Assembly (NCBI GenBank): GCA_951406725.2 | Contig: OX597821.1 | Span: 57,040,001-57,104,000 of the forward strand | DNA: 64,000 bases | Origin: Octopus vulgaris | Lineage: Eukaryota | Direction of reading: 5' to 3' | Part shown: positions 1 through 64,000 of the stretch, in pieces | Layout: every line of letters starts with the position of its first letter | How positions within the stretch are numbered: the stretch's first letter is position 1 | The notes under the pieces: model-generated | What the model was told of the DNA's origin: nothing | Seen by the model: the letters and a program-made list of their open reading frames with translations, nothing else | Databases searched by the model: none | Program-made: the position numbers and the translations under genes

Positions 1-529
1 TTGGTCAGCTGAAAGCAGTTTTGGCACAAACTTGGTAGACATGTGTCTCATACTCAAGTCTCAGTGATAATGAACTGAACTGAACTGAACCATAACTAAT
101 CTTCACATCCTTTGATAACTTATGGATGAGGATTGAATGATTTCCCCTCACAGCTGCATGTACATCTGTGATATTTCTCTCTGTTCTGCTGGTTGTGGGT
201 CTCCCAAAACATTCATTGATATCAACATTTTCAGGCCATCTTGGAAACGTCTGAACCACTCATACACTTGCATGTGGCTCATACACTCCTCACCATAATT
301 TCTGCAACTTTGCATAGGCCTCTGAGCAGGTATCACTATGATAACATTCTCTGTCATGGACAATGCGATGATCACATGTTACACACGTTCCTTCCAAGCA
401 CTTCTGTAAACATCAGAAGTGAGCTAGAATCTTAAAAGTTAGTGCACGTGCACAGCAGAGTTCAAGGTCAATGGGTGCTTTAGCTTCGTTACTATGGCAA
501 CAGTCCAGATATTTATTGATCAGATCTTG
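1..529 (-). mobile_element. Mariner-family DNA transposon relic (5' TIR plus frameshifted transposase N-terminus)
   Basis: Overlapping minus ORFs give MSHMQVYEWFRRFQDG and GRPTTSRTERNITDVHAAVRG..KLSKDVKISYGSVQ, the mariner paired-type HTH region. A mariner-like TIR (revcomp CAAGATCTGATCAATAAATATCTGGACT) ends next to TA at 530-531. Confidence 0.85.
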
Positions 530-849
530 TATTGATACATTCGTAATGCATAACTTTGTTAAGCTAAACATAAAAAACAACTACTAACAAGAATGTGTTG
601 GTGTATTTATATTGTGAGGGTTAGGCGGATACCTTCAACCATCCAACATCTCCATTTCCTTTTCCTGCCTAACTGGAAACCCCTTTCTTTGCTGACCAAC
701 ACACCAGCTAGCCCACAATTCATCTACTGTCCTTGGGCAGTGTCCTACATATAGCTCCCTGCCAAAACTGTTGACTGTCATTGGAACTGGGAGGGTGTTT
801 TAACCACCCTGCCTGTGTGTGTGTGGTTACTCGGCACTTTGGCGACTGT

Positions 850-1025
850 TTGTAGTCTGGGGCTAGTGTGATTTGCCTAGGTCAGCCTTTGTTTGGTGTT
901 TGAGCCACTTGAATAGGGTTGTCAATATGGAGATGCGCCAGTTTCAATCTATTGGTGGAAACCCTGTCGTGTTGTCTGGCAATCAGGAAGTACTTTTTTC
1001 TGCTGACCGGTACTCTAGCTAGCCT
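850..1025 (-). mobile_element. Gypsy/Ty3 LTR retrotransposon relic (integrase C-terminal region)
   Basis: Manual minus-strand translation RVPVSRKKYFLIARQHDRVSTNRLKLAHLHIDNPIQVAQTPNKG*P resembles the VSxDRLKPAH..PxRGRP motif at the end of Gypsy Pol. Confidence 0.55.
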
Positions 1026-1059
1026 GCAGTGAAGTTCTTGTCTACAGTTCATCTACAGT

Positions 1060-2122
1060 TCGATACTTGGAATGACCAATTTTAAATACTGTTGGATTTT
1101 ACTCATAAAGTATTTGAATCTTACATGTATACCATTCTGCCTAAAAAAATGGATCTACAAATTCAATACCCCTACATATCTCACATCTATTTCCTTTCCT
1201 CCACCTCACTCTCTATTTTGTATCATATCTAAATTAACTATTACTTAACTATTCTCTCACACCGTCTCCAATGAAGGGATATAGAAAATATCCTGGAAAC
1301 AGCTGTAAGACCTTCTATCTATAAATGTTCTAAAATCTACTCAGCCTTGGTTTTTTTATTTCATTATGAAAAAAATTGTTATATATATATATATGCATAT
1401 ACAAATTATTTGTGATCAGAGTTGTTCGAAAACCGAGGTACTATTGTATTTGCAAAACTGTAACAATTTTCCAGTACAATTTTTGAATAATTTAAAAAAA
1501 GAAACTGAAATAAAATAGCATTTCTGAAAAATAGCATTCCAGTATTTAACAGACACTTTATTTTATCACCAGTGGAAAGATAAAAGGGAAAGTTCACCTG
1601 GGAATGTAAAGCACCGAAATAAATACCTCAAGGCATTTTCTGTATTGCTTTAACGACTCAACTAATCCCATCTCTTAGTTTTTTTTAATTTACCAACTAA
1701 GTAAAGTATTTGGTACTGGTGAAACCCAAGGGAGGTTATAGCAAATATTTGTAGGAGCAGTTATTTCCCTTTAATACAAAATAATAAATGAATTTTTTTT
1801 AAGTGGAGAGAGAGAAAGAATCATTACGTCAATATTGATGTAATGATTCTCCCTAGACATAACAAAATTTGTTTCAACACATGAATTCACATAAAGAATC
1901 TTACAAACCAGATACAAAAGCGCAATAAGTGGATAAAACGTGGAAATAGTCAATTTTTAAATGCCATCATCAGGCGTGACTGTGTGGAGGCACATGCGTG
2001 GTTGTGTGGTACGAAGCTTGCTTCCCAGCCACATGGTTCCAGGTTCAGTTCCACTGTGTGGCACCTTAATCAAGTGTCTTCTACTCTAGCCTCAGGCTGA
2101 CTGAAGCCTTGTGAGTGGATGT
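1060..2122 (+). repeat. About 1.06 kb segmental duplication, copy 1 (copy 2 at 7483-8564)
   Basis: Collinear high-identity match from TCGATACTTGGAATGACC to CTGAAGCCTTGTGAGT. It covers a hammerhead-bearing arm, unique DNA and a SINE head. Confidence 0.95.
1264..1311 (+). ncRNA. Minimal hammerhead ribozyme motif, family A, probably inactive (G5 mutated)
   Basis: GTCT-CCAATGA-agggatat/atatcctg-GAAA-cagctg-TA-AGAC; same as the 7668-7715 copy but with core G5 changed to A. Confidence 0.6.
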
Positions 2123-2392
2123 GGTAGACAGAAACTGAAAGAAGCCTGTCGTGTGTGTGTGTATGTGTGTGTGTGTTTGTTTGTATTCTCGCCATTGCTT
2201 GACAACCAGCGTTGGTGTGTTTATGTCCCTGTAACTTAGCAGTTCAGCAAATAGGACCGATAGAATAAGTACTAGGCTTATAAAGAATATGTCCTGGGGT
2301 CGATTTGTTCGACTAAAACCTCTTAAGGAGGTGCTCCAGCATGGCCGCAGTTAAATGACTGAAACAAGTAGAAGAATAGGAAAATAAAAGAA
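1988..2392 (+). mobile_element. tRNA-derived SINE (family 1, internal TG microsatellite)
   Basis: A/B-box-like head (GTGGTTGTGTGGTA..GGTTCAGTTCC), conserved body and tail GGCCGCAGTTAAATGACTGAAACAAG shared with about 20 copies in the window. Confidence 0.9.
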
Positions 2393-2814
2393 TGTTTTTT
2401 TTTTCATTTGCCTCAGTCACTAGACAACTGCCAAGCTGGAGCACCGCCTTTAAGGGTTTTGTTCAACAAATCAGCCTCTGTATTGTATTTTAAAGTCTGA
2501 TACTTATTCTATTGGTGTCGTTTGCTGAACCACTAAGTTACAGAAGCGTAAACAAGCCAGCAGTGATTGTTAGATGGTGGGGTGGGGGTAGGGGGCGGAA
2601 ACACACATACACACGTATGGCGTTGGTCAGTAGGGGCTTTAGTTGAAGACTTTTGCCCGAGATGCTGTACAGAGGGACTGAAACCAATTATTATTCTTTA
2701 ATGAAGAGTCTGAAATTTTCTGTATTTTTTTCAAAAAAAGGATGAACCATTGTTGCATAAATTTACTTATTTTTGATTTATTGTTTATGCTGTTTTTGTT
2801 GATTTCTGATTTGC

Positions 2815-3072
2815 TTGTGGAGACCTATTGAGTCAAGTACATCAACATCAACATCAAATGGAAATTGTAGTTGTGATTCCCGTGCCAGTGGCACATAAAA
2901 AGCACCCATTACACTCACGGAGTGGTTGGCATTAGGAAGGGCATCCAGCTATAGAAACACTGCCAGATCAGACTGGAGTTTGGTGCGGCCTCCTGGCTTC
3001 CAAGACTCCGGTTGAACCGTCCAACCTATGCCAGCATGGAAAACGGACGTTAAATGATGATGATGATGAAGA
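2815..3072 (+). mobile_element. RTE LINE 3' tail / RTE-dependent repeat ending in (GAT)n
   Basis: GGAGTGGTTGGCATTAGGAAGGGCATCCAGC...CGGACGTTAAATGATGATGAT; the same tail follows the RTE ORF end at 34640-35478. Confidence 0.8.
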
Positions 3073-3127
3073 TGATTCTTGTATTTCTTATAAACAAAAC
3101 AAAAAAATGTATACAGATAGGTAGTCT

Positions 3128-4341
3128 TTAACCCTTTAGCATTTAAACCAGCCATATCCGGCCCAAATATTTTATCTGTTTTGTATTCAAAAAAGCCAGA
3201 TCCAACCTTTCATTCTTACCCTGTAATGCTTTTCTTAACCCTAACCCTAACCCTTACCCTGTAATGCTTTTCTTGAAGGATGAAGATGAAGTACTGAAAG
3301 GCGACTTTGGAACATTGAACCTTTCAAACAAGATGACTAAGGACTGAAATACCTGGGGTCAATTTCTTCAACTAAAACCCTTTAAGGCGGTGCTCCAGCA
3401 TGGCTACAGTTAAATAACTGGAACAAGTAAAAGAATAAAAGAATGTTACGTTTCATTTGTCTCAGTCACTGGACAGCTGCCATTCTGAAGCACCACCTTT
3501 AAGGGTTTCATTAAACAAATCAGCCTCTCTATTTATTTTTTAAAGTCTAGTACTTATTCTAGTAGTGGAGGTACAAGGCCTAGTGGTTACAGAAGCTGAC
3601 TCACAGTTGAGGAATTGTGGGTTCGAATCTGAGACCAGGTAATGTGTGTGTTAACGAGCAAAACACCTAAGCTCCATGCAGCTCCAGCAGAAGGTAATGG
3701 CAAATTTCTGCTGACTCTTTTGCCACAACTTTCTCTCACTCTTTCCTCTTGCATCTAGAAGCTCACCTGCGACTGACTGGCATCCCATCCGGGTGGGGAA
3801 CCTATGTGCCAATGAAACTGGGAAACCAGCCCTTATGAGCCAGGCATGGCTCGAGAAGAAACAAATGACAACAACAATACTTATTCTATTGGTGTTGTTA
3901 GCTGAACCGCTACGTTACCCATCCTCCACAGCAGAAGTGTTAAGGCTGTATACCCTGGCGAAGATGATTGACATGCAAGAATCCTGTGCTGGTGCCCCAT
4001 AAACAGCACTTGTGCCAGTGTCACATAGAAGTGCTGGAGCTGGTGCCATGTATAAAGCACCCAGCACACAGAGTAACTGGTTGGCGTTAGGCAAAGCATC
4101 CAGCCATAGAAACCAAGCCAAATCAGACAGGAGCCTGGTGCAGCTTGCCAGCCCTGGTCAAACCATCCGACCCATGCTGGCATGGAAATTGGATGTTAAA
4201 GGATGGTGATGATGGTGATGATAACGATGATTATGACGTCATCGCAATCCTGAAGCTATGAGATAATACATGATTAATTCAAAACATTGTAAATAAATAA
4301 ATATCACATTTGACAGAAGAATCTGAATGCTAAAGGGTTAA
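3128..4341. mobile_element. TTAA-flanked piggyBac-like MITE (CCCTTTAGCATT TIR) split by nested SINE insertions
   Basis: TTAACCCTTTAGCATTT at 3128 and AATGCTAAAGGGTTAA ending 4341; an uninterrupted copy of about 220 bp is at 36959-37182. Confidence 0.75.
3562..3877 (+). mobile_element. tRNA-derived SINE (different family) with 11-bp TSD
   Basis: Head GGCCTAGTGGTTA..GGGTTCGAATC and (CAA)n tail; TSD TACTTATTCTA at 3551-3561 and 3878-3888. Confidence 0.85.
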
Positions 4342-4589
4342 GTTGAAAGTCTGCTAAGATGCAGAAATCTGATTGCTTGTCTCTGTGTGTGTGTGTATGC
4401 ATGCATGTATGTGTGTGAGTGTATTTGTGTACATGTGTGTGTGTGCACAGAGACACATATATATATACACACTCACATATTTATGTGTGTGTGTGTGTAT
4501 GCATGCATGGCTGTGTGGTTAAGAATCTTGCCTCTCAACCATGTGCTTTTGGGTTTCAATCCCACTGCATGGCACTTTGGTTGAGTGCC

Positions 4590-4889
4590 CTAGGCCAGTT
4601 CCCAAAGTGGGTGGTACTGCTCCCACAGGGGACAGTGGAAAGATCCAGGGGGTATCACTGAAGAAAAGTTGGGCAATAACGGGATGCTCAAAATGGGGTG
4701 ATGGATGTAAAAACTACAAAATAACATGTTAATTAAGTTTTACTTGTGAAATACAATTATTTTGAATTTGATACAAAAAAGTATCAGTGTTTGTAGTGGT
4801 GGTGGTGGTGGTGAGTCGGGTGTGCTAGGAATGCAGCCCGGGTGCCAAGAGAAGTGGCAGCCTGAAAAAGTTTGGGAACCACTGCCCTA
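4590..4889. mobile_element. hAT/Charlie-like MITE
   Basis: Inverted ends CTAGGCCAGTTCCCAAAG ... TTTGGGAACCACTGCCCTA, of the CAGTGGTTCCCAAA type. Confidence 0.6.
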
Positions 4890-4955
4890 AGCTATCCAAT
4901 GCCTTGTGAGTGGATTTAGTAAACAGAAAGTTTAAAAAGCCTTATGTGTGTTTGT

Positions 4956-4994
<39 letters not shown>

Positions 4995-5035
4995 CGTGTG
5001 TGTGTGAGCGTATGTGTGTGTGACCGTGTGTGTGT

Positions 5036-5812
5036 GATATCACCTGATCCAACAACTTGATACCTCTGTAATTATTTGTATCTAAAGTGTCACCTTTACC
5101 TTTGTAGCAGTTGACTATGGTGCTACTACACCAGTCATTGTGTATGACTCCTTTGTGTATCACTTGGTCAACTATATGAGTGACTAGGCTAAACCAATAC
5201 CGCCAGATATTTTGAGCATCTCTGCAGTGATTCCTGATTAACCGAAGGCTTTCCCTATCTTCATACTCTTAATTGCTTTATCTACCAAGGTATTGTCAAT
5301 TCAGATAGCTGATCCCTCTGTTGGGTCGACATTCAGCAGACTCCATTTCTCCCACTCGTTCTCTTTATTCCGCAACTTTTCATAGTGGTGTCTCCAAACT
5401 TCTCTCTTTGCAGCCTCACATTTCTCTCCAACGACATCACAATTCTCTCTCACACAATGTCTTGCAACATGAAATACCTCAAGTCTTTGGTCTCCATGGT
5501 GCAGAACATTGGCAAATTTTTTCTTATCTGCTTCCCTTCTGGCTAAATAAACCTGTCTCCTAGCTTCCCTTCTGGCAGTCTGATACAATTCCTTGCTACC
5601 ACCATTCTTCCAGTCCTTCCAAGCCTGTTTCTTTTCTCTAATAGCCCCATCAATATTATTGTTCCACCACCACATTATTTTTGGTGGAGTGGGGACTTTG
5701 CACCATCCACGGATCAGGTAAGTGGCCCTCAGCGGGTTGTCCCATAGAAACCTCCAGTTGACTTCCACATCATGTGAATCTATACCCCCTTCTATTTCAC
5801 TAAAGGCTTTGA
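5036..5812 (-). mobile_element. RTE-clade LINE fragment (inter-domain region to RT start), disrupted
   Basis: WWWNNNIDGAIREKKQAWKDWKNGGSKELYQTARREARRQV and STIVNCYKGKGDTLDTNNYRGIKLLDQV are typical RTE ORF motifs. Confidence 0.9.
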
Positions 5813-6218
5813 GATATTTAATTAACTATATATAATATGTAGTAGGTTGAAAAGGAACACACGAGTTGATATGTATAGAAAAAATAAGACCATGTAGAAA
5901 ATGCTAAAATAATTTTATCATGAAAAACATTTTAGTACCGGTTCCAGCCTTTGCAACTTTTTCAACTTAGAGTAAAGTGTGAAAAACAATTAAATTGTGG
6001 AAAAATTAAATGAAGTGCTTTTTTAAAATATTTCCATAGTTTTCAAATGCAAGGGACATTTTCCTTTTTTTCTGTCTGTCTGTCTCTCTTTTTTACTCCT
6101 GAGTTACACAAGCGTAAAAAAGAGAGACAGAGACAGACAGAAAAAAGGAAAATGACCCTTGCATTTGAAAACTATGGAAATATTTTAAAAAACCATTTCA
6201 TTTAATTTTTCCATAATA

Positions 6219-6640
6219 GGCGCAGGAGTGGCTGTATGGTAAGTAGCTTGCTAACCAACCACATGGTTCCGGGTTCAGTCCCACTGCGTGGCATCTTGGG
6301 CAAGTGTCTTCTGCTATAGCCCCGGGCCAACCAATGCCTTGTGAGTGGATTTGGTAGACAGAAACTGAAAGAAGCCTGTCGTATATATGTGTATATATAT
6401 ATATATGTATGTGTGTGTATGTTTGTGTGTCTGTGTTTGTCCCCCTAGCATTGCTTGATTACCGATGCTGGTGTGCTTACATCCCCGTCACTTTGCGGTT
6501 CGGCAAAAGAGACCAATAGAATAAGTACTGGGCTTACAAAAAATAAGTCCCGGGGTCGATTTTCTCGACTAAAGGCGGTGCTCCAGCATGGCCACAGTCA
6601 AATGACTGAAACAAGTAAAAGAGTAAAAGAGTAAAGAGTG
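6219..6640 (+). mobile_element. tRNA-derived SINE family 1, near full-length young copy
   Basis: GGCGCAGGAGTGGCTGTATGGTAAG..GGTTCAGTCCC head, internal (TA/TG)n and (GAGTAAAA)n tail. Confidence 0.95.
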
Positions 6641-6669
6641 AATTTAATTGTTTTTCATGCTTTACTATA

Positions 6670-6702
6670 AGTTGAAAAAGTCGCAAAGACTGAAACCAGT
6701 AC
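6670..6702 (+). ncRNA. Minimal hammerhead ribozyme motif, family D, U3-A8 core variant
   Basis: AG-TTGAAAA-agtc gcaaa gact-GAAA-ccag-TA-C; the partner arm gives palindromic stem III ACCGGT and stem I AG/CT. Confidence 0.65.
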
Positions 6703-6762
6703 ATTTAACATTTTCTACCTGGTGTTATTTTCCTTATGTATATATATATATATATATATATA

Positions 6763-7015
6763 GGTGGCACGTAAAAAGCACCCACTACACTCACGGAGTG
6801 GTTGGCGTTAGGAAGGGCATCCAGCTGTAGAAACACTGCCAGATAAGACTGGAGCCTGGTGCAGCCTTCTGGCTTTCCAGATCCCCGGTCGAACCGTCCA
6901 ACCCATGCTAGCATGGAGAACGGACGTTAAACGATGATGATGATGATGATGATGATATATACCCATGCTAGCATGGAACGCGGACATAAAATTATGATGA
7001 TGATGATGATGATGA
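6763..7015 (+). mobile_element. RTE-type tail with duplicated 3' end and (GAT)n
   Basis: Conserved tail sequence; ACCCATGCTAGCATGG..(GAT)n occurs at both 6901 and 6961. Confidence 0.85.
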
Positions 7016-7020
7016 TATAT

Positions 7021-7148
7021 AGGTTAGGAGAGGTAATGGTGTCATTGAGACCCAAAGGTGTCAGGTAATGCTGAATAAATGCTATAGATAGACCATAGTT
7101 AAGTTCCAAGTTCGGTGATTTGCGAATAAGGCGTTCAATGTTGATCAT
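7021..7148 (-). pseudogene. Possible Penelope-like GIY-YIG endonuclease C-terminal relic
   Basis: Minus ORF ends IAFIQHYLTPLGLND, resembling the WI..L.TL.P.GLN C-terminal motif of PLE GIY-YIG domains; adjacent to a hammerhead foldback. Confidence 0.45.
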
Positions 7149-7235
7149 ATGTCAGCGTGTGTATATACCAATTTTTTTTCGTAATGAGATAAAAAACGAA
7201 GGCTAAGTAGATTTTAGAACATTTATAGATAGAAG

Positions 7236-7283
7236 GTCTTACAGCTGTTTCCAGGATATTTATTATATCCCTTCATCGGAGAC
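7236..7283 (-). ncRNA. Minimal hammerhead ribozyme motif, family A
   Basis: Exact reverse complement of 7668-7715. Confidence 0.75.
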
Positions 7284-7482
7284 GGTGATAGAGAGTAGTT
7301 AAGTAATAGTTAATTTAGATAGGATACAAAATAGAGAGTGAGGTGGAGGAAAGAAAATAGATGTGAGATATGTAGGGGTATTGAATTTGTAGATCCATTT
7401 TTTTAGGCAGAATGGTATACATGTAAGATTCAAATACTTTATGAGTAAAATCCAACAGTATTTAAAATTGGTCATTCCATGA

Positions 7483-8564
7483 CTCGATACTTGGAATGAC
7501 CAATTTTAAATACTGTTGGATTTTACTCATAAAGTATACTATTCTGCCTAAAAAACGGATCTACAAATTCAATACCCCTACACATCTATTTTCTTTCCTC
7601 CACTCCACCGCACTCTCTGTTTAGTGTCATATCTAAATTAACTATCACATAACTATTCTCTATCACCGTCTCCGATGAAGGGATATAATAAATATCCTGG
7701 AAACAGCTGTAAGACCTTCTATCTATAAATGTTCTAAAGTCTACTCAGCCTTGGTTTTTTTATCTCATCATGAAAAAGAAATTGTTATGTATATATTGTT
7801 ATATATAAATTGTTATATATATATATATATATGCATAAAGCACCAGAGTTGTTCGAAAACCGAGGTACTACTGTACTTGCAAAACTGTAACAATTTTCCA
7901 GTAAAACTTTTGAATAATTTTAAAAAAGAAACTGAAATAAAATAGCATTCTGAAAAATAGCATTCCAGTATTTAACAGACACTTTATTTTATCACCAGCG
8001 GAAAGATGAAAGGGAAAGTTCACCTGGGCGGGTTCTTAACCTGGGAATGTAAAGCACCGGAATAAATACCTCAAGGCATTTTCTGTATTGCTTTAATGAC
8101 TATACTAAACCCATCTCTTAGATTTTTTTTAATGTACAAACTAAATAAAGTATTTGGTACTGGTAAAATCCAAGGGAGGTTATAGCAAATATTTGTAGGA
8201 GCAGTTATTTCCCTTTAATACAAAATGATAAATGAATTTTGTTGAGAGGAGAGAGAGAAAGAATCATTATGTCAATATTGATGTAATGATTCTCCCTAGA
8301 CATAACAAAATTTGTTTCAACACATGAATTCACATAAAGAATCTTGCAAACCAGATACAAAAACGTAATAAGTGGATAAAACGTCAAAATGGTCAATTTT
8401 TAAATGCCATCATCAGGTGTGATTGTGTGGAGGCACATGCGTGGTTGTGTGGTACGAAGCTTGTTTCCCAGCCACATGGTTCCAGGTTCAGTTCCACTGT
8501 GTGGCACCTTGGACAAGTGTCTTCTACTCTAGCCTCAGGCTGACTGAAGCCTTGTGAGTAGATG
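7483..8564 (+). repeat. Segmental duplication copy 2 (of 1060-2122)
   Basis: Collinear identity; ORFs 1771-1953 and 8205-8396 are near-identical translations of the two copies. Confidence 0.95.
7668..7715 (+). ncRNA. Minimal hammerhead ribozyme motif, family A (U4C core variant, GUA site)
   Basis: Stem I GTCT/AGAC, core CCGATGA, stem II GGGATAT/ATATCCT, GAAA, palindromic stem III ACAGCTGT, cleavage triplet GTA. Confidence 0.75.
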
Positions 8565-8844
8565 TGTTTGTATGAGCATGTGTGTGTGAGCATGTGTGTG
8601 TGTGTATGTGTGTGTGAGATGGTGCTAAAGAAGTATCACAGTTATACAAAGAATATCATTCATCTCCAGCTGTCTATGGGAAAACATGACCGTAAGAATA
8701 TATTACATTGCTTAGAAGCAGGTAAAGGCTTGTGACAAAAAGAGCACAGAGTTGTAGATAATCTACTTCAACAAATTCTGTCTGACCCATGCAAGCAAGG
8801 AAAAAGTACACGGGATAATTAATAAGGACCTCTCCTTCAGAGCG

Positions 8845-9500
8845 GAAGGCAGACTGTATGATGCCAGTGTGCAGACAGCCAAACTACATGACAGTGAAAC
8901 AGAGGACATGTGAAGGCTTGAAAGATATCACTGGATGTGCAATATGAGTGTGAATGTACAACAGAGTGCAAGCACCTTGAGAGATAAACTGGGCATAAGA
9001 AGTATCAGGTTTAGTGTGCAAGGGAGATGACTGCGTTGGTATGGTCATGGGATGTATGTAGATGAGGACAGGTGTGTAAAGAAGTGCTGTAGAGGGAACC
9101 TGTGGAAGAGGTAGACCCAGGAAGAAATGAGATGCGGTGGTGAAGCATGATCTTTGAATATAGGGTCTCATGGAGGTGATGACAAGTGATCGAGACCTTT
9201 GGTGATTTGCTGTGCTTGAGAAGACTCGTGAAGCCAAGTGAGATTGTAGTCATGGTCGGTGCTGGGGACACAGAAAAGGTGCTTGTGTCACTGGCATGTA
9301 CAAGGCACCCAAGTTGGTGACATGTAAAAGCCACCAGTGCAGATGACTTGGGCAAGGCACCCAGTACACTCTTGGAGTGGTTGGTGTTAGGAAGGTATCC
9401 AGCCATAGGAACCAAATCCGATTAGAACCAAGAACAGCTCTCCGTCTTACCAGTTTCAGTTGAACCATCTAAGCCATGCCAGAAAATGATGATAATGATG
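8845..9500 (+). mobile_element. RTE LINE 3' fragment with tail, decayed
   Basis: Nucleotide similarity to 34640-35478 (GGCAGACTGTATGATGCC..GGAACCTGTGGAAGAGGTAGACCCAGGAAG..GCTGTGCTTGAGAAGAC). Confidence 0.85.
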
Positions 9501-9544
9501 AGGAGGAGCAGGAGGTGGAGGAGGAGGAGGAGCAAGAGGAGGAT

Positions 9545-9733
9545 ATTTATATATCCACATACATTTAGTATATATTGTACACAATGCCATTTGTATGTCT
9601 GTGTGAATATGTTTGTGTGGGTTTATCTAGATATATGTATGACTGCATATATGTATATATGTGTATATATGTGTGCATGGGTGCATACATATACATATAT
9701 ATATACATATGTATATATATACATATATATATA

Positions 9734-9795
<62 letters not shown>

Positions 9796-9846
9796 CATAC
9801 ACATATATATATATGTATGCATATTTATATGTATATGTGTATATAG

Positions 9847-9877
<31 letters not shown>

Positions 9878-9925
9878 TACGCAAACATATATACACACAC
9901 ACATGCACACACATACATATTTATT
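9545..9925. repeat. Compound (TA)n/(TG)n microsatellite
   Basis: Seen directly; source of several spurious ORFs. Confidence 0.95.
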
Positions 9926-9929
9926 ATCT

Positions 9930-10262
9930 TTTACATGGTTTAGTCATATGACAATGGCCATGCTGAGGGATTTTGGTCTGTTGTTCTCTTTTGCAAAACT
10001 GCTAAGTTACAGGGTTGTAAACACACCAACACCAGTTCTCAAATAGTGGATGAAAACAAACACAGACACAAAAACACACACATATAGATACATACATATA
10101 TACGACGAGTTGCGTCCAGTTTCCATCAGCCAAATCCACTCACAAAGCATTGGTCAATCGAAGGCTATTAGAAGACCCTTGACCAAGGTCCCATACAGTG
10201 GAGCTGAATCCGGATCTATGTGTTTGGGAAGCAAGCTTCTTATCACATAGTCATGCCCGCAC
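9930..10262 (-). mobile_element. SINE family 1, diverged
   Basis: Reverse complement of the family 1 tail, body and head. Confidence 0.8.
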
Positions 10263-10269
10263 TTATATA

Positions 10270-10313
<44 letters not shown>

Positions 10314-10469
10314 CACACACATTTTATATATACAAATCGTCCAACCCATGCTAGCATGGAAAGCATACGTTAAACAATGATGATGATGATATATATACAT
10401 ACATACGTATATACATACATACGTACAGACAGACATATGTGTATGTATGTATGTATGTATGTATGTATA

Positions 10470-11262
10470 TACACCTTGTTGTGTCTGGGGAGAGTCATTC
10501 TCTTTTAGTGCCTTATTATTTAATACATTCACCGGTAAAGTTTCCACTCATTTACTTATTTATTTTCCCTAAAATTTTCATTGCACCTTGCAACCTTTTC
10601 AATGGTCATTGACTCTGTCCGTTATCTGAGCTGCATTCTTTTTGTTTGTGCACATGTGTGAGGGTCAGTGTGTGTGCACATACACATGTATGTAGTTATG
10701 TATGAATGTATATTTGTATGTATGTATGTATGCATGTACGTGTGTGCATGCATGAATACATACATGCATGTATGTAGGAATGTATGCATATATGTATGTA
10801 TGCATGAATGTAAGTGTGTGTATGCATGTATGGGTGTGTGCGTGTGTGTGCACATGTATATATGTATACATATTTGTACGTTTGTATGTATGAATATGCA
10901 GAATGCAGTATACATGCATACATACAAATGTACACACATACACACATATATACATTCGCAGTCACACACACACACATAGATGCATACACATACTTACATG
11001 CATACATACATATATACATACATACATGTGTATGTGCACACACACTCATCCACACACATGCACACAAACAAACAAAATAAACGCAAGCTCTGATAACAGA
11101 CAGAGTCACTGACTATTGAAAAGGTTGCAAGATGCCAGGGAAATTTTAAGAAAAATAAATAAGTAAATGAGTGAAAACTTTACCAGTGAGTGTGTTAAAT
11201 AATAAGGTACTAAAAGACAATTACTCTCCCCAGACACAACAAAATATGCTTCAACACACGAA
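10470..11262. mobile_element. Foldback element family E with microsatellite-filled centre
   Basis: 10476-10660 is the reverse complement of 11060-11243; the centre has (TGTA)-rich then (TACA)-rich halves. Hammerhead-like motifs at 10569-10605 (-) and 11113-11149 (+). Confidence 0.85.
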
Positions 11263-11269
11263 CTCATTT

Positions 11270-11545
11270 TTTTCCATCCTTGTTTTCGTATACATTCACG
11301 GCTTTCTTCCAAGGAATCTAATGCTCTTAGCTTAGTTTTTCCTTGGGACTGGCCAGATTGGGGCAATCTTGAGTTCAACCAGCCAAAATTGCAAAGGTAA
11401 TCTGGAATTTGATTGAGGAAAGAAAACTCCAAATGACCTGTCCTTGTTTTCTTTGTATCGTCTATCTGGATGTTTTGTTGTCCCCCTTTTTTGAATCACC
11501 TAACTGTCTGAATATTTTGCGTTCTTGCCCCATTTTGTATTATAT
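11270..11545 (+). mobile_element. Unclassified repeat ending in (AT)n; second, longer copy at 15440-16190
   Basis: Shares GGCCAGATTGG..CAATCT..AACCAGCCAAAATTGCAAAG..GAGGAAAGAAAACTC with 15925-16190. Confidence 0.7.
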
Positions 11546-11991
11546 ATATATATATATATAATAATAATTTGAGGAAATATTATTCCTAACCTACATGGAA
11601 AAATTCAATTTAGAAATACTAAATCAAATTTCACAAAATATAATTCTACCTATATAAAAGAGGAAAAAAACTTGCACACTTTGGCTTTGGTAAGGATTCA
11701 ATGGCACTAGACGTCATAGGATCGAGCTGAAAATTGACAGGGATACTAAATGCATGGTGAGGATGCGACCTGCGATAGTTAAAAAGCTATAAAGATGTGG
11801 TTGCTATGGCAAAAAGAGTGATTTTTTTAAATATTTCAGCATTCAAAAATAGATACGTTGTAAGGGAAACAACTCAGTAGTTTCAATGATTACATTTACA
11901 AGTAACGACTGTACATAAATATCAAGATTACTTATCTGTTGCGAAATATGTGTGTGAGCATGCGTGTGTGTGTGTGAGTGTGTGCATCTGC

Positions 11992-12025
<34 letters not shown>

Positions 12026-12239
12026 GTTTGTGTGTGTGTGTGCGTGCATATGAGTGCAAGAGTTGGCTGTTAATTCAATCAAACATAAAGAATTTTAAAA
12101 AGTAGTTAAAAAAGCAATTAATCATTTCAAGAATAATTTCACCAAACCCGATAGTATAAAAGGTAGCAAAGCATGATAAAAGATAATAAGAGTAGAAATT
12201 AATATTATTTTTAGCATATAAGGGATCCACTGAGTGGTC

Positions 12240-12626
12240 TCTTCTCTTGTCTATATTTATAAAGCTAAAGTTGTTTTTGTGTGTGGTAGGTTTGGTAGCC
12301 TTCAACTAACTCCTCCGAGACCCTGCAGCGCAAGTTGACCAAAATTGAGAATATGATAGAAGAAGGCTTGATCTTCATTCTGTAGAAGATAAAATTCAAA
12401 TCGGACCATGTTAAGATCAAAAATTAGTTACATCAAAAAGGTACTTTTTTTCTATGAAAATCACTATTTTAAAGGATTTTTTGACTGCTGTGACACCATT
12501 TTTTGGTGTATTTCAACCAGAAAAATGTTCACTTAAAGAGAATAACAAGCTACATAATGCAAAATTTTTACTTTTCAAAAATTCCAATTCTAAAGGGTTG
12601 AAACAAACCCGAGCAACACCCGGTGA
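12240..12626 (+). mobile_element. Non-autonomous Helitron-like element, 3' end truncated
   Basis: 5' TCT..TATATTTATAAAGCT start and subterminal hairpin CCCGAGCAACACCCGG, similar to the CCCGGGCAACGCCGGG hairpin of animal Helitrons; the terminal CTAG is absent where the family B element begins. Confidence 0.55.
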
Positions 12627-12795
12627 TATATATATAAATTAGAAAAAAAACACCTTTCATCAATTCAAAATGAAAAATTAAATTACACCATCTAGAAAAT
12701 TACTGTAATAGAAATATTGAATATAAGATAAAAATACTAAACCGATAATTAAGTAATGTGCAAAAAAATAAATAAAACATATATATTTGGTAGAA

Positions 12796-12899
12796 TAACG
12801 ACAAGTGTTTCATGGCTATGTTTAAGAAATGATTAGAGTAGAAATAATAGTAGTAGTAGTAAAATCACTTCGATATAAATATAGCCACTCATCAGGTTA
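12796..12899 (-). ncRNA. Hammerhead ribozyme motif, family B
   Basis: Revcomp reads TAAC-CTGATGA-GTGGCTATATTT...AAACATAGCCAT-GAAA-CACTTG-TC-GTTA; stem I TAAC/GTTA is perfect. Confidence 0.85.
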
Positions 12900-12974
12900 A
12901 AAATAACTACAATAATAAAATAATTAATTAATAAATACACTTAAATAATCTTTTAAAACAGAAATATATTCTTT

Positions 12975-13015
<41 letters not shown>

Positions 13016-14172
13016 TACTAAATATACATAAAGGGAAAACTAAATGCAACACTTTATACTATATACATTAAATCAGATTATTAATTAATATATTTATTTA
13101 ATAAACATCCAAATACAGTCTAATACCCATTAAGCAATTAATACTAAAACCTTAAAATTATTAATATACACAATGCTAGTACAAGCCATAAATACTGGAA
13201 TCAAAATAAGAAATGGTTCAAATATAGAAACACTCATTAAATAAACTAACTATATAATTAATATATATGTAGTATCCATAGATATAATATATCACTCAAT
13301 AATAAAGTTGACTAAAATATCAATTAATATAAAATCTAATTTACTTAAATGTAATACTACTTAATAAATATACCACCTAATTATTAAATAATGTATTGTC
13401 TAACAAAATTAATTCTCAAATTAACTTGTAAGTAATATGTTAGATCCCTTTATAAAAAAATAATAATAAATCATTCTAAATAAATAGATATAATAATTAA
13501 AAACTATCATAACTTATAACTATCAATATATATAAAAAATGATAATATTTCAACAACAATAATAATAACAATAACAAACAAACCCAATATAATTCAAAAG
13601 ACAAATAATATTTATAAGCAAAAACCGTTACTTAACTTGTCAATGAAAATAATATAACTGAATTTTAAACATAAAAAAATATATAGGTCTTAGTGCTTAT
13701 AATAATTGAACGTGTGAAGACTTAGTGTAAATAAATATAATAAATTATCAATGAAAATGGTGATAACTATTTACTAATGAAAAGCAAGAAAAACATCTAA
13801 GCCCCATAAATTAAAGAAAGGTACGAAAAATATTAGAACAAATGAACAATACACTATGAAAACATTCAACTACAATCGACAGTCCACAACAAATCCAGTC
13901 AATAACAATAACAACAATCAAACTCAATATAATACAAAATCCAAATAACATTGATATACAAGCAACTTTACTAAGCTTATCGATTAAATTAATATATCTG
14001 AATTTTAAATGTATAAAAATAGGTCTTAGCGTCTTAATTAATATACCCAATGCTATTACTAGTTATAAATAATGCAATCAAATATAGGAAATGGTTCAAA
14101 TATACACAAACGCATTAATTAATCAATAATCTGATTTAATGTATATAGTTTTCACTTAATGTATATTTAGTA

Positions 14173-14233
<61 letters not shown>

Positions 14234-14344
14234 GATATATATAGATAGATATATATAGATATATATTTTAAAGAATATATTTCTATTTTAAAAGATTATT
14301 TACGTATATTTATTAATTAATTATTTTATATTCATAGTTATTTT

Positions 14345-14448
14345 TAACCTGATGAGTGGCTATATTTATATCGAAGTGATTTTACTACTACGACTACTAT
14401 TTTTACTATAATCATTTCTTAAATATAGCCACGAAACACGTGTCATTA
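14345..14448 (+). ncRNA. Hammerhead ribozyme motif, family B (canonical core, GUC site, long stem II)
   Basis: TAAC-CTGATGA-GTGGCTATATTT...AAATATAGCCAC-GAAA-CACGTG-TC-ATTA: 12-bp perfect basal stem II and palindromic stem III ACACGTGT. Confidence 0.9.
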
Positions 14449-14602
14449 TTCTACCAAATATATACGTTTTATTTTTTTTTTTTACACATTACTTAATAAT
14501 CGGTTTAGTATTTTTATCTTATATTCAATATTTCTATTATGTGTAATTTTCTAGATGGTGTAATTTAATTTTTCATTTTGAATTGATGAAAGGTGGTTTT
14601 GG

Positions 14603-15412
14603 TCGAGCATGACCTTTGAACGTTGGGTCTCACAGAGGCAATGACGGAAGACCGAGACGTCTGGAGATATGTTGTGACTGCGAAAACCCGACAAATAATG
14701 TGAGTTCAAAGCTGTTTCCTGCACCAGCTTCACATAGAAACCCCAGCCCTTCCAAAGTGCCTTGGATCGTAGGGCGACCTGCTGTGCTTGAGGAGACCTA
14801 TTGAGTCAAGTACGTCAGCATCAAAAATCAAATGGAAATTGTGGTTGCGATACTTGTGCTGGTAGCATGTAAAATGCACCATCCATACATGGCCAATGCC
14901 AGCGCTGCCATGACTGGTTTCCGTGCCAGTAACATGTAAAAAGCACCAACCATTCGTGGCTGTTGCCAGCCTACCCTGGCACCTGTGTTAGTGGCACCTA
15001 AAAAGCACCATCAGTACGTGACAGATACCAGCGCGCCTTGACTGGCTTCCATGTCAGTGGCACTTAATAAGCACCAACCATTTGTGGCCATTGCCAGCCT
15101 ACCCTGGCACATGTGACAGTGGCACGTAAAAAGCACCATACGTATGTGGCCGATACCAGCGCCACCATGACTGGCTTCCATGCTGGTGGCACATAAAAAG
15201 CACCAACCGATCGTGGCTATTGCCAGCCTCCCCTGGCACGTAACAAGCACCCACTACACTCACCAAGTGGTTGGCGTTAGGAAGGGCATCCAGCTGTAGA
15301 AACACTGCAAGATCAGACTGGAGCCTGGTGCAGCCTCCTGGCTTCCCAGAACCCGGTCGAACTGTCCAACCCATGCTACCATGGAAAACGGATGTTAAAC
15401 GATGATGATGAT
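14603..15412 (+). mobile_element. RTE-type 3' region with internal tandem array and (GAT)n tail
   Basis: Six alternating units of about 60-70 bp, each with TGGCACGTAAAAAGCACC, then the conserved tail. Confidence 0.85.
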
Positions 15413-16187
15413 ATATATATAGCAGCATACATACACTTTGGTCTCTTATATGTAAGTATATATTTATCTAAATCTTGTACAACTCTAGTCTTCCTTTCTT
15501 TTATTCTTTCCTTCTTTCAATCTGCCCTTTCATGCTTGCTTCCTTCATTCTACACTTCATTCTTTCGTTCCCCCTTTCTCGCATTTCTTTGCCTTCTCTT
15601 CTTGCTCACTTTCCCTCCTCTTTTCACTTCACTGTGTCCCTGTCATTTTTGTCTCGCCACCTCCTTATTTCTTATGTCCCTCTGCCTCTACCTCTCTGTC
15701 TTCTCTCTCCACGTGACCGGTGTTTGGCCAAGCCTAACCTTCCTTTCTTGGTTTGACTACCATCCATGCAACATCTATATTCCTCCCTGTACCTATTAAA
15801 TCGTATGACCCTACTGTAAAGCATTACTTCCATACATGCCAGCTTAATTCAATTTATCCTTAATCGAAAGACACCTGTTGTTATGTCCTGTTATTTGTAT
15901 TTGTGTAACATTCTCCGTTTTTTCCCATCTTTGTTTTCATATACATTCACTGCTTTTTTCCAAGGTATCTAATACTCTTACCTTAGTTTTTCCTTGGGGC
16001 TGGCCAGATTGGAGCAATCTCGAGAATAACCAGCCAAAATTGCAAAGATAATCTGCAACTCGACTGAGGAAAGAAAACTCTGAATGGCCCGTCCTTGTTT
16101 TCTTTGTATCATCTATCTGGATGTTTTGTTGTCCCTTTTTTGTATCACCTGTCTGGATGTTTTGCATTCTTGTCCCATTTTGTATTT

Positions 16188-16237
<50 letters not shown>

Positions 16238-16267
16238 TATGTATACATATATATATATATATATATA

Positions 16268-16632
16268 TCAAATTCGCTGACGTGACTGATGACAGTACTG
16301 CCTGACTGGCACCTGTGCCAGTGGAATGTTAAGAGCACCATCTAAGCGTGATTGTTGCCAGGGCCGCTGACTGGCTCTCATACCGGTGGCACATAAAAAA
16401 ACAATTTGAGTGTGGCCATCGCCAGTACCACCTGACTGGCCCTTGTGCTGATGGCACATAGAAGCATCATCTACACTCTTGGAATGGTTGGCGTTAGGAA
16501 GGGCATCCAACTGTAGAAACTCTGCCAGATCAGACTGGAGCCTGGTGTAGTCATCTAGCTCACCAGTCCTCAGTCAAACCATCTAACCCATGCCAGCTTG
16601 GAAAGCGGACGTTAAACGATGATGATGATGAT
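16268..16632 (+). mobile_element. RTE-type tail with (GAT)n
   Basis: Conserved tail sequence. Confidence 0.85.
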
Positions 16633-17094
16633 ATATATATATATATCAGTCTCTTTAAACCAAGCTGCTAAGTTATGGGGATGTAAATACTTGAACACCA
16701 GTTGTCAAGTGGTTGTGTGAGGCAAACATAGACAAAAAGACACACACACTCACACACTCTTCATCATCATTATCATCATCATCATTGTCATCATCATCGT
16801 CATCATTGTCATCATCATTGTCATCGTCGTTATCATCATGATCGTCATCATCATCATTTAACACCCGTTTTCCATTCTAGCATGGGTTGAACTGTGTCAA
16901 AGTAGCTGGCCAGGCAGAAGACTGCACCAGGCTTCACTGTCTCGTCTACACAAATCCATTCACAAGGCATTGGTCAGTCAGCCCAAGGTTATGGTGGAAG
17001 TGCCCAAGGTGCCCTGCAGCATAATTGTTGTTGAGAGTTTGGAATATGGTCATGTGGCAGGTACTTTCTTTTTTCAAGAAATTTTCCAACTATA

Positions 17095-17510
17095 GGTGTA
17101 GGAGTGGCTGTGTGGTAAGTAGCTTGCTTACGAACCAGATGGTTCCGAGTTCAGTCCCACTGCGTGGCACTTTGGGCAAGTGTCTTCTACTACAGCCATG
17201 GATCGACCAAAGCTTTGTGATTGGATTTGGTAGACGGAAACTGAAAGAAGCCTGTTGTATATATGTATATAATATATATATATATGTATGTGTGTACATA
17301 TATGTTTGTGTGTCTGTGTTTGTCCCCCCCAACATCGCTTGACAACTGATGCTGGTGTGTTTATGTCCCCGTAACTAAGCAGTTCAGCAAAAGAGTCTGA
17401 TAGAATAAATACTAGTTTTACAAAGAATAAGTCCTGGGGTCGATTTGCTCGACTGAAGGCGGTGCTCCAGCATGGCCGCAGTCAAATGACTGAAACAAGT
17501 AAAAGAGTAA
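17095..17510 (+). mobile_element. SINE family 1, full length
   Basis: Head, internal microsatellite and tail as at 6219-6640. Confidence 0.95.
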
Positions 17511-18169
17511 CGTTACCCGATTGTAATTCATCATCATCATCATCATTATCATTTAACGTCTGCCTTCCATTGAGGTTGCTAATAAAAGATTTGTATAATT
17601 TTTGGTGTTTCACATTCAATATTCTTTCCTTTGTTAATTCTTTCCCACTCTCAAATCTAATTCGATAATTTCCAATTTTCAAAAAAAATGATGTCTAAAA
17701 TGGGGTAAAATGAATAATGACTAATTCCAGTAATTTCTTCTATTTAACTAAATGCCGTGTAAAAATCTCAGGAAGAGAGCTACTCCAGCAGATCATGAAG
17801 ATGTCTTAGAGGGCATTTATGTAGAGAATCCTAAATTTCATATCATGTGCCATTTTTCCATGATCCTCTTTCATTTGCCCAAGACATTTAGAATTTTGGT
17901 TGCATTTCTAATTTTTCTGATGTCTAAGGATGGATACGGATGTGTTTGAGTCTGTTTTCAAATGTGATTCTGAAGAACTGAGGAAGTAAATTTACTTTAC
18001 TTTGGCTTACTCATTTTGCCCAGCTAAATTTGTGTGTTGTACACTCAAAAAGAATGGAGATAATTTCTTGAAATAGTGTTCTGAATATGTTACAGTATTT
18101 TTAATGCATTTAGAGGTCATTTGCTTCACTGATATAGTTTCTGTAAGGTAGTAAACATTTATTCTTTTA

Positions 18170-18799
18170 TTTGTACATTATTTACACTTGACAGATATTT
18201 GTCCTCATATGCTTGTGGCATATGGCATTAAGAGCGTGGGCTACTAACCACAAGATTCCGAGTTAGATTCCAGGCAGTGACCTAAATAATAATAATAATG
18301 ATGATAATAATAATAATGCCCTGATGCAGTACCAGACAGTGGCTCTCATGGCTTTTGATCTTAACTGATTGGAAATGTTATGTACATTGTTTTGTTGGTA
18401 TAAAAGATGGGCTACAGCAAATATTCTGCTCAATGCCACAGATTTGCTTGCTGGTTGTTTGACCATAACCAGTTGACCATGTCCCTTAGTGGCTGATGAT
18501 ATGTGCATCTCTGATCACAAACAGAAGTAGTGTGGGAGCATCATAGCCATGTTCATTCAACATCCTTAAACAACCCTTATTCAGGGACCTTTTGAGCAGG
18601 ATGGGTTACTTGACCAGAAGAAAATTCTAACTGGGCCCCACCTGCAAGGTCATGTGCTGTTAATCTTGATATGAGATCACCATGTCGAGCACATATGGTT
18701 GTGACGCATGTGTCTAGTGTACCCTTATCAGATGGGTATACTGGGTTCCATATATTTTACTCTAGTGTTACTTTGATGGCATGTACTGCTCTCTCACTC

Positions 18800-18842
<43 letters not shown>

Positions 18843-19045
18843 TTAACAACAACAACAACAACATCAAAAAATACCTTAGGAATAAGAACCCAGGTTCGAA
18901 ATTTTCCCCAGACACCTGATGAAGGCTGGAGGGTATATCAGCGGAAACGTGTTAACAACAAAGAATGAGGACAAATATCCGTCAAATGTAAATAATATAA
19001 ATATTGTAAATAATGTACATAATCCCTCATCTCTTAAATATAGAA
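18170..19045. mobile_element. Foldback family C (tRNA-like head, (AAT)n, hammerhead); left arm mostly deleted, right arm interrupted by an insert at about 18318-18800
   Basis: Matches 33307-33781 and 43740-44205; hammerhead-like CTGATGA..GAAACGT at 18911-18953. Confidence 0.8.
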
Positions 19046-19387
19046 CTGTATTATCTTTTATTTGTTTCAGTCATTTGATTGTAGCCATGCTGGAGCATTA
19101 CCTTTAGTCAAACTAATTGATTCCAGGACTTATTCTTTGTAAACCTAGTACTTATTCTATCAGTGTCTTTTGCTGAACCACTAAGTTATGGAGACATAAA
19201 CACACAAACATTGGTTGCCAAGCGATGGTGGAGGGACAAACACAGACACACAAACATATACATATATATGTATATGTATATATATATGTATGTCTTAGAA
19301 GAAATGAGGTACTCAGAAATCTGTATGGTTTTATATTTACAGATATTTATTAGTATGTTACATGTTTTTACAAATCATATATCATAT

Positions 19388-19424
19388 ATTAGCGTTTTCG
19401 TCCACTCTAGTGGAGTTTTCAAAT
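19388..19424 (-). ncRNA. Minimal hammerhead ribozyme motif, family G (U3-A8)
   Basis: Revcomp AT-TTGAAAA-cTCCAC taga GTGGAc-GAAA-acgc-TA-AT, about 100 nt from an (AT)n-flanked end. Confidence 0.55.
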
Positions 19425-19777
19425 TGATCTTTTGCAGGAATTTTGACTCATTTCATAGTATTATTGAGTGTGTTGGGGTGGGGAGAGATATAAGATAGTA
19501 CAAGAGGGTGAGGAATGGGGAGAAAGTGAGAGAGAGCGTGTGTGTGTGTGTTTCTCTATCTGAAAGGGATGTTAAAGAAAAAGGGAAGGAAAGGAAGGAG
19601 AGAAAGAAAAAAATTGTTGATATCTTTGCAGCTGGTCAGTCTTTCAAGAGTAAGTATTTTTGGCTTTTAGCAGTGGCAAACCCAGCTGGTCACTCCAAGG
19701 GGGGCAAAATGTCACTTTTCAAAAAATTGCCTGGATTTCCTTTTTATCATTGTCTTGTGAGAGAGTGTGTGTGTGTA

Positions 19778-19818
<41 letters not shown>

Positions 19819-19854
19819 CTTTCTGTAGAAGAGTGTAAGCTCGAAACGTAAAAG
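19819..19854 (+). ncRNA. Minimal hammerhead ribozyme motif, family F (A6 mutated)
   Basis: CTTT-CTGTAGA-aGAGT gtaa GCTC-GAAA-CG-TA-AAAG: perfect stem I, palindromic ACGT stem III, GUA site; inside a 130-bp insert between (AT)n tracts. Confidence 0.65.
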
Positions 19855-20064
19855 ACTTTTTCTATTCCTGAGCGTTATACTAATACATCTGTTTGTTTTG
19901 TACACCACCTCTCTTCGTCTTTTGTTTTTTCGTAAACTCTCCCTATATATATGGATATATATATATATGTATATGAGTGTGTATATGTATGTGTGTATAT
20001 ATATATATATATGCTTACATACATATACATATGAGTACCCCTCATTCATTGGACAATAAACTTT

Positions 20065-20452
20065 GCTTGCGAAGACCTACTGAGGCAGGTGAAATCAAAT
20101 CAAAATCACTGATGTGGCTGATGACAGTACCGCCTTACCGGCACATGAAAAACAACATTTGAGCATGGTCGTTGCCAATGCCACAGGACTAGCTCCTGTG
20201 CAGGTAGCATGTATAAAACACCTTTTGATCATGATCGTTGCCAGAACCGCCTGACTGGCCCTCGTGCCGGTGGCATGTAAAAGCACCCATTACACTCAGA
20301 GTGGTTGGCGTTAGGAAGGGCATCCAGCTTTAGAAACTTTGCCAGATCAGATTGAGCTTGGTGCAGCCTTGTGGCTCACCAGTCCTCAGCTAAACCGTCC
20401 AACCCATGCTAGCATGGAAAGTGGATGTTAAACGACAATGATGGTGATGATA
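20065..20452 (+). mobile_element. RTE-type tail with tandem units
   Basis: Conserved tail and (GAT)n-like end. Confidence 0.8.
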
Positions 20453-20739
20453 TACGATGGGCTTCTTTCAGTTTCTGTCTACCAAATCCACTCGCAAGGC
20501 TTTGGTCTCTCTGAGCCTATAGTAGAAGAGACTTGCTCAAGGTGACATGCAGCGGGACTGAACCTGGAACCATGTGGTTGGAAAGTAAGCTTCTTACCAC
20601 ACAACCACGTCTGCACCTGTATTTGTAAAAAATACATTTTCCTTAAGTCAGAAATGCAGTAAAAGTTCCTCAGTGTGACCTCCCCATCTGTGTGTATATA
20701 TATATATATACATATATATATATGTACATTTATATGTAC

Positions 20740-20770
<31 letters not shown>

Positions 20771-21249
20771 TGTATGTATGTATGTATGTATGTGTGTGTG
20801 TGTTTGTGTGTGTATGTGTGTGCATGTCTTCCTTTGTCTCCCTCACACCACCACTTGACAACATGTGTTGACGCAGTTATTTCCCTGTAACTTAGCTGTT
20901 CAGCCAAATGACTAATAGAATAAGTATCATGCTTCAAAAAAAAAAAAACAATAGATAAATAAAAAGAGTAAGAAGTACGGGAGTTGATTCGTTTGACTAA
21001 AGTTCGTCATGGGGTGGCCCTGAATAGCTGCAGTCCATGACAAATAATGATAAAAGATAGATATATTTAAACAAGGAAATTTTAATTATGATTTCATCTT
21101 TATTGATGAGAGCAAATTGTAATCTAAATAATTAACTGTGGTCAGAAACACAGGGAGATAATCCTAAAGTTTTAATTAATTAAAAGTAATGATATGCGAA
21201 ATGGGAGAAGGTCTTATTGTTACTAATATGGAGACTTATGGATGAAGGA

Positions 21250-21793
21250 TGTTAACAGCTGCGAGAAAATCGAAATCGAAATCGGAAGGCTTTGGAATAA
21301 GGTCTCTTGTAATATTTGTTCTGCCCTAAAGTAAACACACTCCCATGTCACTTTTGCCGTGGGAAATACAGTAGATCAGTAGCTGGTACGTTTGAAAACT
21401 GTAATTAATAGCGCAATTGTTCTCTAACCGCATTAAAAATTTTGAAAAAATTACAATAAATAAGTAAACATTGAGCACATAATGTATTTGTGTTCTGAGC
21501 ACGGTGAAAAGTTATGATTGGCTACCGGTGCTGCCACTAATTAAGCAACGGCGGATTTAATTTCCATCAAAGGGGAAGAACCGATAAAAAAGTCGGTGAT
21601 GTCAAACGGTGCAGGCATCAGCGGCTGCCTGTAACAGCGGCTTTCGCTGTTCTCATACGGACACAATATTGTTTTTTTTTTGTATACAGGCCTGCACTTG
21701 TAAATGTTTATTCGCTGTTAGCCGTAATTAGAGAACAAGCGGGCGTTTAAGCTTAATACACATAGTCGTGTAGTCTGGCTATCAATACATAAA
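21250..21793 (+). promoter_or_regulatory. Probable promoter/5' UTR of the NBEAL-like gene
   Basis: Abrupt rise in CpG density, no recognisable TEs, inverted CCAAT (GATTGGC near 21517), directly upstream of an AAAATGG start context. Confidence 0.6.
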
Positions 21794-21856
21794 ATGGAGG
21801 ACTCACCGAGTCCTCAAGATACTCTCTCCCAAATCTGGATGCTATACACGGCCAAG
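21794..21856 (+). CDS. NBEAL1: First coding exon of a neurobeachin-like (BEACH-domain, NBEAL1/NBEAL2-type) gene
   Basis: AAAATGG start; 21 codons MEDSPSPQDTLSQIWMLYTAK followed by a consensus donor AAG/GTGAGT (phase 0). It aligns by eye with human NBEAL1 MASRERLFELWMLYCTK, whose first coding exon ends at the equivalent residue as I recall it. Likely co-ortholog of NBEAL1/2; exon 2 not found in the window. Confidence 0.8.
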
Positions 21857-24800
21857 GTGAGTACGATTACAATTATGTTTATATATTAGTTATCCCATAT
21901 AAATTGTTTCGTTATTTGGCTGATGGATTGTTCTTTGTGTTTATCGCGTTTGCAACACATGTCTGGGGGTGGTATTTATCGTTAATGTCCTTCAGCTTTT
22001 AGCCATCGTTCAGCATTAACTTGGATTTAATGGTCCATAAACACAGAAACACCCTTTCTTTGAAGGACTCCGCTGCTATGAGGGAACCTCTACGTGGTTA
22101 CTCGACTTTCTAGAAATAGCGACCATCTCTCCCTCAAATCACAGTTTTTTTTTTTTTAAAAAAAAGGAAGGACACATTGAATATTAGGGAGAGGAACGAG
22201 ATGATCAGATTTTTTTAAAACACCTTTGACTAAAGGTTTACTTGATTGGAGTTGAATAACAACTTTTTCCTCTTAAACCATCACAAGACAACTGTCATAT
22301 AAACACGCACACGCGGTACAGATGCAATTGCTATTATTTTTTCTTATTAATACTGAACATAAAACCAGCTGTCATTATTTCTACTATGATTATTTTTATT
22401 ATTATTATGAATAAACTAATTAGCTAGCAAACTTCTTGGGCTAACTTCTCGCGCCTTATCGACGGACACACATTTTTGCTTTCGCTATATTTTTTTTCCT
22501 TCAGTTCTATCGACTTTGCTATTCACTGTTGCTGCTACTTATTTATGTTCACAACTCTTGTTCAATAATATAATTAATTTTGTAGACCGATAGTTGTTGT
22601 GTATCCGGGTGGGCGATCGTACACACACACACACCCACACCAATATAATTCTGTCATTTTTTTTTTCGTGAGGTGAAAAGAAAAACATTCAGTTTTCTTT
22701 TCTATTCACACACACACACACAGATTGAAAGAAAAATATTTAATATATGAAGGATAGTAAGTTACACCTTTTACTAGAGAGAAATTTGCACGTGTAACAA
22801 TCACTTAGTAAAGTTCCCATACCTTCTTTGCTCTTAAGAGGGTGTGTAACCATTGTATTTTTATGACAGCCATAGGAATAAAAATACTTCCCGTAGTCAT
22901 ATCTACCTTTCTCTCTGCGTGTACCTATTCTCTACTTATTACTCAATCTTTTCTCCCCCATCCCACCCATTTTCTTTGCGCATATATATATATATATATA
23001 TATGCCATATACACACACACACCTCTTTGTGCGCGCGTGTATGCGCCTGTTACTTGCTTTATACGCACCGACTTTCGTGGCACGTGTAAATCAAATATAC
23101 TTCATACCTAGAATTCGTTTTCTCAACTCACCTGTCTGTCTGACAGCCAGGTACATGTTTCTTAGTGAAAATCAAAACGTGGAACTTTTCTGTTTTTTCT
23201 TAATTTGTTACGGGATTTCGTATCACAAAAAATTTAGTTTATTTCATTGTTGGGGGATCCAGTCACTTGTGTGGTGACGGATTTATTTAACTGATTCTCT
23301 GATTTGACAAATAACAAGCCAAATAAATATTTGATAACTATAGAAGACTCCGTTTCTAATGCATTGTTGCTAATAACTGCGCCTTTTAACTGTTGCTGTA
23401 TTCTCGCACTTAAATGTCTTATCCCCGTCATAATACTGGGGGGTTCGTTATTTTGGTGGTCTATCGTGTTTGATATATCACCTGTGTGATATAGCTGTAA
23501 TTACCCGACTACAAACAATCACAAATGATTCTCCACGTAGAGCGGGTCTATTATATACATTTTAAACCTTCCTTCTCTGTCGACATGTTTCACTCTGTTG
23601 CTCATTGTTATAAACAGTCATTGTTATTGTTTTCTCTCTAATGTCATCGTGTTGACTAAATCATTGATTTAATAACACTGAGGGTTAAGCGACTTTCAAG
23701 AAGCCTTATCATTTCCCTTTCGTTACGCCAAAATCTCTTTAATTTTTACCCGTTGAAGATTAATTAGAATTTTAGCTATTTGGCATCCCCTTGATCATAA
23801 AAATAGTTTAATTTATCGAATTTAAGGTATTCTTTGCTGTTGTAATTTTATAGTCTCTCCTCTTTACATACTCACACCTCTCTCTCACTCGTCTCCTTAA
23901 ACCCGGATTTTAAGATTTAATTGTGTATATTTTTACGTGGTAATTTAATTAGTTTAAAGCACTTGGCTATTTTCGTTCTGTCGTTGGATGCATACAAGAA
24001 CAGTCTATTCCCAAAAGTACTTAAGCATTATTAATGAGCTGAATATTTTCACAGATGTAACTTTGTGTTTATCTGTTATTTAGATGTGTTTAGACGAATA
24101 AAACCGTACCTTATCGTTTCCTTGTCATTACTGGCGATAAGAAATTATTCAATAAGTCAGTTTTTACGTAAGGTTTGTCAGTCGCGCAACCGTTCGGTCT
24201 TAAGTTGGCAAAGCGTGCAAGCTTTCCCATTCATTAAATGTTATTAATTTTTCTTTCTAGTCATTTTGCTCGTGGTTATTTAACACATTGGTTGAAATTT
24301 GGTCACCAAAATGTGAATTTACTACACTTTAAAACATTTTTACCTTTTACAGATAAAAACAAAAAAATTAAATTAAGAACTAGTGAAGTGAAACATTAAC
24401 ATAAATAAGCGTATCAACAGCACTACCAACCAACCAATCTCTCGCCCTGTGTCCCACCAGGCTACATATTTTGGCCTACAACATATTGACACACTTCCAA
24501 AATACTATCCTTCAGCACATACAATATCCTAAAACAACACAAGGGACGGTACCTCTTGGCTAAGGTATGGTACCTTCTCCGTCCTCAAAACACCCGCACC
24601 AACACGTAACCAACGACACTGAAACATCTCGAGTGTCATGCTCTGTACTTCGCACTTCTAGCTTCCGTAACCATATGCCAAACGATTCCTTTCTCTCTTT
24701 TGACTACCCCCCCCCATTATCATTATCATCATCATCATCATCATCATTATCACATATTCGCACTTCAATAAGCCAAGCTAAACATTTAGGCAAAACTAAG

Positions 24801-25196
24801 AGGTTACAAAATAAATGAAACGCTTATCAGACTCACCAAATATTGCAATATAGAAAGTAAAAAAAAAAGGGGGAAAAGGGGGTAAATCACAAAGTAGCAT
24901 GAAAAATACAACACTAATTACACAACTGAAATTACCAACTTGAGGAAACTAAGGCCAACCGTGAATACAACACACCATTCCTTTATATGCAAGAGCAATA
25001 AAACTCTATCAAACTGAACAAAGAAATAACAGAGACAATAAATCAAATCAACCCAGAACCCTGGTGAACATTTGTACCAAGTACAAATCACAAAATAAGC
25101 AATAAAGCACTTTAGAATGTAATGGGCAGCATCAGTGGATCTAATGAGCTGCACTCCATATAATATACCCACACTCCAAAACTGAGCAAAGCCTCT

Positions 25197-25637
25197 GGAT
25201 CCTTTCGGTTTGAACGGCAGTTTTTTAAAATAATTTCCACGTAACTAAACACTTGTAAACTTCGTATACTGGTAGAATGTGTTTATAAAACATCTTTTTC
25301 TCTTGGCTTTATTGAGAAAATTCTATGGTTTGTAAGATATTTGTTGTTTTTTTTTTCTTCAATTTCTGCAATTTCAACCAATCAATGACGTCTATTGAGG
25401 TGAAAACATTCTGTGCCGTATGAATATGTCCCTCGTTTAAGAAACAGATTGGGTTTATTTACATTTGCGAAGAAAAAAAGATACCCTTCCCCCCACCTCT
25501 AACCCGAACCTTAATCTTAACTAACCCTAACCCTAAAACAGATTGAAATGCAATAGATCGATACTAGGGTCATAATTATGGGTGACAATTTCATATGACA
25601 CCGCTAGAAAAAACTGCCGTTCAAACCGAAAAGATTC
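25197..25637. mobile_element. MITE with about 29-bp TIRs and 8-bp TSD (Merlin-like)
   Basis: GGATCCTTTCGGTTTGAACGGCAGTTTTT ... AAAAACTGCCGTTCAAACCGAAAAGATTC; TSD AAGCCTCT at 25189-25196 and 25638-25645. Confidence 0.85.
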
Positions 25638-25654
25638 AAGCCTCTAACTGAATC

Positions 25655-25965
25655 GTCATCATCATCATTTGATGCTCGTTTTTCCATGCTGTCATGGGTT
25701 GAACGATTTGACAAGGAGCTGGAGAGCTGCACCAGGCTCCAATTATCTGTTTTAGCTTGGTTTCTATAGCGGTATGTCCTTCCTAATGCCAACTACTTTA
25801 CAAAGTGTATTGGGTGCTTTTTACATGGAACAGCACGGGACTTTTTTTACGTGGAACCAGTACAGGTGCTTTCTTATGTGGCACCAGCACGGGTGCTTTT
25901 TATGTGGCACCAGCACGGGAGCTTTTTATTTGGCACCGGCACGGGTGCTTTTTATGTGGTGTCAC
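25655..25965 (-). mobile_element. RTE-type tail with about 23-bp tandem array
   Basis: (ATC)n, conserved tail, and repeats of GGTGCTTTTTATGTGGCACCAGCACG. Confidence 0.75.
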
Positions 25966-26727
25966 AACTACCGAAGAACTTCAAACGATCAGAAACATGC
26001 AATATGCATCTTGACCCCCCTTTTTCCAGTTACTTACTTGAAAAGGGAGAACCTTAAACTCAAAATCCTTGGGCTTAATAAAATTACATAGATGGCGGTA
26101 TAGCTGTGTGTTAAGAAGTTTGGCTCCCAACATGGTTCCAGGTTTAGTCCCACTGTGTGCCACCTTAGGCAAGTGGTTTCTATTTACAAGGCTGACCAAA
26201 GGTTTGTAAATGGAGTTTGTTGATGGAAACTGAAAGAAGCCTGGCAAGTATGTACGTGTGTGTGTATGTGAGTGTTACACTTTCTTTGACATCACATGAT
26301 TGTTATAAACGAGTGTCATTGCTACGCCAGTGGCGTCTTTCATTTCCAGTCTGCCATAAAAACATGTTTGGTCATGGGGAAACGTAACTTCGCTTGGAAA
26401 CAGGTGAGGGTTGGTGACAGGGAGGGCATCCAGCCCACTCTGTAAGGTGGTCTCAGGTACATGGCTCATGTCATCAGCTGGCTTCTTGCTCTTTATTTAC
26501 CTCAAATTAGCGCTTGTTGATAGGATCTGAGATTAACCAGCACCGACTCCTCTAACTTCAAACAAACAGCACAAAAATAGTTGCAGCGTCAACAATTTCA
26601 TTGGCTCCAAACACTACTAGGATGAACATAACCAGAAATGAGTGCATCTGGTGTAGTAGTCTGTGACTGAGTGCAGAATCTTCAGGGATATCCTGGGTAC
26701 TAATATGGTAGAATTGTTAGCATGTCA

Positions 26728-27320
26728 TGAAGGTGTATGGCTCAGTGATTTGTGTTGGGCTCTCAATCATGAGGTAGTGAGTTCAATTCCCGGACTGGGA
26801 TGTGTGTTGTGGTCTTGAGCAAGATGCTTTATTTCACAGTGCTCCAGTTCACTCAGCTGCAGAAATGAGTTGCAACATCACTGGTGCCAAGCTGTATCGT
26901 CCTTTGGTTTTCTCTTTGATAACATCGGTGGTTCAGGGAGGGGAGGCTGGTATGCATGGGCGGCTGCTGGTCTTCCATAAACAATCTTGCCTGGACTTGT
27001 GTCTCAGAGGGGAACTTTTTAGGTGCAATCCCGTGGTCATTCATGGCCAAAGGGGTTCTTTACTCTTTGTGTAGATATATACACACTCAGCTGTAGAAAT
27101 GAGTTGTGATGTCACTGGTGCCAAAGTGTATTGGCCTTTGCCTTTCCCTTGGATAAATAACATCAGTGGTATAGAGAGGCAGTGGGAGTAGGGGGTGGCT
27201 GCTATACATGGGCGACTGCTGGCCTTCCACAAACAACCTTACTCAGACTTGTGCCTCGGAGAGGAACTTTCTAAGTACAATTCCATGAGCACTCATAACC
27301 AAAGGTGAGAGGGGGGGTTT
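26728..27320 (+). mobile_element. tRNA-derived SINE family 3 with tandemly duplicated 3' half
   Basis: Head GGCTCAGTG..GAGTTCAATTCC; body CACTCAGCTG.AGAAATGAGTTG at both 26850 and 27084; same family as 62122-62450. Confidence 0.85.
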
Positions 27321-28239
27321 ACATTTTTGTTAGCATGTCAGACAAAATGCATAGTGACGTTTCTTCTTTATTTTCTGAGTTCAAATTCTACTGCAGCCAG
27401 TATGATCTTTTATTCTATCAGGGTCATTAAAATAAGTAACAGTTGAATGCTGGGGGTCGATATAATCAACTAGCCCCTTTCCCGATAATTTCAGGCTTTA
27501 TGCCTATTGTAGAAAGAATTATTATTATGGTAAGGAACTGGTAAAACCAGCAGCATGTCAGGCAAGATGCTGAGTAAGCAAATTGCTTCCAGCACATATA
27601 TTTGCCATTTACAGTCTGGTACATATTCTATTGCTAATTTCTGCTGTAAGTGATGGGAACATAAACGAACCGACACATGTTGTCATGTGGTGGTGGAGTA
27701 CAAACATAAATACACCTACATTACATGTATGTGTGTGTAAGTATATATATATATATTTACGCACACACACACATTTACAGATGGTGGGCTTCCACACAGT
27801 TTCTGTTGGTACTGTACAGTGGACTGAATCGAAAAACTGTGGTTGCAAAACAAGCACTTTCGTCTCACCACACACACACACACATAATACACTTTGGAAT
27901 TAATATGGTTTATTGTGAATTCATTTCATATAATTAATTATATTATGGTAAATAGATTTTGTAATTTAATTACAAGGTAATGAAATTGCAAACCAATATA
28001 TTGTCAATATGTGAATCAACATATTGTCAATAAATTCATTATGTGAAATGCATTATTGGTTAATAGATCATCATACGTTTTATTCCCATAATAGATATAT
28101 TGTTAAGCATTATTTAAAGCTTTTATTTTGAAAAAGAAAAGAGATATACAAAAATTATAAACAATTTCATCCATTGACTTTGAAAATGAACAATCAAGAA
28201 ATTAAAGTAGTCGACGGTGTGGCCGGGTATTAAAAAACT

Positions 28240-28551
28240 TTGTAAGCCCAGTACTTATTCTAATGGTCTCTTTTGCCGAACCGCTAAGTTACAGGGACGT
28301 AAACACACCAGCATCGGTTGTCAAGCAATGCTAGAAGGACAAACACAGACACAAACATACACACACACATATATATATACATATATACGACAGGCTTCTT
28401 TCAGTTTTCGTCTACCAAATCCACTCACAAGGCTTTGGTCGGCCCGAGGCTATAGCAAAAGACACTTGCCCAAGATGCCACGCAGTGGGACTGAACCCAG
28501 AACTATGTGGCTGGTTAGCAAGCTACTTACCACACAGCCACTCCTGCGCCT
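28240..28551 (-). mobile_element. SINE family 1, 3'-truncated
   Basis: Reverse complement of the head (CAGCCACTCCTGCGCC) and body. Confidence 0.9.
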
Positions 28552-28594
28552 ATATATACACACACACACGCACACACACATATATACCATCCTC

Positions 28595-28968
28595 ATCATT
28601 GTTGTTTAATGTCTACTTTCCATTCTGACATGGGTTGGATGGTTTGACTGAGAACTGGCTAGCTGTGAAGCTGCACCAGGCTCCAATCTGATCTGGCAAA
28701 GTTTCTACAGTTGGATGTCCTTCCTAACACCTACCACTCTGAGAGTGTAGTGGGTGCTTTTTATATGTCACTGGCACGGGTGCCAGTTAGGCAGTACTGG
28801 CATCGTCCACACTCAAATGGTGCTTTTTATATGCCAGTCAGGTGGTACTGGCATTGACCAAACTCAAATGGTGCTTTTCACATGCAACCGGCACAGGTGT
28901 CATTTAGGCGGAACTGGCATTGGCTACGTTCAAATGGTGCTTTTTATGTGCCAATGGCACTGGCATCG
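28595..28968 (-). mobile_element. RTE-type tail with tandem units
   Basis: Reverse complement of the conserved tail. Confidence 0.8.
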
Positions 28969-29499
28969 GATAGTTCATCTATGTATTTGTGTCTGTTTGT
29001 CACCCCCATCACCGCTTGACAGCTAATGTTAGTGAGTTTACATCCCTGTAACCTAGCAGTTCAGAAAAAAGACTGATAGAATAAGTACCAGGCTTAAAAA
29101 AAACAAGTCCTGGTGTTGATTTGTTCAGCTAAAATCCTTCAAGGCGCGAATCCAGCATGGCCACAGTCAAATGACTGAAACAAGTAAGAGAATAAAAGAA
29201 TATATCTCAGATATGTGTGTGTAAAGTGTTGTGAGAATGCTGTGTATTGTCTGTACTGAATTTATCATTTAAGAGGCATTGCGAATAATTTGTCTCTTTC
29301 AAGTGTTTCTTCCTTCCTGAAATTTGAAGTTCTGTTCTCTTTATACTGTATTGTTTATGTTTTTTATTTTGCGGTTCTGTTTAAATGTAGCTTTTGTTCT
29401 ATTTTTGAATGTGTGTGTGTGTGTGTGTGTGTCTCAAACCGCCCAACCCATGCCAGCCTGGAAAACAAACATTAGACGATGTTAATTATGAAGATATAT

Positions 29500-29731
29500 A
29501 AGGCGGCGAGCTGGCAGAAAAGTTAGCATGCCGGGTGAAATGCGTTGCCGTATTTCGTCTGTCGTTACGTTCTGAGTTCAAATTCCGCCGAGGTCGACTT
29601 TGCCTTTCATCCTTTCGGGGTCGATAAATAAAGTACCAGTTACGCACTGGGGTCAATGTAATCGACTTAATCCGTGTGTCTGTCCTTGTTTGTCCCCTCT
29701 ATGTTTAGCCGCTTGTGGGCAGTAAAGAAAT
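29500..29731 (+). mobile_element. SINE family 2 (central GCCTTTCATCCTTTCGGGGTCGATAAA domain, Meta-SINE-like)
   Basis: Near-identical to 53953-54186; CpG-rich, so probably young. Confidence 0.85.
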
Positions 29732-29833
29732 ATATATACTTACATACATACATACATAATAACACATAGAAATAGAATATGACTTTACTGATGATATATT
29801 GCTATGCATTCTAAACAGCTTTGTGGTGATATA

Positions 29834-31000
29834 CAGGGTGTTCAAGCTAAATTTGTATAAATGAAAACAAATTCATAATTTTCCACCCAAAAATAAAAGT
29901 ATTAAAAAAAAAAATCTAAGATATGTCAATTAGATTGTATTTCGTTTTTGGATTTGGTTTGCGAGATTCTTTGTGAGTTTGTGTGTTGAAGCATATTCTG
30001 TTGTGTCTGGGGAGAATCGTTCTTTTTTAGTGCCTTATTATTTAACACACTCACCGGTAAAGTTTTCACTCATTTACTTATTTATTATTCTAAAATTTTC
30101 ATTGCATCTTGCAACCTTTGAAAAGGTTGAAAGACGCAATGAAAATTTTAGTAAATGGAAACTTTACCAATGAGTATGTTAAATTATAAGGCACTAAAAG
30201 AGAATGACTCTCCCCAGACACAACAGAATTAGATTATAGTTGGGAGACAACACTTTACTCAAAGTAGCTGCCTTCCACTACAGCCTCAAAACAGCTCTGC
30301 AACCTGTGTTTCTCACTGTGTCCCTTGGAAGCTCTTTGAACACCTCCTTGATCATTGCCCCTAGCTCAGCTTGGCATTGTAAACAAAGTGGTTGTTGTTT
30401 TACTCAACTGCCCCCACTCATAGGGATCTATAGAATTACAATTAGTGGGGATTAAGAGATTAGAAATTGGGGCTAGTGAAGGCATAGAAGTTCCCGACAA
30501 CCACGTCTGACTCTTTCCAGAGGTATGGCAAGGAGCCAGATCCTACTGCCACATGTATGGCTTTCCAGCGGCAACCTTCTCCAGTCAGGGTTTGACCACA
30601 ATCTTTAGCAACTTCACATAATTATCTGAATTGAGCCTAAGGCCCTGTTCAAAAGTGTGGGGTGGCATAATGTCCTCTCATTGGAGATGCCCAAATGTCA
30701 CATTGGGGAAACTTGGTTTCCATGATGTCCATGTCATGTATTAACTTTTACAGTGTTCTTAGAACCTTGAGCAGCCATTATGGTGTGGCCATTTTAACAC
30801 CTAGCATGAATCATCAAGATACAGGTAACTTTTTTCAAATATTCAGAAGGCTTCCACTCCTCCGTGTCAACTAACCTTTTCTCAGCTACAACTTAGATCT
30901 TTATGCTCTTCGATGCCATTGACTGTTTCCCAATACACCGAGCTGTTCCTGAAAAACGTGGACACAAAAAAAATTTATCAAATTTAGCTTGAACAACCTG
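29834..31000 (-). mobile_element. Tc1/mariner superfamily (maT/DD37D-like) transposon, internally deleted and decayed
   Basis: TIRs CAGGGTGTTCAAGCTAAATTTG (29834, after TA) and CAAATTTAGCTTGAACAACCTG (ending 31000). Minus translation MPPHTFEQGLRLNSDNYVKLLKIVVKP*LEKVAAGKPYMWQ*DLAPCHTS matches the catalytic QQDxAPxH region. Confidence 0.85.
29938..30232. mobile_element. Foldback family E nested in the maT-like element
   Basis: Arms are reverse complements around an axis at about 30120 (AACCTTTGAAAAGGTT); same sequence as 10470-11262. Confidence 0.85.
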
Positions 31001-31039
31001 TGTTTACCATGTTGTTGCTTGTGATGAATTTATTTGACA

Positions 31040-31700
31040 TCATTAAAATATTAGGTATGCAATGGTCATTAGCAAAACTTTTGCAATTGGAGTAATCTCA
31101 GCTATGAGAATTAGATCATTAGTATATAGGAATTCCCTTGGGCAGCACGTTTTAACCCTTTAGCATTTAGACCGACCATATATGACGTAAATATTTTGCT
31201 TGTTTTATTTTCCAGCCAACCAGATCCTGTGTCTCACACCTACCCTACACTGTTACTCTAAAAATAAAGAATCACATCATTGAAATCTCAAAGCAACGAG
31301 ATAAGGCATGATTAATTGAAAGCAGTGTGAATAAATAAACATTACATTTGACAAAGTAACCCAAACACTGAACAGTTTTAAACGTCTCAGTCAGTGATGG
31401 CTTATAAGACTATGGATGAACAAGAGAGAATAAAAACTGAATCTTATGGACTCCTGCCTTCACACTAAATTTTTCACTGAAATTGTTGTTGACTCTCACT
31501 TCATTATTTTGGGTAAATTACTTTGTGTAGGGAACTTTTGTGTTCAGAATTCCTGAAGGCATGTAGAGCCAAGATGAAAATAGCCTGCATCTCTAATCCA
31601 TTTTAAGAGGTCTGACTCACCAGTTAGTCCTTAATAATTAAGGCTTGTTCTAATATAGACTGTAAGGCTGCTGATAACAAAGAGTTATTTCAAGCGATCC
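31040..31700 (-). mobile_element. Old RTE RT relic interrupted by a TTAA MITE (31152-31382)
   Basis: Minus translation CPREFLYTNDLILIAE resembles the RT YADD motif; the MITE begins TTAACCCTTTAGCATT. Confidence 0.55.
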
Positions 31701-32375
31701 AACAATGATGTAACTCTTTACATCCAACGTCTGCCAGTTAACCTTTTGTAATAACAGTTCTTTTACCATTTTTTTTGTATATACATACTTCCTAATACAA
31801 ATTTATATTTACCTCCCTCCTTTCACACCCCTCTCAAACAGCTTGTAAAATATATCTCTTGAAACAAACACTCCCTGTTGCTGACAGTAACACTAAAGAG
31901 GATAATTATTTGGCGTAGCATCTGGTCCAGCAGCTGTTGACTTAACGCAAGAAAAAAACGAAGAATGGTTTGATTTTGATTTTGGTAAATACCACAGCAT
32001 ATAGCTCATCCTAGAGTGTACTTGCTGTGAATAACTTACTTACAAAGGTACACACCCTTTCATAAATTCTTTATCTTTCCAATTAAGATCTACTTCCAAC
32101 AATTCTAAATTGTTAAGGAAAAGACCTTGGAAAATAAACAAAGGAAAATAATTTCAAATGCAACAGCTGTGGTATTAGTCATTATCAAAACTGGAAAATA
32201 TCTTTTGACATTTTAACTGTAAGTAATCCGGATGTCACCTGAGGATTAAAAATAGAATAAAAACCAAAGCAGACCCTATCTAGCGGCAGCAGCAGCAACA
32301 ATAATAATGGTTTCTGATTTCATTACACGACTAGCAGTTTTGAGGGAGTAGGGGAAGATTTGTTAATACCTTTAA

Positions 32376-32821
32376 CCCTTTCGTTACCGTATTTATTTTG
32401 AGATGTTCTGTGTTTCTTTCAATTATTTTAGATGTAACAAAGAATTTAGTAAAATAACTTCATTATCATTAAGCTAGTGTTAGGAACATAAATTGTGACT
32501 AAGGTTTGCTGGAAGATTTTAATTCAAAATTTATGAAAACAAGACATTTGTACTACAGAGCCAGAGCCGGTTTCAGCCGGGTTGGTAACGAAAGGGTTAA
32601 CCCTTTCATTACCGTATTTATTTTGAGATGTTCTGTGTTTCTTTCAATTATTTTAAATATGACAAATTATTTAGTAAAATAACTTAGTTACCATTCAGCT
32701 AGTGTTAGGAACATAAATTGTGACTAAGGTTTGGTGGAAGATTTTAATTCAAAACTTAAGAAAACAAGACATTTGTACTACAGAGCCAGAGGCGGTTTCG
32801 GCCGGGTTGGTAATGAAAGGG
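32376..32821 (+). mobile_element. Two tandem piggyBac-like MITEs (32376-32596 and 32601-32821) sharing one TTAA
   Basis: TTAA-CCCTTTCGTTACC...GGTAACGAAAGGG-TTAA-CCCTTTCATTACC...GGTAATGAAAGGG-TTAA. Confidence 0.9.
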
Positions 32822-32844
32822 TTAAGCCCAAGTACTTGATGATG

Positions 32845-33300
32845 ATGATAACCCTTTCTACTGTAGTTTCAAGGCCTGAAACTTTGGGGGAGGGGACTAG
32901 TTGATTACATCGACCCCAGTGTGTAACTGGTACTTATTTCATTGATCCCAAAAGGATGAAAGGTAAAGTTGACCCCAGTGGAATTTGAACTCAGAACATA
33001 AGGACAGACAAAATGCTGCTAAGCATTTTGTCCATTATGCTAATGATTCTGCCAGCTCATCACCTTAATAATAATAATAATAATAATAATAGTCCTTTCT
33101 ATTATAGGCACAAGGCCTGAAACTTTGGGAGAGGGAGGCTAGTTGATTACATTGACCCCAGTACGTAACTGGTACTTATTTCATTGACCCCCGAAAGGAT
33201 GAAAGGCAAAATTTGAACTCGGAACGCAAAGAATGACGAATTACTGCTAAGCTTTTTGCCTGGCATGCTAAAGATTCTACCAGCTCACTACCTTGATAAT
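32845..33300 (-). mobile_element. Two tandem SINE family 2 copies
   Basis: Both are reverse complements of the family 2 body, separated by (AAT)n. Confidence 0.85.
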
Positions 33301-33306
33301 AATGAT

Positions 33307-33440
33307 ATTACATTTGACGGATATTTGTCTTCATCTTGTTTGTTGTTAGCACAATGTTTCAGCTGATATACCCTTCATCCTTCATCAGGTGTGTTGGGGA
33401 AATTTCAAACCTGGGTTCTCATTCCTAAGGTATTTTTCGA

Positions 33441-33487
<47 letters not shown>

Positions 33488-33781
33488 GTATCAGTATTAT
33501 TTATTCAGGTCACTGCCTGGAATCAAACTTGGAATCTTGAGATTAGTAGTGTGCCCATGGGCATATGGCATAGTGGTTAAGAGCGCGGGCTACTAACCCC
33601 AAGATTCTGAGTTTGATTCCAGGCAGTGACCTGAATAATAATAATAATAATAATAATATCAAAAAATACCTTAGGAATTTCCTCCAAGACACCTGATGAA
33701 GGCTGGAGGGTATATCAGCCAAAATGTTGTGTTAACAACAATCATGATGAGGACATATCTGTCAAATGTGAATAATGTACC
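33307..33781. mobile_element. Foldback family C (tRNA-like head, (AAT)n, hammerhead)
   Basis: Axis TGCCCATGGGCA near 33557; complete tRNA-like head on + at 33558-33631; hammerhead motifs at 33348-33393 (-) and 33688-33733 (+). Confidence 0.9.
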
Positions 33782-33879
33782 AAATGACCTGGTTCAGAAA
33801 AAGTTTTCCTCCAAGCTGCCATACTGCAAAAACTAGTTTTTGTAAATATCAGTACAGACATGACTGTATAGTTAAGATT

Positions 33880-34276
33880 CTTTTATCCTTTTACTTATTT
33901 CAGTTGTTTGACTGTGGCCATGCTGGAGCACTGCCTTTAGTCGAACAAATTGACCCCAGGACTTATTCTTTGTAAACCTAGTACTTATTCTATCTGTCTC
34001 TTCTGCTGAACCGCTAAGTTACGGGGACGTAAACACACCAACATCAGTTGTCAAGCGATTGTGGGTGGTGGACAAACGCAGACACATAAATATACACTCA
34101 CACACATATGTATATATGACGGGCTTCTTTCAGTCTCCGTCTACCAAATCCACTCAAAAGGTTTTGGTCGGCCCAAGGCTATAGTAGAAGACACTTGCCC
34201 AAGGTGCCACGCAGTGGAACTGAACCCAGAACCATGTGGTTGGTAAGCAGGCTAATTACCACACAGCCACTCCTGT
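33880..34276 (-). mobile_element. SINE family 1
   Basis: Full-length reverse copy. Confidence 0.9.
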
Positions 34277-34639
34277 TTACTTTTCATTTACATCGATGGT
34301 TCTCAACCATTTTTTACCTGTGGATCCCTTTGATTTTTTTTCATTCAGGTGCTCCCCCATCAATCCCTAGCCATTGGATGCATAAAAAATCCTGTTATAT
34401 TTTTATATTCTTTTCTATTCTAGGCACAAGGCCTATAATTTTGGGGGTGGGGCCAGTCGAGTAGATTGTCCTCAGTATGCAACTGGTACTTAATTTATCG
34501 ACCCCAAAAAGATGAAAAGGCAAAGTCGACCTCAGCGGAATTTGAACTCAGAATGTCAAAGACAAAATACCACTAAGTGGTTTGCCATCATGTTAATGAT
34601 TCTGCCAGTTTGCCGCCTTGTTATATTTTTATATTTTAT

Positions 34640-35478
34640 AAGAGTGAAAGGCAGACTGTATGATGCCTGTGTGTGAACAGCTATGCTATATGGCAGTGGT
34701 ATATGGGATGTGACAGCTGAAGACAAGTGTAGGCTTGAAAGAAATGAAGGCAGTATGCTTTTTTGGATGTGCAATATTAGTGTGCATGTTCGACAGAGTG
34801 TAAGCATGTTTAGAGATAAGTTAGGCATAAGAGGAATCAGATGTGGTGTGCAAGAGAGACAACTGTGCTGGTATAGTCATGTGATGTATATGGACGAGGA
34901 CAGCTGTATAAAGAAGTGCTGTTCTTTAACTGTGGAGGGAACCTGTGGAAGAGGTAAACCCAGGAAGATATGGGACAAGATGGTGAAGCATGATCTTCAA
35001 ATTTTGGGTCACACTAAGGCAATGACTAGTGACCGAGACTTTTGGCGCTTTGCTGTGCTTGAGAAGACCCAGCAAGCCAAGTGAAATCATAGTCCTGGCT
35101 GATGCTGGTGTCATGTAACTGGAACATAAAAAGTACCTTTTGAGCATTGGGCCTCACAGAGGTAAAGTGGCCGGTGGTATGTGAAAAGCATCTTTTGAGT
35201 TGTTGGGCCTCATGAAGGCAATGAGGAATAACTGAGACCTTTGGCATTATGTCATGCTTGAGAAGACTCATCAAGCCAAGTAAAATTGCAGTCATGGCAG
35301 ATACTGGTGTCTCGCAAATGGCACCCGTGCTGGTGGCACATAAAAGCACCCATTACACTCTTGGAGTGGTTGGCATTAGGAAGGGCATCCAGTTGAAGAA
35401 ACCATGCCAAATCAGACTGGAGTCTGGTGCAGCCTTCCAACTTACCAGCCTCAATCAAACCGTCCAACCCATGCCAGG
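34640..35478 (+). mobile_element. RTE LINE 3' end: ORF C-terminus (to 35084) and 3' UTR
   Basis: MLYGSGIWDVTAEDKCRLERNEGSMLFWMC..RQLCWYSHV..GRGKPRKIW is the RTE C-terminal region; it runs into the shared tail. Confidence 0.92.
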
Positions 35479-36002
35479 ATGTCTTCCTTCCTGATCTTGC
35501 CAAAGAGAGTGATATTCATAATTTGTTGCACCCTACTGTCTTAAACAAAAAGAACAGATACACTGTATGTGAAAAAAGAAAACAGATGAGATTGTCATGG
35601 CTAAAATGTCATTGCTTACAAGTCAATTTTTGATCAGAACTGATCAGCAACTACCATCATTGAAGTTGTTAAATATCCTCTGAACAACTATCAACTGTTA
35701 ACATAGAGATTATTCATAGTTTGACAAAATTCCAACTGTAAAGATGTTCAAGGTCTGTATCTGCCTCTCAGCTTCACCATCTAATGGGATTCTAATATTT
35801 TGTCAAGCTGGTCAAACTTAAGTGTTCTCTTGGAAGAGTGTCAGATTGGCTAAGATGATCCAAGAAATCAATATCTTGCAGTGAGAGATAAAATATTTGT
35901 TTGGGTTTAACCCATTAGCATTCAGATTACTTTGCCAAATCTAATGCTTATTTATTCACATTGCTTTTAGTTAATCTTGCATTATCTTGTAGCTTTGAAA
36001 TT

Positions 36003-36402
36003 TCAGTGAGCATTGGGCCTTATGGGGGCAAAGTGGCTGAGTCCCTTTCGAATGTTAAAACTCACAGAGGCAATGACCAAAACCTTTGGCATTATGTTGT
36101 GCTTGAGAAGAAAACCCATCAAGCCAAACAAAATCGCAGTTGTGGCAGATACTGGTGTCACGCAAATTAGCACCCGTACCAGTGGCACATAAGAGCATCC
36201 TGGTGTCATGCAAATGGCACCCATGCCAGTGGCACGTAAAAGCACCCATTACACTCTCAGAGTGGTTGGTGTTAGGAAGGGCATCCAGCCGTAGAAAACC
36301 ATGCCAAATCAGACTGGAGTCTGGTGTAGCCTTCCAGCATGCCAGCCTGGTCAAACTGTCCAATCCATGCCAGCATGGACAACAGATGTTAAATGATGAT
36401 GA
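36003..36402 (+). mobile_element. RTE-type 3' UTR/tail inserted in a TTAA MITE
   Basis: Conserved tail with (GAT)n; MITE left end TTAACCCATTAGCATT at 35907. Confidence 0.8.
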
Positions 36403-36958
36403 TATATTTTTAGAATGATTAGGCTTAATATCGTTGGCTTAAATGTTAAAGGGTCCTAACCAGAGCACAGAGGTGTAGTACAAAAAAGTGGTACTGAGTT
36501 TGGTTTATGTTTCTTTGTAGAGAACAATCATCATCATCATCATTTAAACCTGTGGCATTCAGATTAACCTGACAAACATAATGATTATTTATTTACATTG
36601 TTTGTTTTTTTTAATTAATCAGGTACTATCTCAAAACTGCAAGATTGTGATGACGTGTTTGTTTATTTTTAGAATGACATTGTAGTGTATGTGTGAGAGG
36701 TCAGACCCAGTTGGTTTGAACACAAAGCAAGGTAGAATATTTGAACCTGATATGACCAGTTGAAATGCTAAAGGGTGAATCTTTACCATTACGTCCCTTC
36801 TCAATCCCACAGCCGCTTGTGTCTTTTATTCTTCTTGTTTTAAATTCAAATTCCACCAAAGTCATTTTTACCTTTCATAACTTGCAGGATTAATAAAATA
36901 AGTATCAGTAACAGGCAGATTAGATTAACTCTATCTCTCTATAACTTATAACTGTGTT

Positions 36959-37182
36959 TAACCCTCTAGCATTTAAGCCAGCCATATTGGGCCTAAATAT
37001 CCTACATGTTTTATGTTCAAATTAATCAAATTCTGCTTCTCACACCTACTGTAAAATGTCATTCTATAAATATACTATCGCATCATTGAAATCTTGAAGC
37101 AGCAAAATAATGCATAATTAGTTCAAACCAATTTGAAAATAAGCATCATTCTCAACAGAATAATCTGAATGTTAAAGGGTTA
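36959..37182. mobile_element. TTAA piggyBac-like MITE
   Basis: TTAACCCTCTAGCATTT ... AATGTTAAAGGGTTA; relatives at 36545-36780, 38880-39065 and 50300-50507. Confidence 0.75.
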
Positions 37183-37539
37183 GTTAGTAAGTTCTCTCTA
37201 TGCCACGAGCCACATAGGGTCACAACACAATCTCTCCAACAACAAGCTCTGTTTCATGTCACTGTCCTGGTCTCCTTCCAGCTTCTTTACCCTTCTTGTC
37301 CCCTTTCTTTGTCAATGGTCCTTTGCCATGTGATTTTAGAGTGCCCTGCTGTTAAACAGATGAATGTGAGAAATCATTGGTGTTCTCATTGTTATTTGGA
37401 AGGTTAGTCATGTGAGAGAATGTGTTGTGTGACGGTGGGCTGGATGCCCTGACACCCTGATATAGATTCAACTTTCTGTGTTTCAAATTGAATCCTCTTG
37501 GATTAACATTGCCTTTCAGCTATCAGGGATTAATAATGC

Positions 37540-37583
37540 AAATATTAGGCATGTAGCAGGGCCCTGCTACATGCCTAATATTT
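37540..37583. repeat. Perfect 44-bp spacerless palindrome
   Basis: AAATATTAGGCATGTAGCAGGG|CCCTGCTACATGCCTAATATTT. Confidence 0.95.
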
Positions 37584-40500
37584 TATCTCTTCCTTCCCTC
37601 TACATATTTGTTGCCTTGCACAATAGTGTAACTTGAGGTGGGGGTGATCTGTTGTAGGCAACTCTTTTAGTGGGGCAGTATTTTTGGGTCTGCGGTATAA
37701 GCTTGTATAGGGATGGGTGGGGACAAACTCAAGAGCTGCTCCAGGTGGCATGCTCTCAAGCTATGCCACTGGTTTTGCCAACCCACTAAGTTACGGGGAT
37801 GTAACCACTTCATGGCAGTGGTGCATTAAGTTGCCTGCACATGGCCATGGTAATCACATCGATTGAGGTCAGAACATTCAGCAAAATACAAAGCAGGTAC
37901 ACAAATCCAGTGGCGTAAATTGACGTCAACCTATTTAAAGCATGTAGACCGTGTCCAGCTGTTTTACGTCAACTGTTCTAAAGTGTTTAAAGCAGTTGTC
38001 AAGTGGTGATGGTAGTGGGTGGGGATGACAAAAACACACACACACGATGGGCTTCCTCACAGTTTCCATCTATCAAGTTCATTCACTAGGCATTGGTGTT
38101 GGCCCAGGGCTGAAGTCAAAGGCACATGCCCAAGGTGCCATGCAATGGGACTGATCCTGCTTCTTCTGTGCCGTCAGTTTGAATTAGATGGTATATAGCA
38201 TCTGTTTTGGTACTGTTCTGTGTTGCGGCACCAGAGTAAGCTGCCCAACATTAATACCATAACATGCTGCACCGTCTGATATTTCTGTATATCATGATTT
38301 TAAATTGTTATCACCTGATGAATTATTAATAGGTTTTTATCTTAATTTTCTTGTCCTACAAAGGTGGTTTAAGACTGCACCATACCTCATCTCCTTACTG
38401 TAACCAAATATGCTAATTTGATCTTTATGACCCTTAACAACCATTGTACTTTTAAAACCTGTATAAAAGTTGGTGAATGGCTGGAGCAGAGAATGGTTGT
38501 ACTGACATAACCACTTGACGTCTTAGAGTAGAAACATGAACACAAATGAAACTAGATAGCTTCGTTGAAATAGCATTTTTAATTTGCGTAATTCGATCTT
38601 TATTTTTACAATTCAGTCTCCCTAGTTTTATGTCAGCTTGGGTTAAATGGTTTTTGCAAGTTTAGTTATTTGAAAAAAGAAAAAAAAATGTTAGAATTTT
38701 GCTTAGTCTGGTTGTGTGGCAAGAAGCTTGATTCCCAACCACATGATTCCTGGTTCAGTTCTACTGTGTGGCACCTTGGGCATGTGTCTTCTGCTATAGC
38801 CTCAGGTTGACCAAAGCCTTGTCAATGGATTTGGTAGATGAAAACTAAAAGATGCCTTTCGTTGTGTGTGTTTGTGTGTAAACCAACCATATCCAGCCAA
38901 AATATTCTTGTTTTATGTTCCTACTTACCCTACATCGTCATTCAAAGAATAAAACAATCACATCATTAAAATCCTGAGGCTATGAGATAATGCATAATTA
39001 GTTCAAAACAATGTGAATAAATAAGCATTACATTTAACAAAATAGTCTGAATGCTAGGTGGTTAAATTTTAAGCAGTCTTTTGTGGATGCAGTTATGTTT
39101 AGGTTAAGAAGTTTGTTTTGCAATTGCTGGGTTTCAGGTGCAATCACATAGCATAGTACTTTGTGCCTCAGGTTGATAAAAGCTTTGTGAGTGAAATTTG
39201 GCTGAAGAATCTCTGGAGGATTGTCAGAGAAAAGTTTGTTTTTTTTCTTGTATTAATTTATAGCTATTTACAGCTGTTGCAAAGAAGTTCAAACTTCAGT
39301 CTGAAATAGTCCACAAGAGACCTGATGTCTTGTATATCAACTAATGCTATGGTTTATATATTTATTCATCTGCAGGACTGTGCTACTGTAGGCGAGAATG
39401 TTTTCTTTTCCATTCTTTAGAATGACAAAAATCTAATTTCTTTTGAATTAGTCAGTCTGCTAGATGGAAATAACTTTCTACATTTCATCCTCAGTAATTG
39501 CTTTAATAGCATATATTTAACAAACTAAATAACAGCATTTTATTTATTTTCCTTTTCTAATGGGCATCCAGCTGTAGAAACCTTGCCAAAGCAGACATTG
39601 GAATTCAGCTCAGCCAACTGGCTTGTCAATTCCTCTTGAACTGTCTGACCCATGCCTGCGTGGAAAAACAGACATTAAGTAATGATGTGTCTCAGATATA
39701 TAACATAATGTTCTATGTTTTACATGTTCCAGTCATTAGAATGTGGCCATGCTGGAGCGCTGCCCATCGTGTGTTTTTAAACACACACAAACACACATGT
39801 CTGTCTTTGTCCCCCATCACCACTTGACAACCAATGTTGGCGTGTTTATGTCCCCCTTACTTAGCAGTTTAACAAAAGCAACTAAAAATTCTTCAACGCA
39901 GTGCCCCAGTATGGCCACAGTCTGTTGACTTAAACATGTAAAAGATAAAAGGTAAAAAAATATAAGTTGGTAGAAGACAGGTTTTTTTTGTTAGGAAAAA
40001 CTAACATTTTGGAGTCTTGAATAAATCCTTTGGAATATTGTTTCAGTACTGTATTACACAAACACTCTCTCTTGTTACTCTTTGCTGTTGGAACTGAAGT
40101 GAACCAATGATTGGCTCATTGGAAACCTGTTCTTGACAACGTTGTTGCTCACAAACTGCAATATAATATGAAATAAGTATTGTAAAATATTTTGTTTTTG
40201 TATTTGGTTTGCATGAATTTTGATGTGAACTGATGTGCTGAAACAGATTTTGTTCTATCTTGGGTGGGTCACTACGTCAATAACAAACACATGCACACAC
40301 ACTGGCTCTGTTTAGTTTCTTCATCTGTTAATTGGTCAATGATTTAACTGATTGCTTAATTAATTGTTTGGTTGATCAATCAGTTATGTTCGTCAAATTC
40401 CTTTTGTCATTTGTGACCTCCTCCTCAAAGACATGCCCTCTCTATGTCAAGTCTATCCCAAGGCACAGCAAAATATTCTAGACATTTTATTTTAATAAAA

Positions 40501-43500
40501 TAATATAAGTGTACAATATAGTAGTTCTATAGTGAAAATCTACATTTATTAGACTTTTACTGTAATCCATTACAGAATGGACTATTAGAACTGGCCAGCT
40601 TGCAAAGATTTTTACAATAGACTTAGCCAAAAAGTTCGACCATATCTGGTGAGTTGAGTTTGTATCTGTCCCAGACTTTTGGTTGGTCACTTTTTTCTCA
40701 TAAACATGCTGATCACCTTGCTGTGTAACAAGAAACTATTGTTTTTTTAAAATATCTTGAAGCATTGGAAAATTTGGTTAGTGTTAAGTATTAGCTTACT
40801 CCAATATCATTAAGCTGGTTTCACATCACCCGCTGACTTTGTATCAAATAACATGTTAAACACCTTGCTTCCTGTCTTGATTGTGCTCTCTCCCTTGGCT
40901 GTTATACGTTGGTTTAGCGAAGGTTTGTCATTAAGAAAATTCACACTGTGATCCAGAACAATAAATTTATCCATCTAAAGTGCTGTTTACAAATTAGAGA
41001 AGCTTAATGCACGGGTGCCAACCCAAATAGCTGTAGAATATTTTCCTTAATTTGCTAGCAATTTCATTTCTGATATTCAGCCTTTTATTATACAAACTTC
41101 CAGGGTGATACAAAAGCTAGAAAAATTATAATCTTTTATTTCAAACCAAAACAAAGCTACTGTATTTAATGGTATAAAAGATATTTGATCATCATAGATG
41201 CACGCGTTTCAGCAGGATATATTCAAGAAAAAAGTGCCAAGGCCAAAATTAGCTTACGAGGGGACCAACTTCACATGTTGGGCCTAGGGTGATTTTTTTT
41301 TTTTGAAAAAAAAGTGCCTCATATACCGTTAAATGGAGTATGTATTTCAACAAGGTCCAAGCAAATTCACCGGTTTACTTTGATATCCTATTTTGTGTAT
41401 TATTAGTATGTTCCTATATGATGGGCAAATGATTGTGAAATGCATGAATGCCACAAAATTTTCAGCCTGTGTCACACTATAGTTTCATCATCATTGTCAT
41501 TATCTTAACCATCCACTTATTCATACTTGCATGGGTTGAGCAGAATTCAATGAGGAAGATTTTCTACAGCTAGGTGCCCTTCCTGTTGCTCACCCTCACC
41601 TGTTTCCAAGCAAGCTAATATTTCCCTATGGCCAGACATGTTTTTCACTGAAGCTTGAGAATGAATGACACCGTATGACTGTGACACTTGTTTACAACAA
41701 TTACACTATGTCAGAACAAGGAGGACACACAGACAAACAGACAGTGGGAGGCTTTTTTTTTTTTAGAATCTGTTTACCAAATTTATTCACAAGGCTTTGG
41801 TCAGCTTGGAGCTATAGTAGAAGACATTTGCTAAGGTGCCATGCAATGGGGCTGAACCCAAAGTTACTTGGATGGAAGCAAAGTTCTTCAGTAGACTGTT
41901 ATGCCTGTTTCTAAGAACAAATTTTTGTAAGCATTGTTAGTGTATATAATAATCTGACCTAGTTTTTATTTGAGGTTTTAAACCTTTTTTCTAAGCATTA
42001 GGAATATTATTCTATTTACACTTTACAAAAGCCCATGTTTAATTCACCCTAGGCATCTTGATTTTTGAGTTTAAATTGTTTTAAAAACCTTGTATACCAT
42101 GTTTAACATATAGTCTACTATAATCCAATCATATTGGTTTTTTAATATTTCCTTTAGAGGAAACGTATTTATATATAATATAAAAAAATATTCTAAAAAA
42201 TAAAAAAAATATAATAAGAAAATAAAAAAGCTTTAATATTGCGTGTTTTCTTATAAAAGTTGTGAGAAAATCACTTTGTGTCCTGAAATCGTATATTCTA
42301 TACACTCTCAAATTTTTATCTTTATTTTTGAGTGAAAAATATTATATATTATATGGAGTTTTAGAAATAATTTTCCTTTTAGATTGGGTCAACTTTTGTA
42401 TGAGATTTGGTATTGTGTAGTTAATTGACTCAAGATCAGTATGTTTACTGAACTATCTCGCACAAACTCCACCCCACTGTGAACAAGAAAGTCGACCTTG
42501 GAGAGATTTGAATTCAAAAGAAAGAAATGATAAACACTTCAAACCTACCTACTTTGAAGTATTCAGCCTGTGATTCAACTGTGTTATTCACGTCTCTATA
42601 CCAAATCTATAAACGATCTTCAGATGTTGAACCCCACGGAGGGGATATCAGAGCACCCAGACATTTGATGGTTTGCTGTGCTTGAGAAGATACATCACGC
42701 TAAGTAAATGCACAGTTGCCCTTGCATACAGGCATGTCCCTTGCATCGCTCTTCAAATGAGCATTCCTAATCTTGCAGGCTTGTGGGTGCTTGTACCACT
42801 TAAAAACACTTGTGCCTGTGCTGTGTAAAAGCAGCCAATACATTCTACTAAGTGGTTGGCATTAGGAAGGGCATCCATTCCTAGAAACCATGACAAAACA
42901 GACAATTGGTGCCTGGGCAACTGAAAGCATGAACTTTGCTAGGCCAGACTTATCTTCACAGACAGCAGGTAGATCCATGCAGTTGCTGAGTGGTATCTAA
43001 GAGGTTGGAAAAGGTCAGATAGAAGGCTTCCGTGATGATAGGGAATTGATTTTGTTAAACAATTTGGGCCAAGATAGAAAAGGACACAATCCTGAATGAA
43101 TTGGAAGTACATTGTAACTAGCCATATATAACAGCATCTGACAGTCTGGTCGTTATAGCTGATAATAATAAATAACATTCATTATCTGTTTGTTGGTTTG
43201 ACATCTGTTTTTGTCATACTAGTATGGGTTTGAGAGATACATTATGAAGGCATTGTCTTACAGTTGGTTGCTTTACTTACCTGTTGTTAACCCTTACCTG
43301 TTTTTCATATAAGAGATTTTTTGTTTCACCTGCCTATAAAACAAACTGCAAACCTAGTGAATGAATTTTTCACATGGAATCTCAGAAAATGCCACCATTT
43401 GCAAATAAGTGCTTTTTAAACACTCACAAATCTATGACAGGCTTCTGGACAATTTCTATCAAATCTACTTATAAGGCAGGTTTGAGTCATTTTGGCACAG

Positions 43501-43739
43501 CTGTTTTGGCACCGCCCATTTGGTGTTGCTGATTTGATGTTGACTCATTTGACATCAGATATTTTATTGTTCCTCTCATCTTAATATTTATCTCATTTAA
43601 GGCAGGCAAGCTGGCAGAACTGTTAGCACGCTGGGCAAAATGCTTAGCAGCCTTTCATCTGTCTTTACGTTCTAATTTCAAATACTGTCAATGTCGACTT
43701 TGCCATTCATTCTTTCAGGATCGATAAAATAAATACTAT

Positions 43740-44003
43740 TATTTACATTATTTACATTTGACAGATATTTGTCCTCATCTTGTTTGCTGTTAACACAACA
43801 TTTCGGCTGATACACCCTCCAACCTTCGTCAGGTGTCTTGGGGAAATTTCAAACCTGGGTTTTCATTCCTATGGTAGTGTTCGATATTATTATTATTATT
43901 CAGATCACTGCCTGGAATCAAACTCAGAATCTTGAGGTTAGTAGCCCGCGCTCTTAACCACTACGCCATATACCCACGGGCATATGGCGTAGTGGTTAAG
44001 TGA

Positions 44004-44039
<36 letters not shown>

Positions 44040-44205
44040 CATCGAAAAATACCTTAGGAATGAGAACCCAGGTTTGAAATTTCCTCAAGATACCTGATGA
44101 AGGCTGGAGGGTGTATCAGCTGAAATGTTCTGTTATCAACAAACAAGATGAGGACAAATATCTGTCAAATATAAATAATGTACATAATTCCTCATCTCTT
44201 AAATA
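43740..44205. mobile_element. Foldback family C, best-preserved copy, inserted in a family 2 SINE
   Basis: Axis TACCCACGGGCA near 43976; complete tRNA-like head on - at about 43903-43975; hammerheads at 43792-43837 (-) and 44089-44134 (+). The host SINE resumes at AAAATAAATAC (44209), repeating 43726-43736. Confidence 0.9.
43792..43837 (-). ncRNA. Minimal hammerhead ribozyme motif, family C
   Basis: Revcomp GACAC-CTGACGA-aGGTTGG..TCAGCC-GAAA-TG-TT-GTGTT. Stem III is CG at 18948, TG here and CA at 33355, implying ancestral ACGT with CpG decay. Confidence 0.75.
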
Positions 44206-45675
44206 TTGAAAATAAATACCAGTTATGCACTGGTGGGGGGTATTGTAATTGACTTACCCCCTCCTCTGAAATTGCTGGCCTTGTCAAAATTTGAAATCGA
44301 TATTTATCTCATTTTCTTCTCTCTCTCTGTCTGCTTTTTTTTTTGTTTGTGTGGTGCCTATTTGTCTGTTTATGAGGAGAGGGGGAAAGTGTGTGTCAAT
44401 CATGTTTAATTAATAAATTGCAATCACTCTCTTTCATTCTATCTGTGTGTGTGTGTGTATTTTTGCACAGGCATGCATGTGTGTCTGTGTGTGTGCGTTT
44501 GCCTTCAGCACCAAAAAGTACTGTTGCTAAGACAGTCAGCCATGCCAAAACCATCAGCATCCAAACAGCTGTGCCCAGTGGTCTCGTTGCATTACCAGGC
44601 ATTATTGATCTTTGCCCAAGGCTTCAGTAAAAGACACTTTCACAGGGTGTCACTTGAGACTACATGGTAACAAAATAGATTCCCTATTTGCAGAGCCATG
44701 CCACTGTTTATATGTTTGGTTATCTTTTACTTGTTTCAGTCATTAGACTGTGGCCATGCTGGGGCACAGCCTTGAAGAATATCAGCCAAATGAACCGACC
44801 CCTTCATTTTTTTAAACCCTGGTACTTAGTGTATTAGTTTCTTTAGCCGAAACATTAAGTTTTGAGGACATAAACAAACCATCATTGGTTGTCAAGCAGT
44901 GGGGGAGGGACACAGATACAAACACACACATACACACAATGGGCTACTTTCAGGTTCCGTCTACAAAATTCACTCACCTGGCTTTGGTTGGTCTGAAGCT
45001 ATAGTAAGAGACACTTGCCTGCAGTGCTGTGCTGTAGGACTGAACCCAGAACCATGTGGCTGGGAAACAAACCTCTTACCACACAGTCACACCTGAGCCA
45101 AACTTGGTATTTAATAGAAGCTTGTCCCAGCTGTTGTTTTGTTGAAATCAAGTTGATGTAGTCTTTATTTCTTGGATTCACCATCATCATCATCAGAAAC
45201 ATTAGCACGCTGGGAAAAAATGCTTAGTGGTGTTTCGTCTGTCTTCGCGTTCTCAGTTCAAATTCTGCTGAGGTCATCTTTGCCCTTCATCCTTTCGGGG
45301 TCGATAAATTAAGCGTCAACTGTGTACTGGGATCGATCTAGTTGATTGACACCCCCTCCCCAAGAACTTCGGGCCTTGTGCCTAAAGTAGAAGAGATATG
45401 AAAATCAGTTGACTCAATCAAATCAGTTTATTTTTTGCTTGTTGTAAAAAGAGCTGCATTTCAGTGAAAAACAAAACAAAACCACCACTGCTGCTACTGC
45501 TACTGCTGCTGCTACTACTACTGCTGCTGCTACTACTGCTGCTGCTGCTGTCATTACTGCTAATCAATTGACATTAAAAAAATATATTTTTAGTTAGTCT
45601 TTGACACAAATTACAAAATGTTTTCTTTGCTTTGTTTTTTCATAAAATCTTATCAAGTGTTCTGAAATGTTAAAC

Positions 45676-46085
45676 AGGCGCAGAAGTGGGTGTGTGGTAA
45701 TTAGCTTGCTTACCAGCGACATGGTTCGAGGTTCAGTCCCACCGTGTGGCATCTTGGGCAAGCGTCTTCTGTTATAGCCTTGGGCTGAGTGGATTTGATA
45801 GACGGAAATTGAAAGAAACACGTGTGTGTGTATATATATATATGTATGTATATATGTATGTGTGTGTGTGTGTGTGTTTGTTATTTGTCTGTGTTTGTCC
45901 CCCCACCATCACTTGACAACTGATGTTGGTGTGTTAATTTTCTCGTAACTTAGTGGTTCAGTGAAAGAGGCCGATAGAATAAGTACTAGGCTTACAAAGA
46001 ATAAGTCCTGGGGTCAATTTGTTCGACTAAAGGTGGTGCTCCAGCATGGCCGCAGTCAAATGACTGAAACAAATAAAAGAATAAA
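45676..46085 (+). mobile_element. SINE family 1
   Basis: Head, microsatellite and tail. Confidence 0.9.
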
Positions 46086-46316
46086 TACATAGATAATATA
46101 TAAAAAATTTTTTTTTATAATAGTAGTTGTTGGGGTGTTGTGGGTTTGAATGAAAATCATGAATTTTATGAGTGTAACTCTGAATAATTAAAACAAAAGA
46201 AATCAATTTTGTCTTTAGATATACTTTGAAGTATATTAAACGAAATATTTTTCTGTACTTCTTTTTTTTCTTCTCTGTATGAAAATACACAATCCCTAGT
46301 CACTGAAAACTGATGT

Positions 46317-47300
46317 GCACACTTGCTCATTCTAACTCACACACACACACACAAATGATTGCTCTCACACACTCACTCACTCATATACACACACTCACTC
46401 ACTCATATACACACACTCACTCACTCATATACACACACTCACTCACTCATACACACACACTCACTCACTCATACACACACTCACTCACTCATATACACAC
46501 TCACTCACTCATATACACACATACACTCACTCACTCATATACACACACACTCACTCATATACACACAAACACACTCACTCACTCATATACACACATACAC
46601 TCACTCTCATATACACACACACACTCACTCATATACACACACACTCACTCATATACACACACACTCACTCATATACTCACACACTCACTCATACACACAC
46701 ACACACACACACACTCACTCACTCATATATATACACACACACACACACACTTACACACACACACACACACACTCACTCACACACACACACACACTCACTC
46801 ATACACACACACACTCACTCATACACACACACTCGCTCATACACACACTCGCTCATAATACACACACACTCGCTTAAACACACACACTTGCTCAAACACA
46901 CACACTCACCCATACACACACACTCTCACTCATACACGCACACTCTCGCTCATACATGCACACTCTCGCTCATACATGCACACTCTCGCTCATACATGCA
47001 CACTCTCGCTCATACATGCACACTCTCGCTCATACACGCACACACTCGCTTATACATGCACACACTCACTCATACCTACATACACACACTCTCTCATACA
47101 CACACACACACACACACACTCTCTCTCTCTCATACACACGCACACTCTCAAACACACTCATACGCACACACACTCACTCATACACACTCACTGACTCATA
47201 CACCAGCTCTCAGACACACACACACCAGCTCTCTCTCTCTTTCTTTCTTTCTCTCCCCCCCTTCTCTCTCTCACAACACTCACTCACACATATCCATACA
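46317..47300. repeat. Compound (CA)/(CACT) micro/minisatellite, including a 20-bp unit CACTCTCGCTCATACATGCA
   Basis: Seen directly; source of His/Thr-rich spurious ORFs. Confidence 0.95.
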
Positions 47301-48136
47301 CCTATATTTTTCTCTATTTCTATCCTGTATTGGGCTTTATGGTTGTTATTGAGCCCTTGCTCTGCAATGGTTGCTTGCCATTTCTGTCAATAAACCTCAT
47401 CTTTTTTAAGTAAAGCATTTCTTTTTACTCTTTCACTTCTCTTTGAAAGTGCAAAGCCAGACAAATCATGAGGTTACAAAACGAACTCCATATCCACACA
47501 ACTGTACCTGTAGCTTTGAGTGGTTGGCATTAGGAAGGGCATCCGGCTGTAGAAACTCTGCCAAATCAAGATTGGAGCCTGGTACAGCCATCTGGTTCGC
47601 CATCCCTCAGTCAAAATCGTCCAACCCATGCTAGCATGGAAAGCGGACGTTAAACGATGATGATGATGATGATATAATGTTCATCACTCACTGAAGCTAC
47701 CTTCTCTCTTCTCTCCTTTTGCATTCCCTGCTCACCCACCCTGTCCAATCCCCGTACCACTCCACTTGTACATTGAAAGTACACTCTTCCACCTCTTTCC
47801 ATCTGGGTTAACCATGTACCTCCACAGCAAGACACCAGCTTAGCCTCCCATTGTTTAACCTCTCATCATCTGACACAAGGCTACCTTCCTCAGTCCCACT
47901 CCTCTCATTTGAAGGTGTCTTTCCTTGTAAGTAACTTGGTGACCCCACTGGTGCGGGAGCCACATAAAAAGCACCCTGTACACTCATAAAATAAAGTGGT
48001 TGGCATTAGGAAAGGCATCCAGCCACAGAAATCTTGCCAAACCAGACAGTAGAGCTTGGCACTTCCTCTGGTTTACCAGCTCCTGTCAAAACCTCCAATC
48101 CCTGCCAGTATGGAAAACTGATGTTAAACAATGAAT

Positions 48137-48303
<167 letters not shown>

Positions 48304-50611
48304 TATTACGTTTATCTATACGTATATGTCTTTTTCTGTTTATGATGATGCTGATTTGGTTGGTAGACTTTTTATTTCAACAATAACCTTCTGTATAAGA
48401 TTTTTTTCCCCCTGCAAAACTTAAGACAATTTATATAAAAAGATACAAAACAATTTGTTTCAAATCTTATTAGCAGAACATAATTCTTTAAAAGAGAATC
48501 TTGGTTTTTTTTTCCAGACTGCTGGCTAACCTAGTTAGAGATTACACGAAACTGAATTTTATTTTTGTTATTAGACTGTTAGACGTTCTTAATAACATCT
48601 GGCATTTTTTTTTTTGACTCATTGCAGTCGTATAGTACGTTAACAACAATAATAATATTAATAATAATTAAAATAATGAGAATTACATCTCAACACTCTT
48701 TAATAATGATGATTATAATTATTGTGAATTGGAAGTTGAGGCCTTAAGCACAAACAGTTAGGTTTCCCGTACAAGCACTCAAACACCCCTTATATATCTT
48801 ATCCTGCTAACTATTATTAATATTGATAATAATAATTATAATTTTCATTATCACATGGCAAAATATTTGGAGTGGGGAGGAGCCTGGTTAATTGAATAAA
48901 TATGTACAAGTTCAGACATGGGTGTGTGGTTAAGAAGTCTGCTTTGCAACCATGTGGTTTATGGGTTCAGTCCCACTGCATAGGACCTTGGATAAGTGTC
49001 TTCTGCTACAGTTCCAAACTGGCCAATTCCTTGTGTGTGAACTTGATGGATGGAAATTGTGTGGAAGCTTATTGTATACGTGTGTGTCTATACATATATA
49101 TTGTGTGTGTGTGTGTGTGTCTTTCCCTCCTCCTCCACTTAGTAACCAGTGTCAGTGTGTTTATGTCCCTGTAAGTTAGTGGTTTGGCAAAAGAGACTGA
49201 TAGACTAAGTATAAGACTTAAAAAAAAAAAGAACTGGGCTCAATTTGCTTGAGTAAAACCCTTCAAGGTGGTGCTCCAGCAAGGCCGCAAGTCTAATGAC
49301 TGAAACAAATAAAAGATAAAAGTACCCTTTCTCTCAGCATGTGAGAAATTAACAGCAAAGTTGATGATGGCAGGAGTTGAAGCTAATGACGGTTACAGAA
49401 ACATACTATAAAGCCTCTCCTTTTAGTACGTGCCGTTAGGAAAAATAATGCCTGCCTCATAACATGGCTTTCATTGCAGAATCGGTGTAGAAGCCACAAA
49501 AAGATTTGGGTACAGTTTGGGAATGTGCACTGGAGTTAAAAATACCTGTAGGTAAATATAACGAAGAGAAAGCTATTACCTATTAGCACAACCAAAAAGC
49601 ATCCTGTAAATGGTTTTTGCTACATGAGAAAGATATAAGAAAGAACTTGATCTTATCCTGTCTGTGTAATCAATATGTAAATGTACATAAAGCACGGTGA
49701 TATTTCTGGAGCATTTGCAGGAAGCCAGGATTTTTAGTATGCTACATCCTTTGGAGTTGTTTTATGCATAATTTAAACATAAATGGATTAAGTGGAAAAT
49801 AACTCGGAGTGGTCAGGGGCATGTATTGAAATAACATAAACAAATACAGGTGTATCAAATACCATACAACATAAATTCTTCATTTATTAAAATTATCTCC
49901 ACCTTTGGAGAATGTATCATAAGTACTAAATGGGAACGAAGACCAGTTCCACTTGAGATGGGGAGATAATCTCAAGAATCAAGAAATCTCTAAAATTGAT
50001 AGGACATTAAGGAAAAGGACAGGCTTATTGTCTGGAGATAAGAGGACTGTCATAGATGCATGTTCTTGGTTCGATAAGAATCATCACCACAGCTATTGTC
50101 CAACCTTATCCTCAGTAACCAAGGAACTTAGATTTATACTAAAAAAGAGTAGAACACATTTATGACCAAAGTGATTTGCATAATTTAAACAAAAATGGGC
50201 TTTTTTTTTTTTTTTTTGTGTGTGTGTCTAAATTCTGCAAATACCTAGGTCCACATATATGAGTATATTGAATACTATACAATATAATTTCTTAATTCCT
50301 CAAGGCCATATCCAGTTGAAATATTCTACCGGTTTTATGTTCAAACTAGCCTGATCTGGTTTCTCACACCAACCCTACAATATCATTCTAAAAATTAACA
50401 GTTACCTCATCAAAATCTCAAAGCTACATGATAATGCATGATTAATTCAAAACAGTTAGAATGAATAAGCATTATTTTTGATAGAATAATGTGGATGCTA
50501 AACAGTTATCCTTCTTGCTCTTGATACTACTCCAAACAACTGTGTCAAGGCTAAAGATTTTGGGCATTTCAAATGACTGCTTGTAGGTATATAGCTATTT
50601 GAAACTGGGTA

Positions 50612-50817
50612 TACTCTTTTACTCGTTTACTTGTTTCAGTCATTTGACTGCGGCCATGCTGGAGCACCGCCTTTAATCGAACATCTCGACCCCGGGACTT
50701 ATTCTTTTGGAAGCCCAGTACTTATTCTATCAGTCTCTTTTGCCGAACCGCTAAGTGACGGGGACGTAAACACACCAACATCGGTTGTCAAGCAATGCTA
50801 GGGGGACAGACACACAA

Positions 50818-50848
<31 letters not shown>

Positions 50849-51018
50849 CATATATACGACAGGCTTCTTTCAGTTTCCGTCTATCAAATCCACTCACAAG
50901 GCATTGGTCGGCCCAAGGCTATAGCAGAAGGCACTTGCCCAAGATGCCACGCAGTGGGACTGAACCCGGAACCATGTGGTTGGTTAGCAAGCTACTTACC
51001 ACGCAGCCACTCCTATGC
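50612..51018 (-). mobile_element. SINE family 1, young full-length copy
   Basis: Reverse complement closely matches 6219-6640. Confidence 0.95.
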
Positions 51019-51609
51019 AGGTATTTTGAAAATACTTCACAGAGTGACAGCCATGCCCTGCATAGTTATGGGCTGCCCTTTGGCAAGACATAGCACCTGT
51101 TCAGCCACCCTGCCAGAGGTAGGGCAGAGATTGTGAAGAGGCAGCAGAAGAAATCAAATGAAGTCAGTGGTACTTCTTACATTGATGCTGAGCAGAAGAA
51201 TCTTTGAAGATCAATGGTCAGGATGAACGAGCTCTATCAAGGAAGTAATTGCAATGCATCCGTAGGGGTGGCAGCCATGGTTCTGTAATCAGCTAATGAA
51301 AGATTCATTATGACTCTTGCTCCCAATTCAAAGTATTGGATGGCAACAGGGTGTCACGAGAACCTATGCAAGCAGCATAACTGACCGGAAAGGTTGAAAC
51401 TGTCACTAAGAAAACACTGGGTAAGTTTACACTGTCAGAACTGTTTGGACAAAGTCAGCAGCTCTTTTTCTCTTGGCAATCTGGACAGGATTTTCAGTAG
51501 GTCTTCACCACAATCATCTAGTCTCTATTTACCAGAGCTATTGTATACTGACATACAGCAAGATTCTGAGAAGCACTGCCTTATTTCTCATTCTTTAAAG
51601 CTTTAATGT

Positions 51610-52050
51610 AAGTATAATTATTGTTGTACTTTGAGAGGATCATTATGCCAATAATAAACACATGCACTCGTTATATTTCACTTCTTTAATTCTTATTTGT
51701 CAATTGCTTAACCATGTAACCCATTAATTAATTGATTGTTTGATTAATCAATCAGCTAGACTTGAAGCAGACCTGGAGTAGGGAGAGTATACCATTGATG
51801 AGTTTGTGAATGGCAACAAAAGAATTTTGACAAACCTGATTGATTACTTGACTGAACAATTAATCAAACAATTAAATGGCTTAATAGGCTAACTGATTAA
51901 CCAATTGATTAATGATAATACTAAAAGAACTGAAATAGAATCAGCGAGTGTGCTTATTATTGGCATAATGACCCTCCAGATACAACAAAATATGTTTTAA
52001 CACACAAATTCACACCAAGATACTTGCTAACTAAATTTTAAAATGAAATA
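51610..52050. mobile_element. Old foldback element related to family E ends (another arm at about 40185-40440)
   Basis: ATCATTATGCCAATAATAAACAC (51639) versus GTGCTTATTATTGGCATAATGAC (51950); TGATTAATCAAT-type repeats in both arms. Confidence 0.65.
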
Positions 52051-52545
52051 TGTACAATTAATGTGTACAAAGTGTACAGTATTCAGTAAGAAAACAACAA
52101 AAGCAACAAAAACTCTAACCAAATATGTAGACATTCAACAACACACTACTACTATTCACCAATTTTTACAGCTCATTCACCTCACCTGGTGACTTCTCAT
52201 GTGAAGTCCTCAGGCTACCAAGAACAATATGGATATGAGCATGACTTATCAAACCAGTAATATATGACAACAGTGGTTGGCGTTAGGATGGGGATCCAAC
52301 TGTAGAAACTATGTCAGATCAGATTGGAGCCTGGTGCAGCCTTCTGGCTCACCAGTCCTCAGTCAAACCGTCCAACCTATGCCAGCATGGAAAGCAGATG
52401 TTAAACGATGATGATGATGAAATATAAGAGTAAAATGTAGAAGTTCTGTTGCATTTTAAGACGAAAAAGTTCACTTTATGCTGAACTTTATCCTATTAGA
52501 TAATACAGGGTAGTATCAAAAAGTTCCCAGACTAGTTATGTTTAA

Positions 52546-53100
52546 CCCTTTTGTTACTGTATTTATTTTGAGATTCTCTGTTTTTCTCTCAATTCAATAT
52601 AACAAAGAATTTAGTAAAATAACTTAGTTATCATTAAGCTAGTGTTAGGAACATAAATTGTGACTAATGTTTAATTCAAAATTTATGAAACAAGACATTT
52701 GTACTACAGAGCTACGGGTGGTTTCAGCTGGTTTGGTATCAAAAGGGTTATGAATTGTTTCTCTATTATATATTTTAACCCTTTTATTACCATATTTCTG
52801 TTGAGATACTCTGTGTTTCTTTCAATTACTTTAAATGTAACAAAGAATTTAGCAAAAATAACTTAGTTATTGTGAAGCTAGTGTTAGGAATTGTGACTAA
52901 GGTTTGGTGGAAGATTTTAATTCAAAACTTATGAAAACAAGACATTTGTAACCAGAGCCGGTTTCAGTCAGGTTGGTAATGAAAGGGTTAACCCTTTTGT
53001 TACTGTATTTAATTTGAGATGCTCTGTGTTTCTTTCAATTACTTTAAATATAACAAAGAATTTAGTATATATAACAAAGAATTTAGTATATATAACAAAG
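52546..53100 (+). mobile_element. Cluster of three piggyBac-like MITEs (52546-52747, 52779-52987, 52992-about 53100 truncated)
   Basis: Same family as 32376-32821; the second and third copies share TTAA at 52988-52991. Confidence 0.85.
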
Positions 53101-53235
53101 ATCGGTTGGTGCTTTTTACATGCCACCGGCATGGAAGCCAGTCAAGGTGGTGCTGGCATCGGCCATGTTCGGATGGTGCTTTTTACATGCCACCCGCATG
53201 GGGATCACTAGTACAATTTCCATTTGATTCCATTT

Positions 53236-53400
53236 ACTTCCTCTCAGTAATGCACTGTCCCTGTATTGTATTAAAAGCCTCTGATGAATTTTAGCACCTG
53301 ACACACTTTCCACCAGAGAAATCGGATTACTGCTCTTTTTTCTTCTTTGGTGCACATTACTAGTGGAGTGGCCATGCTTACACTGTAAATCCAGAAAAAA
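53236..53400 (-). mobile_element. Mariner transposase N-terminal relic
   Basis: MCTKEEKRAVIRFLW then, after a frameshift, VSGAKIHQRLLIQYRDSALLR: mariner HTH. Confidence 0.75.
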
Positions 53401-53952
53401 AAATTTTGCATTATCAGGCTGAGACCTTGGTTATGTGACCATAATAGTACCAACTATAAGCATGCATGCACAGAGGGCAGTGTGACAATAATAAAGATAT
53501 GTTATGGTGAAAGTGTGGATAATTACATAAATACACATACACGTGTTTGTATGTGGGTTTATCTATTTCTGTATCCCTGTGTAAAAATATAGAGAAAAAG
53601 ACTGGCGTTATTAAGTGTAACCATTATTGTCATAAAGTATAACGAAGCGATTTGACAAATGTCGGTTGATAAAATAAGTAGCAAACAGTACTAATACAGG
53701 AGTCAATGTAATTGACTGCATCCACGAAGGCAGTGCTTTTAATAAAACGATATATCTCTTTCTTTTATCTTTTACTTGTTTCAGTCATTAGACTGCGGCC
53801 ATGCTGGGGCACCACCTTGATGAATCTTGGTTGAATTAATTGACCCCAGTACTTTTTTTCTTTATGACCTTGGTATGTATTCTGCTGGTCTCTTTTGCCG
53901 AACTGTAAATTTATAGGGACGTAAACACACCAACACCGGTTGTCAAGACGTG

Positions 53953-54186
53953 AGAAGGCGGCGAGCTGGCAGAAACGTTAGCACGCCGGGTGAAATGCTT
54001 AGCGGTATTTCGTCTGTGTTACCTTGTGAGTTCAAATTTCGCCGAGGTCGACTTTGCCTTTCATCCTTTCGGGGTCGATAAATTAAGTACCAGTTACGCA
54101 CTGGGGTCGATGTAATCGACTTAATACCTATGTCTGTCCTTGTTTGTCCCCTCTGTGTTTAGCCCCTTGTGGGTAATAACGAAATA
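53953..54186 (+). mobile_element. SINE family 2 with 15-bp TSD, nested in a family 1 SINE (53760-54395, minus)
   Basis: TSD GGTTGTCAAGACGTG at 53938-53952 and 54187-54201. Confidence 0.95.
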
Positions 54187-54879
54187 GGTTGTCAAGACGT
54201 GGGTTGGGACAAACACACACACACACACACACACACACAACAGGCTTCTTTCAGTTTCTGTCTACTAAATCGACTCACAAGGCTTTGGTCCGCCCGAGGC
54301 TATACTAGAAGACATTTGCCCAACGTGACACACAGTGGGACTAAATCCGGAACCATATGGTTGGGAAGCAAACTTCTCACCTCACAGCCACACCTGAGGG
54401 AGGTTTTGCTGCTGTTTCTAGCTGATTGTGTAACCATATAGAGGCATCGTTGATACTTAAGATGTTGAATAATGTAGACAAAATGAAGTTGAGTCTGGTT
54501 CTTTTATCTCATGGCAGTTTGACCTTGGTGCCTACTGTATGCTATAGAATAAATGACCGTTTTCCTAAAATAAGGCGTTCCCTAAACGAGCAGGTCATAC
54601 AGTCCCATGTAACTTTTTTGTAAATATGCCAGCACGCTTGTGATTATTTAGTCAGCCTCATCTGAGACCACACCTATTTATATATCAATGCCATATGTAT
54701 GGAGTTGTATGCATTTACTACATGAAGTTTGCTGGAGTTGATTTCGACTGTGGAAGTGTTGGAAATATTTAATTGATTTTTCTGTTGTTTCTGGATCATT
54801 TGTTGGTTCCTGGAAATATGGGAGATCTACTATGTACAATGCAGACATTCTATTTATCTCTGTCCCTCCCTCTTTGTTA

Positions 54880-55433
54880 CTGATTCTCTCTCTCTATCTT
54901 TCTCACTGACACTCTCTTACTGACACACACACTCTCTATTTCTCTCTCTCACCGACACTCTCTTTACTCTCTATCTTTCTCACTGACACTCTCTTACTAA
55001 CACACACACACACTCTCTCTCATTCTCTTCTATCTCTCTCTCCCTCATTCTCCTCCCTCTCTCTCTCTCTCATTCTCCTCTCTTTCCCTCTCCTCTCTCT
55101 CTCTCATTCTCCCCTCTCTCTCTCATTCTCCTCTCTCTCTCTCATTCTCTCTCTCTCTCATTCTCCTCTCTCTTTCATTCTCCCCTCTCTCTTTCATTCT
55201 CCCCTCTCTCTCTCATTCTTTCCTCTCTCTCTCTCTCATTCTTTCCTCTCTCTCTCTCATTCTTTCCTCTCTCTCTCTCGTTCTCCTCTCTCTCTCTCAT
55301 TCTTTCCTCTCTCTCTCTCTCGTTCTCCTCTCTCTCTCTCATTCTCCTCTCTCTCTCTCATTCTCCTCTATCTCGCTTTCTCTCATTCTCCTCTATCTCG
55401 CTTTCTCTCATTCTCTCTCTCTCTCATTCTCCT

Positions 55434-55490
<57 letters not shown>
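54880..55490. repeat. Polypyrimidine (CT)n/CATTCTC minisatellite
   Basis: Seen directly. Confidence 0.95.
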
Positions 55491-55491
<1 letters not shown>

Positions 55492-56171
55492 TTTTTTTTT
55501 GTTTATTTCTGTATATATTTGCGTAATTACATGTGTGAACAAACTGTTACTGAATTCAAAAGAATTTCCATTTGGAAATTTTGGAATGCTATGTCCTCCA
55601 TATAGAATTTCTATTACTTGTTTGAAACCTTGGCTTCTAATGAAGAATACTGTACACATACACATTCTTTTATTTTATGTCACTTGTTTCAGTCATTTGG
55701 CTTCTGCCACCCTGGGATACCATCTTTATGTTGTTGAGTATATTCAGCATTCTGCCACATAACCTGAGATTTATGAGGTGTAGATGTGGTCTTCAAAGAA
55801 AGTTGGGACAAATTTTACCTGAGATACCAGATGAACACGCATCACAGCAGGGGACACAAAGATGAACAGTTCTGTCCAGCTTGCCACTTCACTGGAAACA
55901 GTACAGATGCCCAATCACACTGAAAGATGGTGCTCCAGCATGGCCTCAGCCTCTGGTTCAAACCAGCAAAGGATAAAAGATTAAAGATATCCATCTGTCT
56001 TCACTGCCTATTATTCTTGGCAGGGTTTTGTGGGTACAGTCCTTAAGCACCTCGTCTATAGAGTCCTGTTAGAAGCAATCAAACTTATTTTATCAACTCC
56101 AACAAAAATTAAAAGAAATGCTGCTAAGCATTTTGCCCAGTGAGATAACAATTCTGCTAACTTTTTTTCAA

Positions 56172-56754
56172 CACATCGGCTCCCACATGTCCTGTCGATG
56201 GGTCATGGTGGTATGTTAGCAAGTCCTGCTTGACCCCACTATCGGGTCGTTTTTTAAATTTCTTTCCTATGGGCTTTTTGAGAGCTGGTACGCCCCAATT
56301 GCTTTGATTTATGCTTTTGCTGCACTAAGAAAATAATTTTTTTATAGATTCTTTTTTATATATTTTTTTCATTTTACTTCTGATTTTACCATGTAATGAA
56401 TTAAAATTAAAGAGTGAGTATTGAGAAAATTTTATTTGCCATTGAAACAAAAATAGTTAGTTCTTTTGGAAAAAAATCAATAGATTTTCCAGTTGAAACA
56501 GAAGGGAATGAAAAATATTTTACTTGTCATGGAAACCAAAATAGTTCATTTTGAAAAGATTTTGAGACCTTCCAATAGAAAATACCCAAAATTTTAAACT
56601 GACCGCTGGTAGGTCGTGTGGTATCTAGGATGTGATATGAACTAGGGTGCCACATGACCCTCTGGTGGGACGTGGGTATCAATGTCAAAATTAATTAAGA
56701 TCTTGTTTTGGGACCCTGGGATAAAATGTAAAATGAAGCTTGGGAGCCAACATG
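56172..56754. mobile_element. piggyBac-like non-autonomous element
   Basis: TCAA-CACATCGGCTCCCA ... TGGGAGCCAACATG-TTAA: imperfect TIRs with a TTAA-like target. Confidence 0.6.
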
Positions 56755-58440
56755 TTAAAATCTTGATAGCAGTCATTTCCTGTTTCTCATTGACACGGTA
56801 AATGCATCATCCATTCATCTTTCAATGGTTTTTCATAGCTGTCATAATTGAAGGTCATTAGAATAGCCATTACTTTCATTGAAGATGTGGAGAGTAAAGT
56901 GAGAAACAGTTAAAGAGCATCCTGCTTTAACACATGTGGCCTGGACAGTCTGTTTCAGCTTATGCTGTTCGATAGTTCTCAACTGGATTATCAGAAGTCC
57001 AAGGATAATATACTGGCACACTGATAGTTACAATGACGTGTGTTCCAGCTGATCCGATCAACGGAACAGCCTTCTTGTGTAATTAATATGCAAATGGCTG
57101 AGCACTCCACAGACAAAAATGAAAAAAAAAAACAAAAACGCTTCCCTCTTAAGCCATGCCAGGCTCATGAGGGCCATTTTCCTGGTGTTAGTGGCATATA
57201 TATTCCCCTCCTGGCCAGGACACCGGTCTGTCGCAAGATTTCTCATTTGCACCAGCTGAGTGGACCAGAGCAACACGTCGCCCAGTCCAAGAATCGAAAC
57301 CACAATCTTACAATCACAAGTCCAACACCCTAAGCACTTAACCATGTGCCTCCACAGATATGCATACCCTTAATGTAGATTCAGCATGACACAGAATGTA
57401 ACAATACTGGCCCCTCTGAATTACTGGTACTATTCATTTTTGCCAGCTGAGTGGATTGGAGCAATGTAAAATAAAGTGTTTTGCTCCTGCCAGGTATTGA
57501 ACTAATGACCTAATGATTGTGAGCTGAATACCATAAGCACTAAGCCACAGGCCTTCACAAAGGTGACATAATCGAATTGTTGTTAATAGTTTGTCTTACT
57601 TCATTACCTGTTTCAGTTATTCGGCACTGGCCATGCTGGGGCAATGACTTAAAGAGTTTTAGTTGAACAGGTTGGCCTCAGTATTTTTATTTTTAAACTC
57701 TGGTACGTATCATATTAGTTTCTTTTGATGATATGCTACATTACAGGGACATAAACAAACCAACACCAGTGGTGAAGCACTGGTAGGAGACAAAGACATG
57801 TACACACACACACACACATCTATTTACCTGTGTCTCTCTCTCTCTTTCTCTCTGCATGTTTATATATATATATATATATATATTTCCACATAATTTTGGT
57901 TTACCAAATCCACATACAAGATAGGTTGGCTTTGGGCTGTAGCAGAAGACACTTGTCCAAGATACCACACCTGAAACCACATGGTTACCAGGTGAGCTTC
58001 TTAAACACCTAGCCATGTCTGTTACAGGTATTTCTTTTTGTATTAGAATTGGAGACAGTAAAACACCATCATTTGAATTAATAACCTTGGCTACATATAT
58101 TGACTATCATGTCCTCCCATTTTTAAAACTCTCTCACACACACACACACACAAACGATCATGTTTGTGGGGTTACATGGGAGATAAAGAAGACTCTGTGA
58201 ATGTAGTAAATTTATTTATTCAGAAAATTACTCATGATTCACTCCATCACTACTTTATTTCTTGCTGCATGTGATCGTTCAGGCGACAAAACATGAAATT
58301 TGTCGTCTGAACAATCAAAGACAGGGAAACTTTTAGTGACAGGGTGAATCATCAACCTTTTCCAAACGCATACACATCCTTATTTGCACTTCATTACACA
58401 CAATTGCAAATGCCTCTGTGTGTGTGTGTGTGTGTGAGAG

Positions 58441-58496
<56 letters not shown>

Positions 58497-58832
58497 TGTT
58501 TAACGTCCGTTTTCCATGCTGGCATGGGTTGGACGGTTTGACTGGGGTCTGGGAAGCCAGAGGGTGCACCAGCCTCCAGTCTGATCTGGCAGGGCTTCTA
58601 CAGCTGGGTGCCCTTCCTAATGCCAACCACTCTGAACGTGTAGTGGGTGCTTTTAACGAGCCACCGGCACAGGAGCCAGAGGAGGCTGGCACCGACCATG
58701 ATCTGTTGGTGTTTTGTATGTGCCACCGGCACGGAAACCAGTCAAGGTGGCACTGGCAACAGCCATGTTCAGATGGTCTTTTTACGTGCCACTGGCATGG
58801 GGATCACAACTACAATTTCCATTTGATTTTAT
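58441..58832 (-). mobile_element. RTE-type tail with long (ATC)n
   Basis: Reverse complement of the conserved tail. Confidence 0.9.
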
Positions 58833-59429
58833 ATTCATCAGCATTAATATATGTAGGTGCAGGCGTGGCTGTCTGGTAAGAAACTTGCATTGCAGCCATG
58901 TTCACTACTGTGCCCCTGGACCTTCCAGTTCCTTATGAATGAATCTGGTGGATGAAAACTGTGTGGAAGCCCACAAGCGCATTATATATATATGGAAACT
59001 CTGCCAGATCAGATTGGAGCCTGGTGCAGCCATCTAGCTCGCCAGTCTTCAGTCAAACTGTCTAACCCATGCCAGCATGGAAAGCGGACGTTAAACAATG
59101 ATGATGTGTGTGTGTATGTATTTGTCCATCCACTTCTGCTTGACAGCCAGTGTTGGTTTGTTTACAGTCTCTGTAACTTGGTGGTTTGGCAAAGACGGTG
59201 CTAGGCTGCACCAGGATTCAATTGCCTGTTTTGGCATGGCTTTTATGGCTAGATGCCCTTCCTAACACTAAAGCACTTTACAGAGCATAATGGGTACATT
59301 TTACATGGCACCAGTACCTGTTTATTTGTTTATAAATGTAGATATATACCCAGGGTACAAGAGCTGTAAGTCCCGTGTGTGTGTGTATTTATAAAATGAA
59401 GGTTTATGTGTGTAAATGAATGTGTGTAT

Positions 59430-59628
59430 TCTTTTATTCTTTTACTTGTTTTAGTCATTTGACTGCGGTCATGCTGCAGCACTGCCTTTACTTAAGTAAA
59501 TCGGCCCTAGGACTTATTCTTTGTAAACCTAGTACTTATTCAATCGGTCTCTTATGAACCGTGAAGTTACGGGGATGTAAACACACCAACATCGGTTGTC
59601 AAGCGATGATGGGGGTACAAATACAAAA

Positions 59629-59659
<31 letters not shown>

Positions 59660-59816
59660 CAATGGGCTTTCAGTTTCTGTCTGCCGAATCCACTCACAAG
59701 GCTTTGGTCAGCCTGAGGCTATAGTAGAAGACACTTGCCAAGGTGCCACGCAGTGAGACTGAACCCGGAACCATGTGGTTGGGAAGCAAGCTTCTTACCA
59801 CACAACCACTCCAGCG

Positions 59817-59817
<1 letters not shown>
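59430..59817 (-). mobile_element. SINE family 1
   Basis: Full-length reverse copy. Confidence 0.9.
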
Positions 59818-59877
<60 letters not shown>

Positions 59878-60689
59878 TACATGCACACACATGCACACAC
59901 ACATATGTACATACATATATACATCTATATATATATATATATGTGTGTGTGTGTAGAGAGAGAGATATGTAGACATATGTAGATGAATTTATATTACTAA
60001 CTGCAAGAGTGATTAAGAGTTAATTTTATTGTCAGTCTTGGTTGAAGTTATAATTCTTGACTTGTACAGTTAACTTAGTAATATATGTTACTGCTATTTA
60101 CTAAACGGCTTAGTGTCTTCCTGGACTCTTGTAGTATCAGAATCTGAAATTTCTTGTTAAATTTTTCGGGAATACTGACAATGAGCATTGAACAGAAGTT
60201 TAATGAATGGAGAGAAAAAACCCCCATCAACCTGAGTGACAGTTTTGACTGCATGAAAACATCTATTTAGTTAAGCAGTACATTACGGTAGGACATCTGC
60301 ACACCAGCAACATGTCGAGCTGTCATATGTAATTATTTGCGGCGCTGTATCGGTTAAGTTGCACAAGAACTGAAGACTATGAAATTGATTGAATGCAATT
60401 TTATTTTAAGTCTGTTGCAGTAAGTCTTATGAGGAGATTGTATCTAATCAACACCCATCAATACAAACAAGTTTCTAGACTTGCTAGAAATAGCAACCAT
60501 ATTGCTTTGAAATTACACCCTGCTGGTTTGACAAAGAGTGATGCACTGGATGATATGGTGTTAGATGTGATGTGATATGATGTGCAAAGCCTCAAATTAA
60601 GATGGAGTGGCCATGCTTGGAATGCTTTTGGTCAGGGGTCTGTTTTGATTTTAGTAGTTCTGTATAGTCATTCAATTATCAGACAAACT

Positions 60690-62120
60690 TATGTATACAT
60701 AAGTGTGTGTGTATGTACGTATACATGTGTGTATGTACGTATACATGTGTGTATGTACGTATACATGTGTGTATGTATGTATACATATGTGTGTATGTAT
60801 GTATATATATGTGTGTATGTATGTATACATATGTGTATGTATGTATGTATACATATGTGTATATATACATGTGTGTATATATGTATATATACATAGTTGT
60901 ATATATATGTATATATACATGTGTGTATATATGCATATATACGTGTGTATATACGCATATATATGTGTGTATATACGCATATATACGTGTGTATATACGC
61001 ATATATACGTGTGTATATACGCATATATACGTGTGTATATACGCATATATACATGTGTGTATATATGCATATATACATGTGTGTATATATGCATATATAC
61101 ATGTGTGTATATATAGTGTATATACAAGTGTGTATATATAGTGTATATATACACATGTGTGTATATATAGTGTATATATACATATGTGCGTATATATAGT
61201 GTATATATACATATGTGCGTATATATGTATATATACCTATGTGCGTATATATGTATATATACCTATGTGCGTATATATGTATATATACCTATGTGCGTAT
61301 ATATGTATATATACCTATGTGCGTATATATGTATATATACCTATGTGCGTATATATGTATATATACCTATGTGCGTATATATGTATATATACCTATGTGC
61401 GTATATATGTATATATACCTATGTGCGTATATATGTATATATACCTATGTGCGTATATATGTATATATACCTATGTGCGTATATATGTATATATACCTAT
61501 GTGCGTATATATGTATATATACCTATGTGCGTATATATGTATATATACCTATGTGCGTATATATGTATATATACCTATGTGCGTATATATGTATATATAC
61601 CTATGTGCGTATATATGTATATATACCTATGTGCGTATATATGTATATATACCTATGTGCGTATATATGTATATATACCTATGTGCGTATATATGTATAT
61701 ATACCTATGTGCGTATATATGAATATATACCTATGTGCGTATATATGAATATATACCTATGTGCGTATATATGAATATATACCTATGTGCGTATATATGA
61801 ATATATACCTATGTGCGTATATATGAATATATACCTATGTGCGTATATATGAATATATACCTATGTGCGTATATATGAATATATATGTATATGTGTGTGT
61901 ATATATGAATATATATGTATATGTGTGTGTATATATGAATATATATGTATATGTGTGTGTATATATGAATATATATGTATATGTGTGTATATATGAATAT
62001 ATATGTATATGTGTGTATATATGAATATATATGTATATGTGTGTATATATGAATATATATGTATATGTGTATTTTTATGTGTATATGTTTATATGTGTAT
62101 ATATACGTTTATATGTATGT
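60690..62120. repeat. Purine-pyrimidine minisatellite; homogeneous 26-bp unit ATATATACCTATGTGCGTATATATGT over about 61230-61880
   Basis: Seen directly; flanked by related 20-28 bp unit variants. Confidence 0.97.
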
Positions 62121-62121
62121 A

Positions 62122-62450
62122 TATGGCTCAGTGGTTAGAGCGTTGAGCTTACGATTGTGAGGTTGTGAGCTCGAATCCCAGACCAGGCTGCGTGTTGTGT
62201 TCTTGAGCAAGACACTTTATTTCACATTGCTCCAGTTCACTCAGCTGTAGAAATGAGTTGCGACGTCAAAGGTGCCAAGCTGTATCGACCTTTGTCTTTC
62301 CATTGGATAACACTGGTGGCGTGGAGAGGGGAGGCTGGTATGCATGGGCGACTGCTAGTCTTCCATAAACAACCTTGCCCAGACTTGTGCCTCAGAGGGT
62401 AACTTTCTAGGTGCAAGCCCATGGTCAGTGTCTGACCGAAGGGGGTCTCA
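62122..62450 (+). mobile_element. tRNA-derived SINE family 3
   Basis: TGGCTCAGTGGTTAGAGCG A box and GCTCGAATCCC B box; body as at 26728-27060. Confidence 0.9.
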
Positions 62451-62494
62451 GACTCATATATATATATATATGGGTGTGTATATGTATGTATATA

Positions 62495-62795
62495 ATTGTA
62501 TCTCGGGAGTGTTTAAAGCCTTATTACTTAACACACTCACTGGTTCGATTTCCACTCATTTATTTTTATTTGCTAGAATTTTTCTTGTTTCTTGGAACCT
62601 CTTCAGTAGTCATGAATAGAGTCAACGACTATTGAAGAGGTTGCAAGAAACAATGAAAATTTTAGAAAAGAAAAAAAAGAAGTAAATGAGTGGAAATCGG
62701 ACTGGTGAGTGTGTTAATTAATAAGGCACTAAAACAGAATGACTCTCCCCAGACACAAGAAAATATGCTTCAACACACAAACTCACATACAAAAT

Positions 62796-62800
<5 letters not shown>
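62495..62800. mobile_element. Foldback family E
   Basis: Arms are reverse complements around 62612-62626; cores CTGAAGA (62600-62606, minus) and TTGAAGA (62632-62638, plus). Confidence 0.85.
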
Positions 62801-62866
<66 letters not shown>

Positions 62867-62869
<3 letters not shown>

Positions 62870-63836
62870 GGTTCAGTGCTTGGGCCCTTGTTGTTCTTAG
62901 TCTTCATAAATGACTTGCCCGACGACCTCACGCAACACACCCTTCTATTTGCCGACGATATCAAACTGGTCGCTCCTCGCGGTAGTATAGAGGATCTTCG
63001 TCGATGCCTCCACCAAATTTGGAAGTGGTCTAACGATTGGGACCTGTGTCTGAACGTGTCAAAGTGCTGTCATCTGCCTGTCGGCTCTACTCCTGCAACT
63101 CAACTTGATTTCGAGCCAGGTCGTCTGCTGCTGGAGAGGACCGATCAGGTAAAGGACCTGGGTATCTTGGTGGATTCCTCCTTTTCGCCTTCGGCCCAGT
63201 GCGTCCATGCTGCCAACAAAGCGCGCGGAATTCTGTTTTTGATTCGACCGTCATTCGGAATGCTCACAGCAGCCATATTCCTACCACTCTATGTCACGCT
63301 GGTGAGACCCATATTGGAGTATGGGATTCAAGCCTCTTCTCCTTATCTCCTCAAAGACATACAGCATCTCGAAAGAGTCCAGAGGCTGGCTACCCGCATG
63401 GTTCATGGTCTCAAAAATTTGTCCTACGAAGAAAGGCTGAGGACGCTCGACCTTTATTCTCTTGAAAAACGCCGCCACCGTGGTGATCTCATTCTCGCCC
63501 ACAACATCATAAGCGGGAAGTGTAACCTCTCGAAAGAGCTGTTCTTCACTCCTGCTCCGGAGCGTCGGCTGCGGGGTCATTCCGAAAAGCTCTACCTGCG
63601 ACGATTTCATCTCAATCGAAGGAGAGGAGCTTTCTCCGTCTGGGTTGCGGATCCGTGGAACAAGCTGCCAGACGAGATGGTGAAGATGCCGACGACCGCT
63701 TTGTTCAAAGCCTCCCTGGACCTCAAGTGGCCTGAACTCTTTACATGAACACCACCCTGTACTTAACTCCATGTCCCCCTACATGGCCTTGCTATTTGCT
63801 TTTGAGCCAAATTAACTAACTAACTAACTAACTAAC
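62867..63836 (+). mobile_element. 5'-truncated CR1-clade LINE with open RT C-terminal ORF (to 63748) and (AACT)n tail
   Basis: QGSVLGPLLFLVFINDLPD..LLFADDIKL..YVTLVRPILEY..LERVQRLATR..LEKRRHRGDLI..WNKLP are CR1 RT and C-terminal motifs, with no stops. The upstream part of ORF 62690-63748 is read-through from a foldback arm and microsatellite. Confidence 0.95.
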
Positions 63837-63839
63837 ATA

Positions 63840-64000
63840 TACAATGGGCTTCTTTCAGTTTCTGTCTACCAAATCTAGTCACAGTGTTTTTGTTGGCCTG
63901 TGGCTATAGAAGATACATTTCCAAGGTAGTGTACAGTGAGATTGAACCCCAAACCATGTGGATGGGAAGTAAGCTTCTAACCACACAGCCACACCCGTGC
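63840..64000 (-). mobile_element. SINE family 1 head
   Basis: Reverse complement of the head region. Confidence 0.8.

Follow-up and report, generated by a model that had tools for sequence, protein, structure and literature searches.

The 64,000-nt stretch of DNA analysed here (the window) contains an AT-rich foldback element of about 2 kb, the two inverted arms of which each carry a type I hammerhead motif. The features of the element and its margins, in window coordinates, are as follows.

12626..12636, no strand: left-end (TA)n tract, probably the insertion target, from sequence
12637..13089, minus strand: left arm, an inverted 5′-truncated copy of the element 3′ end, from alignment
12790..12910, minus strand: left type I hammerhead (C3 12895, C17 12800)
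12978..13011, no strand: internal (TA)n of the left arm, at an equivalent position in both arms
13090..14117, plus strand: spacer, A-rich (49% A, 21% GC) and non-coding, from composition and the lack of a protein match
13160..13268, plus strand: repeat A, 80% like 14037-14146, its partner extending into the start of the right arm
13557..13704, plus strand: repeat B, 77% like 13900-14043, from alignment
13900..14146, plus strand: second copies of repeats B and A, side by side, from alignment
14118..14600, plus strand: right arm, the element 3′ end (pLTR-like part), shortened by ~9 nt where it meets the flank
14177..14266, no strand: (TA)n-rich tract inside the right arm, at the equivalent position
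14345..14448, plus strand: type I hammerhead of the right arm (core halves 14349-14355 and 14433-14436)
14356-14368/14420-14432, plus strand: right helix II, basal part, 13 bp
14373-14381/14410-14418, plus strand: right upper helix, 9 bp, beyond a 4x1 bulge
14600..14690, plus strand: flank on the right, the 3′ part of a high-copy LINE-like repeat unrelated to the element, from matches within the window

Pairwise alignment of the arms (12646-13030 and 14214-14600, inverted) gave 91.5% identity over 388 columns, and homology runs further inward, as far as 13089 and 14118, on the other side of an internal (TA)n tract. The arms point outwards, with one hammerhead per strand, 1.45 kb apart, and GC content across the whole element is 19.6%; the alignment and the composition bear out the foldback of ~2 kb, AT-rich and with inverted arms, that an initial annotation had described. 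That annotation placed the element at 12635..14600, of which the right limit stands and the left is corrected to ~12637. The element is bounded by (TA)n on the left and by the LINE fragment on the right. The final ~9 nt of the element end are present in the left arm and missing from the right arm, which is clipped and joined to the LINE-like repeat through a short sequence shared by both (14585-14606), with loose contig ends before 14600/14606; this junction suggests a microhomology-mediated join or a later deletion. The LINE-like repeat, which we take to be RTE-like, has 73% matches at 9138-9228 and 34981-35070. No target-site duplication (TSD) was found, because the left flank is not a continuation of this repeat; that flank (12230-12625) resembles a repeat of Helitron/Helentron type, non-autonomous, which stops close to the (TA)n target. 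A tail of 30-40 nt was likewise not found, the two ends differing by only 9 nt, which is explained by the clipping of the right junction.

Both hammerheads retain the core CUGANGA ... GAAA and a UH cleavage site, with C3 at 14349 (plus strand) and 12895 (minus strand), and the core halves are separated by 77 nt. In the right arm, the helix at the base of stem II, previously read as a perfect 12-bp helix, comprises 13 bp, and beyond the bulge and the upper helix it is capped by a 28-nt loop containing (TAC)n; loop III is a perfect 8-nt palindrome (14436-14443), and the cleavage site is GUC with C17 at 14444 and a predicted cut after 14444, as the annotation had it. Damage is distributed over both arms. 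In the left arm, helix I is unbroken (4 bp, an internal loop, and an outer 4 bp), helix II has a G10.1-U11.1 wobble in place of the G10.1-C11.1 foot found in the right arm, together with an A.C mismatch, and the loop III palindrome is broken. In the right arm, helix I forms three of its four pairs, the closing pair being mismatched at 14445 (C2.1.A1.1), and there are further changes in outer helix I. The earlier view that each arm carries a different single lesion therefore gives way to several lesions per arm; the left-arm lesion in the stem III region falls on the dimer palindrome and spares both monomer pairs of helix III.

The proposal of a canonical hammerhead with a long stem II held up, with a full type I core, helices of 13 and 9 bp, and a descriptor (helix I, core, helix II of at least 6 bp, and UH site) that matched once in 13090-14600 and in 0 of 3,000 dinucleotide shuffles of it. 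The folding energy of 14340-14455 has a z of −4.2. With E values up to 10 allowed, neither arm matched a hammerhead family in Rfam; probably the long helix II puts the motif outside the Rfam hammerhead models. Since loop 2 sits 22 bp from the core, the usual loop 1-loop 2 geometry is unlikely, and the 4x1 bulge that follows the 13-bp helix is a possible substitute for that contact.

Contigs from public runs were aligned to 14262-14640 at 80% likeness in four runs with three organism labels. The query 14262-14600 returned 24 runs under four organism labels, of which 20 contain part of it and none at least half of its 31 words; the four runs used for alignment are among these 24. The aligned contigs numbered 566, 2,539, 786, and 65 (labels A, B, D, and A), some of them lying on the 40-nt LINE flank; most of the aligned family contigs are 90-99% alike, and 30 of 30 bins were covered in the three larger runs. 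The family is thus high-copy. Exact patterns of 20 and 25 nt had no match in viral or metagenome contigs. Summed contig depth, which is not a copy number and which also falls wherever the studied copy departs from the family majority, is highest over 14535-14599 (~65 nt), intermediate over the hammerhead, and lowest on the 5′ side. Past 14600, 36 contigs in run X2 and 13 in run X9 go on with T-rich sequence, the first 9 nt of which match the extra end of the left arm (exactly in X2), after which they become A/T-rich and heterogeneous (agreement 0.58-0.59); because they match for 9 nt and then diverge, the family 3′ end lies ~9 nt beyond 14600. The hammerhead accordingly stands ~160 nt from the family 3′ end (156 nt from the cut to 14600, with the end ~9 nt further).

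Variation among the family copies tracks the RNA fold. Variants were called at 7% or more and counted from the best 40 of 44 table rows, and the following statements apply to the variants so listed. N7 was the sole core position to vary (35, 32, and 23% in X1, X2, and X9), and the unpaired variants lay at 14342 in the loop of helix I, at 14372 in the bulge (46-75%), at five loop II positions, and at 14439 in loop III. The helices varied at 14359 (4-10%) and at the loop-closing 14410 (22-41%), both of which disrupt pairs, and no compensatory change was seen. Variable sites made up 2 of 66 core and helix positions against 9 of 44 in N7, the bulge, and the loops (p 0.006, with 14445 omitted as private to the studied copy), and against 4 of 16 unpaired positions outside the (TAC)n loop (p 0.012); for the 3′ flank the comparison was 3 of 66 against 23 of 92 (p 0.0004), the flank count being inflated by thin depth at 14483-14520. 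The p values are rough, as the sites are not independent and TAC slippage inflates the loop count. Among the family copies, the hammerhead is better kept than flank and loops. At 14445, G accounts for 92-100% of depth in four of four runs and is also the letter of the left arm, so the right-arm mismatch there is a private lesion.

The same contigs bear on the origin of the arms. At 14505, 14508, 14513, and 14526, both arms share minority letters from which 46-100% of the depth differs in the three larger runs, and at 14526 the letter of both arms is absent from 97-99% of the aligned family depth; these shared minority letters indicate that a single minority-subfamily template gave rise to both arms. 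Over 14270-14595 the arms differ in 23 columns, 3 of them CpG-type changes, and most of these differences would have arisen after the copying of that template. In two contigs, opposite strands are joined at positions other than those of the studied copy (14284 to 14434 in X2; 14406 to 14548 in X9), which suggests that inversions recur in the family with variable breakpoints. An identical 74-nt go-back joint (14308-14381) was also seen in one contig each of X2 and X9, under two organism labels; it amounts to a small tandem duplication spanning the 5′ half of the hammerhead.

The 3′-proximal hammerhead and the inverted, 5′-truncated, head-to-head copy point to a truncated or non-autonomous copy of Penelope-like element (PLE) type, and the locus is probably a decayed member of a high-copy retroelement family of Penelope-like kind, inserted in a non-coding or 5′-truncated form. 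An inverted 5′-truncated copy beside the 5′ end is described as typical of PLE insertions (PMC8557442), and head-to-head copies as the commonest PLE form, some of them lacking TSDs (PMC3846280). Pairs of hammerheads on opposite strands, with palindromic loop III, are also on record (PMC4209133). In most families listed in the supplement of PMC8557442, the motif of Hydra-clade PLEs lies about 100-200 nt from the end, and (TA)n targets are given; PLEs recorded from Octopus include (TA)n-targeting families of Hydra and Naiad type (PMC8557442, PMC13282606).

Coding sequence gave no such link. Neither a reverse transcriptase (RT) nor a GIY-YIG trace was found by Pfam in six frames, PHROGs in three frames, phmmer in part of one frame, or a word search in one frame; for the reverse frames and the third forward one, the comparison was with profile libraries only. 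The tie to PLE enzymes is therefore architectural only, by analogy. YIG-like short words made a coding remnant in the spacer a candidate, which was rejected after null results from Pfam, PHROGs, phmmer on 219 residues, and the second-frame word search; the one Pfam match in the spacer was FTA4 (E 0.02, short of the cut-off). Assignment to an autonomous PLE, or to a PLE clade, was likewise dropped, no telomerase-like RT or GIY-YIG open reading frame being found. The annotation had suggested a possible long non-coding PLE derivative, with translation of consensus copies as a check for RT/GIY-YIG remnants; the PLE-type inverted structure and the non-coding spacer agree with the first part, while in this copy the profile, phmmer, and word searches gave nothing significant for the enzymes. 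The longest open frames in the spacer were matched in 18-46 of 500 shuffles. An ATG lies within the hammerhead core and is abolished by the N7 variant, and the family variant at 14410 (22-41%) removes the sole stop of an 84-codon hydrophobic frame (14352-14546); as a gene, this frame through the hammerhead was rejected, its length being equalled in 32 of 500 and 97 of 500 controls. A mitochondrial insert was also discarded, since three ARAGORN modes found no tRNA.

The spacer contains real internal repeats, as first noted: 13160-13268 against 14037-14146 scores 106 (shuffle maximum 38) and 13557-13704 against 13900-14043 scores 125 (shuffle maximum 52; 200 shuffles each). In each of the three frames, most differences between the two copies of repeat B are non-synonymous. 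Windows of 120 nt across the spacer are unstructured save one at z −2.0. The ribozyme had been called about the only GC-containing structured island of the element; 13800-13899 is richer (32 vs. 29% GC) yet unstructured (z +1.4 and +1.6), so the ribozyme is not alone in its raised GC. The spacer is probably the upstream body of a longer copy. An alternative that keeps the PLE mechanism is that solo pLTR-like ends captured host or otherwise unrelated AT-rich DNA, as in Adineta Pen1; captured spacers of 0.9-1.5 kb have been described (PMC3846280), the spacer is non-coding and unstructured, and there is no second copy of it within the window. Against capture, the partner of repeat A (14037-14146) overlaps the arm start at 14118, and base composition is continuous from spacer into arm. 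As the repeat runs into the arm, a spacer that is element body with old internal duplications is favoured, and capture appears unlikely.

Among known systems, the closest resemblance is to the hammerheads of Hydra-clade PLEs (Penelope-1_NV, Penelope-17_HM, Penelope-13_HM, and Hydra-1_Obim; Craig et al., 2021, PMC8557442), with which the studied motif shares the type I core, a short self-complementary helix III, the 3′-proximal position, the probable (TA)n target, and the AT-rich context. According to the same source, helix II of Penelope-1_NV begins with the identical four base pairs, with no extra base after A9, and Penelope-13_HM has a 5′-truncated inverted copy. Hydra-clade elements differ in having helix II of 3-7 bp with a loop of 3-10 nt, against 22 bp over 77 nt here, and in encoding RT and endonuclease, which the studied copy does not (PMC8557442). 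Three short motifs found no match in the supplement of PMC8557442, in which line breaks could mask one. Adineta Pen2, Pen5, and Pen6 also have head-to-head inverted 3′ ends (pLTRs), some without TSDs (PMC3846280); relative to the inverted-pLTR Penelope/Poseidon elements as described, no 30-40 nt tail was seen in the studied copy and its hammerheads are 1.45 kb apart. The min-hammerheads of schistosome Cercyon are similar in forming opposite-strand pairs, 100-700 bp apart, with palindromic loop III, and differ in that their helix II spans 7-8 bp and A9 is followed by an extra base (PMC4209133). Separated core halves are listed for the spike-moss PLE-X1 (two motifs, about 50 nt; PMC8557442 File S2) and for Naiad “half-core” cases (35-50 nt; PMC8557442 methods); the insert here is longer (77 nt), mostly paired, and set in an otherwise canonical motif. 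The 77-nt, 22-bp helix II exceeds that of any row listed in PMC8557442 File S2, and the literature covered (outside Repbase, Dfam, subscription papers, and the supplements of other papers) describes neither this family nor so long a PLE helix II. The layout is ordinary for PLEs, and what is new is confined to the unusual length of the second helix.

The non-coding sequence, low GC, and type I hammerhead in an animal genome are equally features of non-LTR retrozymes, which are present in molluscs (PMC7229834) and have been argued to derive from PLEs (bioRxiv 10.64898/2026.07.22.740005), so that the locus could be a rearranged, inverted remnant of a family that has tandem monomers and a circular RNA intermediate; the go-back joint seen in two runs fits such a history. 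Retrozymes as described form head-to-tail arrays of 150-450 bp monomers (PMC7229834), whereas the studied copy is an inverted pair around a 1-kb spacer, with no head-to-tail monomer and neither a second hammerhead nor arm homology within the spacer, and the family stops at a defined end, past which the sequence is heterogeneous. We give this origin little credence. Still less probable is a foldback or terminal-inverted-repeat DNA transposon, or a MITE, that acquired a hammerhead in its terminal repeats at an earlier time: the long inverted ends and AT-rich interior would suit it, and internal-deletion derivatives would likewise make the terminal ~65 nt the deepest. A DNA-mobilised element, however, has no need of the constraint that tracks the RNA fold, no TSD is present and the flanks are not contiguous, and the inversion joints fall at varied positions. 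A chance motif in low-complexity AT-rich DNA, to which the lack of an Rfam hammerhead match might point, has a negligible probability and is refuted by the shuffles (0 of 3,000) and by the family variant pattern, with N7 the sole varying core position among the variants listed.

The PLE-type layout is not confined to this element. Three further outward-pointing hammerhead foldbacks, of two other families, occur in the window (33306-33774, 43738-44188, and 7187-7765), which makes such a layout common in the source genome. The repeats that flank the element resemble those of octopus. Those at 33306-33774 and 43738-44188 belong to a second family of small head-to-head foldbacks with (AAT)n tracts, MITE-like in size and PLE-type in layout; its hammerheads (33388, minus; 33693, plus; 43832, minus; 44094, plus; and a solo copy at 18916, plus) are short, with an extra base after A9 and 21 nt between the core halves. 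The foldback at 7187-7765, of a third family, has an identical hammerhead-like motif in both arms, with U4 changed to C and a palindromic loop III. By eye, a possible decayed short hammerhead at 6660-6760 is followed by an end like that of the studied family and then by (TA)n. An open frame of 352 codons lies at 62690-63745; its later part resembles a LINE reverse transcriptase over the C-terminal half. In Rfam searches of the whole window, microRNA models on simple repeats dominate among the 150 of 236 matches listed.

Whether the motif could cleave was assessed from predicted folds. The hammerhead fold lies 8.8 kcal/mol above the monomer minimum in the right arm and 4.9 kcal/mol above it in the left; with the majority letter at 14445, the right-arm value is 6.7 kcal/mol. 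The predicted intermolecular duplex of the loop III palindrome has −10.3 kcal/mol in the right arm and −1.1 kcal/mol in the left. The predicted fold of a read-through RNA has 398 of the 483 bases of the right arm, the core included, paired to the left arm. The annotation had put the locus forward as the best candidate for an active ribozyme, a ranking that these energies, the damage to both arms, and the placement of the hammerheads on opposite strands argue against: with several lesions per arm, opposite strands, and read-through RNA that folds arm to arm, the studied genomic copy is probably catalytically poor, or silent, as a ribozyme. For the family master, on the other hand, activity of the putative ribozyme as a dimer is plausible from these models. 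Palindromic loop III is reported to favour dimers, with low activity in vitro (PMC4209133, PMC6765202), and in the sole PLE reconstituted in vitro, as reported, the hammerhead cleaved only with protein and was dispensable for insertion (PMC11167929). Given the palindrome duplex, the unfavourable monomer minimum, and the PLE literature on dimers, we consider it fairly likely that the master ribozyme worked as a dimer in tandem precursors.

Under the preferred reading of a decayed PLE-type insertion, we infer that the RT/GIY-YIG endonuclease of an autonomous PLE would have nicked the (TA)n site and that a single RNA template would have been copied twice, each time from its 3′ end, to give 13090-14600 as the long copy and 13089-12637 as the short, inverted one, joined 5′ end to 5′ end. 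Selection would have kept the hammerhead intact in the master RNA, which would most likely have cleaved after GUC in dimeric form, held together by the 8-nt palindrome of loop III and perhaps with the assistance of protein, and so have processed tandem precursors. The long helix II would be a tolerated extension atop an ordinary G10.1-C11.1 base. The studied copy has drifted by about 4% per arm, and its read-through transcription would yield ~400 bp of double-stranded RNA. A bolder and unlikely possibility is that the family is a wholly non-coding PLE parasite, 1.5 kb or longer and 80% AT, in which the 22-bp helix II is a functional module, specifically one that makes a replacement tertiary contact via the 4x1 bulge, acts as a folding switch against core-sequestering pairing, or docks a PLE protein; it would then represent a structural class of animal hammerhead missed by short-helix descriptors and by Rfam.

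In itself, the locus is a decayed repeat of an ordinary kind; it belongs to a high-copy PLE-type family that retains a canonical hammerhead, one with 77 nt in its helix II region and missed by Rfam. That spacing also falls outside a published core search that permits 7-17 nt between the halves (PMC8557442 methods). Because the 77-nt form escapes both, some PLE families scored as hammerhead-less may possess one, and the family offers a natural construct for asking whether the length of helix II affects dimeric or protein-assisted cleavage in PLEs.
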